Below, piece after piece: positions 1 through 64,000 of a stretch of 64,000 bases of DNA. Under the pieces are notes generated by a model. It was given only the letters and a program-made list of their open reading frames with translations. It was not told where the DNA came from and ran no database searches. Both the position numbers and the translations under genes were made by a program. This DNA is from Desulfosudaceae bacterium (GTDB lineage: Bacteria; Desulfobacterota; Desulfobacteria; Desulfobacterales; Desulfosudaceae): positions 1,120,001 to 1,184,000 of the forward strand of contig CAXXDV010000001.1 in NCBI GenBank assembly GCA_963674745.2. The letters run 5' to 3'. Numbering within the stretch: position 1 is the first letter of the stretch; the number at the start of each line of letters is the position of its first letter.

Positions 1-2
1 CG

Positions 3-182
3 GCCGTTCTGGAAATCGACCCTTCGTCAGCCATCGATTATGCCAATATAGCCGTAAACTACCGGCAACTGGGCGACAATGCCAAAGCGATCTGTTTCTA
101 TCAGCAGGCGCTGACCATTGACCCGACAATTGAATTCGCCCGTCAGCACCTTGAAGCGATGTTGAACAAAGCCCCGTCATAG
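3..182 (+). CDS. 3' end of a TPR-repeat protein (partial; C-terminus resembles deltaproteobacterial YcaO-TPR proteins)
   Basis: Frame starting at 3 reads AVLEIDPSSAIDYANIAVNYRQLGDNAKAICFYQQALTIDPTIEFARQHLEAMLNKAPS*, a TPR pattern; stop TAG 180-182. Confidence 0.75.
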   Translation, partial: AVLEIDPSSAIDYANIAVNYRQLGDNAKAICFYQQALTIDPTIEFARQHLEAMLNKAPS

Positions 183-186
183 ACGA

Positions 187-255
187 AAGGGCGACCCGCC
201 GGTCGCCCCTACAAACGGGTGCCACGGGCGTAGGGGCGACCGGCGGGTCGCCCTT
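187..255. repeat. REP doublet (REPIN-like), GTAG-type
   Basis: 187-212 AAGGGCGACCCGCCGGTCGCCCCTAC and 230-255 GTAGGGGCGACCGGCGGGTCGCCCTT are perfect 26-bp reverse complements; each is itself palindromic and carries a terminal GTAG; lies between convergent genes. Confidence 0.85.
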
Positions 256-276
256 GCACACGGGAGGCTGAACAGT

Positions 277-714
277 TCAGGCGTTTCCCCCGGTCGAACG
301 GGCCTCAACCAGGTTGTCCAGTATCAGCCCGTAAAAGGAAGCGGTGGTTGAAGAAAACCGCCATCCCAGATGGCACTGACAGGCCGCGCAAGCCACAACC
401 CGCCACATAAAGCCTGAAAACCAGGAAAACTCAGACGAGGGCTCTCCGACGACAGCACAACCCGGGGCCGCCCGGAAACAGCCGATGGTATAGATCATAC
501 CGCTGGGATTGGCAAACGTGTGCTGGTGGAAACCATTAACGACCATGGCGGTCTGCCGGGGGGTTATCATATTCAGACAATTTGCGCACAGGAGAAACTC
601 ACCCTCATCTGCCGCATCGGCGGTTTCAGGAAACGCGTTACCCTGTGGCTTCCCGCCCGGGGATTTATCAAACGGCTCTTTCAGGCTGAAACTGGTCGAA
701 CGGCTGATAATCAT
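277..714 (-). CDS. Cereblon-family (CULT / thalidomide-binding domain) protein
   Basis: CxxC...HTFANPSG...FSWFSGFMWRVVACAACQCHLGWRF: zinc site plus tri-Trp cage motifs. Confidence 0.9.
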   Translation of the reverse strand: MIISRSTSFSLKEPFDKSPGGKPQGNAFPETADAADEGEFLLCANCLNMITPRQTAMVVNGFHQHTFANPSGMIYTIGCFRAAPGCAVVGEPSSEFSWFSGFMWRVVACAACQCHLGWRFSSTTASFYGLILDNLVEARSTGGNA

Positions 715-795
715 TTATCCTTCCCGATTCTTATCACATCCGTTTCGGGGATAAACATTTTTAATTTAATCCGGATATTTCATGAAATCTTCGGA

Positions 796-2544
796 TTAGT
801 CCAGAGGCAGCTTAATCTCAAATCGCGTGCCCTCACCCGGCGTACTGAAACATTCGATACGCCCCCGGTGCGCCTCCACATTCGTTTTTACGATGGCCAT
901 GCCCAGTCCTGTCCCGCCGGCCCCCTTGGTGGTAAAAAACGGCTCAAAAACGCGTCCCCGGACGGCCTCGTCCATACCCGGCCCGGAATCAGAAATCGTC
1001 AGGACAAGTTTGTGCGCTTCAATTCGACCGCTTAAGGCAATCACGCCCGGATTGTTCATGGCCTCCAGGCTGTTTTTGATCAGGTTGTGCAGCACCTGCC
1101 CCATCATTGACGCGTCAATATTCACTGACGGCAGATTTTCCGGCCAGTTTAATTCAAAACGGATGTCCTGCGCCTCGGCCGCAGGCCGGAATACATCAAT
1201 CGTTTCCTGGATGATGGGCCCCAGCCGCCTTTTTCGGGCCTGCAGGTCCGGCCTTTTGGCAAATTGCAGGAAGCGCTGAATAAAGGCTTTAACCCGGGCG
1301 GATTCTTTGCTCAGAACCTGCAATATCTTTTCACCTCGGGGGCTTAACGATTCATTTGTCAGACCGGCCAGGGCCATATCAGTGTTGTTCAAAAAATTGC
1401 CCACTTCATGGGTAACTTTGCTGGAAGCGGTTCCCAGGTCGGCCAGGTTCTGAGCGTGGGTCAACTGCCGGGCGGTTTCGATCTCCCGATCGATGTAGGC
1501 TGTCAACGAATCCGTCATATCATTAAACGCCCGTCCCAGGTCGCCGATCTCATCTTCCGTGGCAATGGACACTTTCTGGTTCAAAGCGCCCATGCCCAGG
1601 GCCCGCACCTGGTCATGGAGCCGACGCACGGGCAGCAACAGGCGCCTGATCCAGAACCAGCCGGATACAATGGCAATGATACAAAACCCGACCGTCAATA
1701 CGGAAGCCCAGAAAACGTTACGATAAAGATAGGTGTAAATTTCTTTTCGGGGCTGGCTGAGCACGACAATCCAGTCCAAACCGGGAACATATACACCGAG
1801 ATTGTAAAGGTTCTGACCATCGCTTGTTTCAGCCCACTCAACCGGTTCGGATGATGTTTTGAGCGTATCGACGATCCCGGGATCTTCCGGCGGCATCGTT
1901 CTTACCACCCGGTCGATCTGCCGGTGACCGATGGTCCGGCCGGACAGGTCCATGATATACACCTGCCCGCTCTTTCCCACACGGATCCCGGCCAGGACGT
2001 CCCAGACCGATTTGAGGTTCAGTTCCGCCCACAGAACTTCACTTACAACGCCCTGCCGCCTTACCGGTGTGCCGACATGGACCACTGGAAAATTATGTCC
2101 GGCCACCATTACGCCGGAAACGGCACATTTGCCGGCCTTTGCCTGCTCAAACACCGCCGCATCCGGAACAAAAGAAGGCACCGACGCCAAAGCGGTGGTT
2201 ATCATCATTTTTTTTCCGGTGGAATACAGGGTTAAAGAATCAAACTCCGGATTGTTGTGCAGAAAGGCCGTCAGGGCCATCTTTTGATCCCAACCTTTAA
2301 GCCCGCTAGCACTCATCAACAGGGCCAGACTCTCAAGATTGTTGCGGGCGTTTTCCATAAACATCCGGATTTCACCGGCCGAACTTTGAATAATGTTGCG
2401 ATAATCCTGATCGATGGTTTTCTGGAAAAAATTATAACTGGTAATGGAAAGCACTGCGCCGGTAATGGCAATGGTCAAAACAATAAACGGCAGGAAGAAA
2501 ACCCAAAACTTGTATATCAGCTTTTTTTTAAAGCGGTTTTTCAT
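796..2544 (-). CDS. Membrane sensor histidine kinase (Cache-like periplasmic domain, HAMP, HisKA, HATPase)
   Basis: Two TM segments, DEIGDLGRAFNDM HAMP, H-box HEVGN, N-box NLIKNSLEA, DSGPGM, FFTTK, GTGLG. Confidence 0.92.
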   Translation of the reverse strand: MKNRFKKKLIYKFWVFFLPFIVLTIAITGAVLSITSYNFFQKTIDQDYRNIIQSSAGEIRMFMENARNNLESLALLMSASGLKGWDQKMALTAFLHNNPEFDSLTLYSTGKKMMITTALASVPSFVPDAAVFEQAKAGKCAVSGVMVAGHNFPVVHVGTPVRRQGVVSEVLWAELNLKSVWDVLAGIRVGKSGQVYIMDLSGRTIGHRQIDRVVRTMPPEDPGIVDTLKTSSEPVEWAETSDGQNLYNLGVYVPGLDWIVVLSQPRKEIYTYLYRNVFWASVLTVGFCIIAIVSGWFWIRRLLLPVRRLHDQVRALGMGALNQKVSIATEDEIGDLGRAFNDMTDSLTAYIDREIETARQLTHAQNLADLGTASSKVTHEVGNFLNNTDMALAGLTNESLSPRGEKILQVLSKESARVKAFIQRFLQFAKRPDLQARKRRLGPIIQETIDVFRPAAEAQDIRFELNWPENLPSVNIDASMMGQVLHNLIKNSLEAMNNPGVIALSGRIEAHKLVLTISDSGPGMDEAVRGRVFEPFFTTKGAGGTGLGMAIVKTNVEAHRGRIECFSTPGEGTRFEIKLPLD

Positions 2545-2598
2545 GATAGGGCTGATTATAAAGATCTGAAAATGGGGTGTAAAGTAAATATAAAACGA

Positions 2599-4158
2599 TC
2601 AGCTTGAAGAAAGACCGGCCTGCCAGAGCCAGTAGGTCCCTTCGGTTGTAAGGTAAAATGGTGCTCTGAGGATAAAACGACAAGACATGACATCAAAAGC
2701 GGTTTTTTGAAACAGAAAAGAACCGGGTTGAAGATCGGCTATCAGGGCATCCGCTTGGACCAGGCATTGCCGTTGCGCTTTATTATCAAAAGACGCGAGC
2801 GCCTTACGAAGCAGGCGGGTCAGTTCGGGATGCGTAAAATTGCCGACCTGGTTTTTACCCTGCTGATCCGGCAGCCAGCCGTCTATTATAAATTCGGGTT
2901 GCCGGTAAGCACCTGAGAACTCTGTCAATACGGCCTGAAAGGCATTATTTTTCAAGTATGTTTTGATCACTTCTTTAAAGGGGCGGACGCACATGTCCAT
3001 CTGAATGCCGATATCATTGAAGCAAAGTTGTATGAACCGGGCCACGGCTTTTTCGACCTGGGTTTCATCCCCCATCAGCAACGTAAAGGCAAAAGGTTGT
3101 CCGTTCTTTTTCAGCAACCGCTCCTTTATGTCGATTTTCCAGCCAAGATCGCTCAGCGCCTTTAGGGCCGCCTGGGGGTCGTAGTCCTGGGGTTTTACAT
3201 CCGGATTGTGATATGGTGAACCAATGCCCATGGGACCGGTTGCCACCCGGCCGCAGCCGTTTAAAATGTTATCAACGATATAACGGCGGTTTATGGCTTT
3301 GGACAGGGCGCGACGGACCCTCGCATCGGCAAACAGAGGGTCATGGGTATTGTACAATAAAATAGAATAATAGCCGAGTGTGTAGTGATTAAAATAAAAC
3401 CGGTCCTGGTAGCGGCGGATTATTTCATAATTCTGTGGTGAAATTTCCTGGGCAACATCCGTGTCACCGGATAACAGCCGGACCCAGGTCGCTTCCCGGT
3501 TCGGCTGATAATAAAAAACCACGCCGTCCAGTGACGGTCGTCCCTTGTAGTAGTGCTCATTGGCTGCCAGCACGACTTTTCGTTCTCCCTCCCGGGAGGA
3601 GAAAACAAACGGCCCTGAGCCCACGGGACGATCATTGCTTCCGGCACCTGTGCGCCGGCTGGAAAGAATTTCGGAATCCCACAGCTTTTGAAGAAAGCGC
3701 GGGTCATGCCGGTTCAGGCTCAAGGCTACCGTTTGCTCTGATTTGACGGTGATTTCTGTGATAAACTGAAAAATAGAACGCTTTTGCTTCAAGCCTTTTG
3801 TTTGTAAAGCGTAACGCACATCCTCAGCTGTTACCGGCCGCCCATCATGAAAAAAAGCATCGTCCCGAAGGTTGATGGTCCAGGTCCGGGAGGCGTCGTC
3901 GTATGTCCAGGACTCGGCCAGGTCCGGCTGCAATCGACCGTCCGCGTCCGGCACAAACAGGTAGCTGTAGATCAGCGGATATATCATTTTTGAGCCGGTC
4001 TCGCTTTCCTTCAAAGGGTCAAGCGTGGTAAACGGCGCGGCCACATCAAAACGAAGCACATTGTCTCCGGCACCGGCCACCGGCGCGGCTTTCGTGCAGC
4101 CGCCGACGGTCAGCGCCAAAATCATGAATCCGATGGTCAGCCGTATTGAAACGTTCAT
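2599..4158 (-). CDS. Family 5 (peptide/nickel-type) ABC substrate-binding lipoprotein
   Basis: Lipobox-like VGGC; PDLAESW, LRDDAFFHDG, PVGSGPF, DARVRRALSKAINR motifs. Confidence 0.88.
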   Translation of the reverse strand: MNVSIRLTIGFMILALTVGGCTKAAPVAGAGDNVLRFDVAAPFTTLDPLKESETGSKMIYPLIYSYLFVPDADGRLQPDLAESWTYDDASRTWTINLRDDAFFHDGRPVTAEDVRYALQTKGLKQKRSIFQFITEITVKSEQTVALSLNRHDPRFLQKLWDSEILSSRRTGAGSNDRPVGSGPFVFSSREGERKVVLAANEHYYKGRPSLDGVVFYYQPNREATWVRLLSGDTDVAQEISPQNYEIIRRYQDRFYFNHYTLGYYSILLYNTHDPLFADARVRRALSKAINRRYIVDNILNGCGRVATGPMGIGSPYHNPDVKPQDYDPQAALKALSDLGWKIDIKERLLKKNGQPFAFTLLMGDETQVEKAVARFIQLCFNDIGIQMDMCVRPFKEVIKTYLKNNAFQAVLTEFSGAYRQPEFIIDGWLPDQQGKNQVGNFTHPELTRLLRKALASFDNKAQRQCLVQADALIADLQPGSFLFQKTAFDVMSCRFILRAPFYLTTEGTYWLWQAGLSSS

Positions 4159-4239
4159 TGTCTTTTACGAAAAAATTTTTTCTCTGCTGTGGTCCGTTTA
4201 ACCAGACGCTTCGTAATGGTCAAAAACAAGAGGGGGGCA

Positions 4240-5586
4240 TCAGGCTTCTTCTATCCCGTATTTCTTTACCTTTTCGATCAAGGTTTTCCGGCTGATGCCA
4301 AGATGTTCGGCAGCCCGGGTTTTGTTAAACCCTTCTTTCTGAAGCGCCAGGCCGATTAAATATTTCTCCATCTCCTTCAGATTCAAGTGGGAAATATTAT
4401 CAAAGGCCGCATCGGCAAAAGGCAGATGACCGGTCGTAATCATGGATTCTTTGCAGGTTATCACGGCCCGCTCCATGACATTGACCAGTTCCCGGACATT
4501 TCCCGGCCAGTCGTAGACCCCAAGAGCCGCCAGGGCCGCGCCTGAAATCCCCTCAATCTGCCGGTTGTAGGCTCTGCAGAATCGATCAAGATAATGTTTT
4601 GCCAGCAGTGGAACATCGCTTTTCCGTTCCCGGAGGGGGGGGACCTCAATCGTATAGCTGTTCAAACGGTACAACAGATCCTTTCGGAATCCGCCTGCTT
4701 CGACCAGGGCTTCCAGCCCGATATTGGTGGCGACCAGCACCCGGAAATCCGACTTTATGGTTTTAACACCTCCCACCCGTGTAAATTCGTGTGTCTCCAG
4801 CACGCGCAGCAGCTTGGCCTGAAAATCGGGAGGCGCATTACTGACCTCATCTAAAAAAAGCGTTCCGCGGTCCGCGATTTCAAACAAGCCTTTTTTCTGA
4901 CTGTCCGCTCCGGTAAAGGCGCCTTTCTCATGGCCGAAAAGCTCGCTCTCGAGAAGACCGGGAGCAAACGCATTACAGTTGATCGAAAAAAAACCGTTTT
5001 CCCGGCGATCGCTCAACTGGTGGATGGCCCGGGCCACCAGTTCTTTTCCGGTGCCTGTTTCACCGTAAATCAGAACGGTTACCGGCAAAGCAGCGACATC
5101 ATTCATGGCCTGAAAGACCTTCTGCATACCCGGCGTCTGGCCGATCATGGTGGAAAAGGCAAAAGGCCGCAGTGATTTTTCCCGGCGCAGGACTTCAAGC
5201 TCTTTGAGGCGCTGCCGTTTTTCCAGGGCTTCCCGAACGGTTAACCAGAAAAGCTCCAGCTTGTCGTCAATCGGCTTTTCAAAATAATGATAAGCGCCGT
5301 GATGAATGGCGTTAACGGCCTGTTCCAGAGTACCGTATGCGGTTATCAGGATAAAAGGAACATCCGGGTTGATGTCCTGAACCGCCAAGAGCATCTCTTC
5401 TCCGTTCATTTCCGGCATCTGAACATCCGCAATGACAAGGTCCACAGAATTTTTTGCCAGAAAATCAAGCGCTGCGGCAGCCGATGTGAAAGAAGCGATA
5501 TCAAAAGCCTCTGTCTCCGGCAGGCAGAGAAACAGTTCGATAAAACTTTCGTTGTCATCAACCAGAAGTATTCTGGGCTTTTCCAT
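4240..5586 (-). CDS. Sigma-54-dependent response regulator (NtrC family)
   Basis: REC domain (DVQMP), GETGTGKE, ESELFGHEKGAFTGA, WPGNVREL, C-terminal Fis HTH. Confidence 0.95.
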   Translation of the reverse strand: MEKPRILLVDDNESFIELFLCLPETEAFDIASFTSAAAALDFLAKNSVDLVIADVQMPEMNGEEMLLAVQDINPDVPFILITAYGTLEQAVNAIHHGAYHYFEKPIDDKLELFWLTVREALEKRQRLKELEVLRREKSLRPFAFSTMIGQTPGMQKVFQAMNDVAALPVTVLIYGETGTGKELVARAIHQLSDRRENGFFSINCNAFAPGLLESELFGHEKGAFTGADSQKKGLFEIADRGTLFLDEVSNAPPDFQAKLLRVLETHEFTRVGGVKTIKSDFRVLVATNIGLEALVEAGGFRKDLLYRLNSYTIEVPPLRERKSDVPLLAKHYLDRFCRAYNRQIEGISGAALAALGVYDWPGNVRELVNVMERAVITCKESMITTGHLPFADAAFDNISHLNLKEMEKYLIGLALQKEGFNKTRAAEHLGISRKTLIEKVKKYGIEEA

Positions 5587-5702
5587 AATTTACCCCATCA
5601 ATACGAAAACGGACCAAGAACCGTTACGCGTTCATTATCGGGTTATTTAAAACGGCGCTCGCCTGACCGTGTAGCTTTGTAACACCTTAAACCCAGCGGA
5701 AT

Positions 5703-5719
5703 TGTAACAAAATGTTACA
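5703..5719. promoter_or_regulatory. Palindromic enhancer / regulator-binding site
   Basis: TGTAACA-AAA-TGTTACA perfect 7-bp inverted repeat; additional half site TGTAACA at 5678-5684. Confidence 0.55.
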
Positions 5720-5796
5720 CTTTTTTCCAGAACAAACCGCCTTCAAAAAAACACGCAACAATTCAAATGGTTATGACAATAAAAAGCGGGCTGAAG

Positions 5797-5812
5797 CGGC
5801 ATGAAAATTGCT
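5797..5812 (+). promoter_or_regulatory. Putative sigma-54 (-24/-12) promoter
   Basis: CGGCATGAAAATTGCT = GG-N10-GC, about 80 bp downstream of the palindrome and upstream of the 5912 gene. Confidence 0.55.
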
Positions 5813-5911
5813 CAACCATTCTTGCAATAAAGCGTCTCAGAAACAGGCCTGTTTGGCATGGCTCATAACCGTTTTTTTATGGGAACCGAACTTATAAGGA
5901 GAGGCAAGTAT

Positions 5912-6562
5912 ATGGCCGCCCACAGCGAACCCCCGAGCACCATCCTGGTTATTGACGACAACAACTGTAACTGCGAGCTTTGCCGAATTTGCCTGGAAAC
6001 AAACGGGTTCAGGGTGCATATCGCCAGCACCGGAAAGCAGGGGCTGGGTCTCATACGAAAACTCATGCCGGACACCATCTTGCTCGATATCATGATGCCG
6101 GTCATGGACGGCTTTCAGGTCCTGGAAAGGCTCAAGGCCGACCCGGCGATTTGTGAAATTCCCGTTCTGGTTCACTCGGCCTGCAGAGAAACAGCCACCG
6201 TCGTCAGGGCGCTGAAAATGGGCGCCAATGATTTTTTAAAAAAACCGTTTGAGGTGGCGGAGCTGGCTATCCGGGTAGAAAAGCTGGTAGCCCTCAAGAA
6301 AACCCGGGACGCGCTGGTCAACGCTTCAGTCGAACTGTTAGAGCGCCACCTTGCTATTGATCAGGCTTTGGAGAAGTGGCGCCTTGAAGCAGAGGCCTTT
6401 CGACAGCATTGTGAAAAAAGTGCCATTAATATTCTGGCTGAATCAAATGCAACCTTCAAGCTGGAACAGGCCATATCCAGTTCCGAACAGGCCCGGCAGT
6501 TGATTAACGAGATTGCGGATTTAAGCCGCCAAAGGCTTCCTGAATATGATTTCTTAAACTAA
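5912..6562 (+). CDS. Response regulator (REC plus coiled-coil tail)
   Basis: ILVIDD, LLDIMMPVMDG, GANDFLKKP; RBS AAGGAGAGG before ATG 5912. Confidence 0.85.
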   Translation: MAAHSEPPSTILVIDDNNCNCELCRICLETNGFRVHIASTGKQGLGLIRKLMPDTILLDIMMPVMDGFQVLERLKADPAICEIPVLVHSACRETATVVRALKMGANDFLKKPFEVAELAIRVEKLVALKKTRDALVNASVELLERHLAIDQALEKWRLEAEAFRQHCEKSAINILAESNATFKLEQAISSSEQARQLINEIADLSRQRLPEYDFLN

Positions 6563-6592
6563 AAACGCCGACCGGTTTTCTAAAGGGAACGT

Positions 6593-7408
6593 TCAATCTT
6601 CCGGGCGCACGATGGTGCGGCCGGCCCGCGCCAGGGCTTTTTTCTGGAAATCCGCCTGAAAACCGGGGGAATAGTTCATATAAGCCGGCACCGGGTAACG
6701 CAAACCGGCGTCGTGGGTTTGTTTCAGGTTGTCGATCATTGTTTCCAGTTTTTCCGCCGGGCAGGAAAACAGCACCTCCGCGTCCTGTGCGCCGCCCCAG
6801 ACCCGATCGCCGTTTCCCAGCAGAACCAGCTGGGGCTCACCGGTCACCAGGGGCTTGATTACCCCTTCGTGACAGGAACCGATACGGCCGGTTGACGAAA
6901 AGGTCATGGCCCCGCCCCGGGAAAACAGGTAGCTTTGCACAAACCGCATGGCCTGGGCCGGCAGACAGTAAACCAGTACCACATCCGGCACAACCCGCGT
7001 GCGGCTTAAAGGAGAAATAACCAGGCCGAGAAAGTCTTCCTCCAGCCGAAAGAGGTGGTCTTCCAGTTTTTGAGAAACCGCCATGTCTTTGGCGTAAAGG
7101 CCAAGATTAAACTGGTGGGCCGCCTGGATGGCGTCTTCGGTCAACGGATCCCATTTGTAGATGTTACGGGCCAGGTAGCAGTTGATGTCCTGCTCAGTAA
7201 CGGCCATGGTCCAGCCATAGGCGCGGGCGACTTTAAAGTTCTGACAGACAAAATTCTGCCCCCCGAAAACCTGTGAAGGCCGCTTGAATTCAGGCAGAAT
7301 CTCGCTTTCATCCCGGATGATTCTTACGGCCAGCGGAAAAGTGGCCGGCCGGATATACGTTTCAATGGCCTCGCCTGCCTGGCGGTATGCTTCCAGAGAA
7401 TGCGCCAT
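6593..7408 (-). CDS. DUF169 family protein
   Basis: TFPLAV, VCQ..ARAYG, PDVVLVYCLPAQAMR, GNGDR motifs. Confidence 0.75.
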   Translation of the reverse strand: MAHSLEAYRQAGEAIETYIRPATFPLAVRIIRDESEILPEFKRPSQVFGGQNFVCQNFKVARAYGWTMAVTEQDINCYLARNIYKWDPLTEDAIQAAHQFNLGLYAKDMAVSQKLEDHLFRLEEDFLGLVISPLSRTRVVPDVVLVYCLPAQAMRFVQSYLFSRGGAMTFSSTGRIGSCHEGVIKPLVTGEPQLVLLGNGDRVWGGAQDAEVLFSCPAEKLETMIDNLKQTHDAGLRYPVPAYMNYSPGFQADFQKKALARAGRTIVRPED

Positions 7409-7491
7409 GAGTATAACTCCTTATTGGGTTATGCTGACATTTCTAAACGACTTACATCTTTTTAGGTGCCTCTCCTTTTCAACAGGCCCAC

Positions 7492-7518
7492 AGGGTTCAA
7501 GGGGTCGAGGGGGCAAGG
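7492..7518. repeat. Short degenerate octamer tandem repeat
   Basis: AGGGTTCA AGGGGTCG AGGGGGCA AGG; same units as 24380-24416. Confidence 0.55.
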
Positions 7519-7671
7519 CGCAATAACAACAAATTTTTGCCAGCGCCATGATTTGTATTTTGGACAATTGTATATCAAAACACAAGCTTTCAAAAAGGCG
7601 TTGCGCTTTTTTGCCCTGATGGGTTATCTTCCTCAAAGAATAAAAACGACTTTTACAGCATGGAGAAACGA

Positions 7672-9528
7672 ATGCATAAACTGCTGGCGGCTTTGGAAGG
7701 AAAAGAGATTCTGATGTTCGGCAACGAGGCCATTACCCGTGGCGCCCTGGAAGCCGGGGTGGGTTTCGCGTCCACTTACCCGGGAACGCCCTCGTCCGAG
7801 ATCTCCTTGAATTTCTTTCAGATTTCCAAACAGATCGATGACTTTTATTTTGAATACAGCACCAATGAAAAGGTCGCCATGGAAGTGGCGGCCGCGGCCG
7901 CCAACTGCGGCGTACGCAGCATGTGCGTCATGAAGCACGTGGGTTTAAATGTAGCGGCCGACACACTCATGACCCTGGCTTATGTGGGCGTTAAAGGCGG
8001 CATGGTGATCGTATCCGCGGATGACCCCTATATGTTTTCCAGCCAGAACGAACAGGATAACCGCTATTACGGCAAGCTGTCCGGTCTGCCGATACTGGAG
8101 CCGTCTTCCGTGGCCGAAGCCAGGGAGATGGCAAGCTATGCCTTTGACCTTTCAGAAGCCCTGAACGAACCGGTGATTCTGCGGACGACCACACGCATTA
8201 ATCACTCCACCGGACCGGTGGTGCCGGGCAAGCTTAAGCCGCGTCTTCCAAAAGGGCGTTTTGAAAAAGACCCGTTTAACTATGTCACGGTACCGGCGGT
8301 ATCGAGAAAACTACATGAAAAACTCCTGGTTCATATGGAAGAGGCCCGAAAACGCTCAAACCAGTCCGCTTACAACATGGTTTCCGGCTCAGGACGTTTT
8401 GGTATTATCTGTAACGGGGTCAGCTACAACTACGTGCGGGACGGCCTGGTTGAACTGGGGGCGGTTGACACGGTGGCCGTCCTCAGGATTGGTTTTTCAA
8501 ACCCCATGCCCGACGAAATCATCAAGGCTTTTCTGAAAGAAAAGGAAAAGGTGCTGATCGTCGAGGAGGGCGAACCGGTTATGGAGGAGGCGGTCAAGGC
8601 CATGGCTGCCGAAGCATGCCTTTGCATGGATATCGCCGGCAAGGGAGAAAACCTGTTTTCCCGTTTATCCGAATTTGATCCCCAGGTGGTCAAACAGTGC
8701 CTGGCCCGGTTTTTCGGTATTTCCTGTCCGCCGGCACAACCGGTTGACATGTCCGATGTACCGGAAATTCCCCAGCGGCCGCCCAACCTGTGTCCGGGTT
8801 GCTCTCACCGGGCCACCTTCTATGCCATAAAACAGGCGGTAAATCCGGATGAAACCATTTTTCCTACGGATATCGGGTGTTACACCCTGGGCTTTCTGCC
8901 GCCGGTATCCATGGGTGATTTTCTGATCTGCATGGGCTCATCCGTGGGGACGGCCTGCGGCTTTTCAAAAGTCTCCAACCAGAAAGTCGTCGCCCTGATC
9001 GGGGATTCCACGTTCTTTCATTCCGGTATTCCGGCCCTGGTCAATGGTGTTTTTAACAACCATAATTTTACCCTGGTTATCCTTGACAACGGCACCACCG
9101 CCATGACCGGGCACCAACCGCACCCCGGTGTGGACATGGATGAGCTGAACTTTCCCGGATATAACCGTGTTTCCATTGAAGCTGTCGTGCGGGGGGTGGG
9201 CGTCGGACATGTAACCGTGATCAAACCCTATAACCTGAAAAAAAGCATTGAAGCCATTAAGGCGGCCGTGGACTATCCCGGCGTATCAGTGGTTATCGCC
9301 CGGGAAGCCTGTGTGCTGAAAGCCAAAAGCTTGAAAAAGAAATCCAACCGGGTGTTTCACATCAGCGACAAGTGTAAAAACCATCGCACCTGCATCAATG
9401 AATTCGCCTGCCCGGCCTTTTATATTGATGAAGACAGCCGGGTTCGTATCAATCCGGTGTTGTGCGAAGGATGCGCGGTCTGTGCCCAGATCTGCCCGGA
9501 ACATGCTATTGTGCCGCTAAAGGAATAA
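7672..9528 (+). CDS. iorA: Indolepyruvate:ferredoxin oxidoreductase alpha subunit
   Basis: GNEAITRG, YPGTPSSE, MKHVGLNVAAD, CPGCSHR, DIGCY, GDSTFFHSG TPP motif, C-terminal 4Fe-4S CxxCxxCxxxCP; start at 7672 after GGAG (7660 alternative). Confidence 0.95.
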   Translation: MHKLLAALEGKEILMFGNEAITRGALEAGVGFASTYPGTPSSEISLNFFQISKQIDDFYFEYSTNEKVAMEVAAAAANCGVRSMCVMKHVGLNVAADTLMTLAYVGVKGGMVIVSADDPYMFSSQNEQDNRYYGKLSGLPILEPSSVAEAREMASYAFDLSEALNEPVILRTTTRINHSTGPVVPGKLKPRLPKGRFEKDPFNYVTVPAVSRKLHEKLLVHMEEARKRSNQSAYNMVSGSGRFGIICNGVSYNYVRDGLVELGAVDTVAVLRIGFSNPMPDEIIKAFLKEKEKVLIVEEGEPVMEEAVKAMAAEACLCMDIAGKGENLFSRLSEFDPQVVKQCLARFFGISCPPAQPVDMSDVPEIPQRPPNLCPGCSHRATFYAIKQAVNPDETIFPTDIGCYTLGFLPPVSMGDFLICMGSSVGTACGFSKVSNQKVVALIGDSTFFHSGIPALVNGVFNNHNFTLVILDNGTTAMTGHQPHPGVDMDELNFPGYNRVSIEAVVRGVGVGHVTVIKPYNLKKSIEAIKAAVDYPGVSVVIAREACVLKAKSLKKKSNRVFHISDKCKNHRTCINEFACPAFYIDEDSRVRINPVLCEGCAVCAQICPEHAIVPLKE

Positions 9529-9573
9529 AAGAATGCCCGGGCAACGAAAAGAAACCGAAAAGGAACAGGATAA

Positions 9574-10173
9574 ATGATGGATATAAAAAGACTGATCATC
9601 GTGGCCGTGGGCGGGCAGGGCAACCTGCTGGCTTCAAAGGTGCTGGCCGAAGCCGCCATGCTGGCCGATATACCCGTTCGCATGAGTGAAATCCACGGCA
9701 TGGCACAGCGCGGCGGAGTGGTGGAATCTTCGCTGGTCTTTGGTGATGCCAACAGCACCATTATTTCCGATGCCTGTGCCGACGTTCTGCTGGCCTTTGA
9801 ACCGGCCGAAGCCCTGCGGGCCCTGGGCCGGTGCAACAGCCATACCGTGGTGGTTACAAACACCGCGCCCATGCCGCCCTTTACGGCAGCCATCGGCAAA
9901 GGCGTTTATCCCCCGGTAAACCGGATAAAAAAGCTGCTGGCCGAAAAAACCGCCAAACTGGTGGCCACTAACGCCAGCGAACTGGCCGCCGAAGCCGGCA
10001 GCCCGCTATCGGTCAACATGGTCCTGTTGGGCGCACTGATTCAAACCAGTGTGCTGCCCATCACCCCGGATACCGTCAAAGAAGCCATCGCCGCCACGGT
10101 CAAAAAAGCGTTTGTGGACATCAACTTAAAAGCCTTTGACCTGGGCTTTGCCGCGGCCTCAGAGGCGGCCTGA
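9574..10173 (+). CDS. iorB: Indolepyruvate:ferredoxin oxidoreductase beta subunit
   Basis: VGGQGNLLAS, EIHGMAQRGG, NMVLLGA; follows iorA. Confidence 0.93.
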   Translation: MMDIKRLIIVAVGGQGNLLASKVLAEAAMLADIPVRMSEIHGMAQRGGVVESSLVFGDANSTIISDACADVLLAFEPAEALRALGRCNSHTVVVTNTAPMPPFTAAIGKGVYPPVNRIKKLLAEKTAKLVATNASELAAEAGSPLSVNMVLLGALIQTSVLPITPDTVKEAIAATVKKAFVDINLKAFDLGFAAASEAA

Positions 10174-10182
10174 AGGCCGCCT
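10163..10182. terminator. Hairpin between convergent genes
   Basis: AGGCGGCC-TGAA-GGCCGCCT overlapping the iorB stop. Confidence 0.45.
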
Positions 10183-10652
10183 TATTCCCTCAATGCCAAC
10201 GGCGGGGCCAGGATTTCCGACCAGATGACCGCCCGACGGAGGTCCCGGCCTGAAAAGCTGAGATCCGCCAAAGCCAAACCGCCTTCACGCTTTCGTGCTT
10301 CAGGCGCTTCGGCAACAACGTCCTCACGCATTAACTCCTGCCGGATATCATCAATCAGGGCGTCTTCTTCCCGGCTTGGTACAGCCGGTGGTGGCTTTGG
10401 TTTTTGCGCTTTTGGGCTGGCCGGACGGGCTGTTTTCGGGACGGCCACCTGATCCATGGCCACCTGGATTTCATTGCTTACCCGGGACTTCAACGTCTGA
10501 AACAGACCCTCTGCGGGGGCGGTCCGGGCCGTTTTGTCCGACCCGGCCTGACCCCGTTTAATCAGCCGGCTGAAAATCGTGCCGAACACATTGAAAAGAA
10601 TAATAACGGCCACAAAAACAACGGTAATAATAGTATCAATGTTTATATCCAT
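10182..10652 (-). CDS. Membrane-anchored protein of the floA operon (YqfB-like position)
   Basis: N-terminal TM; C-terminal LRRAVIWSEILAPPLALR motif typical of genes downstream of floA. Confidence 0.7.
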   Translation of the reverse strand: MDINIDTIITVVFVAVIILFNVFGTIFSRLIKRGQAGSDKTARTAPAEGLFQTLKSRVSNEIQVAMDQVAVPKTARPASPKAQKPKPPPAVPSREEDALIDDIRQELMREDVVAEAPEARKREGGLALADLSFSGRDLRRAVIWSEILAPPLALRE

Positions 10653-10658
10653 GATTGC

Positions 10659-11648
10659 CTACCTGTCTTTTGATGGATCGCCCTTGGTTTCCGGCCCGGT
10701 GGCAATCTTGTCTCTCATATCGGTATCGGCCATGATGTTTTTCATCCGGTAATAATCCATGATGCCCAGGTTACCTTCCCGGAAAGCCTCGGCCATGGCC
10801 AGCGGGATTTCAGCTTCCGCCTCGACCACCTTGGCGCGCATCTCCTGGACCTGGGCCTTCATCTCCTGTTCCCGGGCATAGGCCATGGCCCGCCGCTCTT
10901 CGGCCTTGGCCTGGGCGATTTTTTTGTCCGCCTCGGCCCGGTCGGTTTCCAGTTCGGCGCCGATGTTCTTGCCCACATCCACATCAGCAATATCGATGGA
11001 CAGAATTTCAAAAGCCGTGCCGGAATCAAGCCCCTTTTCCAGCACGCGTTTGGAAATCAGGTCCGGATTTTCCAGCACATGTTTGTGTGACTCGGCCGAA
11101 CCAATGGTCGTAACAATGCCTTCGCCCACCCGGGCCAGAATGGTTTCTTCACCGGCGCCGCCCACCAGCCGGTCGATATTGGCCCTCACGGTTACCCGGG
11201 AAATGGCCTTGAGCTGGATACCGTCCTTGGCCATGGCCGCGATCATTGGTGTTTCGATGACCTTGGGGTTGACGCTCATCTGGACCGCTTCGAGCACGTC
11301 CCGGCCGGCCAGGTCAATGGCCGCGGCACGGTTAAAGGCCAGTTCTATCTTGGCTTTGTCGGCCGCGATCAGGGCCTGAATGACACGGCTGACGTTTCCA
11401 CCGGCGAGGTAGTGGGATTCCAGTTCATCGGTGCTGATGTCCAGACCTGCTTTGGCAGCCATGATTTTTGACTCCACCACCAGTTTGGGCGGCACTTTTC
11501 GAAAACGCATGAAAACGATGTTTAACAACCCGACATGGGCGCCTGACACAAGCGCTTGAATCCAGAGAGAAATAGCAGATCCGACAAAATAAAACAGGAC
11601 AATGGCGGCGATAACCAGAAAAAACAAAACAATATAGCTTAATTGCAT
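10659..11648 (-). CDS. floA: Flotillin-like protein FloA (YqfA/YdfA family)
   Basis: [54 protein letters not shown]. Confidence 0.93.
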
Positions 11649-11703
11649 GGTGTCCTCCTTAACAAAAAGAATGGTTATAATGGTTGGTTTTAATCGTCTT
11701 TAT

Positions 11704-12183
11704 CTATTCTGATACTTCTTCAACAATGATCTGATTGCCGGTGACGGCCGCAACAATGATTTCAGCGCCCTTGTTGATGTATTCACCCCGGCTGACCACG
11801 TCCACGCGTTTATCCTCGATCTCGGCCACACCGGAAGGTCGCAGATCAGACACCGCCACGCCTTTTTTACCCAGAAACCCTTCAAGTTCAGCGGATTGAG
11901 AGGTCACGCCGGAATCACTGGACAGCTCTGTTTTCAGGGCGGCCGGTGACTTGGCCAGCATTTTCAGTCCGAAAAGAACAATGACCGGCAGCGTTACCAC
12001 GTCCGCAATGAGAAACAGATACCCGGTGTTTGCAGAGACTTCCGTAAACACCGCATACAACGAATATCCGATGAGGCCGGCCGCCAGCATGCCCAGCAAG
12101 CCACCGGAAGGAATAATCACCTCGGCGATAAGGACCACCACCGCCAGAAGCTGCAGAAAAACAGCCATCATTATCGGATTCAA
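11704..12183 (-). CDS. Short NfeD family protein
   Basis: TM helices plus C-terminal OB fold DLRPSG..VDVVSRGEYI. Confidence 0.88.
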   Translation of the reverse strand: MNPIMMAVFLQLLAVVVLIAEVIIPSGGLLGMLAAGLIGYSLYAVFTEVSANTGYLFLIADVVTLPVIVLFGLKMLAKSPAALKTELSSDSGVTSQSAELEGFLGKKGVAVSDLRPSGVAEIEDKRVDVVSRGEYINKGAEIIVAAVTGNQIIVEEVSE

Positions 12184-13643
12184 CTGGATGTCTCCTTTTT
12201 TACGATCAGCCGGTTACCGGAAATGGCGGTAATCTCAACCGCCGTGCCTTTTTCCAGATAATCGCCCTGGGTTACCACATCATATGTTTTGCTTTCGATC
12301 TTTACTTTACCGGACGGCCGCAACGGGGTGAAGGCCGTGCCCTTATCACCCACGGCAACCCCGACATTGGCCACAGAGTCGGCATGAAAATCCTGCAGGG
12401 TGGAATCAAGGTAAGGGCCGTGGGAGACAGCCGACATTCTGGGAAACACGTAACGCAACATGATTAACGCCATTATAAAAGAAAGAAGGACAGCGCTCAA
12501 CACCAGGATCAGGTTGAAAACCATCAGGTCCATCTGCCAGGGCATGGACGGGTCGGGCAGCACAAACCCCTGCAGGGACAACACCAGCCCAGCGATGATA
12601 CAGGTTACCCCGGCGATGCCCGCAATCCCGAACCCGGGCAGCACAAACAATTCCAGCCCGATCAGCACAAACCCCAGCACGATGATCAGCAGTTCGGTGT
12701 AATCGGCCAGCCCCACGGTATATTGATGCATGAAAAACAGTGACAGGCAGATGATACCGACCACGCCCGGGGCGCCGAATCCGGGGGCCTTGATTTCCGT
12801 GTAAATAGCGCCCAGGCCGATCAGCATGAGCAGGGGCGCGATGGTACCCAGAAAACGCAGCACCCCTTCGGTCCAGCTCTGTTCCATGCGGATCATTTCA
12901 AAATCGGTGATCCCCATTTTTTTGAGCAGCTCGTCCACGCTGGAAACCGTCATCATCGAAAAACCCAGGTCCCGCGCTTCTTCATCGTGCATGGTCAACA
13001 ACTCACCCTCGGCCACGACGGTTTTTTTTCCGGTGGCCGCCGCTTTTTCTTCGTCGTTCAACTCCTCATAGTCCTTGGCATCCATATAGATGGTCTTACC
13101 GTTCATGACCAGCCGGAGAACGGCCATGTCGGCCGTAACCATGGACTCGGCCAGGACTTCGGAGTAACCGTTTTTTCTGGCCAGCGACCGGAACTTGGCC
13201 CGCAACGGCGACTGGAATTTTTCGCCCAGCATTTCCGGTCCTTCATTGCTGATCATGATCGGCGCACAGTCGCCGATGGTGGTGTTGGGTTTCATGGCCA
13301 GCTTATCACAGGCCAGGGCGATCAGGGCGCCGGCGGAGATGGCCTTCTTGGTCACAAAGGCAATGGTTTCTCCCTTGTCGTCCGTGTCCACGATCAAATC
13401 GACGATCATAAGGGCCGAGTCGACCCGGCCGCCGAAGGTGTCCATTTCAATGATAATGGTCTGATCTTCTCCATCCGGAATATCGGCCAGGGCCCGCCGG
13501 ACAAAAGCCGCCATACCCGGAGAGACATCCCCGGAAATTTTGACGGTATAAACCTTTTCCTTTGCAACCGCCGTCGAAGACAGACTGATCAGAAAACACA
13601 ACAACAGCAGGGCAATGCTTTTTAATGCAAAAACCTGTTTCAT
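12180..13643 (-). CDS. Long NfeD family protein (ClpP-like serine protease domain; YqeZ-like)
   Basis: DTFGG, AISAGALIAL, PGFG repeats, C-terminal LRPSG. Confidence 0.9.
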   Translation of the reverse strand: MKQVFALKSIALLLLCFLISLSSTAVAKEKVYTVKISGDVSPGMAAFVRRALADIPDGEDQTIIIEMDTFGGRVDSALMIVDLIVDTDDKGETIAFVTKKAISAGALIALACDKLAMKPNTTIGDCAPIMISNEGPEMLGEKFQSPLRAKFRSLARKNGYSEVLAESMVTADMAVLRLVMNGKTIYMDAKDYEELNDEEKAAATGKKTVVAEGELLTMHDEEARDLGFSMMTVSSVDELLKKMGITDFEMIRMEQSWTEGVLRFLGTIAPLLMLIGLGAIYTEIKAPGFGAPGVVGIICLSLFFMHQYTVGLADYTELLIIVLGFVLIGLELFVLPGFGIAGIAGVTCIIAGLVLSLQGFVLPDPSMPWQMDLMVFNLILVLSAVLLSFIMALIMLRYVFPRMSAVSHGPYLDSTLQDFHADSVANVGVAVGDKGTAFTPLRPSGKVKIESKTYDVVTQGDYLEKGTAVEITAISGNRLIVKKETSS

Positions 13644-13804
13644 GGGCTTGTCGGAAATTTTGGGTTAGAAAAATAAGAGCATAAAAATAATAAGTCATTA
13701 TATTTTAATTTGCAAGTTTCACGTTGATATTCCGGTTGACAGCGCTGCTGTTTATTATGATATTTAATTCTTCAACCGGTAACTTCGGAAGGGGGGAGAG
13801 TACC

Positions 13805-14272
13805 ATGAACAATAATCGCGGATTTACTTTAATAGAACTGATGATTGTTATTGCCATCATCGGTATTCTGGCCGCCATTGCTATTCCGAATTTTATCAGT
13901 TACCGCGACAAGGCCTTTCTGTGTGAAGGCATGGCCCTGTTTGATGATGCCAAGAAAAACATTGTCGATTTTTATGAGCATACCGGCCGGTTTCCTAAAA
14001 ACAATACCGAAGCCGGCCTGCCGCTGCCCGAAAACATAAAAGGTAAATATGTTAAAAGCGTAACCGTCAAAAACGGTGCGGTGGATGTGGAATACGACGA
14101 AGACTCCAGAGCCGCCAAAACATTTAAGGGCACGATCGTCTCTTTTCAACCGGCGGTTCTTAAGGAAAACCCGACCGGTTCGGTTGTCTGGCTTTTGGGC
14201 GTGTTCCATTCAGAAAAAATGCCGGAAACGTTTCTGGTGTATGGAAAAAACAACTCGGATATGAAGTGGTAG
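13805..14272 (+). CDS. Type IVa pilin
   Basis: MNNNRG|FTLIELMIVIAIIGILAAIAIPNF class III signal; GKYVKSV pilin motif; RBS GGGGAG. Confidence 0.92.
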   Translation: MNNNRGFTLIELMIVIAIIGILAAIAIPNFISYRDKAFLCEGMALFDDAKKNIVDFYEHTGRFPKNNTEAGLPLPENIKGKYVKSVTVKNGAVDVEYDEDSRAAKTFKGTIVSFQPAVLKENPTGSVVWLLGVFHSEKMPETFLVYGKNNSDMKW

Positions 14273-14317
14273 TCTCGTGAAAACGTCCCCTGCGTTCATT
14301 GAAAGGGAACCTTTACC

Positions 14318-14818
14318 ATGTTCAGTATGATAAACAATTCGCTGGAAAGTACGAATTCTTACACCAGACAGATTGAATTGTTTATCGTCATCGCAATCAT
14401 TGGTATTCTGGCCGCACAGGCCGTCAATGCCTATCATCCACTGCTTACCCGTGCTACCCTGCTCCACGCTGTCGGTGGAGGAGAACACCGGTGGGACAAT
14501 GTCTATTACTACGCCTTTCATGGTCAATGGCCCCGGAACAACGAACAGGCGGAAACATTTGGATGGAGCGGCCTTCATGGCCAAGACGGAAATGACTATA
14601 TTAAAAAAACGGTGTTGGAAAACGGTGCCGTTCATAAATATTTCGGACCGAAACTACCCAACCGGATAATCACAATACATCCTGCCGTACCGGCGAACGA
14701 TCCCCTAGGGCCGATTATATGGGTTTGCGGTCAGAAACGGACTCCTGAGGAATGGCAGGTCTTTGGCCAGGATAGAACAAATGTCACGCCTGAACATATT
14801 CACCCCTATTCAAAATAA
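14318..14818 (+). CDS. Pilin-like protein with degenerate prepilin motif
   Basis: SYTRQIELFIVIAIIGILAA; C-terminus (PAV..PLGPIIWVCG) parallels the neighbouring pilins. Confidence 0.7.
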   Translation: MFSMINNSLESTNSYTRQIELFIVIAIIGILAAQAVNAYHPLLTRATLLHAVGGGEHRWDNVYYYAFHGQWPRNNEQAETFGWSGLHGQDGNDYIKKTVLENGAVHKYFGPKLPNRIITIHPAVPANDPLGPIIWVCGQKRTPEEWQVFGQDRTNVTPEHIHPYSK

Positions 14819-14844
14819 AACCGTTATCTTGCAGGAGATGTTCC

Positions 14845-15906
14845 ATGACATTTGAGTTATGGCTTTTAAGAAAAAGCTTAGGAAGAAAGGACGAAAATTT
14901 CAGCATGGCCTTTCGTCAGCTCGGCCTGATGATGGGAGCCGGCGTGCCGACACAAGAGGCCTTGGATACAATCATTACGGAAACCGGGGACAAAAGCACT
15001 AAACGCATCCTGACTGCCCTGAAAGACGACCTGTCAACAACAGCTTCCAGAGAAAAAAAGGATCCGGCCAAGAACACTGCATACGACAATCAAGCGCTGG
15101 TCTATATTTTAAAACAGGAGGGCAGCCGCACTAACGCAGCCGAGCTTCTTTACAGCATTGCCGACGAGCTTGAAAAAAGGGCCAAAGTAAAGAGGCAATT
15201 ACTTTCAGCCATGATATATCCCACCATAACAATATCCATAGCCTTGATGCTTTTATTGGTAATCCTTACCTTTGTTGTTCCCGTGTTTGAGCAGATGTAT
15301 CTGGATTTTGGCAAGGATCTGCCGGCCCCGACCCTATTTGTCATTAACATCAGCACACTGGTTCAAGATCATGTTGGCGTAATCATCACCGCTGTTTTGC
15401 TGATTGCGTTATTTGTCGTCAAACAAAAAAAGCTTATCCTCAGCCTAGCGGCCTATCTGCCTGTTTTCGGCGACCCCCTGAAAAGCATTTCTATTCTCCA
15501 GTTTACCAGATACCTGTCTGTTATGTTAAAGTTTGACATTCCGCTTTCCGAAGCCATTTTTTTTGCCGCCACGGCGGTCGACAATATTTTTTTCTCAAAC
15601 AAGACAAAACAAATGGGAAATACTGTTTCTCAGACCGCTCAACTGAAAGCGGCCATGGAAAAAACGCAATTGTTTCCCAGACCAGTTTTACAAGCAGTCG
15701 CGGCCGGTGAAAAAGCCGGAGCCCTTGATACCGTCTTTGCCCAGGTAGCAAAATACTACGAAAAAACAAGCGCTTTTTCTATAAACACGATGGTTTCAGC
15801 AATCGATATATTTATTATCGTCTTTCTGGGAGGAACTATCGGCGGTATGGTCGTCGCCATGTACCTGCCAATATTCAGAATGGCCGGCGCCATATCAGGA
15901 GGATAA
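14845..15906 (+). CDS. PilC / T2SS F family platform protein
   Basis: RQLGLMMGAGVP, SAMIYP, VVPVF..LPAPT, GEKAGAL, AMYLPIF. Confidence 0.9.
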   Translation: MTFELWLLRKSLGRKDENFSMAFRQLGLMMGAGVPTQEALDTIITETGDKSTKRILTALKDDLSTTASREKKDPAKNTAYDNQALVYILKQEGSRTNAAELLYSIADELEKRAKVKRQLLSAMIYPTITISIALMLLLVILTFVVPVFEQMYLDFGKDLPAPTLFVINISTLVQDHVGVIITAVLLIALFVVKQKKLILSLAAYLPVFGDPLKSISILQFTRYLSVMLKFDIPLSEAIFFAATAVDNIFFSNKTKQMGNTVSQTAQLKAAMEKTQLFPRPVLQAVAAGEKAGALDTVFAQVAKYYEKTSAFSINTMVSAIDIFIIVFLGGTIGGMVVAMYLPIFRMAGAISGG

Positions 15907-15919
15907 AAAGGAAATAGCG

Positions 15920-16405
15920 ATGATTAAAACAGACCATAGAGGTTTTACGTTAATTGAATTAATGATCGTCATGGCCATCATCTGGATCCTGGCTACCATG
16001 GCCATGCCCTCTTTTCAGGACCGGATCATCCGCACCCAGATTCAGGAAGCGTTCAACCTGGCTGAGATCGCCCGGGACGGGATTCAAGACTACTACAAGG
16101 CGCACCGGTCTTTCCCCGCTGACAATGCCGCCGCCGGACTTCCCGCGCCGGATAAAATCATCGGCAACTATGTCAAACAGGTGGCCATCAAAAACGGCGT
16201 CATTGACATTACCCTGGGCAACCGGATCAACCGGCACGTGTCCGAAAACATCGTGACCATCCGTCCGGCTGTTGTGAAAGACGCACCGATTGTGCCCATT
16301 GCCTGGATCTACGGCTACGCTTCAGTTCCCGAAGGCATGACCGTGATCGGCGACAACAACAGCACTGTTCTGCCCCGTTTGTTACCGGTAAATTGCAGGT
16401 ATTAG
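15920..16405 (+). CDS. Type IVa pilin
   Basis: HRG|FTLIELMIVMAII; FPADNAAAGL, GNYV. Confidence 0.9.
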   Translation: MIKTDHRGFTLIELMIVMAIIWILATMAMPSFQDRIIRTQIQEAFNLAEIARDGIQDYYKAHRSFPADNAAAGLPAPDKIIGNYVKQVAIKNGVIDITLGNRINRHVSENIVTIRPAVVKDAPIVPIAWIYGYASVPEGMTVIGDNNSTVLPRLLPVNCRY

Positions 16406-16422
16406 CGTTTTTCCGGGGCCTC

Positions 16423-16666
16423 TGCCCGTTGCAGCCCAGCCCCGGCTGCGATTGATTTTTCCGGCAGCAGTGGTCAGGCTGTTTGAGCGCCGCCTCCCGG
16501 TGAAAACACCACACCCCAAGAAAGAGTATTGTGTCTGCAACGGGGCTTTAATCGTAATTAACCAGCGAGTTCCTGACCACGCCGGAAAAATCAACCGCAA
16601 CCGGGATCAGCCGGGGTGCCGGGCAATGTTTCTTTTGGTACTTTTCTTTGCGTCAAAGAAAAGTAC
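16423..16666. repeat. Nested-hairpin intergenic element (MITE/structured-RNA-like)
   Basis: 16441-16465 pairs with 16581-16605 (23/25); GTGGTCAGG/CCTGACCAC inner stem; TGCCCG/CGGGCA outer stem; terminal 13-bp perfect hairpin 16638-16666. Confidence 0.65.
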
Positions 16667-16673
16667 GGGTATT

Positions 16674-17297
16674 TTATTCGACCCCGAGGATATGTCCGAC
16701 CTGTTTCATGGCGGTCACGTGAAACTCCGCCGACAGGGCGGGATTGTTGTAGGCAATAAAAGGCACTTCGGCGGCACGGGCGGCCATTTCATCAAGTTCC
16801 GAATCGCCCACATAAACCATTTCATCCGGTCCGGCCTCAAAGTATTCCAGAATCTTCAAAAGCTGTTCCGGTGCCGGCTTGGGGCGCATCACGTCCAGGG
16901 CCGTCACCACCATCTCGAAACGATCGGACAGCCCGTGCTCATCCAGCACCCGGTTCATGGTGTTGGAACGGTTGGTGGCAATGGCCGTATGCATCCTGCC
17001 GTCTATTCTGTCCAGGAGTTCATCCAATCCCGGCGCTTTTTTCATGTGCTGGATAAATGGAAAATAGCTTAACTGCCGTCGATGGGCCTGGGCCTGGGCC
17101 AGGCCGTCCGGACCACACAGGAAAAGCAGTGCTTGTTCAACCGTATGCATCTGGACATAGACAAACTGCTTATCGGTTATCTCCGGTTTGCCCAGAGCCG
17201 CCATAATGGCATTGTAGTAGGCGCGATTGGCTGCTTCCGTGTCAAACAGAACACCGTCACAGTCAAACGCGACCACTTTACATGCTGATATTTTCAT
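16674..17297 (-). CDS. HAD-family hydrolase (phosphoglycolate phosphatase-like)
   Basis: FDCDGVL motif I, ATN, KPAP, YVGDSELD; start MKISACK at 17297. Confidence 0.9.
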   Translation of the reverse strand: MKISACKVVAFDCDGVLFDTEAANRAYYNAIMAALGKPEITDKQFVYVQMHTVEQALLFLCGPDGLAQAQAHRRQLSYFPFIQHMKKAPGLDELLDRIDGRMHTAIATNRSNTMNRVLDEHGLSDRFEMVVTALDVMRPKPAPEQLLKILEYFEAGPDEMVYVGDSELDEMAARAAEVPFIAYNNPALSAEFHVTAMKQVGHILGVE

Positions 17298-18090
17298 TTG
17301 GGGCCGGTACCGCTTTTGTTTCTTTTTTCCCGGCCGGTTTCGGCTGAGTGTTTTCGATCGGCTTGGGATTATAGATATTGCCATAAACCCGTATAGACAA
17401 CTGCGGTTGCGCTTTGCTGTCGGTATCAAGAAGAATCGTGTCCCGAAACGCCCCGGGTTGGGTGGTGGTGTTTTCAACCTCAACCAGATAGCCGGCCCGG
17501 TCGGTTTCCGGATCCGTCATTTCTTTTACCTCAAACCGGATATTCCGCCCCTGCTGTGCTTTTGAACCGGTAATCTTGAACGGGGTTTTTTCCGTAGGCA
17601 TTACCGTGACCGTTTTTTTTATGACGGTACCGGCCGTTCCGTTAAGCCTGAGCACAGAAGGCTTGATGTCGGCGAACTTTTCCACCGGAAAAGTCAGGGT
17701 TAAAGTAATGACTTTTCTAACCGGATCGTTTGTATAAACCTGGGCGTATTTGGACATGGTCCTTCCACCATATCCTTTTGAATTCATTTTGATGGTGACG
17801 TTTCCCTCGCCGCCGGCGGGGATGGATCTCGAATACGAGACGGCCGTGCACCCTCACCCGGTTTTGACTTTTTCTATTTCCAGCGGTGCGTTACCCTCGT
17901 TCTTGATAATAAAAGCATGCCGTACCTCGGTTCCTTCAATCACCGCGGCAAGGGTCTGGCGGGTCTTTTCAACCACCGCCATGGGTGCGGTCGGTGTCGG
18001 ATCAGTTACAGATTCTGTTTGCGTATCCGCTGCCACCGCCGTGGTGGCAAACAACAGCATCAACAAGCCGAGCATTCTGAACTTTATCAC
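17278..18090 (-). CDS. DUF1573-type exported protein, probable selenoprotein (in-frame TGA 17856-17854)
   Basis: ORFs 17854-18090 and 17278-17787 join in frame: ...NEGNAPLEIEKVKTG-TGA-GCTAVSYSRSIPAGGEG...MNSKGY; U-G-C at the family C-G-C motif; signal peptide; RBS GGAG. Confidence 0.85.
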
Positions 18091-18121
18091 AACAGTCTCC
18101 TTTTTCTTTTTTATGCATCCA

Positions 18122-18263
18122 GGGCACCTCTAAAAATTGCCTTTTGGCCCGATCTCGGCATTGTGCTCAAGTTTTAATCCTCGAAATACGTCAATGTATT
18201 CCTCCGGTTAAAATTTTCGCACGCCTTGACCTCGAACCAAAATTCTAATTTTTAGAGATACCC
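18122..18263. mobile_element. MITE (142 bp) with terminal inverted repeats and 4-bp target duplication
   Basis: TIRs GGGCACCTCTAAAAATT / GGGTATCTCTAAAAATT (15/17); TCCA directly repeated at 18118-18121 and 18264-18267. Confidence 0.8.
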
Positions 18264-18754
18264 TCCAGTGTCATTCGTTGTGGCATCATGGTTTTCGTAT
18301 CCACGATGCAGAACCCGGGCACATCATCTTTCCCCAGCATTTCCCCCGGATTAATCACCAACGTATCATTAATTCGCTTATGCGTATATATATGAAAATG
18401 ACCGTAACAGATCAAATCAAACCGGCCGCCGGCCGCAATGTCCTCAGCAAACGTCCCGTCATGCATAAAGGCGATACGGCATCCGTCGGCATTTATCTGG
18501 CCGAAAAGCCCATGCAGAGTAATGTTTTGATACAGCGTCAAGGCGTGTTTTGTCAGCAGATACTGGTCCCCGTCATTGTTGCCGAAAACGCCGTGAGCCG
18601 GAATGCCGGCCGCGTCCAGCTCTTTTAACATGAACGGGGCCACAAAATCACCACAGTGAATGATCATGTCACAGGCGGCGGAACGAATCATCTCCACTGC
18701 CTGGCGGATGTGCGGTATCTGATCGTGGGTATCACTCATTATGGCAATACGCAT
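18245..18754 (-). CDS. YfcE-family metallophosphoesterase
   Basis: SDTHD, HCGD, GNND, GHFH, NPG. Confidence 0.9.
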   Translation of the reverse strand: MRIAIMSDTHDQIPHIRQAVEMIRSAACDMIIHCGDFVAPFMLKELDAAGIPAHGVFGNNDGDQYLLTKHALTLYQNITLHGLFGQINADGCRIAFMHDGTFAEDIAAGGRFDLICYGHFHIYTHKRINDTLVINPGEMLGKDDVPGFCIVDTKTMMPQRMTLEGISKN

Positions 18755-18781
18755 GGTTTCCGACCTCTTTTATATACAATA

Positions 18782-20854
18782 CTACATCATCACATACGGG
18801 TCAACATCCACCACCAGCCGGACACCGTGGCGCCTGATGGCGGAACCACTGTCAGCCAACAGGCGGGCTGTAAAAAGGTTCAGGTCTGCTGCGGAACGAC
18901 CCTTTAGAAGAATCTGCCATCGAAACCGTCCGGCCAGCCGGTATATGGGCGACTCCACCGGCCCCAGGATTTCTACCCCCCCGAAACGGGCGGCATTTTC
19001 CCGCTTTAACAGGGTACACTGCCGACCGGCCATCATGGCCTGGGTCTTTGTTTTTTCAATGTCTTTTCCTGAAATCCGAAGTTGAATCAGCCTGGCATAA
19101 GGCGGGTAGGCGAGCTGCCGCCGGAATCCGATCTCTTTCTCATAAAAAGCCGCCATGTCGTGGGTTCTGGCCGTCTGGATACTGAAGTGGTCCGGATTAT
19201 AGGTCTGCATGATGACCCGCCCGGGAGTGTCACCCCGGCCGGCACGACCCGCCACCTGAGCCAGAAGCTGAAAGGTCAATTCGCCGGCCCGAAAGTCCGG
19301 AAAATTAAGGGCCAGGTCGGCGCAGATAATACCAATCAGGGTTATTCCCGGGAAATCATGACCTTTGGCCACCATCTGGGTACCGATAAGAATATCGGTT
19401 TTTCTTTTTTTAACGTTTTTCAGAATCCGGGCCATCGACCCTTTGCGGGTGGTCGTATCCCTGTCAAGACGGTCGACAACCGCTTCCGGAAAAAGCTGTT
19501 TTATAGCGGCCTCCACCTTTTCCGTCCCCATGCCGAGCTGCTTTATGGCGGTTGAACCGCAATGGGCGCATCCGACGGCCACCGGCCGGGAATAGCCGCA
19601 GAAATGACAACGATAGGCGTTTCCGCTCCGATGCAGGGTCAGGGTAATATCGCAGTTTTTGCACTTGACGGCCTCTCCGCAGACCGCACAGACGGGAAAA
19701 TTTGCAAAGCCGCGGCGATTTAAAAAAAGAAGCGCCTGATTTTTCCGGGCCAGGGTTTCCTTAATCGCCTGATAAAGTTCATCGGTTATAATTCCCCCCA
19801 GGCCTCGCCGGGAATGGTCGTTTCGCAAATCGACCACCTTGATTTCCGGAAGCGGGTAATTGTTTATCCGGTTTTTAAGAGAGTAAACATCTGAAAACTT
19901 TCCGGTTCGGGCATTATAAACCGACTGCATGGAGGGTGTGGCCGATCCCAATATGACCAGGGCGTTTGACTGCTTTCCCCGGACCAGCGCCAGATCCCGG
20001 GCATTGTATCGCAAACCGTTTTCCTGTTTATATGACGTATCATGTTCTTCATCGACGATAATGACGCCCAGAGAGTGGAGCGGGGCAAAGATGGCCGACC
20101 GTGTGCCGATGACCAGGCTTGCTTCTCGGCGCATGATTTTCATCCACTGGTCGCGACGTTCGGTTTTGGTAAGGCTGCTGTGAAGAACCGCAATCCGTTC
20201 TCCGAAACGCGCCCGGAATCGTCTTTCTGCCTGAGAGATCAGGGCGATCTCCGGCACCAGGATCAGGGCCGTCTGTTTTTGATTTAAAACCGCCTCGGCA
20301 ATGCGCATGTAGACTTCCGTCTTACCGCTGCCCGTCACTCCGGACAGCAGGCAGGAGTAAAAGCCGTTGCCGATGCGGTCAACGACCGCATCCACGACCT
20401 GCTGCTGCTCAGGCGTCAGGCAGGGCGGTTGATCCGGCACAATGACCTCTCCGATGGCGTCCCGGGATACTTTTTTCGCCCGGGCGGATCTTTTGGCACC
20501 GGTTGCCGCAGGCATGGCGTTTTTGATCGTTTCTCCCAAAGGGTAAAGGTAATAATCCGCGATCCAGCGGAAAAAAGCCGACATGCTGTCCGGAAACAGG
20601 GGCGTGTCATCAATAATATCAGAGATGGGCTTGAGGGCGGTGTCCGGTGTTTTTTCCGTCGGCCCGAGAACATATCCGGTCACGGTCTGCTGACCGAAGG
20701 GAACAAAGACGCGTTTGCCGGAAACCGCCTGACCGGTCAGATGAGGCGGTACCAGATAGGTGTAGGTACCGAAAACCGGAAGGCAGACCGCCACATCGAC
20801 GCAATCTGAAGCTGACAAATCAGGTGTAATGGAACTGTTCAGGGTTGACGACAT
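18782..20854 (-). CDS. priA: Primosomal protein N' (replication restart helicase)
   Basis: GVTGSGKTEVY, DEEH, GSATPS, four CxxC pairs, GTQMVAKG, QVAGRAGR. Confidence 0.95.
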   Translation of the reverse strand: MSSTLNSSITPDLSASDCVDVAVCLPVFGTYTYLVPPHLTGQAVSGKRVFVPFGQQTVTGYVLGPTEKTPDTALKPISDIIDDTPLFPDSMSAFFRWIADYYLYPLGETIKNAMPAATGAKRSARAKKVSRDAIGEVIVPDQPPCLTPEQQQVVDAVVDRIGNGFYSCLLSGVTGSGKTEVYMRIAEAVLNQKQTALILVPEIALISQAERRFRARFGERIAVLHSSLTKTERRDQWMKIMRREASLVIGTRSAIFAPLHSLGVIIVDEEHDTSYKQENGLRYNARDLALVRGKQSNALVILGSATPSMQSVYNARTGKFSDVYSLKNRINNYPLPEIKVVDLRNDHSRRGLGGIITDELYQAIKETLARKNQALLFLNRRGFANFPVCAVCGEAVKCKNCDITLTLHRSGNAYRCHFCGYSRPVAVGCAHCGSTAIKQLGMGTEKVEAAIKQLFPEAVVDRLDRDTTTRKGSMARILKNVKKRKTDILIGTQMVAKGHDFPGITLIGIICADLALNFPDFRAGELTFQLLAQVAGRAGRGDTPGRVIMQTYNPDHFSIQTARTHDMAAFYEKEIGFRRQLAYPPYARLIQLRISGKDIEKTKTQAMMAGRQCTLLKRENAARFGGVEILGPVESPIYRLAGRFRWQILLKGRSAADLNLFTARLLADSGSAIRRHGVRLVVDVDPYVMM

Positions 20855-20960
20855 TCCGTACCAATGAAGATTTTGAAAAACCGGCGGTTTTCACCGATGA
20901 ACAAACCAGCCCTCATATCCGGGATGGAGAATATACCGAAACCGGACTACGCCCCGTCAG

Positions 20961-22241
20961 CTAACGACCTTCCACGGGCACAACGTCACGTGTAAGCTGC
21001 CCGGTATAAATCTGGCGTGGGCGGAACAGCTTTTTTTCCGGATCATCATTCAGTTCTTTCCAGTGCGCGATCCATCCGGGAAGGCGCCCGATGGCAAACA
21101 TCACCGTAAACATGGTAATGGGAATACCAAGCGTTCTTAACACCATACCACTGTAAAAATCAATGTTGGGGTACAGGTTATGATCCTTGAAATAGGCATC
21201 TTCGAGGGCGATCTCTTCCAGCCTGAGGGCAATATTCAGGAGTGGATCATCGACCTGGGCCACCGCCATCATCCGGTCACACATTTTTTTCATAATCCGT
21301 GCCCGGGGGTCATACGTCCTATAAACACTGTGGCCGAATCCCATCAAACGGAAAGGATCACTTTTATCCTTGGCCTTGGCCACGGCCTTATGTACGTCTC
21401 CACCGTTTATGCTGATTTCCTCGAGCATCTCCACCACCGCCCGGTTGGCGCCGCCATGCAACGGGCCCCATAGGGCCGAAATACCGGCGGAAACCGCCGC
21501 GTAAATGTTGGCCCGGGCGCTGCCCACCCCCCGAACGGTTGAAGTGGAGCAGTTCTGCTCGTGATCGGCATGAAGAACCCAGAATGTATTCAAGGCATCC
21601 ACAAATTCCGGACGCAGCTTATAGGGGATGACCGGTGTGTCAAACATCATGTTCAGAAAATTGGCGCAATAGGTATAGTCCGGCCTGGGATAAACCACCT
21701 TATGGCCCCTGGAAATCTTGTAAGACATGGCCGCCATGGTTCTGACCTTGGAGATCAACCGCAAAAACGTAATCTCCATAGCCTCGTCAGTGTCCACCAG
21801 TTCCGGGTAAAAATTTCTGAGGGCATTTACCATGGAAGAAAGGATGCCCATGGGATTTGATGATCGGGGAAAGTTCTGGAAAAAAATCCGCATATCCTCA
21901 TGCACCATGGAATGGTCGTTCAGCATACAGCTCATGCGGTTATGCTCGGATTGTGACGGCAGATCACCGTTTAGCAGCAGGTAACACACATCGACAAAAC
22001 AGGCTTTTTCCGCAAGCTGTTCGATGGGATAACCGCGATATCGAAGCACGCCTTCCTTTCCGTCCATAAACGTAATGGCGCTTCTACAGCCGGCCGTATT
22101 CCCGAAGCCCGGGTCAAAGGTCATATAACCGGTCTCTGTTCGCAATTTTCTGATATCAATAGCACTTTTTCCTTCCGTGCCTTTAATTATCGGCAAATCA
22201 TAGGTCTTACCATCCACCGTCAGTGTGGCTTTTTCGGTCAT
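20961..22241 (-). CDS. gltA: Citrate synthase (Si-type)
   Basis: HADHEQN, GPLHGGAN, GFGH.VY, YPNIDFYSG; start MTEKAT at 22241. Confidence 0.95.
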   Translation of the reverse strand: MTEKATLTVDGKTYDLPIIKGTEGKSAIDIRKLRTETGYMTFDPGFGNTAGCRSAITFMDGKEGVLRYRGYPIEQLAEKACFVDVCYLLLNGDLPSQSEHNRMSCMLNDHSMVHEDMRIFFQNFPRSSNPMGILSSMVNALRNFYPELVDTDEAMEITFLRLISKVRTMAAMSYKISRGHKVVYPRPDYTYCANFLNMMFDTPVIPYKLRPEFVDALNTFWVLHADHEQNCSTSTVRGVGSARANIYAAVSAGISALWGPLHGGANRAVVEMLEEISINGGDVHKAVAKAKDKSDPFRLMGFGHSVYRTYDPRARIMKKMCDRMMAVAQVDDPLLNIALRLEEIALEDAYFKDHNLYPNIDFYSGMVLRTLGIPITMFTVMFAIGRLPGWIAHWKELNDDPEKKLFRPRQIYTGQLTRDVVPVEGR

Positions 22242-22424
22242 CTTCCTTCTCCTGCGCATGATCACACTGCAGTCGGCGGCAGTGTTCTGTTCTCTGATAA
22301 AAAGAATCGCTACAAAAATATATACCTGTTTAAGGCATAAAATGAAAAAACGGGGCAATGTGCACGGCACAACTTTTTTTATATATCAAAATAAAAAACG
22401 ATTTGCAATAAAAAACTGCGCCGG

Positions 22425-23570
22425 TCAGACAAAAACCCGAGCGACCCGATGCGTTATGGCAGAAACCACTTCGTAGTGAATCGTCTCCCGTGCCGCGGCA
22501 ATCTCATCAGCGCTTATCTGCATCTGCCCCTGCCGCCCCAGAACGACCACCTCATCCTCAACTGCAACAGGATCAATACCGCCCACATCCAGCACCGTCA
22601 GATCCATGCATACACGACCCACCACCGGCGCCTTTTGGCCGGAAACCAGCATATGCCCCCGGGACGATAACCACCGGTTATAGCCGTCAGCGTAACCGAC
22701 CGGCACCACCGCCAGCGTGGTGGATTTTGGCGCCGTATATGTTGATCCGTAACTGATTTTTGTCCCGGCCGGCACCTTTTTGAGCTGAACGATCCGGGTT
22801 TTCCATGTCATGGCCGGCTGGAGCGACACGCGCTGGTGGTCGACCGTAACAGACGGATACAATCCGTAAAGGGCAATACCGGGCCGAACCATGTCGAGAT
22901 GTGTTTCCGGGAAATCGATAAGGGCGGCGCTGTTGGCCGCGTGGCGGATCAGACCGGACAAACCGGCTGAGGCCAGTTGCGCGGTCAGTTGCTCAAAAAG
23001 CGCCATCTGCGTCCGGGTATATGTTTTATCCGGATCATCCGCTGCAGCAAAATGCGTATAGACACCCTCAAGCAAAAGTCCCGGCTGGTCGGCAATGGCC
23101 ACGGCTTCCCGGACAGCCGCCGTCAGCCCCGCCCGGGGATCTTCGGTTACCACATTCTTTCCCAGGCGCCCCATTCCAGTATCCACCTTGAAGTGCACCC
23201 GCGCCACGGTGTTCTTTGCAACAGCGCTTTGGGAAAGCAGCCGTGCCTCATCCGTCGACCACACCGTCTGGATGAGATTGTGGTCAACAATTTCCCGGAT
23301 CAGGCCGGGCGGCGTATAACCCATGACCAGAATCGGCGCATCAAGCCCGTACGCCCGGAGGTCAACCCCCTCCTCAACCCTGGCCACGCCCAGCATCGAG
23401 GCGCCGTTTTTAAGGGCGATCTCAGCCACCCGGCACATACCATGTCCATAGCCATCGGCTTTGACCACCGCCATCAAGCGACAGTTTTTGCCGACCAGGC
23501 CCTTCAATGAACGGACATTACCGGCAATAGCAGACAAATCAATTTCCAGCCAGCTCAAATGACAACTCAT
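22425..23570 (-). CDS. alr: Alanine racemase
   Basis: AVVKADGYGHG, KVDTGMGRLG, HAANS, VRPGIALYG, GYADG, GRVCMD. Confidence 0.96.
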   Translation of the reverse strand: MSCHLSWLEIDLSAIAGNVRSLKGLVGKNCRLMAVVKADGYGHGMCRVAEIALKNGASMLGVARVEEGVDLRAYGLDAPILVMGYTPPGLIREIVDHNLIQTVWSTDEARLLSQSAVAKNTVARVHFKVDTGMGRLGKNVVTEDPRAGLTAAVREAVAIADQPGLLLEGVYTHFAAADDPDKTYTRTQMALFEQLTAQLASAGLSGLIRHAANSAALIDFPETHLDMVRPGIALYGLYPSVTVDHQRVSLQPAMTWKTRIVQLKKVPAGTKISYGSTYTAPKSTTLAVVPVGYADGYNRWLSSRGHMLVSGQKAPVVGRVCMDLTVLDVGGIDPVAVEDEVVVLGRQGQMQISADEIAAARETIHYEVVSAITHRVARVFV

Positions 23571-23599
23571 ATGCTTACCAAACCAACGTATATCCGGGG

Positions 23600-24343
23600 T
23601 TATTTCTTCTGGTGCTCATGCAAAAGGAATTTCTGCTCTTCCGGGGTCAAAAAACGCCACTGTCCTTCTTTTAGGTTTCCCAGCCTGATACCGGAAATCC
23701 TTAATCGTTTTAAAGCGCTTAACCGATGGCCCAGGTGGCCGGTCATTTTTCGAATCTGCCGGTTTCGACCTTCCTGCAGGACAATACGAAACCGCCGGGC
23801 AGACACGCGCCTCACTTTTGCCGGCCGGGTTTTTTTGCCCTCGATCCAGATGCCCGCTTTCAATTTTGCCAGATCTTTGTCCGGTATGGGGGCCTCAACA
23901 GTAACATCATATTCTTTTTCATGATCAAAAGACGGGTGTGAAAGCTTCAGATGCAAACCACCGTCATTGGTCAGCAGCATCAGGCCGGTTGAGGCCTTGT
24001 CAAGCCGTCCTACCGGATAGACGCGTTCGTCAATGCTGACCAGATCAAGAATGGTTTTTTCCTGTTTTTGCAGACAGCTGCTCACATACCCGGCCGGCTT
24101 GTTCAGGGCGATGTAAATCTTCGGCTGACCCGGCACCACAACCTGTCCGTCAACCATAACACGATCCGTCTCCGGATCGACCTTGACCCCAAGCTGCGTA
24201 ATCACCTCACCGTTCACGGCGACCCGCCCCTGGCGGATATATGTCTCCGCCTGCCGGCGGGAACAAATCCCGGCCGAAGCAATGAATTTCTGAAGTCGCA
24301 TAACAACTCCGGCCTGCTCTGACATTTCGTAACCGCTCACCAT
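23600..24343 (-). CDS. RsuA/RluB-family pseudouridine synthase
   Basis: S4 domain RLQKFIA..SRR, VGRLD, EGRNRQIR; exact start uncertain. Confidence 0.92.
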   Translation of the reverse strand: MVSGYEMSEQAGVVMRLQKFIASAGICSRRQAETYIRQGRVAVNGEVITQLGVKVDPETDRVMVDGQVVVPGQPKIYIALNKPAGYVSSCLQKQEKTILDLVSIDERVYPVGRLDKASTGLMLLTNDGGLHLKLSHPSFDHEKEYDVTVEAPIPDKDLAKLKAGIWIEGKKTRPAKVRRVSARRFRIVLQEGRNRQIRKMTGHLGHRLSALKRLRISGIRLGNLKEGQWRFLTPEEQKFLLHEHQKK

Positions 24344-24379
24344 ATTTTTTGCTGCGATTAACGGCTTCTTTCACGGTAT

Positions 24380-24416
24380 AGGGTTCAAGGATTCAAGGGG
24401 TCGAGGGTCCAAGGGA
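24380..24416. repeat. Degenerate octamer tandem repeat
   Basis: AGGGTTCA AGGATTCA AGGGGTCG AGGGTCCA AGGGA just downstream of the argJ stop. Confidence 0.65.
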
Positions 24417-24424
24417 CTTATCGT

Positions 24425-25621
24425 TCAAGTCCGGTAGTGGGCGTTCAACTTCACATAATCCAATGTTAAATCGGACGTATAAACAGAGGCATGGCCGGTC
24501 CCGCCGGTATTCAGATCGATCGACAACGATATCTCATTCCGCTGGATAGTTTTACGGGCTTCTTCCTCAGACGATGCGCCACACCCGCACCCGTTGCGGA
24601 CCACCTGAATGGTATCAAAAAACACGTTCACCTTTTCCGGCTGGACCTCGACACCCGATCGTCCGACCGCGGCCAGAATCCGGCCCCAGTTGACATCCTC
24701 ACCAAAAAAAGCCGTTTTCACCAGCGTCGAATCCGCCACAACCCGGGCCACCCGGTCGGCGTCTTTGTCTGATCGCGCACCCTGCACGCTGACTTCAATC
24801 AGCTTGGTGGCCCCTTCGCCGTCGCGGACAATCATTTTGGCAAGTTCCATCAGAACACTATCCAGTGCCTGCTGAAAACGCCACCGGTCTGTTTCCGTCA
24901 CCAGCGCGGCATCGCTCATGCCGTTGGCCAGAATAATCACCGTGTCATTGGTGCTGGTATCCCCATCAACGGTTATGCGGTTAAAAGAATAGTCAACCGC
25001 CTGCCCGAGACTCGTTGCCAGCACTTCAGACGAGGCCTGGACATCCGTGCACACAAAACAAAGCATGGTGGCCATATCCGGACAAATCATACCGGCGCCC
25101 TTGGCCACGGCGGTAATCATGAACTCACCACCGTCATCCATCCGGAAAACCTCTGAAACGGTTTTGGGAAACTGGTCTGTTGTCAGAATACTGGTCGAAA
25201 AATCATAAAACCCGTCGGCCGACAGGCTTTCTACGGCCTTTGGAATCGCTTCGGAAACCTTTTCAATGGGCAGCGGAACACCGATGACACCGGTTGAAGC
25301 CACCAGCACCCATTCTTCTTCCACACCCAGTTCTTCGGCCACCCTTTTTGTCATATCCCTTGCGTCCCGCATTCCCTTATCGCCGGTGCAGCAGTTGGCA
25401 TTACCGCTGTTAACGATAACCGCCTGACATATTCCGGAGACGATATGCTCGATATCCAGCAGAACAGGCGCTGCCTTGACCCGGTTTTTCGTAAAAACAG
25501 CCGCCACCCTGGCCGGTATATTGGACAGAATCATCCCCAGGTCTTTTTCTCCATCGGGTTTAATGCCGGCTGAAATACCACTCCACTGAAAGCCCGGGCA
25601 AACCGTCACCGCCATAGCCAT
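24425..25621 (-). CDS. argJ: Bifunctional ornithine acetyltransferase / N-acetylglutamate synthase
   Basis: NSGNANC, STGVIG, KGAGMI.PDMATML, DTSTND, DGEGATK. Confidence 0.96.
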
Positions 25622-25936
25622 CTCCTTGATCTTGTTTGAATTGTCTTAATCCGCCTATTTAAAAGCACCCACCTTGCTTCAGGCTTTTTGAAAAGTTATA
25701 ACGATTATGCGACGACTTTATTAAAAATTCAAGCCAAAGCGCCAAATTCACGGCGTGCGGCAAGTTGAATCGGGCATTGTTCTCCTTGAGAATGAGACAC
25801 AGCACAGAAGACTTGCTCTAAACGAAGTAAAATTTTTTTAACATGGAAAGGAACCTGCGGTCCATACATATTTATTTGAAAAGTTTCGTGCTTTCTTGCT
25901 TGCATAAAATCTGATGTGATATAAAATTAATATTCA

Positions 25937-27775
25937 GTGTCAAAAACAGGGCCGTCAGCGACAGGATTAATATCGGTTATGTCTTTAAACTATTTTATCG
26001 TCTATAATCCATTGACTTACAAGCTTATGGATCTGATCCCGGCAACGGATCTGAGACCGATTGATATTGTATATTATCTTACCGGTAAGGCCCGAAAACC
26101 CATAACGCCCGCTAATTTTCTCGAGTATATCGATTTTGATTTAAAAAAACAGCGCATGACTATGGTGGACACGCTGGCCATTGAAATGTACTCGGCTGTT
26201 TATATCCAGAACCAGTTGGCCAGGCTGGCCAAAGACCACATGGTGGTTATGCTGGATGGAAAGCGGAAATTGTTTTCGACGGTCATCAAAGAAAAGCAGC
26301 GCCGACCCCGGGCTGTTTTCATTACATCCATGAGTTCCAGCTTTCCCTCCGCGGCCGCAGCGGCTATTGTTTTAAACCATGCTGAAATTCCGGTAATCAT
26401 GGGCGGTATTCACGTTTCTACCAGCCCCGAGGATGTGGACACGTTTATCCGGCAACATGTCCCTCACCCGGAACTGGTGACCATCGTTAAAGGCGCCGGT
26501 GATTCTGTTGTTCTTCACGATGTTCTGGATGGCCTCAAAAACGGCGATCTGCAGCCCGAATATACCGGCTACAAACTTATCGAAAACGGTGTCTGGGGTA
26601 ATTTTAATAACGTTGAGCCGCTGGAACCGTTAAAGATCAACTTACTTCACCGACTGCCCATCATCCGGCATACCCCCCTCCGGGACTTCCGTATAAACCC
26701 GGTGGCCCCCCATACAGGTTGCCCATTTTCATGCAAGTTCTGTTCGATTTCAACCCTGCCCAAAAAGCAACGGGCCCTGCGTTTAAGAGATCCGGACGAC
26801 TTTGTCAACGAATTGAAAGCCGCCCAGAACAGTCGGCCCGACTTTAAAAACCGATATTATTTTTTTACACCCGACAACCTGCTGCTGGGGAAAAAAAACC
26901 TGCTGACCATGCTGGACAAGATTATCGAAAGCGATTTGTGCATCAACTACGCGGTCCAGATTTCCATTGACGTGGCCAATGATGAGGACCTGCTCAGAAA
27001 AATCAGGCGTTCGGGCGGCACCCATTTTTTCATCGGTATGGAATCGCTGGACATGCGAAACCTGAAATATATCGATAAACATATAGTCGGTGATATTGAA
27101 AAAAGTGGCTTGTCCGTGGAAGATTACTATCGAACCAAGATAAAAAAAATCCACGCCCACGGTATTTCAATTCATGGCTCTTTTATTTTCGGCCTGCCGT
27201 ATGATTATTTCAACTCCATTTCCGACAATACCGGCACCTGGATAGCCGACTTTTGCAGAAAGAACAAAATCGGTGTTCAACCAAGCACCATTACGGATCT
27301 TCCGGGATCTGTCTTTTTTAACGAAAGCCAGGAGAACGGATCCTATCTTTACGGCAAGAAAGGTACCATGGACTATTTTGTGTCGTTAAGCATTGCCGAT
27401 CTGGCTGAAACCAACAAGCAACCACCGGAGACGCTTAATAGAAGTCCGCTGATTATTGCCGCCATGGTCTATGAAGCCACCAAAAAAATCGGCGCGCCAA
27501 TGGCTGCCGTCAGTAACTCATCGGCCATCTTTTTTAAATCATTGCTTCACCCGACAAAAAACGGTGAAGGCTTTCAAATAAAGCAGCGTTTTCTGGACGC
27601 GCTCTGCTCAGCTATTTCGCAAACAGCCGTCAGCCTTTATAAAGAGCAGGGGGATTCAATTGTCATGTCAAAGCATGGTGTCAGAGGAATTCTTGAACGA
27701 CTTTTTGACAATGAAGCTGATCCGCAACTCAAAAATCAGTTTCGTGATTACATTAAACAATTTACAGAGCATTAA
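25937..27775 (+). CDS. Radical SAM protein with N-terminal B12-binding-like domain
   Basis: GGIH, GCPFSCKFC (CxxxCxxC), IGMES, SFIFGLP; true start may be 25979 or 26027. Confidence 0.85.
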   Translation: MSKTGPSATGLISVMSLNYFIVYNPLTYKLMDLIPATDLRPIDIVYYLTGKARKPITPANFLEYIDFDLKKQRMTMVDTLAIEMYSAVYIQNQLARLAKDHMVVMLDGKRKLFSTVIKEKQRRPRAVFITSMSSSFPSAAAAAIVLNHAEIPVIMGGIHVSTSPEDVDTFIRQHVPHPELVTIVKGAGDSVVLHDVLDGLKNGDLQPEYTGYKLIENGVWGNFNNVEPLEPLKINLLHRLPIIRHTPLRDFRINPVAPHTGCPFSCKFCSISTLPKKQRALRLRDPDDFVNELKAAQNSRPDFKNRYYFFTPDNLLLGKKNLLTMLDKIIESDLCINYAVQISIDVANDEDLLRKIRRSGGTHFFIGMESLDMRNLKYIDKHIVGDIEKSGLSVEDYYRTKIKKIHAHGISIHGSFIFGLPYDYFNSISDNTGTWIADFCRKNKIGVQPSTITDLPGSVFFNESQENGSYLYGKKGTMDYFVSLSIADLAETNKQPPETLNRSPLIIAAMVYEATKKIGAPMAAVSNSSAIFFKSLLHPTKNGEGFQIKQRFLDALCSAISQTAVSLYKEQGDSIVMSKHGVRGILERLFDNEADPQLKNQFRDYIKQFTEH

Positions 27776-27790
27776 AACGGGGGCGTGAAT

Positions 27791-27955
27791 ATGGAAGCAA
27801 AACTGTCCAAAGAAAAAAACAAAAATGGGGAGGTTGTCTCTGTTATTGTCACGATTGAAAGAGATTCAGCCTATGAAAAAAGACGGTTCGGAAGTGAAGA
27901 AGAGGCCAGGGAGTTTATCCGGCGCCTGAAGGAGCTTGAAGCCAAAAAAAAATAG
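27791..27955 (+). CDS. Small hypothetical protein (54 aa), below the ORF-track cutoff
   Basis: MEAKLSKEKNKNGEVVSVIVTIERDSAYEKRRFGSEEEAREFIRRLKELEAKKK*; 15 bp after the radical SAM stop, G-rich RBS. Confidence 0.55.
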   Translation: MEAKLSKEKNKNGEVVSVIVTIERDSAYEKRRFGSEEEAREFIRRLKELEAKKK

Positions 27956-28269
27956 CCGCCCGTCTGAAACGGGGTAATACCCTCTGTTTGGCTGCAAACA
28001 GAAAACAACCTTTTAAAATCGCATGTGGTCTGGCCGACCAAACCGACCGGACAGCAGGCCGAAAAAAGCCGGGCTGGTCAGCAGAATATTGCGTGGCTTT
28101 CTCGGTCATCTTATTTTATTGTTATAGCAAAAAACCTAAACAAATCAGGGCTTTTATTAAAAATGGCGGCGTTGCTTAAAAAATACGCCTGCTGCGTCAT
28201 AGCCAAACCATAATCCGCCTGAATCCAAGGTGTTTATCTGGTAAAAGCCGGCTTTAGGAAAAGTAATCC

Positions 28270-31200
28270 ATGATGACCATAAAATCCCAAGCGCTGGAAG
28301 TTAACCTGGCCAGTTATCATGTCGATGTTTCCATAGACGAGCGATACCTGGTTCTGCGCGAAATCATGGGCAAGTACCATGGCCTGATGGATCGGCTTGA
28401 CACCTTTTTAAAAGAATTATCACATCCTTACAAAAACTGGCAGTTTATTGTCAAAGAAGCCCGAACGTTTTCTCTGGACTATTTTCGTCAGATTCAGAGC
28501 CATGAAAAAGGCCCGGCCGCAGCTGATCTGTATGCCCATATTTTTTCCAGTGCGGTAAAAGCCTCAAGCAACCAGGAAGTCAAAACCGATGCCGCCGACA
28601 ATCTTCTGCTGTTTCTTTCCAAGCTGGCCAAAGAAAGTGAGCTTTCTTTATTTTTACCGGTTCTTAACAATGCCTGCGACGACATCTGGAGACTTGAGGG
28701 GGATAATTTTTTCGTCTTTGTGAACAGTTATTACCCGATAAAAAGCATCGCCGCCGGTATCTTGAACAACAACCCGTCCGGTTCTTTTATTCATATCAAC
28801 CGGCTGTTGATGAAGTATCTTGAACATGTCTATCAGCACTGGCACGGCGAAACAGACTGTCTGGCCTGGTTTGATAAAGAGATAACAGATATCGGTGAAG
28901 CAGATCCCTCTTTATTAAAACCGGTTAAAGACCTTTTAAACCAGATGTCCCATAAAAATATCGGCCTGATTTCTTCACGGCTACGGCAGTTTTCAAAACG
29001 GGAAGATATGGATGCGGGAGAGACATGCCGGCAATTGATTGATATGCCGGATTTCGCCTTTTTTGTTTCTTCCTACCGGAAACTGCCGGAAATGCTTTAC
29101 CGTATTGGCGGGTCACAAAACAAAGCGCACAGATGGAAACTGTTATCGCTTTTTCTGATTTTGAGCACATCCGGCCTTGCCCTTCTTCACGAAGAATCAT
29201 TACGGGAAATAAACACCACGCTCGGCAACCTGATTTCGAACAAAGAGCTGAAAAAAAGTCGAGAACTCATTAAGCGCACTTTTCTGATATTAAAAAAACA
29301 AATCACCCGTTTTCCGATCACGGCGCTAAACTGTGTACTGAATATCGGCAAGAGCGTTTATTACACGGATGATACTGATTTAATTAACTATTTTATCAGC
29401 TCGGTCATCGAGCTGGGATTTCACCCCCCTACGATCCAGGGTGTTGACAGTGACTGGAAAATAAAAGTCAACCGGGCCCACCTGCATAACATCAGGACCT
29501 GGCTGGCACTGGTCAGGTTAAACCCCCAGAAATCATCCCGCCTGCTGTCGGCACTGATCGTTCATCTGTCGGTCAGCGGCGTATTTGTAAGGGATATCGA
29601 CCTGTTTCCCCGGGACATAACCACACTTTTAAACAGTGACATCGGGCCTGTTTACAACCTGGTCAAACAACTGACCCGCTTAACCCCCGTTTTTTTCAAC
29701 GATATCGGGGCTGAAGGTGCCTTGAGGGACATCTCCACGGAGATAGATGAGCTGTGCCACAGAAAGGACGTCCTGGTACATTTTTTGCGGAAACAGGGAC
29801 ATGTTGAAGGAAGCAACCGCCTGATCGCCTTTATGGAAACGGCCATTGCGTTCTGGATGACCCGGGAAAAAGCCGGTCTGCAACCTTACCTGCCGCCGGA
29901 AATGTACGCCCAGGTGTCTTCAGAAGGCGATTTTGTCGACGGCATGCACGCCCTCTTCAAACACTTTGAAGAAAACGGGATTGCCATTCCAAAGGGGTTG
30001 CTGGAAATCGACAACCGGGAACTGGAAGCGCTGTGCGAACAGGTTCCGGACGTTTCCCCGCGGGACCGGAAAAGGGCGGCCCTGGCCGTGGCTTTCTATA
30101 AAATGCTTGACCAGAAATATAATATCGGTTTTACAGAAATAGAGCATTACCTTGACCAGCTGGACACCGGCAGTTTTCCGGATCTTGAGAAAATCAAGCA
30201 GGCACTGGCTGAAACCAGCACCAAAAAAAAGATTTCCGGATTAATTAAATACCTGTATCAACTAAAAGCACTGATTCTGTCTGACAAAGAATTTGAAATC
30301 CAGCAGAACATTTACGAAAAACGCCATATTACGGTTGATATACCTTCCATGTACGGCAGTTACCGGGAAACCAAGTTTGACGCCCTGGGGCTGACCTTTC
30401 GCCTGGAAGCATTGGTCAATGTGCTGTTTGAAGAAATTATCAACAGCATCAACCTGAACCTGATTACCAAAACCACTTTTTTTGAAATTTACAACTGCTT
30501 GAAACTGCTTGTCAGCGCATTGTCTCTGGACGGTTGCCCGACCAAAGAAATCGACCTTCAACTGGAGCTGTTGTCTCAGGCATTAAAATCAAGGGGGTTT
30601 TCCTTTTCACAGTTTCTGGATATTTTCAAACGCCTGGCCAAAGCGGTTCAAAACATTATCAACGATCACTATCGCAATATATATGACCAGAACCTTTCCC
30701 GAATTATTCCCAAGCTGCCCACCAGCGTCATTCTTGACAAATATCTGCCGGACAATAAGGGTAATGGTCAGATTGAACGGGGAAAACTGGTATACCGGAT
30801 ATCTGAAATTTTTTATCGGGAAAAAATAGCGCTCTCTTTTGGCATGGCACAGCTTGACCTTTTTCTGACGCGAATTCTCCAAGTGCTGTTTCTTCAGCAG
30901 AACGAACTGCCGCCGGAAAGACTGGCCCGGCTGCTGAATTACGACCCGGCCAGAATCATTGCCCGGATCGATGAAAAAGAAATCCAGAAATACGGCATTA
31001 TTCACCTGGGAAACAAGGGCTTTAACCTGATCAGCTTAAAAAGCAACGGATGTCCTGTGCCTCCGGGTTTTATTATTACAACGGAAGTGTTCAAGTGCCG
31101 GGAAATTATAGATTCCTACAAGCCGGCTGAAAACATTTTCAAACAGGCCCTTTTGCGGCATCTCCACCGCCTGGAAAAAGAAACCGGAAAAACATTTGGA

Positions 31201-32487
31201 GACCCGAAAAACCCTCTGTTGCTGTCGGTTAGAAGCGGCGCTTCCATCTCCCAACCGGGAATGATGGATACGTCCCTTAATGTCGGTATTAACGAAGATA
31301 TTGCTTTCGGCCTGGCCGAAAAAACCGGCAACACCTGGTTTGCATGGGATAATTATCGCCGTTTTATTCAATGTTATGGTATGGCTTTCGGCTTGAACAG
31401 GGACACCTTCAGCGCCATTATGACCCGCCACAAGAAAAAGTGGGGCGTTCAGTTGAAAAGGCAGTTCACCGGAGAGCAGATGAAGCAGCTGGCCAGAGAC
31501 TATCGGGCGGCGGTCGAGGCGGCCGGAATTGACATTGTAGACGATCCTTTTGAGCAGCTTTACGCCACCATAAAAACCGTGTTTGATTCCTGGTACTCTC
31601 AAAAAGCCAAGACCTATCGGCATATTGTCGGCATTTCCGACGACTGGGGAACAGCCGTAACCGTTCAGGCAATGGTGTATGGAAATCTGACCTCGAAAAG
31701 CTCCGGCAGTGGCGTTATCTTTACCCACAGCCCCAAGATATCCGGAGACAGTCTTATGCTCTGGGGTGATTTTACCATAGGCAATCAGGGAGAAGATGTT
31801 GTGGCCGGGCTGGTGACGACACTGCCGATTTCGATCAGACAAAAAAATCTGGAACAACGAAAAACCGACGTCACCCTTGAGACCCAGTTTCCGTCAATAT
31901 ATAAGTCGCTTACCAAGTTGGTCAACCAGCTGATTTATGACCATGGCTGGAACCCCCAGGAAATAGAATTTACATTCGAAGGGCCCGACGAAAAAAACCT
32001 TTTCCTGCTGCAGACACGCAACATGACCATCCGAGAACAGAAAAGCATTCTGATTTTTGACCCCGAAGATGTGCTGGAAAGCGAACGGTTTCTGGGCCAC
32101 GGCATCGGCGTAAGCGGCGGCGCCATGGGCGGACGAATTGTTTTTACCCTGGATGAAATCGATCAGTGGTCAAGGGTCGAGCCGGACACGAGCCTGATTC
32201 TTGTCAGGCGGGATACCGTGCCGGATGATATCCTTGAGCTTTCTGCTGCGGACGGTCTGCTGACGGCCCGGGGCGGACTTTCCTCACACGCCGCGGTTCT
32301 GGCCCACAGCCTGGGCAAAACCTGTGTCGTGGGTTGCAGCAGCCTGATATGCAACGAAGCGGAAAAAACCTGTTTGTTTAATAACGTCCGCCTGTCTTCA
32401 GGGGACTATATCAGTATTGACGGTTCTGAGGGGGCCGTTTATCTCGGCTTGCTGAAAACCCGGCAGGTAGAAACCCCCTCTTCTTAA
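28270..32487 (+). CDS. PPDK-like dikinase: long N-terminal region, ATP-grasp domain, phospho-His domain
   Basis: GNKG..L, PVPPGF, PLLLSVRSG..SQPGMMDT, QAMVYGN, QGEDVVAG, EIEFT..LQTR, GGLSSHAAV. Confidence 0.88.
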   Translation: MMTIKSQALEVNLASYHVDVSIDERYLVLREIMGKYHGLMDRLDTFLKELSHPYKNWQFIVKEARTFSLDYFRQIQSHEKGPAAADLYAHIFSSAVKASSNQEVKTDAADNLLLFLSKLAKESELSLFLPVLNNACDDIWRLEGDNFFVFVNSYYPIKSIAAGILNNNPSGSFIHINRLLMKYLEHVYQHWHGETDCLAWFDKEITDIGEADPSLLKPVKDLLNQMSHKNIGLISSRLRQFSKREDMDAGETCRQLIDMPDFAFFVSSYRKLPEMLYRIGGSQNKAHRWKLLSLFLILSTSGLALLHEESLREINTTLGNLISNKELKKSRELIKRTFLILKKQITRFPITALNCVLNIGKSVYYTDDTDLINYFISSVIELGFHPPTIQGVDSDWKIKVNRAHLHNIRTWLALVRLNPQKSSRLLSALIVHLSVSGVFVRDIDLFPRDITTLLNSDIGPVYNLVKQLTRLTPVFFNDIGAEGALRDISTEIDELCHRKDVLVHFLRKQGHVEGSNRLIAFMETAIAFWMTREKAGLQPYLPPEMYAQVSSEGDFVDGMHALFKHFEENGIAIPKGLLEIDNRELEALCEQVPDVSPRDRKRAALAVAFYKMLDQKYNIGFTEIEHYLDQLDTGSFPDLEKIKQALAETSTKKKISGLIKYLYQLKALILSDKEFEIQQNIYEKRHITVDIPSMYGSYRETKFDALGLTFRLEALVNVLFEEIINSINLNLITKTTFFEIYNCLKLLVSALSLDGCPTKEIDLQLELLSQALKSRGFSFSQFLDIFKRLAKAVQNIINDHYRNIYDQNLSRIIPKLPTSVILDKYLPDNKGNGQIERGKLVYRISEIFYREKIALSFGMAQLDLFLTRILQVLFLQQNELPPERLARLLNYDPARIIARIDEKEIQKYGIIHLGNKGFNLISLKSNGCPVPPGFIITTEVFKCREIIDSYKPAENIFKQALLRHLHRLEKETGKTFGDPKNPLLLSVRSGASISQPGMMDTSLNVGINEDIAFGLAEKTGNTWFAWDNYRRFIQCYGMAFGLNRDTFSAIMTRHKKKWGVQLKRQFTGEQMKQLARDYRAAVEAAGIDIVDDPFEQLYATIKTVFDSWYSQKAKTYRHIVGISDDWGTAVTVQAMVYGNLTSKSSGSGVIFTHSPKISGDSLMLWGDFTIGNQGEDVVAGLVTTLPISIRQKNLEQRKTDVTLETQFPSIYKSLTKLVNQLIYDHGWNPQEIEFTFEGPDEKNLFLLQTRNMTIREQKSILIFDPEDVLESERFLGHGIGVSGGAMGGRIVFTLDEIDQWSRVEPDTSLILVRRDTVPDDILELSAADGLLTARGGLSSHAAVLAHSLGKTCVVGCSSLICNEAEKTCLFNNVRLSSGDYISIDGSEGAVYLGLLKTRQVETPSS

Positions 32488-32529
32488 TTTATCAACAAAG
32501 GGATAACAAACATATAAGTAGGTGATATC

Positions 32530-33786
32530 ATGAATGAACAAAATTCCATCAGCCTGGGTATAAACGGATTGGGTCGAATCGGCAAGCTGACCCTGTGGCA
32601 TCATGTCGGGCGGAAATTTTTTGACCGGATCGTGGTTAATATCGGACGCCATGCGGGAACGTCCCTGGCGGATATTGCACATTATCTGGAGAGAGATTCA
32701 ACCTATGGTGCATTGCATACCTTTTTACATGGCCAAAACGCCGAACCGGTCATCAGCGACATTCACGAACAAAACGGGGAAATGACCATCAATGGTGTCT
32801 GCGTACGGTTTTTAAGAACAGAAAGAAACCCGGCCGACATCAACTGGCGTGACCATGACGTAAAAATGGTGGTTGATACGACCGGCAATTTCCTCGATCC
32901 GACAACACCGGCCGACCATGCCAAAGGCTCGCTCAGGGGGCATCTGTCAGCGGGCGCGGAAAAGGTTGTTCTTTCCGCACCTTTTAAAATAAAAGACAAA
33001 CAGGCCGACATGCCGGAAGATGCCGTTACGACGGTTATGGGCATCAATGAAAACGATTATGATCCCCGAAAACACCTTCTGGTTTCAAACGCCTCCTGCA
33101 CCACCACCTGTCTGGCCCATATGATCAAACCCGTTCTGGATCATTTCGGTCCCAAAAAGATACTCTCTGCTTCAATGGCCACTGTGCACTCGGCCACAGC
33201 CAGCCAGAATGTTTTAGACCGCCTTGCCAAAGACGGAAAAACCGACCTTCGGAAAAACCGCAGCGTGTTTAACAACATTATTTTAACCACCACCGGTGCA
33301 GCCAAAGCGCTCCGTCTGGTTATCCCGGAAATGAGCCAGATCGGCTTTATCGCTGAATCCGTCAGAATACCCACGGTCACCGGTTCTCTGATTATCCTGG
33401 TATTGAATCTGCAAGAAGACATCAAGGGAGAAGATATTCGACGGGAGCTGGTTCAAAACATATACAGACAGGCAGCCGATGAAGACCCCAGAAAATACCT
33501 TCTATATACGGATCAACAGAATGTGTCCGCGGACATTATTGGCAACCCCAAAGCCGCAACCATTATCGAAGGCAGCGAAATCCACACCAGAACCGCGGAA
33601 GTCGCCATCGACCTTGAGCATGTGCCCGGACTCAATCAAGATATTCTGTCTTCGCTTCCGGATACCGTTCTGAGGGTTCCGGTCACCCAGACGGTCATCT
33701 ATGGGTGGTATGACAACGAAATGGGCAGTTATGTCAATATGCTGGGTGACCGTTGCGTTTCAATAGCAGAAAGTCTGCTGGGGTAA
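32530..33786 (+). CDS. gap: Glyceraldehyde-3-phosphate dehydrogenase family
   Basis: GINGLGRIG, SNASCTTTCLA, TTGAAKA, WYDNE. Confidence 0.92.
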   Translation: MNEQNSISLGINGLGRIGKLTLWHHVGRKFFDRIVVNIGRHAGTSLADIAHYLERDSTYGALHTFLHGQNAEPVISDIHEQNGEMTINGVCVRFLRTERNPADINWRDHDVKMVVDTTGNFLDPTTPADHAKGSLRGHLSAGAEKVVLSAPFKIKDKQADMPEDAVTTVMGINENDYDPRKHLLVSNASCTTTCLAHMIKPVLDHFGPKKILSASMATVHSATASQNVLDRLAKDGKTDLRKNRSVFNNIILTTTGAAKALRLVIPEMSQIGFIAESVRIPTVTGSLIILVLNLQEDIKGEDIRRELVQNIYRQAADEDPRKYLLYTDQQNVSADIIGNPKAATIIEGSEIHTRTAEVAIDLEHVPGLNQDILSSLPDTVLRVPVTQTVIYGWYDNEMGSYVNMLGDRCVSIAESLLG

Positions 33787-33845
33787 AAGCGCTTGACAAT
33801 CACCGTTTATGCCTTTACGAATAAACACGCCCTTTTTTATGGCCA

Positions 33846-34280
33846 ATGCAAACCGTTCTGAAACCGGATAAGCCCATGTTTGAAAAGAAGATTTTATTCA
33901 TCGACGATGAAGGTTCCCAGCGTGATATTATGGAACGATTTATTCCCAGGCTCGGTTACGCCGTTAAAACGGCAGCTTCCTCCGAATCCGCTCTGGAAAT
34001 ATTAAAAACCGAGTATTTTCCGCTGATCATTACGGATTTAAGTATGCCGGGGATGGATGGGCTGGAACTGTGCCGGCGAATCAAGCAGATAAACCCGAAC
34101 ATTATTATTTACGCCTTGTCCGGTTATATTGCCTCTTTTGAAGAGCAGAAACTTGAAGCCTGTGGATTTGACGGTTATTTGAGCAAGCCCTCCAGTTCCC
34201 AGACACTTAAACAGGCCATTGACGGCGCCTTTGAAATGATAAAACGGCTCCACGCCGACCAGACCGGCCCGGAGGGATAA
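33846..34280 (+). CDS. Single-domain response regulator
   Basis: ILFIDDE, TDLSMPGMDG, YLSKP. Confidence 0.9.
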   Translation: MQTVLKPDKPMFEKKILFIDDEGSQRDIMERFIPRLGYAVKTAASSESALEILKTEYFPLIITDLSMPGMDGLELCRRIKQINPNIIIYALSGYIASFEEQKLEACGFDGYLSKPSSSQTLKQAIDGAFEMIKRLHADQTGPEG

Positions 34281-34301
34281 TGCGTCCGGGCGCTATTAAT
34301 C

Positions 34302-34340
34302 AAAATAGACACGGCTTTCAGTGTTTGCCGTGTCTATTTT
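34302..34340. terminator. Bidirectional intrinsic terminator
   Basis: AAAATAGACACGGC...GCCGTGTCTATTTT between convergent genes. Confidence 0.8.
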
Positions 34341-34397
34341 AAATTTTCGCTTAAAACCGGAATGCCGTTCTCAGGCGCTATTTCCCGGTTATTGAGA

Positions 34398-34985
34398 CTA
34401 TTTTCCCAAAAGGTCCTTGGCCATAACCTGCAGCAGTTTTTCCGTGCGGTCTCCCAACCAAATCCCGAAAAGGGCCTGTTTGACATTCAGCCCCGGAACC
34501 AGAACCTCGGGTTCTGCTTTTCCGTTTTTATAAACATACGTACCTTTTCCTTTTACGTACTGGATCTCAAACACATCTCCCTTGCTGATCTCTTCTGAAA
34601 AGGCCGTCAGGAACAAATCAATTTCCTTTTGAATCGGTTTGGTATTGCCGCCGGTGGACTCCTCAAAGCCGACCAGGGTGGCATGTGTAAACTTTTCCGA
34701 AGAGACCAGGCCGGTCAGGATCTGGATTTTAAGCATCATGGTTTCATCAGCCATAATGATGGCCTGCCCGTCGGAAGTCTTGTTTTTCACATAAAGAGCA
34801 ATCGCGTAAATATCAATGGGAACGAACACGATTTTTTTCGCTCTTACACCAGCACCATTTAAAAACACTTGTTCACCCGCAACCGTCACCGTATCCGGAA
34901 AGGTTACCCCTTCAACAACAACCGCGCCGGCCATCGGCGCCAAAAACAAAATCAAAAATACCGCTACCATAAATTTTCTGATCAT
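34398..34985 (-). CDS. Chalcone isomerase-like exported protein
   Basis: Signal peptide; LNGAGVR.K...IYAIALY, ALFGIWLG. Confidence 0.85.
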   Translation of the reverse strand: MIRKFMVAVFLILFLAPMAGAVVVEGVTFPDTVTVAGEQVFLNGAGVRAKKIVFVPIDIYAIALYVKNKTSDGQAIIMADETMMLKIQILTGLVSSEKFTHATLVGFEESTGGNTKPIQKEIDLFLTAFSEEISKGDVFEIQYVKGKGTYVYKNGKAEPEVLVPGLNVKQALFGIWLGDRTEKLLQVMAKDLLGK

Positions 34986-35069
34986 GACTGGTCTCCTTTT
35001 CGTTTTTTAGCAGCTATTGTGTTTTTCTGTTTGGGGTTGTTCCCGACGGTTGATGCCGGGTCTCTTTTA

Positions 35070-36239
35070 TCAGGTTGACAGCGTTGCCGCCAGCACATCC
35101 AGGTAAAACCGGGCATGACTGATATGGGACGCCATGTTGGCCCGGTGGTTGGCAAAAATGCCGTCAAGGTCGCCTTCCAGCACCACCAGCGGATCCATTT
35201 CTGAGGCTTCCTGGCAGGCATGAATGGCATGGTGAAGCACATCCATGGCTCTTCTGGTAACCAGCGTTTCCTGAAAGTCCTCGGTCACGGCTTGCAGAAC
35301 AGGCAGGATCGCCATAGAAACACCCTTGGCATAATAAAAATAATCATCGGCGGCAAATGTGCTCACCGGCGTACCGTCTTTTTCGGTTGCTTTCACCAGG
35401 TTGTCGTCACAACTGCCCAGCAGGTCGGCAAATGCCACCAGCAGGGGAATCAGGTTGTCCGCCCGGGTATAAAACTCGGCATCCCCCGCGATAAGCCGTT
35501 TTTTATAAGTCCGTAACTCCTTCAGCCCTTCTTCATATTTTGATTCCGCTGACGGCAACAGGTAGCTGTCCGGGTCGATCATGAAGCAGTTCATGGCCCG
35601 TTCCAGGTTTTCATCCAGCACATTGGTCGTTCCCGTACGGGAAATCCGCTCCGCCAGCCTTGTCGCCGACCGGCGCGTCGCCTCTAAAATACCCAGTTGA
35701 ATGTTATTCACATTATCCGTGTATTCCACCACGTCATTCGGGCGCCAGCCCAGGTATCGCTCTTTAAGCTCAAAATCAAGCGGTTTTATCACCGCGCTGA
35801 CAAACGCCACGCCCCGGACCTGGGGCTCTGCTGAATGGCCCTCGGCTTCGGTTACCGTTTCGGCATTGCCATGGACGGCCACACCGTGTTTTATGGCTTC
35901 CGCCTTGGGCCTGGAATGAACGGCCTGATTACCGGAAACGGCTTTGGCCGTGGCAGCCTCCGTCTCATCGGCATGCGTCAGATTCTGGTGGCCAACGGCA
36001 CTCTGCGCGTCGGCATGCTGTGCCACCTCGGGCGATGTTGTGCCGGCATGATTGTTCTGACTGACGGGAGCCGCCTGATGAGCGTCGGTGTCTTTGTGAA
36101 TTTTTTCCAGATAATTTATGGCCATTACCGCAACCCATAGGACAAAGGCCGCGATAACCAACGCCCCGAGCACCCTGCCCCAGAAAAAAACGGTGAAATT
36201 ATCCTCCACCGCAGCGTTTTTTTGATTGGACTTCTTCAT
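35070..36239 (-). CDS. DUF2333 family protein
   Basis: N-terminal TM; GWRPND..DN..N.QLG, PSAESKY, FYTRADNL, ADDYFYYAKG, ANHR. Confidence 0.8.
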   Translation of the reverse strand: MKKSNQKNAAVEDNFTVFFWGRVLGALVIAAFVLWVAVMAINYLEKIHKDTDAHQAAPVSQNNHAGTTSPEVAQHADAQSAVGHQNLTHADETEAATAKAVSGNQAVHSRPKAEAIKHGVAVHGNAETVTEAEGHSAEPQVRGVAFVSAVIKPLDFELKERYLGWRPNDVVEYTDNVNNIQLGILEATRRSATRLAERISRTGTTNVLDENLERAMNCFMIDPDSYLLPSAESKYEEGLKELRTYKKRLIAGDAEFYTRADNLIPLLVAFADLLGSCDDNLVKATEKDGTPVSTFAADDYFYYAKGVSMAILPVLQAVTEDFQETLVTRRAMDVLHHAIHACQEASEMDPLVVLEGDLDGIFANHRANMASHISHARFYLDVLAATLST

Positions 36240-36261
36240 AAGGTTCTTTCTCCCTGTTCCA

Positions 36262-38169
36262 CTATCTTAATTTTCTTTCATCTCCAATGCGAATCGTCAC
36301 TTTGAGGGAATCAAAGTATTCAATCAGCGGTATTGTATACTTCCGGGAAACATTTGTCATTTCTTTAAATTCCGGTGTGGAGATTTTTTCATTCTTCTTT
36401 AAAAAATCAACTAACCGTTGTTTAAGCCGTTCAATAACACCTGCCGGAAAATATAAATCCTCTTTTACTTTGACCAGCTTTCCTTCTTCAACCAGATGCA
36501 AAAGCACATCCTTGATCAGCTTTGGTTCTTCTGTTGAAAAATCCGCCAACAGTTCTTTTGTGACCGGTGGTGTCAGGCCCGCATTGTTATAACGATCCAG
36601 TATTTTGCCTCTGACGTCAGCATGAGCGGACGGAAGGGACACGGCATGGCCGGACAGGCGGATAACATCCTCATCCTGACATATTTGCTCTTCTTTCATC
36701 ATGCGAGCCAGCACCAGTTCAACCAGCTTAACCCCCGATTGTCGGCTTATTCTCGACTTGATTTCCTGCTTGGACATCCCTTTCTTTAAAGGGTTGTCCT
36801 TATGAAACCGCTCCAGTATCCCGACAATGGTTTGAGCCGTCTGGTCCATGATCTGATGATGAATGAAAAGCCGTCGGTCTTTGTCAAGCAGCACGATTTT
36901 CCGAACCGACAAGAGCGCATCCAGCGCTTGCTGCAGCATCCGATCACTTGTGTTGGTCATTACTTTGAGCACAACGAAAGACACGCCTTGATCAAGCGCC
37001 TGTCGACACTGAAACAAAATAACCTCTTCAAGCGAACCGGTGTTTAGCTTTTCCAGGGCTTCGGCCAGTGTCCGCCGGTATCGCCTGTGTTTGGACGGCA
37101 CCGGGTTCAGAACACGACCACCGCCAATGGTCCTGATCGGTGAAGAACTCCTGACAACAATTCTGTCATCCCTGACGCAAACCACCGGTGATTTGAGCCG
37201 CAACTGAACGGGTGCTGTTTCACCCGGCAACAGCTCCTCCCGATCCAGCAAAATGACGTTTCCAAAAAACTCGCCTGTTCCCGCATATACCCGCACCGCG
37301 GCGCGGTTCTTCAATGCCTTGGCGTTATTTTTAAGATATTCAAAATAAACATCCAGCATGTAACTGGGCGTCAGCCTGCCCGGCATGCTCAACACGTTTC
37401 CCCGGGAGACGCGTTCTTTGTCAATTCCCTGAAAATTTACGGCCGTTCGCATGCCGGTTTCAGCCTCGACCACCTGTTGACCGTGTACCTGCAAACCACG
37501 GACTTTTGACTGAACTTCGGTAGGATAAAGCTGAACCGTTTCGCCGGTTTTAATTGAGCCCGAAACCAGTGTTCCGGTGATCACCGTTCCAAAGCCCTTC
37601 ATTGAAAAAACCCTGTCAACCGGGAGCCGAAGCAGTCCGTTCTGACTGCGGGCGGGAAGATCGGCCACGATATCGGCCACAATTTGCGGGAATTCAGCCA
37701 TGCCCTGACCGGTTACGGCTGAAACCGGCAGGACCGGCGCGTTCTCCAGAAACGTCCCCCGGGTAAAGTCCTGGATATCTTCTTTGACCAGCTCCCGTAA
37801 TTCTTCATCGACAAGATCGATCTTGGTCAGCAGGACCAGCCCGTGGGTAATTCCCAGCAAGGTACAAATATCCATGTGCTCGCGGGTCTGAGGCATGACA
37901 CCTTCATCAGCGGCAATGATCATGGCCACCAGATCGATACCGGAGGCACCGGCCACCATGTTTTTGATAAACTTTTCGTGCCCCGGCACATCTACAATAC
38001 CGACCAGTTGCCCCCCCGGCAGGCGCAGGGAGGCAAAGCCCAGCTCTATCGTTATGCCGCGCCGTTTTTCTTCCTGCAGCCGATCGGGGTCGATGCCGGT
38101 CAGCGCCTTTACAAAGCTGGATTTGCCATGATCAATATGGCCTGCCGTGCCCAGAACGAATTGATCCAA
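36262..38169 (-). CDS. selB: Selenocysteine-specific translation elongation factor
   Basis: [28 protein letters not shown]-terminal winged helix [13 protein letters not shown]. Confidence 0.96.
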
Positions 38170-38185
38170 CAGAACGCCTCCAATT

Positions 38186-38365
38186 CTATTCCCTGTTCTT
38201 GCGCCTGCCCCTTAAATAATCAAAGACATACGCCAGAAACACCAGAAGGATACCAACCTCGGCGATGGTTGTCCAGGTCGCTTCCGGAAAGAAAATTCTT
38301 GTCAAAAAGAAAGCGAAAAAAGCGCCCATCAGCGCTCTGATAATGAAAATCATCAGTTTCGTCAT
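38186..38365 (-). CDS. Small two-TM membrane protein upstream of selB
   Basis: MTKLMIFIIRALMGAFFAFFLTRIFFP...YVFDYLRGRRKNRE; 16 bp before the selB start. Confidence 0.6.
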   Translation of the reverse strand: MTKLMIFIIRALMGAFFAFFLTRIFFPEATWTTIAEVGILLVFLAYVFDYLRGRRKNRE

Positions 38366-38451
38366 AGCGGTTACCTTGAAAAGCAAAAAACCCAACCTGC
38401 GATTTTTACAGATAATACAGACATCGGCCGGGGTCAATCTATTAATCAAAA

Positions 38452-38488
38452 AGAAAGAGCCCGGCTGAACAACAACCGGGCTCTTTCT
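38452..38488 (-). terminator. Intrinsic terminator after the Fe-S oxidoreductase gene
   Basis: AGAAAGAGCCCGG...CCGGGCTCTTTCT stem with a T-run on the minus strand. Confidence 0.75.
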
Positions 38489-38518
38489 GGTTCATTAGCA
38501 TATGGTTCGATCGCTTAG

Positions 38519-39838
38519 TTACAACTCCGTCTCAGGATGAAAGACGTTGACACCCTTAAGGTCGTCATGCAGATATTCCCGCTCATTGGGACCCAAAATG
38601 CCCAAAGATAGCGCGATCAGTGTCCATAAATGTACCACGCCGTAATGGGCGCCGTAATGCTCGCTGAGCTCATGGATCTGGGCATGGCAGTTATGACAGG
38701 CCGCAATGCAGTAATCGGCGCCGGTGCGCTGAACCTGTTCGTCTTTGATCCGACCGTATTCAAGCCGCTGTTCCTTGAATCCGGACTGCAAAAACCCGCC
38801 GCCGCCGCCGCAGCAGAAATTATTGGATTTGTTGGGCGTCATATCAATAAAATTTTCTTCACCCACCACGGACTTGACCACAAACCGAAGGTCATCAGCC
38901 ACCGCATCACCAAAGCTTTTGCGAACAATCTGGCAGGGGTCCTGGACCGTGAACTTGACTTTCAAGTCCTTGTTCCAGTCGGAGTTGACCTTGAGCTTGC
39001 CCTCCCGAATCCATTTGGCGTAATACTCATAAATGCTCTTTATTTCCAGGTTGGTGTCAATGTTGAATTTTTTCTGTCCGGCCCGGACAGAGAAAGTGAC
39101 GTGCCCTCACTCGGTATTGAGATACGTCTTACATCCAAGCTTCTGGGCATGCTCCAGAGACGAGCGGGTAATATGCTCCCAACCGCTGTCATCAGCCAGA
39201 AACATACAATAGTTTTCACCGCCCCAACCGATGCTGCCGTAAGTCCAGTCAACACCGGCAAGGTGAAGAATTTTCCACAGCGGCACCAGTTCATCCGGCT
39301 CCGTGACCGGCTCTCTGGAGTTCTGGTTCAAAAAGAACTCAGCACCCTCTTTATCGATCGGCGCTTCCATATCCTTGAATTCCGGCTGTTCCTCCCGGTA
39401 CTGTTCCAGCACGTCCTCGACCACAAACTCAAAATCCTCACTGGTCGCGCCCATGGCACTGCAGCCTTCGGTTTTCAACGCCATATCACAGGAGCCGAGG
39501 ATGCCCTTGGGTCGTTCTTCTCTGGGTCGCTCAGCCCGCACGTTATAGACCAGTTGGGGAATATTGATTTCCATGGGGCAAACGTAAACACATCGCTGGC
39601 ACATGCTGCACATCCAGGGCCAGTTGGACTGTCGGATCTCTTCGTCCATTCCCAGGGCAGCCATGCGTAAAAATTTCCGGGGATCCATCCCGTCCAGTCC
39701 GGTTGCCGGACAACCGGAGGCGCAGGCACCGCAGGTCAGACACAGGTTAAGGTTTCCGCCTTCAGGCAGCAGCTCCTTGACCTTGTCCATCAACGAACTT
39801 TCTTTCTTTTTTCCAAGCTTTATTGCTTCTTCCGCCAT
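38519..39838 (-). CDS. HdrD/GlpC-like (Fe-S, CCG-domain) oxidoreductase, probable selenoprotein (in-frame TGA 39109-39107)
   Basis: Two 4Fe-4S motifs; YLNTE-TGA-GHVTFSVRAGQKKF... continues in frame to KVKFTVQDPC and CCGGGGG, ACHNC; 439 aa read-through. Confidence 0.88.
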
Positions 39839-39983
39839 CTCTTCAAATCCTCCGTTTTTTCTGTATTTACCCGTAAAAAACTGTGGCTGTTAACCAGCCA
39901 TATATTTTAAAACACACAAATTAATATTTTTATCATATCCGGAAACAGGATACAATCTTTTTTTAATGTTCGGAAATTCTGGG

Positions 39984-41234
39984 CTAAACGATAAACCGTG
40001 TGGCCATGTCCCGGGAGGCTCTGGTGGATTCGCGCATCTTTTTGGCACAACCGCTGACTTCCTGGCTTTTGCTGGCGATACTGCTGGCAGAATGATCTAC
40101 AGCGGCTATATCCTTGGCGATTTCAGCAGCTACCATCGAGGATTGGGCGATGTTTTCATTTACTTCGCCAATACCGCTGGCCGCTTTGGCGACGTTGCTG
40201 GCAATTTCCTTGGTAGTGGTCGTCTGCTGCTCAACCGCGGTTGCGATAGTGGCCACCATTTCGTTAACTTCATGAATAATACCGGTAATTTGATTGATTT
40301 CAGTAATGGTGCCCGCGGTAGAATGCTGGATCCCTTCTATTTTCTGCTTGATTTCCATGGTCGCCTCAGAGGTGGCTGCCGCCAACTCCTTGATTTCATT
40401 GGCGACCACAGCAAAGCCTTTGCCGTATTCACCGGCCCGGGCGGCCTCGATAGTGGCGTTCAATGCCAGCAGGTTGGTCTGATCCGAAATTTCCGCTATG
40501 GTTTCAAGAACTTCTTCAATTTCCCGGGCCGCTCTGCCGAGCTGCTCAACCTGATCCGAGGCCTTTTTGGCCTGAGAAACAGCGCTCTCTGTAATTGTGC
40601 TGGCGTTTTCAGAGTTTTTTGCCACCTCGGTAATCGTGGCCGTCATTTCTTCGGTTGCGGAGGCGACTGTTTTCACATTCGATGCGGCATTATCCATGGT
40701 TTCCGAAACCGATTCCATGTTGGCGTTCATCTCTTCGGCCGCTCCGGCTACGGCATTGGTTCTCATCCGGTTGTTGTCAATCAGCTTTATCATGGACTCG
40801 GTTATCTCGATCAACTCCTCAGCGGACTCGTCGACAATGGTGGATTGATCACGGGTGGTGGCCATGATGAGCTGCATTTTCTTCATGAATTTGTTAAACC
40901 ATTTGGCCAGTTCTCCTTTTTCATCATGCACATATTCGGTATCGCTCCGCTCAGACTCTTTTACCCGAGCCGTCAGATCACTTTTTTCCTCAAACAAATC
41001 AACTGAAATCTGTTTGCCGATTTCAATGATCTCTTTGACCGGTGCGAGCACGCCCCCGAGGAGAAACCACAGGGCCAGACAAAGAAAGGCGACCATTATG
41101 ATGCCCAGTATCCAGAAAGCAATAATGGAGTCGCGAACAGTCGACATCAACAACAGCATCACCACCGCTATCGTTACAATCGAAAACAGCAGCTTCTGTC
41201 TGACACCGGCTCGTTTGATCTTTTCGGAAAGCAT
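39984..41234 (-). CDS. Methyl-accepting chemotaxis protein
   Basis: Two TMs, [41 protein letters not shown]. Confidence 0.95.
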
Positions 41235-41362
41235 ATCCGCCTCTTGTTAAATTGATACCGATAAAAACGTCAGCACCATACCCGTCTTTTTATGGTGACA
41301 ATATTCAATAACCCTCAACATGTCAAGTGTTTGCTGCCTGTTGAAAAGCGGCTGAGGTTTTT

Positions 41363-43060
41363 TCATATGCGGCCTTTTCTGAGGATACCGATTAACAGCC
41401 ACACACCCATAATAGCCGCACCGGCAAACCCGATAATGCCGAACAGGGAAATGCCGAAAACCAGCGGGGGGACCTTGGTCGTAACAATCATGGCCGATCC
41501 GATCAGCAAGGCCGCAATAATAATGGAAAACGAGAGCCGGTTGCTGACCCGGTCGTGGGTGTTCATGAGCTTTTCAAGTCCTTTATGCTCAACATTGATG
41601 GTGATTTTTCCTTCTTTGAGGCGCCGGGAAATATCCAGCAGATCGTCCGGAAACTGCCGGGTAAAATGATGCAGGCCCCCGACTGTTCCGGCTATCTCCT
41701 CAACCACGCGACGGGGCATGTATCTGGCCAGCATGACCTTGCGGGCAAACGGCGTGGCATGAAGAATAACATCAAAATCCGGGTCCATCTGCCTGGCTAT
41801 ATTTTCAATGGTGCCCAGCGCTTTCATCATCAGAAACATATTGGGCGGTAACCGCAGACGATGTGTGGTCAACATGATCAGCAGGTGCTGCAGCAGCTTG
41901 CCGATTTCTATCTCTTTTATCGGTTTATAAAAATGCTGGCCGATAAATTCGCCCAGATCCCGTTCCAGGGCAACAGCGTCGGGCTCTCTATCCCAGATGG
42001 CGATTTGAAGCAGCACACGGGTGGCTTTGGGAATTTTTTGTCGCACCAGGCCGTCCAGAAGATCAACAAACAGCTCCCGGTGTTTCAAATCGACATGCCC
42101 CACCATGCCATAGTCAATCGGACAAATAATATTACCGGGAAGAATAAAAAGGTTTCCCGGATGCGGATCGGCATGAAAAAAACCGTTAATAAAGACCTGT
42201 TTCATGGTCAGATCCGTACCCCGTTTGGTAATGAGTTTCTTGTCATATCCTTCGGCTTCAAGTCGCGGAAGGTCAGAAATCTTGATGCCGTCAATGTATT
42301 CCAGTGTCAACACCCGTGATGTGGTGTACCGGCGGAAGACGTCCGGCACGTAAATGGTATCATCACCCGCGAAGAGCCGGGCAAACCGCTCCACGTTAGA
42401 CGCTTCAAAAGTGAAGTCCATTTCATGTTCCAGCACCCGGGCGAACTCTTCCACGATTTTGGTCGGTCTGTGGGGCGCGAATTCTTCGACATTACGTTCC
42501 AGAACCCCGGCCAGGTAAAGCATAATCTCCAGGTCCACTTCGATGGTTTTTTTGATACCCGGACGCTGCACTTTCACCGCTACGGTTTGTCCGCTATGCA
42601 GTCGGGCCTTGTATACCTGGGCGATTGAAGCCGACGCAATCGGCCGGGATTCCATTGTCTGGAACTGTTGGGCAAGCGGCGTTTCAAACTCCTGGGATAT
42701 CAACGCCTCTATGGCCTCAAAGGAACAGGGGGGAACATTGTCCTGAAGCTGGGCCAGCTCATTGACAATATCAATGGGAATCAGTCCCGGCTGAGAAGAA
42801 AGCACCTGCCCGAGCTTGATAAAGGTCGGTCCGAGCTCTTCAAAGGCCATACGAACACGCTCGGCCCGGGAAAGCCGGGTCGTATGTTCCCGCTGTTTTC
42901 TGGAAATCATCTGCAGACCGGTCTCAATATACTGCTCGATCTTCAACAGATCTACAAATTCACCCAATCCATACTTGAAAAAAATCGTCAGTATCTGACG
43001 ATAACGCGTCAAGTGCCGATAGGTTCTGCCGATAATTCCAATTTGTCTTATACTGAACAT
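41363..43060 (-). CDS. UbiB/AarF/ABC1 family kinase
   Basis: LGPTFIKLGQ, ASASIAQVY, VAVKVQRP, FFHADPHPGN, DYGMVG. Confidence 0.93.
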   Translation of the reverse strand: MFSIRQIGIIGRTYRHLTRYRQILTIFFKYGLGEFVDLLKIEQYIETGLQMISRKQREHTTRLSRAERVRMAFEELGPTFIKLGQVLSSQPGLIPIDIVNELAQLQDNVPPCSFEAIEALISQEFETPLAQQFQTMESRPIASASIAQVYKARLHSGQTVAVKVQRPGIKKTIEVDLEIMLYLAGVLERNVEEFAPHRPTKIVEEFARVLEHEMDFTFEASNVERFARLFAGDDTIYVPDVFRRYTTSRVLTLEYIDGIKISDLPRLEAEGYDKKLITKRGTDLTMKQVFINGFFHADPHPGNLFILPGNIICPIDYGMVGHVDLKHRELFVDLLDGLVRQKIPKATRVLLQIAIWDREPDAVALERDLGEFIGQHFYKPIKEIEIGKLLQHLLIMLTTHRLRLPPNMFLMMKALGTIENIARQMDPDFDVILHATPFARKVMLARYMPRRVVEEIAGTVGGLHHFTRQFPDDLLDISRRLKEGKITINVEHKGLEKLMNTHDRVSNRLSFSIIIAALLIGSAMIVTTKVPPLVFGISLFGIIGFAGAAIMGVWLLIGILRKGRI

Positions 43061-43107
43061 CCGATGTTCCGCCGGGTTTTGTCTTTAGGGCCCCTTTATC
43101 GCAACCG

Positions 43108-43407
43108 CTATTCCGAAGCGGAGGTTTTTTTGACCTTTTTGATCTCTTCTTTGATCTCTTCCAATTCGTCCCTGGTGGCCAGGCTTGAGCGGGCAAGAAC
43201 CTCTTTTACGGTTTTTTCAACTTTTTCTTCCAGTTTTTCCCGGGATTCATCATACCGTTTCATAAAATCATTAATGAATTTTTTGCCTTCGTTTTCAGAC
43301 AATTCTGCTTTCTTTGCAAAATCCCTGGCCATTTCTTCGACTTCATCCTTGGTTTTCAGCACCATTCCAATACTTGCAAATACCATTTTTTTTACCAGAT
43401 CGATCAT
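43108..43407 (-). CDS. Phasin-like (polyhydroxyalkanoate granule-associated) small protein
   Basis: Helical, KKMVFASIG..ELSENEGK..LATRDE; usual partner upstream of AarF kinases. Confidence 0.7.
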   Translation of the reverse strand: MIDLVKKMVFASIGMVLKTKDEVEEMARDFAKKAELSENEGKKFINDFMKRYDESREKLEEKVEKTVKEVLARSSLATRDELEEIKEEIKKVKKTSASE

Positions 43408-43452
43408 CGTACATCTCCTTTACTGTTAATTTAGAACGCGGCCGGCAACAGC

Positions 43453-46400
43453 CTACCCGGCCAACGTCACCGCGTTTCTCCCCTTTTCTTTTGATCTATA
43501 CAAAGCGTCATCGGCCTGTTTGATCAGTGTTTTCCTGTCTTTGGCGTGAAGCGGGAAACCGGCCACACCGGCGCTGATGGTAACATGAAGCTTGGCCTGT
43601 CCGGAATAGCTGACGGTCATTTCGTCTATTTTTTTTCGCAGGTGCTTGGCCAGAATCATGGCAGATTCCGGATCGGTTTCGTGCAACAGCAGAATCATCT
43701 CTTCACCACCATATCTGGCCACGATATCCGACCCCCGGCAGTTGCTTTTGATCGTGTTGGCGACTTCTTTAAGCACCAGGTCGCCGGCCTGATGCCCCCA
43801 CTTGTCATTAAAATTTTTAAAATGATCAATATCAATCATAATGAGCGACAAGTCCCGACCTTTTCGTTTTGCCAGAAGCAGTTCCTGCTGCAGCGTGTTC
43901 TGAAAATAGTCATGGTTGTACAAGCCGGTCAAGCCGTCCGTAACCGCTTTACGGGAAAGCTCCAGTCTGCCGGCTGCCGCCAGAGATATAATCTCCAGGG
44001 TTTCAATTCGCTCCTGAGTAAAGGCGTGGGTGGTCAGGTTGTTTTCAAAATACAACACCCCGATCAAGACCGATGCCTCATCCGTATTCATCAGAACCGG
44101 CATACAAAGCAACGATTTCACGCCCATACTCTTAATATAGGCCTCTGATTGAAGCGCGGGCAATGTTTCATGTGGGATCTGGGCATTATGCACCACCACA
44201 CTTTTCAATGTCCGGGCAACATAGTTAAGGGTTACCTGAGAAAGGGTGTCCTTCCGGGTGACGGGTATGGATTTCATAATTTCGGCGTCTTTTTCATCAA
44301 CCGTCCACTCCGCTTCTATAAACAACCCGGCACACACGTCCTCGTCTTCGATATCCGCCTGTTCATCAATATTCTCTTTTTTGCGCAGAATCAACAGCCC
44401 TTTCTGCGCCCCGGCAAACTCCACCGAAGACTGGATAATTTTTTCCAGCATGCGGGTATGAATTTTTTCTTCGGCAATGGTTTTCAATGCTTTGCGAAGC
44501 ATGGACAGGTCGATGACCGAGCCGGTCATGGTGCTGGATTGTTCGCCGGTATGGGCGCGAACCTGGAGCGTTGTCGTTGCCTCAGGATAGAGTTGGTTCA
44601 GGCGCTTGACTTTGGCCTCCGCGCCCCAGCGGTGATAAGCCTTTCTGGCTTCCGAAATATACGCCCGCCCGATTTCCTCATAACCTGCCGAAAAATAATA
44701 ATCCGCCGCCAGTTCTCCGACGATGCCCACGTTATGAAGATAATTGTTCTGCCTGGCCAGAACCAGGGCCGAATGATAAAGCGTGGTGAGCGTTTTTTTC
44801 TGTTTTATCCTGTCCAGCTCGGCTTGCAACAGACAATGCTTATGAGCAAAATTTTCAGGACAGCCCCTGGCCCATTTCCCATATTTTCTCAAGGTCCGGC
44901 CGATGATTTTGACGAGCAACCGCTTATCGGCTGTGTCCTGTTCATGATAAAGCCTGGCGGCAGAAAGCCCCCAGTAAAAATAGTGTTCCGCCACATACAT
45001 GGTGCCCATGGCATGATCAACGATCTTGTCCGCCTTAACCGCCAGGTCAAAGCAGGCCTGAAAATTGCCCAGCAGGAACATGATCATTTCTCTTTTGGCA
45101 TAATGAATGAACATGCCCAGCTGCAGGTTTTCGTCCTCTATGGCTTTAAGACGTGTCTCGCGGTCATCCCATTTTGTCTGGAGGGTTTCTTCGTCTTCGC
45201 CGCCTTTGAGTTGAGAAACAATTTCAAAGGTGTCCAGATAGTTGTTCAAAATGAAGGGGGAATCGAGCCGTCTTAAAAACGCACTGCGGCCTTTATGGTC
45301 TTCAAGCACGGCATCCAGGGGGAATCCCGTAAACAAACGATAAGCCGCTGCTACATTAATGCTGTGCCCGGTAAAAAGGATGTCGCCGGTTTCCATGCCG
45401 TGCTTATAGGCCAGGGACAGGTACTGCATACATTCCCGGGCGGGTTCCCGCCAGGGCAGAATAAAATAGGCGTAAATAAAATAGGACCTTGAAAACGATT
45501 TTAAATCACTAAACCGCTCCATGACCTTAAGGCCGACCTTTCCCAGACGGTTACCGTAATCGTAGAAGCCCAGCCGTGACCCCATGATCAACCCCACGGC
45601 GATCATGCCGTAAGCGGCCAGCGTCGGAAGCCCGCGCTTCAGGGACAGGACAACCCCCCGGCTTATGATAACGGCAAACAGGTTGGGGTTGATATAGTAT
45701 GCCGGCGCACCGACCATTGACAGCAGTGTCATAATGGCGTTATCGGTCGGGTCCGTCAATTCCGGCAAATCAGCCAGATCTTCGACTTTGGTGGTTCCCT
45801 GTGCCAGCCTTACGCGAATAATGCTGATGAGCACCCTTAATTTCCCCGGCTTTTTCGGGAGACGGACACCCAGCAGGGATAAAGCCCGCAGCCCGATGGC
45901 CAGGGCTTTGTCGGGCTTGTCAATGGCCGTGTACAGTGTCACCATCAGGGAATAAACCTCAGCCCGCTCAATATTGCCGGCGGCATGATCCAGCATATCA
46001 TCAAAAACCCGTTCGGCACCGTCTATGTCTCCGGTCAAAAAACGGCTTTCACCCAAAAAAAACGACAACCGCCAGCACAGATCATAATCATCCGTCCAGG
46101 CGTTGTCCGGCAGACAGGCGGCCGACAGCGAAAAGAACTTTTCCGCTGAATCATAGGCGGCGGCGCTCCTGGCCTTTTCTCCGGCCATCATGTCCAACCG
46201 GACGAGTTCCAGCTTACTGTCCTCATCGGTTATGACCGGCGCGGCGATGTTCAGGTGCCGGACAATATGAAAAACATTCTCCTGCAGGCCGCCCTCACTG
46301 AGCCGGGCCCGATCCAGCAATATTTGCCCGATTTTCCGGTGAATATCGGGCTTTTCCTGTTCGGAAACAAGAGAATAAGCCGCATCGCGGATCTTTTCGT

Positions 46401-48396
46401 GCTGAAATCGGTAACCATCGCCGTCTTCCCGGATAAGATCCTCGAACAAGGCCACGGTAATATCATCCAGAAGCGATTCAAAAGGCCTGTCCAGGATCTG
46501 ACCGGCAAGTTCCAGATCAAACCGGGTACCGACACAGGCACATATTAAAATTGTCTCCCGCGCATGATCATCCAGAAGGGTGATCTTTTCCGCCATCAGA
46601 TCAACCACATTGTCCGTAATGTCCCGCTGCGCGATTTTTTCATCATCCCATCGCCAGCTGCCATCTTCGTTGGGCTGAAGCAGTTTCGTTTTATATATCA
46701 TGCCCAGAAACTGATTGACGAAAAACGGTGTACCATTGGTTTTTTTATGAACCAGTTCCGCCAATGGCCGGGAATCACTCCGGCTGACTTTCAAAGTGGC
46801 GGCGATGAGGGTGTTGACATGATAGTTGTCAAGCGGCGTTAACACCAGCGTTTCCACACTTTCGCCGTTTTCCGATATGACTTTCAAGGCCTGGCGCAAC
46901 CGGGAGAAATCGGTCGCGTCCCGCCGGTAGGTGGCGACTAAAAACAGGTAACCGAGATCCGTTTCGCCGACTAAAAAATTCAGCAAATCCAGGCTGGCGG
47001 CATCGGCATGGTGGAGATCATCCAGCAAAAGGGTCAGGGGGTGGCTTTTTCGGGCAAACACCCGAATAAAATTTTTAACCGCAAAATTAAACCGGTTTCT
47101 CGCTTCTTCAGCGTCCAGGTCGGCCAGTTCCGGCTGCTTGCCGATCAATATCTCGAGTTCCGGAAGCATATCCGTCAACAGCTTGCCGTTTTTCCCCAGC
47201 GCCGAAAGCAGGTTGGTTTTCCAGGCTGCAAGTCTTTCGCCGGATTCCGCCAAAAGCAGGTTAAGCAGCTCCTGAAAGGCAAAAATGAAACCACTGTAGG
47301 GAACAGAAAAGTTCTGCTTTTCAAACCGGCCTAACGCCACAAAGCCGCTCCGTGTTTCCAAATGTTTTCGGTTTTCATTGATAAAATCGGTTTTCCCCGT
47401 CCCCGCGTCTCCCGAAACAAACAGGACCTTGCTTTCACCTGCTTCCACACACCGATAAGCCGCCCGGAGCTGTTCTGTTTCTGTCTCTCTGCCGATGAGT
47501 TTTTGCGGAATCTTCAGTGTCGAGCCGACATCTCTGGCAGCGATATCAAACCGTTCAATACTGCCCCGTTGCTTAAGCTGATCCAGGCATTTTTGAAGAT
47601 CAACCATCAGGCCCAAACCGCTCTTATAACGATCGGCAGAGTCCTTGGCCATTAGTTTCATAACGATATCCGAAAGCACCGGCGGCAAAGACGAATTCAA
47701 CTCAGAGGGTGGTACCGGCCTCCTGGCCATATGGGCATGAAAATACTCAACCGGATCGGTTAAATCATCAAACGGCAGGCGCTGGGTCAGCATCTCGTAA
47801 AAGGTGACGCCCAGGGAATAAAGATCTGTTTCATAACTGATCGACCGGTTCATCCGGCCGGTCTGTTCCGGCGCCATATAAGCCAGCGTGCCATCAACCA
47901 GAGCGGCCTGGCTTATCTTATCTCTGGCATGGGTCAGTTCCGTGGAAATACCGAAGTCAGTGAGTTTAATGGCTTTTGTGTCCTGGTTGAACAGAATATT
48001 ATGGGGCTTGAGATCTTTGTGAATAATGTTTCTTTTGTGAAGCTTGTCCAGAACCCTGGCAATGGTTATGCCGATATTGAGAAACGTTTCCAGTTCGAGG
48101 GGGGCCTGGTTTATCGACCGGTCCAGGGAAACACCGTTAAAATCCTCAAGAACCAGCGCGAACTTTCCTTCGGCCGCCAGCACATCAAAGACCTTGATAA
48201 CCGCTTCATCATCAATGTTGCGAATCAGTTCATACTCTCTGTTGAAGCGAGCAATCTCTGAAGGAGACGGGCTGTCCGTGTTCAGCATCTTGACAATAAC
48301 CGGCTGACCACTTTCTTCATTGGTGGCACGATAAACCACAGAGGTCATGGTTTCATCGATTTTTTCCGTCAGCCTGTATCCGCAGAAGGTTTCCAT
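43453..48396 (-). CDS. Ser/Thr kinase - AAA/STAND ATPase - GAF - GGDEF diguanylate cyclase
   Basis: HKDLKPHN, DFG, APEQTGRMNR; GDAGTGKT, LDDLH; GAF (SLLCMP..LYFEN); DIDHFK.FND..GH, RYGGEEM; start METFCGY at 48396. Confidence 0.9.
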   Translation of the reverse strand: METFCGYRLTEKIDETMTSVVYRATNEESGQPVIVKMLNTDSPSPSEIARFNREYELIRNIDDEAVIKVFDVLAAEGKFALVLEDFNGVSLDRSINQAPLELETFLNIGITIARVLDKLHKRNIIHKDLKPHNILFNQDTKAIKLTDFGISTELTHARDKISQAALVDGTLAYMAPEQTGRMNRSISYETDLYSLGVTFYEMLTQRLPFDDLTDPVEYFHAHMARRPVPPSELNSSLPPVLSDIVMKLMAKDSADRYKSGLGLMVDLQKCLDQLKQRGSIERFDIAARDVGSTLKIPQKLIGRETETEQLRAAYRCVEAGESKVLFVSGDAGTGKTDFINENRKHLETRSGFVALGRFEKQNFSVPYSGFIFAFQELLNLLLAESGERLAAWKTNLLSALGKNGKLLTDMLPELEILIGKQPELADLDAEEARNRFNFAVKNFIRVFARKSHPLTLLLDDLHHADAASLDLLNFLVGETDLGYLFLVATYRRDATDFSRLRQALKVISENGESVETLVLTPLDNYHVNTLIAATLKVSRSDSRPLAELVHKKTNGTPFFVNQFLGMIYKTKLLQPNEDGSWRWDDEKIAQRDITDNVVDLMAEKITLLDDHARETILICACVGTRFDLELAGQILDRPFESLLDDITVALFEDLIREDGDGYRFQHEKIRDAAYSLVSEQEKPDIHRKIGQILLDRARLSEGGLQENVFHIVRHLNIAAPVITDEDSKLELVRLDMMAGEKARSAAAYDSAEKFFSLSAACLPDNAWTDDYDLCWRLSFFLGESRFLTGDIDGAERVFDDMLDHAAGNIERAEVYSLMVTLYTAIDKPDKALAIGLRALSLLGVRLPKKPGKLRVLISIIRVRLAQGTTKVEDLADLPELTDPTDNAIMTLLSMVGAPAYYINPNLFAVIISRGVVLSLKRGLPTLAAYGMIAVGLIMGSRLGFYDYGNRLGKVGLKVMERFSDLKSFSRSYFIYAYFILPWREPARECMQYLSLAYKHGMETGDILFTGHSINVAAAYRLFTGFPLDAVLEDHKGRSAFLRRLDSPFILNNYLDTFEIVSQLKGGEDEETLQTKWDDRETRLKAIEDENLQLGMFIHYAKREMIMFLLGNFQACFDLAVKADKIVDHAMGTMYVAEHYFYWGLSAARLYHEQDTADKRLLVKIIGRTLRKYGKWARGCPENFAHKHCLLQAELDRIKQKKTLTTLYHSALVLARQNNYLHNVGIVGELAADYYFSAGYEEIGRAYISEARKAYHRWGAEAKVKRLNQLYPEATTTLQVRAHTGEQSSTMTGSVIDLSMLRKALKTIAEEKIHTRMLEKIIQSSVEFAGAQKGLLILRKKENIDEQADIEDEDVCAGLFIEAEWTVDEKDAEIMKSIPVTRKDTLSQVTLNYVARTLKSVVVHNAQIPHETLPALQSEAYIKSMGVKSLLCMPVLMNTDEASVLIGVLYFENNLTTHAFTQERIETLEIISLAAAGRLELSRKAVTDGLTGLYNHDYFQNTLQQELLLAKRKGRDLSLIMIDIDHFKNFNDKWGHQAGDLVLKEVANTIKSNCRGSDIVARYGGEEMILLLHETDPESAMILAKHLRKKIDEMTVSYSGQAKLHVTISAGVAGFPLHAKDRKTLIKQADDALYRSKEKGRNAVTLAG

Positions 48397-48607
48397 TCCG
48401 GTAATAATTAACCCGTGTGTCCCATACGTTGATTGCGATCGTAAATGCCAGAACACAAAAATTATAAATAATTTCCGGCTATTTGCCAAGACATTTTTAC
48501 GGCCCCACACCCTTGCTTGAATCTACCGGCTTATTTGTTGCCTCTTTACGGTTGCTGCCATATAATTCATCCTGAATCAAACACCGATACAATGAAGGAG
48601 GACATTT

Positions 48608-50401
48608 ATGGCCATCCAAAAATTCCGCAACGTTCATGACATGATGAAAACAACGGTTGACGCGTACCCTGACAAACCGGCCTATCAATGGTTTTCAGAA
48701 ACGGGAAAAGCGGTTGCGCCGATCACATGGCGCGATTTTTATCCGCAGGTCACCAGTGTCGCCAAAAGCCTGATGGCCCTCGGGGTTGAGAAAAACGATA
48801 AAATCAACATATTAAGTTATACCAGTTACCGCTGGATACTCACCGACCTGGGTATAACGACCTGCGGTGCGGCCACCGTCGGAATTTACCAGTCCAACCT
48901 GCCCAAGGACTGCCAGTATATTATCAATCACTCCGATGCGGTCATCGTTTTCGCGGAGAACCAGGCCCAGCTGGACAAGCTGTTTGAAATCAGAAAAGAG
49001 ATTCCCGCCATCCGCAAGGTCATTCTGTTTAACGGCACCCATAATGATGACTGGGTAATGAGCTTTGAAGAATTTCTGGAACTCGGCCGGGATATTGGTG
49101 ATGATGCCCTGCAGAAACGGATTGACGCTACTTCTGCCGACGATGTGGCCGGTATTGTTTATACTTCCGGCACCACCGGCGTTCCCAAGGGTGCGGTGCT
49201 CACCCACGACAACTTCACCTTTACCTCCCAATCCGCTCTGGCCTGTCTTGACGCACACTCAAACGATACGACCTTTCTTTTTCTTCCCATGGCCCACGTG
49301 TTTGCCCGAATCTGCGTCAACCTGGCCCTGCTGGTGGGTGCCAAGACGGTCGTCGCCCGAAGCATCGACACCCTGGTTGATGACCTCAAGACCGCTCAAC
49401 CCGACTGGTTCGCGAGCGTACCCCGCATTTATGAAAAAGTATACGCCAAAGTGGTCAGCGGCGCGGAAGCCAAGGGCGGCGCGGCGCTTAAAATCTTTCA
49501 CTGGGCATGCGCTGTCGGGGACGAGGTCAGCGACTGCCTGCTGAACAAACGCCCCATTCCCGCCATGACCAAACTCAAATACAAAATTGCCACCAAACTG
49601 GTTTTCAGCAAACTGCAGGCCGCCCTGGGCGGCCGGGTCAAATGGTGCATTTCCGGTGCCGCCCCCCTGAACCCGTCCATTGCCAAATTTTTCCATGCCG
49701 CCGGGATTCTGATCTTAGAAGGCATCGGCATGAGTGAAAACACCTCTTTTACCAGTGTCAATCGCCTCGACAATTACCGCTTCGGCTGGGTCGGACAGCC
49801 CGGACCGGGTATTGAACAGAAAGCCGATGAGGACGGCGAAATCCTGTTCCGGGGTCGAAACGTGATGAAAGAGTATTATAAAATGCCGGAGGAAACCGAA
49901 AAAACCATTCTACAGGGCGGCTGGCAACGCACCGGTGATCTGGGCGAAATCGACGCTGACAATTTTCTCAGAATAACCGGCCGAAAAAAAGACCTGATTA
50001 TTACGGCCGGCGGTAAAAACATCGCTCCGTCAGCCATAGAAGGGGTCATCGCCACCTCCAAATACATCGCCCAGGTTTGTGTTATCGGCGATAAACGCAA
50101 GTACCTGACCGCCTTGGTTACGCTGGATCAGGAGACCGTCACCGAATTTGCGGATGATCACGATATTGACTATAACAGCTTTGATGACCTGCTCGCAGAC
50201 GAAGCGATTATCGACCTCATCAACAAAGAGGTGACTGATAAAAACAAGGGCTTTGCCTCGTTTGAATCAATCAAAAAAGTTACCATTGTCCCGGAATTCA
50301 CCATCGAAAACGGCCTGATCACCCCGACTTTCAAGGTTAAAAAAAATATCGTTCAGGACCGCTTCAAGGATGAGATCGATGCCATGTATCCGGGCGAGTA
50401 A
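48608..50401 (+). CDS. fadD: Long-chain fatty acid-CoA ligase
   Basis: YTSGTTGVPKG, LEGIGMSE, TGDLG, GRKKDLII..GKNIAP; RBS AAGGAGG. Confidence 0.92.
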   Translation: MAIQKFRNVHDMMKTTVDAYPDKPAYQWFSETGKAVAPITWRDFYPQVTSVAKSLMALGVEKNDKINILSYTSYRWILTDLGITTCGAATVGIYQSNLPKDCQYIINHSDAVIVFAENQAQLDKLFEIRKEIPAIRKVILFNGTHNDDWVMSFEEFLELGRDIGDDALQKRIDATSADDVAGIVYTSGTTGVPKGAVLTHDNFTFTSQSALACLDAHSNDTTFLFLPMAHVFARICVNLALLVGAKTVVARSIDTLVDDLKTAQPDWFASVPRIYEKVYAKVVSGAEAKGGAALKIFHWACAVGDEVSDCLLNKRPIPAMTKLKYKIATKLVFSKLQAALGGRVKWCISGAAPLNPSIAKFFHAAGILILEGIGMSENTSFTSVNRLDNYRFGWVGQPGPGIEQKADEDGEILFRGRNVMKEYYKMPEETEKTILQGGWQRTGDLGEIDADNFLRITGRKKDLIITAGGKNIAPSAIEGVIATSKYIAQVCVIGDKRKYLTALVTLDQETVTEFADDHDIDYNSFDDLLADEAIIDLINKEVTDKNKGFASFESIKKVTIVPEFTIENGLITPTFKVKKNIVQDRFKDEIDAMYPGE

Positions 50402-50403
50402 AC

Positions 50404-50660
50404 GTGTTAAGGTTTTAGCGTTTTAAGGTTTTAGGGTTTGGGGTGAGGAGGGTTGGGGCTATAAAGTTTTAGTGGTTAAGTGATTATGTGTTTATGTGAT
50501 TAAGGGGGTTAGGCTTGGAGATCGGGGATTGGAAAGAAGGGGCTCTGGCGCTTAAATGGTTCGGGGTTTTATGGTTTTAGAGTGTTAAAGTTTTAGGGTG
50601 CCGGGGCTATAAAGCTTTAGTGGTTAAGTGATTATGTGTTTATGTGATTAAGCGGTTAGG
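50404..50660. repeat. Left octamer-periodic repeat array
   Basis: Units such as GTTTTAGG, GGTTAAGT, GATTATGT, GTTTATGT; internal 50-bp direct repeat 50455-50504 / 50603-50652 (1 mismatch). Confidence 0.85.
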
Positions 50661-50680
50661 TAATCTTTTGACCGGTCGCA

Positions 50681-50703
50681 CCACAAAAGCTTTTGCTTTG
50701 TGG
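50681..50703 (-). terminator. Hairpin immediately after the stop of the DAC-like gene
   Basis: CCACAAAAGC-TTTT-GCTTTGTGG. Confidence 0.45.
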
Positions 50704-52515
50704 TTATTGTTTCATCCAGCCCCAAGCGTTTCGGTCGGGAATAACGTTTTGATAAAGAACGACTTCTTTATCATCGTCTGTGCAAAAAACACTGATTCCA
50801 CCATCTTGCGACACTACAATAGCAATTGCATCTTCATCTTCGCTGCAGTATCCGAATGCTGATCGATGACGCATTCCGAACCCGTCTAGCTTCTTACTGC
50901 CAACTTCGATAGTTCCTGGACCAATACCGATAGCGCGTGCCATACATTTAACTTCCGTATTGGGCGGTGCCGGTTTATACGAAATCTCCGTACCAAACCC
51001 TTGTATCAATAAATCATCGCTAATAATAGTAGCACCATCAACGGCCGTAAGAGCCGCCACTGTGTCAATTGCACGGGTCAGTGCTCGGCGAGAGAAGTGA
51101 GCTTGTTCGATCATGGACGCGTTATTGTTGAATTCCGGTTGCTTTAATGATTCCTCAATCTCTGCATAACTCACAATGGCTTTTCGAAGAATCGCTGCAT
51201 CAGTGTTGTGTTTATGGGTCAATCGTTGATCACATTTAGCTCCAAGCAACAATGTTCCACCATGAGCATTAGCAACCATTTTTTGGATAATTTTGCAAAG
51301 CGCAAATTCACCGACTGCGGATGCGGATATAGATCGGCTTTCTTCCGGCAAAGCCTGTTGAAACCATTTTCTGAGTCGTTTCACCCCCACAATGGGTTGA
51401 AAATAATGGCTTCGTCCATTTCTTAACTCCCAATGATGGTTGCTGTCTACTATTTGGATATGTCCTGCTCCAAGAACGCGGAGTCGGAGATCCACCTCCG
51501 TAACTGATCTGGAAGCCTTTCTAACGAACGACCACCGCAATACGTCATCTTGCCATTTTTTTTGCAACTCTAAATCTGTAATTCCTCGTATTTCAAGTGA
51601 AGCATGGTCAGCACGTGGACAGACAATCAAATGGCGGAAACCAAGACCGATTGTCGGTGCCAGCTTTACAAGATTCTTCGTTGAATATTCTGCAGTAAAC
51701 GGGATTTCCACAAATTCAGATGTAGCCTCGAATTTGATCTTAAAACGAACAGGTCTTCCCTCTTCATTTTGCAGGCTAGCATCATACGCATTTACAACCA
51801 TATCTCGAAGAAATGTGCATGGATTGGGCCGCCGTTCATATGCGATTGATTCAAAAAACTTACAATATTCTTCGGCGAGGCCTTCAGGACCACAACGAAC
51901 TGTCGAGTCCTTGATTCTTTGCTGAACTTGCTTGCGGTGGGCTTCCAACAAAAAAACAAACTCTTTAGACATTGAAGAAAACCACTCCGGAGCGTTGCCG
52001 TCCCAGAGGCCACCAAGTTGCCCGCTGTTGGTTGGGTCTAGGAAGTTTCCATTACCTTCAAGTTGCTTTAGGGCTCTAAAATCGGTTATTAAAGCCTGCA
52101 TAAGATCGTTTTCTGCATCAACAGAAACTATTTCTCGAACCGACGATAATGCTAATTGTATAATATCAAAAGCCGACGAAGACATCTCGTCCACATCGTT
52201 GTGGCTTGGCGTGGCATTATTAAGACGAAATAATCGGTGCTTCAACTGAACCGCCTTACGAATCGCCTCGTCAGCTTTGATAATTGGCATTGAATCCCCA
52301 GAATACTGGGCCAATCCACAACCTTCAATTTCTCCTGTTTGGCAGAATGACTCAACAGTATCGAGCCCAAAACTTAGTCTTGTAGCAGTTTCTATGCGAC
52401 TTTCTTGTTCGTTTTCGGAGAGAATGGGGAGAATGCGCCGAGCTAGCCGCACAACTAAGGCGAGCAACTGTCGGCCGCTAAGGGATGCAAGATCATTTTG
52501 GGTGAGCTTATCCAA
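50704..52515 (-). CDS. Multidomain protein with C-terminal DisA_N-like diadenylate cyclase domain and a DACNV-like sensor domain
   Basis: HGG, AVDGATII..GFG, GMRHRSA, AIVVSQDG (DAC catalytic DGA and RHR motifs); middle ASLQNEEGRP..F..LVKLAP; TTG start. Confidence 0.75.
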   Translation of the reverse strand: MDKLTQNDLASLSGRQLLALVVRLARRILPILSENEQESRIETATRLSFGLDTVESFCQTGEIEGCGLAQYSGDSMPIIKADEAIRKAVQLKHRLFRLNNATPSHNDVDEMSSSAFDIIQLALSSVREIVSVDAENDLMQALITDFRALKQLEGNGNFLDPTNSGQLGGLWDGNAPEWFSSMSKEFVFLLEAHRKQVQQRIKDSTVRCGPEGLAEEYCKFFESIAYERRPNPCTFLRDMVVNAYDASLQNEEGRPVRFKIKFEATSEFVEIPFTAEYSTKNLVKLAPTIGLGFRHLIVCPRADHASLEIRGITDLELQKKWQDDVLRWSFVRKASRSVTEVDLRLRVLGAGHIQIVDSNHHWELRNGRSHYFQPIVGVKRLRKWFQQALPEESRSISASAVGEFALCKIIQKMVANAHGGTLLLGAKCDQRLTHKHNTDAAILRKAIVSYAEIEESLKQPEFNNNASMIEQAHFSRRALTRAIDTVAALTAVDGATIISDDLLIQGFGTEISYKPAPPNTEVKCMARAIGIGPGTIEVGSKKLDGFGMRHRSAFGYCSEDEDAIAIVVSQDGGISVFCTDDDKEVVLYQNVIPDRNAWGWMKQ

Positions 52516-52520
52516 TCGAA

Positions 52521-52666
52521 ACCTTAATCACATAATCACCTAAACACATAACCACTTAACTACCAGAGCCGAGGCCCTCCGCGCCCCAAACCCTAAAACT
52601 TTAAAACTCTAAAACCATAAAGCCCTTAACCACCAGCGCCCCGGACCCTCGCACCTCAAACCCAAA
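52521..52666. repeat. Right octamer-periodic repeat array (inverted relative to the left array)
   Basis: 52590-52621 is the reverse complement of 50568-50599 at 31/32; 52523-52560 mirrors GTTAAGTGATTATGTGTTTATGTGATTAAG. Confidence 0.85.
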
Positions 52667-53680
52667 TCAAAGGTCCACCCCATTGATCAGGGTCTGACAA
52701 TAAGCACAGCGACCGTTTGTAATGCGGTAGTTTTTCAATTCATAATAGCCGGCCCGTTCGACGATTATTTTACCGCAATCCGGGCAATAGGTATTTTCGC
52801 TGGGGTGTCCGTGAACGTTGCCGATGTAGACATATTTCAAACCGGCTTTCAAACCGATTTCACGTGCCCGGGTCAGGCTTCCGATCGGTGTCGGCGAAAC
52901 ATCCATGAGCTTGTAGGCGGGCTGAAAACGGCTGATATGCCAGGGGGTTTCCGGGCCCAGTTCATTGACCAGAAATTCGGACAGGTTTTTAAGCTCCTGT
53001 TCCGAATCGTTCATCCCCGGAACCACCAGGGTGGTCACCTCCACAAAAACGCCCCTTCTTTGAAAATGCTTCAGGCTTTCCTTTACGGGCTCCAGTCGCG
53101 CCTCGCACAATTCCTGGTAAAACTCATCATTGTAGCTTTTTAAATCAACACTGGCCGCGTCAAGATAAGGGGCGATCATATCGATGGCATCGGTGGACAT
53201 ATAACCGTTGGTTACAAAAACGTTTTTCAAGCCCTTTTCGTGAGCCAGCAAGGCCGTATCATAACAGAACTCAAAGTTCACCGTGGGTTCCGTATAGGTA
53301 TAGGCAATACTGCCACACTTGTTTTTCAGGGCATCGTCGACCACGTCGGCGGCGGAAAAAACGTTTTCACCCACCCTTCCGGCTTCCCGGGGCATCTGTG
53401 AAATTTCGGCATTCTGACAGAACGCACACCGAAAGTTACACCCAGCGGCGCCGATGGAATACGTCTGGCTTCCCGGCATCACATGGAAGAGGGGTTTTTT
53501 CTCGATGGGATCGGGATTGATGGCGACCAGCCGACTGTATACCAGCGTTTCTAAGACACCGTTCACATTCTGCCTGACTTTGCATTTGCCGAAGCCGTTG
53601 TTGTTGATGACACATCGATGATTGCATAGCAGGCATTGCACCTTCTTGTCTTCAATGGTTTCATAGAACAACGCTTCCAC
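52667..53680 (-). CDS. amrS: AmmeMemoRadiSam system radical SAM enzyme
   Basis: CLLCNHRC, DPIEKKPLFH, GCNFRCAFCQN, YTYTEP, HISRF, YVYIGNV, CPDCG. Confidence 0.9.
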   Translation of the reverse strand: MEALFYETIEDKKVQCLLCNHRCVINNNGFGKCKVRQNVNGVLETLVYSRLVAINPDPIEKKPLFHVMPGSQTYSIGAAGCNFRCAFCQNAEISQMPREAGRVGENVFSAADVVDDALKNKCGSIAYTYTEPTVNFEFCYDTALLAHEKGLKNVFVTNGYMSTDAIDMIAPYLDAASVDLKSYNDEFYQELCEARLEPVKESLKHFQRRGVFVEVTTLVVPGMNDSEQELKNLSEFLVNELGPETPWHISRFQPAYKLMDVSPTPIGSLTRAREIGLKAGLKYVYIGNVHGHPSENTYCPDCGKIIVERAGYYELKNYRITNGRCAYCQTLINGVDL

Positions 53681-54485
53681 GATGATTCCTCTCTTTTTTT
53701 GATGTTATCCCTTCAATGTTCATGACCTCGGTTGACATGCTGCCGACCAGGGCGCCGGCGCTTTTGGGAGGCGCGTATTTCAAGGCCAGGGGACGCGTTC
53801 TGAAACGGGGAACCAGCAACGCCGATACACCGGCAAAGGCGCCGAACGGAAACCGTTTCATCAGGCCGGAGGATTCCATTTTCCGTAAAACACTGCCTTC
53901 AAAATAGGGTAAATGACAGATGGTTTTCCACTTGACAGGAACATCACCCATGATGGCGCGAATCTCCGACTTAAGTTCCCAGACACTGAAAAACCGTGCT
54001 TTGTTATAAATGGATTCGGAAAATACACCTCTTACCCGGCGTTCTATTCCTTTGATGGCATAGCGGTTCATCACACCGATAAAGACTTTATCTTTGGCTA
54101 CCCGGCAGGCCTCCCGCAAAGCGGCCCGGGGGTCCTCAACAAACTCGAGTGAAGCAAAAAAAACGGTATGGTTAAAAGAGTTATCGCCAAAAGGCAGGTC
54201 TTCGGCAATCCCCCGGTAGAGATCCGCCCGACGGTTGATTCGTTTATAAGCGACATCCAGCATATAGGGAGAAGGGTCTATTCCGGTCACATCAAGGCCC
54301 TTGTCCAGTAATGTGAGCAGGCTGGTGCCGATGCCGCAGCCGATATCCAGAACGCTTTCGCCGGAAACCGGTTTGAGCATGTCACACATCAACGCCCCTT
54401 CCAGACGGGCAATATCGCCATACCGTCGATCCTGACGCTCTTTTTCAAAGGCTTGAGAATCTTTCTGGTTGAATACGTATCCCAT
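53661..54485 (-). CDS. Class I SAM-dependent methyltransferase
   Basis: VLDIGCGIG, GIDPS, AEDLPF. Confidence 0.9.
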   Translation of the reverse strand: MGYVFNQKDSQAFEKERQDRRYGDIARLEGALMCDMLKPVSGESVLDIGCGIGTSLLTLLDKGLDVTGIDPSPYMLDVAYKRINRRADLYRGIAEDLPFGDNSFNHTVFFASLEFVEDPRAALREACRVAKDKVFIGVMNRYAIKGIERRVRGVFSESIYNKARFFSVWELKSEIRAIMGDVPVKWKTICHLPYFEGSVLRKMESSGLMKRFPFGAFAGVSALLVPRFRTRPLALKYAPPKSAGALVGSMSTEVMNIEGITSKKERNHRGSVVL

Positions 54486-54533
54486 AAGTCAAAAATACGA
54501 AACCCTTCTGTTTTTATCAAGCAGCACTGCTGG

Positions 54534-55061
54534 TTACAATTTATTCGTCTTCTTTTTAACCTTTCGCTGCTTCCGGGAAAGGCGGAAGCGGGGTCCTTTT
54601 TTTCTGGTTGAAACCGCCGGCAATGGATACTCCTCCTCATCTTCCGGCAATATCTCCCCGGAAGATTCCGGCAAGGAGAATAACTTGCTGTCAAAAGCCT
54701 CAGAACGAATCACCGTCGCCCCCTGGGCCGCGGCAAAGTCCGAAACATCACGATCCGAGCTGACCACCAGGGCTTTTCCTTTTTCCCGGGCAGCCAGTTG
54801 CTTGATCACCAAATCGGCGGTCTGACCGGTTTGTGAAAAAATCACTTCTACGCCTTTAACCTTTTCTTTTCGGGTCAGATCAGACGGTGCCCGGGTGCCG
54901 TCAAACACGACAGTTACGGCATGCGGCTTGCGGCGTATATACGCGGCCAGGCTGTTAATCAGAGCTTCTCTTTCCTGCTGCAAATCCCGGGTGTTGAGAA
55001 AAAGTGATGACATGGATTGACGAATAAAATTATACCCGTCGATTATGATATGAACCGCCAT
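54534..55061 (-). CDS. NYN-domain (YacP/Rae1-like) ribonuclease
   Basis: IIDGYN, VVFDG, TAD..I, VVSSD. Confidence 0.88.
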   Translation of the reverse strand: MAVHIIIDGYNFIRQSMSSLFLNTRDLQQEREALINSLAAYIRRKPHAVTVVFDGTRAPSDLTRKEKVKGVEVIFSQTGQTADLVIKQLAAREKGKALVVSSDRDVSDFAAAQGATVIRSEAFDSKLFSLPESSGEILPEDEEEYPLPAVSTRKKGPRFRLSRKQRKVKKKTNKL

Positions 55062-55169
55062 AGGTCAAACATGCTGAGCTTATAAAATGTTGCCTCTCCC
55101 CCCCTGACAGAATTCTGAAGCCTAAGTTTACGACGGTAAAAGAAAAAATTCAAGACCGGTTTAAATTTA

Positions 55170-56081
55170 TTATTTATCCAGAAGCGCCAGCAACCGGTTC
55201 AGATCATCGTCAGTGTAAAATTCGATTTCAATCTTTCCCCGACGGCCTTTGCGCTGAATCCGGACTTTGGTACCAAAGATCCGGGAAAACTTTTCTGCCA
55301 GAGACGAAAGGTGGGTGGCAGCACTGTCATCGCCTGTTTTGCCTGTCGCGGCAGCCGCTTTGGCGGGGGTACCGGTTTTTTTAATCAGCGCTTCGGTCTG
55401 CCTGACCGAAAGCGCTTTGGTCAGGATTTCTTTCCAGGCAGCATTCTGCTGTTGCGGTGTTTTTGCCCCTAGCAATGCCCGGGCATGCCCCATGGTCAAA
55501 TCACCCTTGATGATGCTGTCCTGGATATAATCGGGCAGTTTTCGCAGTCTCAGCAGATTGGTAATGGTTGTCCGATTTTTTCCTACACTGGCCGCAACCT
55601 GCTCCTGTGAAAAACCGAATTCAGAGACCAGCCGGTGGTAACCATCGGCCTCTTCAATGGGGTTTAAATTTTCCCGCTGGACATTTTCCATGATGGAATA
55701 AACCAGATGCTGCCTGTCGTCCATCTCCCGGACAATGACCGGTACCTGGGAAAGTCCGGCCATTTTAGCGGCACGAAGCCGTCGCTCACCGGCCACAAGC
55801 TCAAAGCCGGAAGGAGATTTGCGGACCAGGATCGGCTGAATGACGCCCTCCTGGCGGATGGAATCAGCCAGTTCGGTCAGCTCCTGTTCCGAAAACACCG
55901 TCCTGGACTGATAGCGATTAGGTCCTATTTGCTTGATATCACAAAGAAAGTAATCTTTTTCACTCCCGGCCTGGGTAACGACCTGAATATCAGGAAAAAG
56001 CGCGTCCAGCCCCCTGCCCAGAACCCGTTTTTTGCGGGCCGCCTCTTTTTTTCCTGTTTTCTTTGACGGTTTTGTCGACAT
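55170..56081 (-). CDS. parB: ParB/Spo0J partition protein
   Basis: LGRGLDAL, GVIQPI, AGERRLRA, ENVQRENL, GHARALL. Confidence 0.95.
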   Translation of the reverse strand: MSTKPSKKTGKKEAARKKRVLGRGLDALFPDIQVVTQAGSEKDYFLCDIKQIGPNRYQSRTVFSEQELTELADSIRQEGVIQPILVRKSPSGFELVAGERRLRAAKMAGLSQVPVIVREMDDRQHLVYSIMENVQRENLNPIEEADGYHRLVSEFGFSQEQVAASVGKNRTTITNLLRLRKLPDYIQDSIIKGDLTMGHARALLGAKTPQQQNAAWKEILTKALSVRQTEALIKKTGTPAKAAAATGKTGDDSAATHLSSLAEKFSRIFGTKVRIQRKGRRGKIEIEFYTDDDLNRLLALLDK

Positions 56082-56099
56082 TTTTTAAACAAACCCCCG

Positions 56100-56861
56100 T
56101 TAAGACCTTGCCAGGAGCTCCCTGGCCAGCGACAGATAGCTTTTGGCACCGGCAGAAGCCGGGGCATATTGCGTAATCGGCAGACCGTAACTCGGTGCTT
56201 CCCCCAGCCTGACATTTCTTGGAATCCGCGTATTAAAAACCAGGTCCGCGAAATAATTTTCCGTATCCTCGGTTACCTGATGAGACAGGTTGGTCCGCGT
56301 ATCAAACATGGTCAGCAAAATTCCGGCTATTTTCAGTGGCGGGTTCAGCACCTGCTTAATGCGTTTAATCGTTTGAATCAACTGCCCCAGGCCTTCTAAA
56401 GCGTAAAATTCGCTCTGCAGCGGAATCAACACGGAATCGGCAGCCGATATGGCGTTGATTGTCAGCAGGCTCAAGGATGGCGGGCAATCCAGAAGAATAT
56501 AGTCATAGGCGCCATTTAATTCGGCAATGCTGTTTTTCAGCACTTTTTCCTTGTCCGGGGCGTCAACCATTTCCACTTCAAACCCGGACAATTCGATTTT
56601 TGAAGGGATTATCTTCAAGTTATCCACAGCCGTATCCACCACCACGCCGCTTGCCTGCTCGGCACCGATCAGAACATGATAAAGCGTTCTGCTTAACGTC
56701 GCCTTGTCAATGCCGACACCGGTGGTGGCATTGGCCTGAGGGTCACAATCAACCAACAGCGTCTTCTGCCCGGACGCGGCCAGAGCCGCCGCCAGATTGA
56801 CCGCCGTGGTTGTTTTACCCACCCCGCCCTTCTGATTGGCTATACAGATTACGTTTGTCAT
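56100..56861 (-). CDS. parA: ParA/Soj ATPase
   Basis: NQKGGVGKTTT, DPQAN, DCPPSL, RNVRLGEAPS; start approximate. Confidence 0.95.
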   Translation of the reverse strand: MTNVICIANQKGGVGKTTTAVNLAAALAASGQKTLLVDCDPQANATTGVGIDKATLSRTLYHVLIGAEQASGVVVDTAVDNLKIIPSKIELSGFEVEMVDAPDKEKVLKNSIAELNGAYDYILLDCPPSLSLLTINAISAADSVLIPLQSEFYALEGLGQLIQTIKRIKQVLNPPLKIAGILLTMFDTRTNLSHQVTEDTENYFADLVFNTRIPRNVRLGEAPSYGLPITQYAPASAGAKSYLSLARELLARS

Positions 56862-56919
56862 AACGTCTGCCATACCACAAAACATTTTCTTTGGAAAGAA
56901 TATATGATAAGGGTTTTAC

Positions 56920-58368
56920 ATGTATCCGCAAACAAAATTTTTCCCTGTTTTAACGCTGATTATAACGGGATTGTTTCTGCTGTCGGTAACGACAACCCCA
57001 GTTCGGGCACTGACGGTTTCTGAAGAGCGGGAGCTTGGTGACGAATTTGTGAAACACGCCCGCGAGGCTTACGCGTTTGTAGACGACCCTTTTGTTAACG
57101 ACTACATTAACCGGCTGGGTCAGAAGCTGGTGGCAGCCTTTCCGGCACAACCCTTTGATTTTAATTTTTATATTATCAAAAACCCCGTTTATAACGCTTT
57201 CGCAGCGCCGGCCGGACACGTTTTTATCCATAGCGGCCTGATCAGCGCCATGGATTCCGAAAGCGAACTGGCCGGCATCCTGGCACATGAAATCGCCCAT
57301 GTGTACTGCCGACATATATCCGAAAAAATTGAAAAATCAAAAAAGCTGTCGCTGGCTACCCTGGCCGGGATAACAGCCGGCATCTTTCTCGGCAGCGGCG
57401 CCCTGGCCATTGGTTCGGCTGCCGCAGGACAGGCCGCCAGCCTGGCTTACAGCCGACAGGACGAACAACAGGCAGACCAGATCGGTGTTCAGTATATGGC
57501 GGCCGCCAATTACAATGCTCAGGGGCTGCTGACCATGTTGAAAAAGATCAAGGACAAACACTGGTTCACTGAACTGGAAGTACCCACATACCTGACCACA
57601 CATCCTGGAACAGACGAGCGCATTGTCTACATCGATTCTATGCTGGCTTCTGATCGATACAGGCCCCGACAACCACAAACTCCTGAAAATGAAGCGGATT
57701 TCCGTTTAGCGTGGACGATTATCACGGCCACCTGTGACGATGCCGACCTGGCGCTAAAACAGATGAAAGCGCGAATCGACCGCGATGACAAGGACGCTCT
57801 GGCGCATTTGGGCTACGCGCTGGCTTTGTCCAGAAAAGCGCGGCATGCTGAAGCCATTGCACATTTGTACACGGCCCTTGACGAAAACGTCTTTGTACCC
57901 CAGATATTAACAACCCTGGGAATCACCTATGTTCTTACGGGCAACTACGAAAAAGCACTGAAAATATTGGAAGACATTCCGGAAACACCTTACTGGGACT
58001 ATAAAAAGCAGTTTTTTCAGGCTGAGGCCGCTGAAAACACCGGTCAGCCGGAAAAAAGCATTGCCCTGCTTGAAGACATAATCAGCAAAAAACCGGATTA
58101 TTACAATGCCGTCTATGCCCTGGGCATGATATACGGCCGGCATGAACAACCGTCCCAGGCGCATTATTATCTGGGTCTTTACTACCATAATATCAAAGAC
58201 CCGAAAAATGCCATGTTTCACCTCCAAAAGGCGCTTGATCTGACCGATGACCCGGAGCGTAAAAAAGAAATCAAGGACCTGATGACGTCTTCCGGAAAAG
58301 ATAACCGCCGCACACCGCCCAACAAGTCGACCAATATACGTAACCTTTCAAAATTAAAATTCTTCTGA
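56920..58368 (+). CDS. M48 metalloprotease with TPR repeats (BepA/YfgC-like)
   Basis: Signal peptide, NAFA.P.G, HEIAH, YSRQDEQQAD, THP, TPRs. Confidence 0.9.
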   Translation: MYPQTKFFPVLTLIITGLFLLSVTTTPVRALTVSEERELGDEFVKHAREAYAFVDDPFVNDYINRLGQKLVAAFPAQPFDFNFYIIKNPVYNAFAAPAGHVFIHSGLISAMDSESELAGILAHEIAHVYCRHISEKIEKSKKLSLATLAGITAGIFLGSGALAIGSAAAGQAASLAYSRQDEQQADQIGVQYMAAANYNAQGLLTMLKKIKDKHWFTELEVPTYLTTHPGTDERIVYIDSMLASDRYRPRQPQTPENEADFRLAWTIITATCDDADLALKQMKARIDRDDKDALAHLGYALALSRKARHAEAIAHLYTALDENVFVPQILTTLGITYVLTGNYEKALKILEDIPETPYWDYKKQFFQAEAAENTGQPEKSIALLEDIISKKPDYYNAVYALGMIYGRHEQPSQAHYYLGLYYHNIKDPKNAMFHLQKALDLTDDPERKKEIKDLMTSSGKDNRRTPPNKSTNIRNLSKLKFF

Positions 58369-58385
58369 TCTGTTTTGAGTTTTAT

Positions 58386-60032
58386 ATGATTCCACCTTCG
58401 ACGATGACATCAAAATCCGATGATGTTTTTTCTTTTATAAAATGCGACTCATCGTTTGAGTCTGTTTATACGGCTGTAGCCGGCATGCAGTTCTCGATCC
58501 ACCAGCAGTCACCCGAGAAACTGCTGGCCACGATCCGTTCGCTGGCCAGGGTTCTGGAAAAAGAACACCACGATAAGCAACGCCAATCCTATTTTCTGCA
58601 CAAAAAGACGGCCGACACATTAAAGGACATCATAACCGGAACCCATCAAACGGTTATTGCCGCTGATGCCGGCCGGGTTCTGGTCCAATGTCTCTCTAAA
58701 AGCGGATCTACCGCTCTACGGGCCGCAGCCGAAGCGCTGGGCGCGCTGCCTGTTTCGCTGCCCCCTCTGCCGGGACCGGCATCACCGGCTTTTTGCAACG
58801 ACGCTGTCGCGAAGGATATCACCTGGGCGGCATTACTGAACAAAACAGGCGAAAAAGCCACCGGAAAACCATACTGGAAAGGGCGGAACCTGATTGTGCC
58901 GCTGCTACGCTCCGGCCGGGTTCTGACGATCAAAACCGCCATGCAACCTGATGAACAAGCGATGCTTTATGCCGAGGGCGCATGGATGGAGCATCTTTCT
59001 AAAACCTGGCCCCTTCTCTGCGACCGGCCGGACATTTTTACCATTCCTAAGCCCTTAAGCATAAATGGTAATTATGTATTTAAACTAAACGGGTTTCCCG
59101 GCGCAGCATCGGGAACCTCAGCCTCTCGGTATGCCACCGGTTTTATTTCCCATCCGGATTACTTCCGCTATCCGAATGAGCATGAACCATCCCGACCTTT
59201 ATCAAACAGAAAAATTCTGTCCATGTTGAGCAACGGCGCTTTTATTCTCGGAAAACTGACCGCTTCCGGCATTATCCACACGGCGCCTATTCCGCTATTT
59301 CACAATCGTGTTCAGCGCCATCGAAGGGAAGACGGCGGCGTATATCAGTGGCCGCGGGGTGGGCGTCTTGACCGCTGGCTTGATTCCTGCCGTTATCCCA
59401 ACATCGGCAAAACCGGGCTGAGGGATTTTGAACATTTTATCGGTTTTAACGACAGCCCGAAAAAACTTTATGAATATATCGGCACCCATCTGCTTAGTCT
59501 GGTACTGATCGCCGGCAGCTGTTTTCGAAACCGGGACCTGTCCCGCGTCGGTTTTGGGCCGGACGGAAAACCTGTAGACACCAGAGACCTGTTTGATCCG
59601 ATTCTGCTCAGGGCGGCCCTCAACCGTGTTTTTTACGCTTATTACCAAGGATTTACGGGTAAACGGCTAGCCGGCAGACCACCGCTTGACATGGATCGTC
59701 TGACCGCCCGGCTCATCGAGGAAATGGGTGTGGACCGACACATGGAAGAAATTTTGCGCCTGACTGAACAGCAAAACATGACGGATCAGGCGTTCTTTGA
59801 TTTTCTGACGGACCGCGGGTTTCTTCCCGAAGAAATTGCCGGCATAAAAAAAGGAACGGCCGACATCACCATTATGACCGGCCCTCATCTGGGCGCCTTT
59901 AACAGCAGAATATCTTTACCGGAGCTGACCGAGTTTACGGCCGTTGCCTCTGCCGTCTGCATCTCGGACCGCTATTTTCAGCCCCCCCCTACCGTTTCCG
60001 GAAGCGGTTGCTTTTGCCGTGCAGATCGATAG
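58386..60032 (+). CDS. SidJ-related pseudokinase
   Basis: GIIHTAPIPLFHNR, GRLDRW..SCRYPN.G..GLRDFEH, EEMG.D, GPHLG.FN, recalled as motifs of the SidJ-related family. Confidence 0.7.
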   Translation: MIPPSTMTSKSDDVFSFIKCDSSFESVYTAVAGMQFSIHQQSPEKLLATIRSLARVLEKEHHDKQRQSYFLHKKTADTLKDIITGTHQTVIAADAGRVLVQCLSKSGSTALRAAAEALGALPVSLPPLPGPASPAFCNDAVAKDITWAALLNKTGEKATGKPYWKGRNLIVPLLRSGRVLTIKTAMQPDEQAMLYAEGAWMEHLSKTWPLLCDRPDIFTIPKPLSINGNYVFKLNGFPGAASGTSASRYATGFISHPDYFRYPNEHEPSRPLSNRKILSMLSNGAFILGKLTASGIIHTAPIPLFHNRVQRHRREDGGVYQWPRGGRLDRWLDSCRYPNIGKTGLRDFEHFIGFNDSPKKLYEYIGTHLLSLVLIAGSCFRNRDLSRVGFGPDGKPVDTRDLFDPILLRAALNRVFYAYYQGFTGKRLAGRPPLDMDRLTARLIEEMGVDRHMEEILRLTEQQNMTDQAFFDFLTDRGFLPEEIAGIKKGTADITIMTGPHLGAFNSRISLPELTEFTAVASAVCISDRYFQPPPTVSGSGCFCRADR

Positions 60033-60056
60033 AAGGCCGTTTTCGCCGAGAAGCCT

Positions 60057-61664
60057 CTATTTTCCGGCCCATTTACGATAGAGGGCATACTCGTGCTCAA
60101 AATTATCACTGAACAGCCCCTTGCCCAGGTTGGCGTCTATATCCTTCATGTCCCAGAAAGCCACGGTCTCGATCTCTTCCGGATTAAATCGCGGCCGGCC
60201 GTCAAAACAGCAGGTATAAGTAAACACCAGTTCGGACTCAAAATCATTGGCGTGGGTATAGTGATAGGCAAAGGCCGGGTCGACCGCTGTAATGCCCAGT
60301 TCTTCGGCCATTTCCCGGCGCATGGCGGTTTCAATGGTTTCACCGCAATCCACGTGCCCGCCGACCGATGTGTCCCATTTGCCCGGCGCCACCCGCTTGT
60401 TCATGCTTCTTTTCTGAAGCAGAATGCGGTCCCGGCTGTCGAGCACCATCACATGAACCACCCGGTGAAGCAGGTCGTTATTACCGTGAACTTCCCGCCG
60501 GGGGGCCGCGCCGCATGTTTTTCCACTGCTGTCGACCACTTCCAGCAGCTCGTAGTGACCGGCCAGAAAACAGCAGATATGTTCAGCCGCCACATCCGCG
60601 CCGTTCCTTTTTGGTGCCTCTTTAAACGGCAGGTTCAGCAATTGCGATAATTTTTCTATCCAGTTTCCGTTTTTATAGTCATCGGGCGGGATGGCTGCCC
60701 CCGGCATTTCCCGTCGTATGAATGCCTCCAGCGCCGGCCCCTCGGGAAAACCAGCCCGCCTGACATAACCAAAAGGAATACCGGCATGATAGACTTCGGC
60801 CAGGGTACTGTACCCGACTTTTCCCACAACCGCGTCGGCCGCATTTACCAGGTCCGGATGGTAATAGGCCGAATGATGCGGCAGCCGGATCACTTTTTCC
60901 TGACGTTTTCCTTTTAACGGCAAGTCAGAAAAAGCGCCCGGAACGACAAAACACACATTTTCATCAACCCGGTTTAAAGCATCCAGAAACGCCGGCGTAT
61001 CAGGAACACCGCCCATGGTAATCAGCACCATTTTCATATCTTCTCCAACGCCGAGACGATGGCGTATTTCAGATTTTTCTGTCATGGGCTTTCTGCTGAT
61101 GGGGGGCGTTGTCAGGCCGGCGGCCGGGCATGGTACACACCCCGGCATGGCCTGAATCCGTTGGTCGACAGCAGCGTATATTTCCCGCAGGTAACGGACA
61201 TGGCGCTCCAGCCGGCTGTCCTGTTCCAGGTATTTTTCATATATCCAGTCCCAGGTAAAATTTTCTATCAATACTGAGGGAAGACCGGCCTTGTCGGCTG
61301 CGGCAACCCCCCAGGGAGAAATATCACTGACGACCAGTCGGCACTTAAGCGCTTTCATCCGGTCGGCCAGAAGCACAATAGCCGTATCTGGTATTGGAAA
61401 GGCTTCATCCAGCCGGGCCACGCTGGCCTCCAGATCGACATCAAGGGCCGTGCGCTGGACCAGGCCGACATCAACCGTAACGCCATGGTAAGAAAATGGG
61501 GCCATGACGCTGTCTTTAAAAAACCACTCCGGAACCGTGGTGAACAACTCAACGTAAACAAACGGCCATCGTTCGAACACGGCATTGATTACCGCCGAAG
61601 CCCGGGCGGCATGGCCGAAACCGTGAGACGTAACAAAACAGGCGATCGATACGGTCGGTTTCAT
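60057..61664 (-). CDS. GT-B (arabinokinase N-terminal-like) domain fused to a NUDIX (IDI/YfcD-like) hydrolase
   Basis: SHGFGHAAR, NFTWDWIY, K.GYST..E; C-terminal HRVVH..LLQKRS..PGKWDTSVGGH..REMAEELG Nudix box. Confidence 0.8.
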   Translation of the reverse strand: MKPTVSIACFVTSHGFGHAARASAVINAVFERWPFVYVELFTTVPEWFFKDSVMAPFSYHGVTVDVGLVQRTALDVDLEASVARLDEAFPIPDTAIVLLADRMKALKCRLVVSDISPWGVAAADKAGLPSVLIENFTWDWIYEKYLEQDSRLERHVRYLREIYAAVDQRIQAMPGCVPCPAAGLTTPPISRKPMTEKSEIRHRLGVGEDMKMVLITMGGVPDTPAFLDALNRVDENVCFVVPGAFSDLPLKGKRQEKVIRLPHHSAYYHPDLVNAADAVVGKVGYSTLAEVYHAGIPFGYVRRAGFPEGPALEAFIRREMPGAAIPPDDYKNGNWIEKLSQLLNLPFKEAPKRNGADVAAEHICCFLAGHYELLEVVDSSGKTCGAAPRREVHGNNDLLHRVVHVMVLDSRDRILLQKRSMNKRVAPGKWDTSVGGHVDCGETIETAMRREMAEELGITAVDPAFAYHYTHANDFESELVFTYTCCFDGRPRFNPEEIETVAFWDMKDIDANLGKGLFSDNFEHEYALYRKWAGK

Positions 61665-61985
61665 TTTTTTGAGTCCTTTGTTTTTTTCATCTCCTTTTTA
61701 TATCACAAACACCGGTCAGCCAAAAACCAGGAAATGACCCCCTTTTTTTCTTCGTTCCAGGGGAGTCGTTTACGCTTGAAATGAATTGTCCGGCTTTATT
61801 TTAACCGCATCTTTTTTTGTTATCAAAAACTTCAGGTTTTCGCACAATTCGCTTGTGATAAACCAAAAAAATGGCAAAATGTAAAAAAAGGGGTAAGCAC
61901 CTTTCACATAGCGCAGGAACCATCAGGTCTTTTAATAACCTATTTTAATGCTGGCAGCCAAGCGCAGACGTTTAAGTGTTTTCTC

Positions 61986-62450
61986 ATGATTATTCACATC
62001 GGTGTTATATCTGATACACACGGTCTTCTCAGGCCGGAAGCGGTTAATTATTTAAAAGGAAGTGACGTCATTATTCATGCCGGAGATGTGGGTGGCCCGG
62101 CTGTGCTCGAAGCGCTCAACGCCATTGCGCCGACATACGCCGTCCGGGGTAACACCGATTCGGGCCCCTGGGCGCAACGGTTACCGGATAAAGATATGAT
62201 CGAAATAGCAAATAAATGGTTTTATATCCTGCATATGATTGAAGACCTGGATCTTGATCCTTCGGCAGCCGGTTGTGCCGCCGTAATTTACGGACATACC
62301 CATCGACCGGATCATTACCAAAAAGACGGTGTTCTGTTTTTTAATCCCGGCAGCGCCGGTCCTTTAAGATACAAAACCGCAGCTACACTGGGACGTCTTT
62401 TCATTCGAAACGGACATCTGGAAAGCGAGATATTTACCTTAATACAGTAG
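61986..62450 (+). CDS. YfcE-family metallophosphoesterase
   Basis: SDTHG, HAGD, RGNTD, GHTH, NPGS. Confidence 0.92.
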   Translation: MIIHIGVISDTHGLLRPEAVNYLKGSDVIIHAGDVGGPAVLEALNAIAPTYAVRGNTDSGPWAQRLPDKDMIEIANKWFYILHMIEDLDLDPSAAGCAAVIYGHTHRPDHYQKDGVLFFNPGSAGPLRYKTAATLGRLFIRNGHLESEIFTLIQ

Positions 62451-62485
62451 GTTGTCCTATAAACTGACCTTTTAGGAGGACGCTT

Positions 62486-63151
62486 ATGTTTAAAAAAGCC
62501 CTGCAGAAGCTCAAAGAACTGGCAGAAGAAGGGCGTGGCTCATTTGATCCTTCTGTTTTTAATGATCCCCTTGCCCTGCAGACGGACTGGTTCCCGGCTA
62601 AAGGTGGTGGTGCCAATTTTCGGACCCACAAACTGGTTCAAAGCAATCCGGATCGGCTGGAATTCAAAGCATCCTTCGGCATGAAACTTTTCAGTATGAT
62701 TTTTTTTCTGTCCGGCCTGGGCGTTATGATCGGTTTTTCAGCAGCAAACATTTCATCCGGTCAGCTTGCACTGAACATGGAAACCATTTTTCCGGTTCTG
62801 TTTGGCGCTATTTTTACCTGTGTTGGCGGTTGCATATTCTATTTTGGCACCCAACCGGTTGTTTTTGATCGGCAAAAAGGTTTTTTCTGGAAAGGCCGGA
62901 CCGCACCCCATGAAGTTCTAAGAAAAGACCGCCTTAAGAACTTTGCAAAATTAGACGAGATTCATGCCCTTCAACTCTTGTCTGAATATTGTCGGGGAAA
63001 CAAAAGCTCATACTACAGCTATGAAATCAACCTGGTGTTAAAAGACGGGCAACGCCTTAATGTAATTGATCATGGTAATCCAACAAAAATTCGGGAAGAT
63101 GCTCAAACCGTAGCCTCTTTTTTGGGCAAGCCGGTCTGGGATGCCATATAA
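62486..63151 (+). CDS. Hypothetical two-TM membrane protein
   Basis: RBS AGGAGG; two hydrophobic segments; GGANF motif. Confidence 0.75.
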   Translation: MFKKALQKLKELAEEGRGSFDPSVFNDPLALQTDWFPAKGGGANFRTHKLVQSNPDRLEFKASFGMKLFSMIFFLSGLGVMIGFSAANISSGQLALNMETIFPVLFGAIFTCVGGCIFYFGTQPVVFDRQKGFFWKGRTAPHEVLRKDRLKNFAKLDEIHALQLLSEYCRGNKSSYYSYEINLVLKDGQRLNVIDHGNPTKIREDAQTVASFLGKPVWDAI

Positions 63152-63208
63152 GCCTGATGGTTGTTTTAGGCGTGCTTTTTAAGGAAACCTTAACGGGGGA
63201 AAAGGACG

Positions 63209-63577
63209 ATGAAAAAACTGATTGTGCTGGTGGTGCTGGTGGTTGCCGGATATTTTGCTTATCAACACGTTTATCTGGCTCAACAGGAAACAGCCGCTGT
63301 AGAAGAGGAAGAATCGTCCTCTGTTGAAAGTGAATATTACGTTGCCGATCCTGATGCGCCTATACCTGAAGGTTGTCAAAGCCTGGCGACAAATCTTGAA
63401 AACGCAATTTATGGCCATGCGACCGGTCGAGCCTCTTTTAGCCAGCGCAACTCAGCCTATCGAAAATTCAAATCATGCCTCCGTGCTGAAGGTTTATCCG
63501 ACGTTCAAATTGACAGTACGGTCAAAAGGCTTGAAGACCGTGTTCAGGGTTATTTAAAACAGGACGGTGCGCTTTAG
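63209..63577 (+). CDS. Hypothetical membrane-anchored/exported protein
   Basis: MKKLIVLVVLVVAGY N-terminal anchor, two Cys; RBS AAGGA. Confidence 0.7.
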   Translation: MKKLIVLVVLVVAGYFAYQHVYLAQQETAAVEEEESSSVESEYYVADPDAPIPEGCQSLATNLENAIYGHATGRASFSQRNSAYRKFKSCLRAEGLSDVQIDSTVKRLEDRVQGYLKQDGAL

Positions 63578-63603
63578 CGCAGACCTTAACAAGAAGCCAA
63601 AAG

Positions 63604-63812
63604 ACAACATAAATGTTGTTTTCTTTATAAATAAACAATGTTTATGTTGTCTTTTTACCTCTTTTTGCTTTCAATAAAAAACGCCTCCTCCCGGGAAACC
63701 CAAATTTGATTTTTTCGTTTTTCGATCCAGTAGGGCGTTGTTTTATGGTCGGAAAAAATAAAACAACACATAAGTTGTTTTTATTGACAACAAACAACTT
63801 ATGTGTTGTAAT
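63604..63812 (+). promoter_or_regulatory. Sigma-70 promoter with four palindromic operators
   Basis: ACAAY-N6-GTTGT at 63604, 63635, 63763, 63794; TTGACA 63784-63789, 17-bp spacer, TGTAAT 63807-63812. Confidence 0.75.
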
Positions 63813-63854
63813 AAAAGCACAACCAATAATTATCCATTCAAAAGACAGAAAAAC

Positions 63855-64000
63855 ATGTCTGACAAAAAACAGATTCGAGAACAGCTGGATGCATCGCTCA
63901 AGCGCTTCAGCCCTCTGGCAGAAACCACCCCACCGCCCAAAGGGTGGGTCCGTGGAATTCGAAAGGCACTTGGAATGACAGCCAGACAGTTGGGCAACCG
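63855..64000 (+). CDS. Mobile mystery protein A (XRE-type HTH), 5' partial
   Basis: MSDKKQIREQLDASLKRFSPLAETTPPPKGWVRGIRKALGMTARQLG: P.GW.R.IR.ALGM motif. Confidence 0.8.
   Translation, partial: MSDKKQIREQLDASLKRFSPLAETTPPPKGWVRGIRKALGMTARQLGN

Follow-up and report, generated by a model that had tools for sequence, protein, structure and literature searches.

The locus lies in a 64,000-nucleotide stretch of DNA from a member of the Desulfosudaceae (the window), where positions 50402-52666 hold three copies of one octamer-array module and a single gene for a 603-amino acid protein. On the left is a gene for an AMP-binding acyl-CoA synthetase (fadD; 48608..50401, plus strand; PF00501, E 2e-66, and PF23562), and on the right one for an AmmeMemoRadiSam-type radical SAM enzyme (52667..53680, minus strand; PF04055), called amrS after the name carried by its NCBI relatives; a methyltransferase is also among the adjoining genes. 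These family matches agree with the convergent housekeeping flanks given in a preliminary description of the DNA. The fadD stop codon occupies 50399-50401, with the first array copy beginning at 50404, while the right arm reaches 52666 and the amrS stop codon begins at 52667; the arrays touch both host stop codons, as had been claimed.

Each module is approximately 130-150 nt long, with two direct copies on the left and one inverted copy on the right, and all three align with one another, non-repeat linker included. The left outer module (50402..50530), identified by TRF, a repeat search, and a unit detector, has its G/T-rich strand on the plus strand and consists of four to five GGTTTTAR-type (A) units, a GC-rich linker, four GTGDTTAD (B) units, and a G-rich tail; its unit detector string is 'AAAABBBB' at 50412-50503. 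The left inner module (50531..50670, plus strand) is a direct copy with leader, A units, linker, and B units, and its best non-self matches in the genome are the other two arms of the same locus (76% and 73%). The right module (52516..52666), with its G/T-rich strand on the minus strand, is an inverted copy of the left modules (inverted repeats I1-I4). TRF rows of period 8 or 16 (50403-50439, 50472-50502, 50620-50658, 52525-52559, and 52588-52626) and a GC skew of +0.34 to +0.44 across 50200-50799 confirm strand-skewed octamer arrays on both sides. The inverted similarity, put earlier at 31 of 32 nt (50568-50599 versus 52590-52621), is real and longer than claimed: the arms 50557-50599 and 52590-52632 agree at 91% over 43 nt, and 50407-50505 and 52522-52620 at 80% over 99 nt. 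Likewise, a direct duplication in the left array, reported as 50 bp, extends over 53 nt at 96% identity (50455-50507 versus 50603-50655). The three arms are each other's best matches, being copies of one module, and the pair ranks second of 41 in the genome in partner-specific similarity. The predicted inter-arm duplex has an energy of -155 kcal/mol, compared with -90 +/- 6 for shuffled arms. Composite modules resembling this one occur at other loci with 72-78% identity over 100-130 nt.

The gene between the arrays (50704..52515, minus strand) is the only ORF with family matches in the 2.26 kb, in keeping with the earlier observation that no transposase or integrase lies inside. It starts with TTG directly after the last array unit, and its N-terminus aligns with the starts of homologues. 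The protein has a helical N-terminal region of approximately 200 amino acids, a DACNV domain (PF21751, 36.5 bits), and a diadenylate cyclase (DAC) domain (PF02457, 30.7 bits, covering the last third of the domain), with cut-offs of 27 for both families. In 14 aligned sequences the motifs DGA (D493-G494-A495) and G-x-RH (G547, R549, H550) are invariant and R551 is nearly so. The structure model has a pLDDT of 76; its C-terminal part matches CdaA, DacM, and DisA structures (TMt 0.52-0.63), and every one of the eight PDB matches with E <= 0.001 is to CdaA or DacM. The DAC fold and the DGA and RHR motifs place the protein in the diadenylate cyclase superfamily, while its scores for the CdaA, CdaS, CdaM, and DisA equivalogs are 17-21 bits against NCBIfam cut-offs of 189-225; judged by its sequence, it belongs to a separate DACNV-DAC family. 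The extra N-terminal region of approximately 200 amino acids is common to only three to four metagenome proteins, and the N-terminal 230 amino acids gave no Pfam match at E up to 10. No defense-system model in PADLOC matched the protein or six other pair-enclosed ORFs.

A short spacer 3' of the DAC stop codon (50671..50703, minus strand) contains a small hairpin by folding (50655-50712, minus strand: -12.4 kcal/mol, z -2.2, equaled by 6 of 200 shuffles), and a consensus scan called no terminator in it. The promoter/terminator scan found no promoter-like sites in either arm, and seven within the DAC gene where 3.4 +/- 2.1 are expected. The gene is probably expressed by read-through from amrS.

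The cargo had been described as AT-richer than its neighbors and different in codon style, and the composition supports this. The DAC gene has a GC content of 0.449 and a GC3 of 0.382 (3.2nd percentile), and in codon-usage score it falls at the 0.6th percentile among the 3269 genes of at least 600 nt in the genome, while fadD (92nd percentile) and amrS (88th) are typical of the genome. No copy was detected in 59 of 60 relatives. A search of genome contigs with the single DAC protein gave no relative and was repeated with an alignment; the nearest homologues, on metagenome contigs, are 58, 47, and 44% identical. The closest full-length homologue with flanking DNA (45% identical) has no arrays around it, so the arrays did not come as part of the gene.

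The fadD/amrS junction was compared between the genome studied (G000), two congeners (G001 and G002), and a member of the same family (G005). In all three relatives the array-gene-array unit is absent: the orthologues of fadD (82% identical in G001, 80% in G002, and 69% in G005) directly adjoin amrS, with 3-15 nt between the two stop codons. The comparison with an empty site proposed in the preliminary description thus identifies the whole array-gene-array unit as an insertion. A target-site duplication is unreadable at the junction, where the ancestral spacer of 3-15 nt has diverged, and the last three residues of AmrS differ from those of the congeners' AmrS. The DACNV/diadenylate cyclase gene is demonstrably a horizontal acquisition, and it lies at the center of a convergent pair of genus-specific octamer-array modules.

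In the whole genome the unit detector finds 249 octamer arrays in 209 blocks, compared with none in 1 Mb of first-order Markov sequence, and a three-unit pattern read backwards had no match in 61 genomes. Eight is the commonest TRF period (591 of 2803 rows). Read on the G/T-rich strand, the units follow GTG-D-TTA-D (B) or GGTTTTAR (A); six of the eight positions are fixed, and C is found on this strand at the two free positions in 19 of 968 and 13 of 777 cases. B units form a near-random string of nine variants, with adjacent units identical in 17% of cases versus 15% expected, and this order of variants, together with the exclusion of C, argues for constraint instead of plain slippage. Since C is nearly absent from the G/T strand, an arm cannot fold on itself, yet it can pair with its partner in any register.

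Neighboring blocks less than 1 kb apart are arranged as '+-' in 37 cases, '--' in six, '++' in three, and '-+' in none, the G/T-rich strand running 5' to 3' toward the intergenic middle from both sides. A unit-agnostic TRF count of neighbor polarity gives 39 '+-', four '--', four '++', and no '-+'. There are 41 inward-facing '+-' pairs, of which 12 enclose an ORF and 29 are empty, and these occupy intergenic regions of every gene orientation (13, 11, 11, and 6 of 41); 127 of the 209 blocks are single. With genes called crudely (greedy longest ORFs of at least 90 amino acids), overlap with a gene exceeds 20 nt in only nine of the 209 blocks. For 110 blocks the 5' side has a gene no more than 60 nt away, compared with 31 blocks for the 3' side, and both gene orientations occur. 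Single arrays with an upstream gene within 60 nt mostly follow its stop codon directly, in sense (46 of 57), while paired arrays adjoin gene starts as readily as ends (36 same and 17 opposite orientation within 60 nt). The possibility that all pairs are true mirror copies was rejected, since just 3 of 41 pairs have the partner arm as best match (mean partner similarity 0.269 versus 0.246).

The contents of the pairs are heterogeneous. ORFs inside '+-' pairs have a mean GC content of 0.457 (n=12, three of which are probably spurious readings of GC-rich repeats), compared with 0.532 for genes in '-+' segments (n=25; Mann-Whitney p 0.003); genes between any two arrays have a GC content of 0.510 versus 0.503 for the genome, and only the '+-' class is lower. 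The enclosed types are the DAC gene, DUF7919, CsgG, a RAYT-like Y1 transposase, IS110, and unknowns. Inverted pairs around variable genes are therefore a recurrent feature of the genome, the real ORFs among the 12 being of differing families and for the most part low in GC. A polysaccharide locus has a chain of genes with AAA_14/DUF4143, HEPN and MNT, AbiE, MazF, Schlafen, and four-helix-bundle members, separated by arrays in the same direction, and the sense strand of these arrays is C/A-rich on one side and G/U-rich on the other. The preliminary description names four-helix-bundle and GxxExxY genes of deltaproteobacteria as flanked by similar arrays; both four-helix-bundle (23S_rRNA_IVP) genes in the genome are array-flanked, the second being bracketed by GTTGAGGG / CTCAACCC arrays, while GxxExxY (PF13366) genes were not found in the genome. 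Six of 11 DUF4143 copies detected by tblastn have an array within 300 nt, and two IS110 copies sit in arrays.

The array family is restricted to the genus, where the unit type is conserved and the arrays turn over, one unit pattern being kept over approximately 200 loci in three species. Of the array loci fetched from G001 and G002, 10 of 13 have an array at a site orthologous to an array in G000, in species whose AmrS proteins are only 75-81% identical; at these sites the units and centers cannot be aligned, and the unit number differs between species. One shared pair site holds unrelated ORFs, for 109 amino acids in G000 (C1:1834499-1835208) and 121 amino acids in G002 (L038), which have no BLASTP alignment. 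A second candidate for the same site with other cargo (G002 L034) was dropped, as it is a 770-amino acid metabolic fusion gene beside a single array and not a pair. Persistence at orthologous sites indicates that the arrays are long-lived, and a host function could explain them. Many have the look of old residents fixed to host gene ends instead of something brought in with the cargo, and the arrays belong to the host lineage and not to the DAC gene. The circumstances that would have spoken for an ordinary resident gene are also absent: the gene is not syntenic in the relatives, and the arrays do occur elsewhere as inverted pairs.

Short-unit intergenic arrays have been on record for decades from cyanobacteria, Xanthomonas, Geobacter, and others, and to our knowledge they have been given neither a function nor an origin. 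Related classes are the cyanobacterial STRR heptamers and the long simple-sequence repeats of Mrazek. The arrays described here are members of this heptamer/octamer intergenic repeat class, which includes GGGAATC of Xanthomonas and the cyanobacterial STRR: they are tandem units of 7-8 nt, lie near the 5' ORF, form convergent pairs, and share sites in relatives. Rehm et al. (2015; PMC4692102) described GGGAATC of Xanthomonas and GGGGAYT of Nostoc, and TAACTGA repeats are known from Beggiatoaceae (MacGregor, 2015; PMC4679880). The passages of Rehm et al. on these repeats portray lineage-specific short-unit tandem arrays confined to intergenic DNA, with one strand G-rich, nearer to the 5' neighboring ORF whatever its orientation, and with the same sites occupied in related species by arrays differing in length and sequence; plus/minus pairs that converge are common, numbering 70 and 75 in the two Xanthomonas species. 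The units of the present family differ in being 8 nt long and AT-rich, with several unit types in a fixed module order. Rehm et al. emphasized G3 tracts, at least four of which can form a quadruplex; GTGDTTAD and GGTTTTAR contain no G3 tract, so a quadruplex explanation fails for this family. The same passages report generally no association of the repeats with mobile elements, and describe no acquired genes in pair centers and no array-gene-array unit missing from congeners. In the sections of Aklujkar et al. (2009; PMC2700814) that deal with Geobacter metallireducens, paired tandem octa- and heptanucleotide sites of three to five 7-9-nt units (GTTGCTYN, TCTCCGTS, and MTYCTGA) are interpreted as targets of an unidentified global regulator (IHF/HU). 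These sites also form opposite-strand pairs at variable distance and occur in one species but are missing from its relative, and insertion sequences lie at a fixed distance from them, recalling the two IS110 copies in arrays here; however, the unit sequences and host clade are different and no enclosed cargo genes are described in those sections.

Other systems have some of the same features. ORF-containing intervening sequences of 23S rRNA also have a small accessory gene in inverted repeats able to form a long stem, but the cargo here is a 603-amino acid cyclase of DACNV-DAC type, the locus is between protein genes and not in rRNA, and no array is in or beside the single 23S rRNA gene of the genome; the IVP genes are nonetheless array-flanked. 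Integron cassettes resemble the locus in having a promoterless single ORF tight between recombination-site-like repeats, a row of accessory genes, and relatives in which the site is empty. They differ in having attC-type imperfect palindromes, in direct and not inverted orientation, where the present arms are tandem octamers; no attC-type palindrome was found at the flanks, and no integrase beside the locus or among the 33 genes annotated in cassette-like rows. Drosophila foldback transposons, eukaryotic elements for which transposition has been shown, have long inverted arms of short tandem sub-repeats. The present pairs share with them an inward change of sub-repeat type, a variable gene-holding center, and arm length that varies between copies, but here no transposase, target duplication, or recent copies were found. 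REP/BIME/REPIN-RAYT sequences are likewise intergenic, occur as singlets and inverted doublets of preferred orientation, and often follow stop codons, and a RAYT-like gene is in one pair center here; in contrast to these, the octamer units are not palindromic and have no GTAG tag.

The reading that we tentatively prefer, which falls somewhat short of probable, is that array pairs act as slots for cassettes. DNA between arrays would be gained, exchanged, or flipped by recombination between arrays, either by host homologous recombination on portable homology or by a factor reading the unit, and as a consequence accessory genes would accumulate inside pairs, or in chains with same-direction arrays, while host genes stay outside. 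The insertion absent in relatives, the foreign cargo, the polarity, the occurrence of pairs in every gene orientation, the low-GC heterogeneous centers, the chain of genes at the polysaccharide locus, the pair site with unrelated ORFs in two species, the common module of the three arms at the DAC locus, and the unit constraint all favor this tentative reading. It is kept from being more than that by the lack of observed movement or a linked enzyme, the mostly non-specific partner arms, the 127 of 209 blocks that are single, the 29 of 41 pairs that are empty, the persistence of arrays at orthologous sites, the DUF4143 copies of which only 6 of 11 are near an array, and the crude gene calls. No pair center recurs with its arms at a second genomic site; the only long matches of pair centers elsewhere are one RAYT copy (90%) and one IS110 copy (99.8%). 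Metagenome contigs of the same organism, which break at arrays, include none that joins fadD directly to amrS (three runs, one study) and no empty-site, circular, or inverted junction; the contig joints listed, with sides of just 20-46 nt, are due to cross-mapped sequence from array loci elsewhere, and the contigs speak neither for nor against excision, inversion, or expression. No candidate recombinase or dedicated enzyme linked to arrays was found. The earlier proposal of a cargo-capture or mobility system with its enzyme acting in trans is thus upheld for the foreign unit and the recurring pairs but not for movement, where no unit recurs, or for the enzyme, for which there is no candidate. 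Should the pairs indeed direct the gain of genes, genome plasticity would have a new route that needs no dedicated mobile-element genes. To the known repeat class the DAC locus adds a dated event, an array-gene-array unit present here and absent in congeners, and its study adds the 37-to-0 polarity, the unit constraint, and the contrast between foreign-looking content inside and host genes outside. What was a descriptive oddity thereby becomes a set of testable alternatives: a recombination slot, an RNA or DNA insulator, or a product of break repair.

The insulator alternative, possible but doubtful, makes the arrays host cis-elements acting in RNA or DNA, with the foreign gene merely having landed in an intergenic region and the arrays around it having spread or been favored by selection because they insulate fadD and amrS. 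Candidate roles are a platform for single-strand-binding proteins with a footprint of 7-8 nt, Rho entry on the G-less C/A strand, and insulating RNase III stems, and the arms could form the predicted duplex of -155 kcal/mol. Arrays that hold position in congeners while units turn over, the six fixed positions with C excluded from the free ones, the 46 of 57 single arrays directly after stop codons, and the orientation of both arms at the DAC locus, which fits the host flanks and not the cargo, are all as expected of such elements. The same positional rule, with transcription of the repeats, is described for Xanthomonas and Nostoc in the passages on those genera (Rehm et al., 2015; PMC4692102). 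However, fadD and amrS have no arrays in the three relatives, paired arrays adjoin gene starts as readily as ends, no single RNA role fits the polysaccharide locus with its C/A-rich and G/U-rich sides, and there is no known binding protein.

A stronger version of the slot reading, which we consider unlikely, is that convergent pairs are an integrase-free gene-capture device in which mutually complementary arms serve as a universal docking or recombination site. Either a factor specific to the genus would recognize the site or templated synthesis at 3' ends would produce it, and foreign genes would be inserted, exchanged, and flipped between host genes via the arms. If this were true, the heptamer and octamer repeats of many phyla would be footprints of one general mechanism.

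It is improbable that the array-gene-array unit moves in one piece as a foldback-type transposon, served by a transposase whose gene is at another locus, with the arms as long terminal inverted repeats of tandem sub-repeats and the empty pairs as miniature gene-less forms. True inverted arms sharing a non-repeat linker (99 nt at 80% and 43 nt at 91%), an insertion precisely between two stop codons, 41 pairs with variable centers, and the similar composite modules at other loci are what such an element would leave. A recently active element should also have near-identical copies, but no center-plus-arms unit recurs and other modules are only 72-78% alike; partner arms are specific in just three of 41 pairs, a target-site duplication is unreadable in the diverged spacer, and many pairs are at orthologous sites in species 75-81% identical in AmrS. 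No candidate transposase was found; IS110, the RAYT-like Y1 transposase, and group II intron reverse transcriptases are present, and each has its own known kind of target.

There is similarly little to recommend a neutral by-product, in which minisatellite-like expansion fills unconstrained intergenic DNA up to the limits of selection, the gene having come by ordinary illegitimate recombination and its new flanks having been colonized afterwards. This is the default reading of long simple-sequence repeats in literature cited in the passages of Rehm et al. (2015; PMC4692102), and the arrays do fill the intergenic space exactly to coding sequence on both sides, with unit numbers that differ between species at the same site. 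Slippage, however, does not leave adjacent units that resemble each other no more than randomly drawn ones do, C hardly ever occurs at the two free positions, one unit pattern persists over approximately 200 loci in three species, the arms at the DAC locus have non-repeat sequence in common, and the 37-to-0 polarity needs a cause.

Scars of chromosome breaks, with G/T-rich units added to both broken 3' ends by telomere-like or target-primed templated synthesis and nearby DNA captured between, are the sole model predicting that polarity without exception and would suit the degenerate non-slippage strings, the unrelated filler or foreign genes in the centers, and the altered last residues of AmrS, but are very improbable given that the genome's five reverse transcriptase matches all fall in the group II intron type, that Ku was not found in a genome 99.96% complete, that fixed-order composite modules with a linker would need a long template, and that arrays at orthologous sites favor persistence over repeated breakage.

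Some minor features of the arrays may be added. A search against Rfam assigned them to no family, with matches at chance level only. In viral contigs the four-unit pattern occurs at 17 loci, 16 of which have one isolated match, and this pattern search gave no sign of phage carriage. The C/A-strand unit is one that we take to be similar to a DnaA box, and the G/T-strand unit presumably resembles the preferred heptamer of cold-shock proteins. GTAG-type GC-rich palindromes form a separate repeat family in the genome and are often found beside or inside the arrays.

The AMP-binding acyl-CoA synthetase gene fadD (48608-50401, plus strand) and the AmmeMemoRadiSam-type radical-SAM gene amrS (52667-53680, minus strand) converge on a 2265-nt segment that, apart from a single long ORF (50704-52515, minus strand), consists of repeat; the ORF encodes a 603-amino acid protein with DACNV and diadenylate cyclase (DAC) domains. 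The window spans C1:1120001-1184000 of the genome. The preliminary description had proposed convergent host genes around a single gene, octamer arrays on both sides that are inverted relative to each other and abut both host stops, and a direct duplication on the left, and all of these features were recovered. TRF reports period-8/16 arrays at 50403-50439, 50472-50502, 50620-50658, 52525-52559, and 52588-52626. A repeat finder gives a 53-nt direct repeat (96%) on the left side and inverted arms across the DAC gene of 99 nt at 80% and 43 nt at 91%. Alignment resolves the flanks into three copies of a single composite module, each about 130-150 nt long, two direct copies on the left and one inverted copy on the right, with the order G-rich leader, four to five A units (GGTTTTAR-type octamers), GC-rich linker, and four B units (GTGDTTAD octamers). 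The modules start 2 nt past the fadD stop and end at the base preceding the amrS stop, and the predicted duplex between the arms has an energy of -155 kcal/mol, compared to -90 +/- 6 for shuffled arms.

AmrS was searched in 30 relatives and the DNA of eight loci was compared. In the congeners G001 and G002, in which AmrS is 80% and 75% identical to that of the genome under study, and in G005 from the same family, fadD and amrS are convergent neighbors with stops approximately 3-15 nt apart and no array, so the site is empty in these genomes and the insertion lies between the two stop codons. The five other relatives compared have amrS without an adjoining fadD. AmrS proteins with 90% and 83% identity (P0049 and P0050) are encoded on public metagenome contigs. 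The last three residues of AmrS differ from those of the congeners, and no target duplication is readable at the present sequence divergence. That the gene with its arrays is an insertion relative to the congeners is firmly shown, as is the foreign nature of the cyclase gene. The suspected deviation in codon style is evident from a codon-usage score at the 0.6th percentile of 3269 genes (fadD is at the 92nd and amrS at the 88th), and GC3 is 0.382 (3.2nd percentile). With the 603-amino acid protein as query, 59 of 60 relatives have no match and the remaining one has a weak partial match. A search of 5.8 billion proteins yields three close relatives only, with 58, 44, and 47% identity and each from a short metagenome contig; the other matches cover the C-terminal 60% only, with identity of at most 35%. 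Relatives in species genomes, from Planctomycetota, Acidobacteriota, Cyanobacteria, and Chloroflexota, have 24-31% identity over long matches.

The domain assignments have scores of 36.5 bits for DACNV and 30.7 bits for the end of the DAC domain (cut-off 27 for both), and the protein scores far under the NCBIfam cut-offs for CdaA, CdaS, and CdaM. In 14 aligned sequences the DGA motif (D493-A495), G547, R549, and H550 are invariant and R551 is nearly so. The AlphaFold model (pLDDT 76, pTM 0.63) has a C-terminal part resembling CdaA, DacM, and DisA structures (eight matches with E <= 0.001 and target TM 0.52-0.63) and an additional helical N-terminal region of about 200 amino acids for which no family was matched. 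Models of defense systems did not match the protein, and no paper on DACNV was found in the full-text literature, a source whose coverage excludes most subscription journals. The product is probably an active, sensor-linked diadenylate cyclase of a rare family.

The arrays belong to a genus-restricted family. Eight is the commonest tandem-repeat period in the genome (591 of 2803 TRF rows), and a detector built on the A and B cores gives 249 arrays covering 12,951 nt, which merge to 209 blocks; the same detector finds none in 1 Mb of Markov sequence. Three tandem B units occur 540 times in this genome, 65 times in G001, 42 in G002, and once each in G005 and the relative G029; they are absent from 56 other relatives, and a backward-pattern control gave zero in all genomes. 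Three tandem A units, which occupy the outer end of modules, occur 64 times here, once in each congener, and twice in a further relative (G021), with none in the other genomes searched. The B type is thus common to the genus, and the A type is essentially a species-level novelty. The presence of A units in both arms of the DAC locus fits a young event. For each of its three arms the best matches in the genome are the other two (73-80%; arms from other loci, 72-79%) and the pair ranks second of 41 in partner-arm similarity, which fits a recent origin from one duplicated module.

Within arrays, B units come in nine variants that follow one another in near-random order. Of 714 neighboring unit pairs, 17% are identical, compared to 15% of pairs drawn at random and 15.3% after shuffling within runs, which is not the pattern left by replication slippage. 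Six positions of the unit are fixed. The two free ones accept A, G, or T but rarely C, which occurs in 19 of 968 and 13 of 777 cases. C makes up 4% of the G/T strand of array blocks, so that an arm can hardly fold on itself and is complementary to any partner in any register. After the last B unit, 46 of the 209 blocks have a G-rich tail (GGGGTTTGAG-like, at most two mismatches), 19 have a small CCCGC-TTYG-GCGGG hairpin, and 15 have both; examples of such blocks are those at C1:140871 (-), C1:151307 (+), and C3:2291272 (+). The tail motif alone has 5130 matches genome-wide at this stringency, so only the combination with the hairpin is informative. Another unit, AGGGGTCA / AGGGTTCA, akin to the G-rich tails behind many B arrays, forms two short intergenic arrays at 7492-7518 and 24380-24415 of the window, one between divergent genes and the other between two minus-strand genes.

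Placement of the arrays follows clear rules. Blocks less than 1 kb apart are arranged with the G/T-rich strand on the left and the C/A-rich strand on the right ('+-', inward-facing) in 37 cases, '--' in 6, '++' in 3, and '-+' (outward-facing) in none; the corresponding numbers are 39, 4, 4, and 0 when arrays are counted irrespective of their unit, by TRF and strand skew. The arrays therefore recur elsewhere as inverted pairs, as the preliminary description would predict, with 41 '+-' pairs at gaps under 4 kb; their flanking genes are oriented -/- in 13, +/+ in 11, +/- in 11, and -/+ in 6, and an outer gene abuts each arm. All of these gene-based counts use crude gene calls (greedy longest ORFs of at least 90 amino acids). 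The G/T strand has a gene no more than 60 nt from its 5' end in 110 of 209 blocks and from its 3' end in only 31. The 127 single blocks are truly single, only eight of them having at least two units of opposite strand in the 500 nt on their inner side, and 46 of the 57 with an upstream gene within 60 nt lie just past the stop of that gene in sense orientation. These are the rules published for the heptamers of Xanthomonas (GGGAATC) and Nostoc (GGGGAYT), which, according to Rehm et al. (2015, PMC4692102), lie nearer the 5' neighbor ORF in either orientation, form convergent pairs in 70 and 75 cases, and occupy sites shared by two species with variable length. The arrays are thus a new member of a kind already described, which also takes in the paired octanucleotide sites of G. 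metallireducens (Aklujkar et al. 2009, PMC2700814), where insertion sequences are reported to lie at a fixed distance from such sites, and repeats reported by MacGregor (2015, PMC4679880). It is firmly shown that the arrays are a constrained, polar, genus-specific family of this heptamer/octamer class. No description of acquired genes bracketed by such arrays in prokaryotes was found in the full-text literature covered, which leaves out most subscription journals; the DAC locus adds an empty site in congeners, a contrast between inside and outside, and unit statistics.

Enrichment of foreign-looking, variable content inside convergent pairs is also firmly shown. ORFs inside '+-' pairs (n = 12) have a mean GC of 0.457 compared to 0.532 for genes in '-+' segments, which lie outside pairs (n = 25; Mann-Whitney p 0.003). 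Three of these twelve ORFs probably arise from misreading GC-rich repeats, which makes the true contrast larger. By Pfam, the real inside ORFs are DACNV/DAC, DUF7919, CsgG, a RAYT-like Y1 transposase (C3:1064302-1064871, also matching NCBIfam REP_Tyr_transpos under cut-off), IS110, and several without a family. A pair lies between the same host genes in both this genome (C1:1834499-1835208) and G002 (fetched locus L038:4975-5736), and the ORFs enclosed, small and hydrophobic with 109 and 121 amino acids, respectively, are unrelated and give no BLASTP alignment. At another site a pair holds a 144-amino acid ORF, and in G001 an empty pair adjoins the same right-hand gene; since the flank on the left is not the same, this is a weaker case. 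A second four-helix-bundle gene (23S_rRNA_IVP, TIGR02436; C3:569904-570239) lies between arrays of GTTGAGGG x6.6 and CTCAACCC x3.8, which represent a third octamer type with the same inward polarity (locus C3:569816-570328). Centers of 29 of the 41 pairs have no ORF of 100 or more amino acids. Many hold GC-rich GTAG-type palindromes, a separate, REP-like dispersed family with more than 200 BLAST matches in the genome, often found in pair centers or inserted in arrays, and at mirrored arm positions in one pair (C1:1834560-1834590 and C1:1835110-1835140).

Accessory genes are also linked to arrays in the polysaccharide-synthesis locus at C1:172000-240000 (L029, L030, and L031), where the host genes encode NeuB, DegT, UDP-glucose dehydrogenase, an epimerase, and a sugar transferase. 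Toxin-antitoxin and ATPase genes lie in between, namely eight AAA_14/DUF4143 ATPases, HEPN+MNT pairs, AbiEii/AbiEi, MazF, Schlafen-AlbA_2, and a four-helix-bundle IVP. Arrays in one direction set the accessory genes apart and arrays in the other close the series; '-' arrays lie in the left part and '+' arrays in the right, with a 25-kb array-free core between. An array is found no farther than 300 nt away in only six of 11 DUF4143 copies, a point against a mobile cassette. At the end of a cassette-like row, C1:234460-235624 holds a higher-order tandem repeat around octamer arrays, with short TAACCACT arrays, alternately 25 and 17 nt, about every 168 nt.

The reading tentatively favored here is that convergent pairs are slots for such content. 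As to how content enters them, we infer that the arrays could act as register-free homology or recognition sites, with array-array recombination inserting, swapping, or flipping the intervening DNA; this would produce chains of direct arrays like those of the polysaccharide locus and inverted brackets like the one around the DAC gene. Of 13 array loci from G001 and G002 mapped to this genome, 10 are at sites orthologous to its arrays (four being pairs), with unit number, order, and centers unalignable across species. On comparative grounds, the arrays are apparently old residents; the units themselves are constrained. A function in cis for the host, whether as an insulator at the RNA or DNA level or as a platform for proteins, accounts for this persistence and constraint as well as slots do; it is somewhat unlikely to be the explanation, and the two ideas are compatible rather than mutually exclusive.

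The preliminary description had proposed a repeat-bounded cassette, of which the foreign gene and the array-gene-array insertion stand; mobility is not supported. No pair center is found with its arms at a second place in the genome; the only long center matches elsewhere are the second copies of the RAYT gene (90%, C3:1179248-1180120) and of the IS110-family element (99.8% over 1610 nt; C3:2262155-2263764 and, in L107, C3:2593754-2595363). Each IS110 copy lies within or next to C/A-rich arrays, and the left end common to the two begins with A-type units; such elements may use arrays as targets. Mean partner-arm similarity is 0.269 compared to 0.246 for non-partners (permutation p 0.007), and the partner arm is the best match in three of 41 pairs. 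A foldback-type transposon, which fits fewer of the facts, is improbable, and neutral expansion, likewise fitting fewer, is no more credible. Break healing with templated addition, which likewise fits fewer facts, is very improbable. The five RT matches in the genome are all of the group II intron type, and a search for Ku found none.

Contigs from public runs of the same organism, which break at arrays, contain no alternative junction. The surroundings of a full-length homologue (45% identity), on a 17-kb metagenome contig, are free of period-7/8 arrays on both sides, which indicates that the arrays did not travel with the gene from one lineage to another. At least five of 56 distant homologue loci, mostly from Acidobacteriota, have 7-8-nt arrays alongside, built of very different units, which may reflect only a high array density in those genomes. 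Among them are L049, L058, L077, L085, and L096 from Acidobacteriota genome contigs, where the arrays lie within about 300 nt of the distant DACNV-DAC homologues and have the units CCAATCC, CATCGGGT, AAGCCAG/CTTCTGG, AACTTCG/GAAGTTA, and ATCGAGCT; inverted sets are present in L077 and L085.
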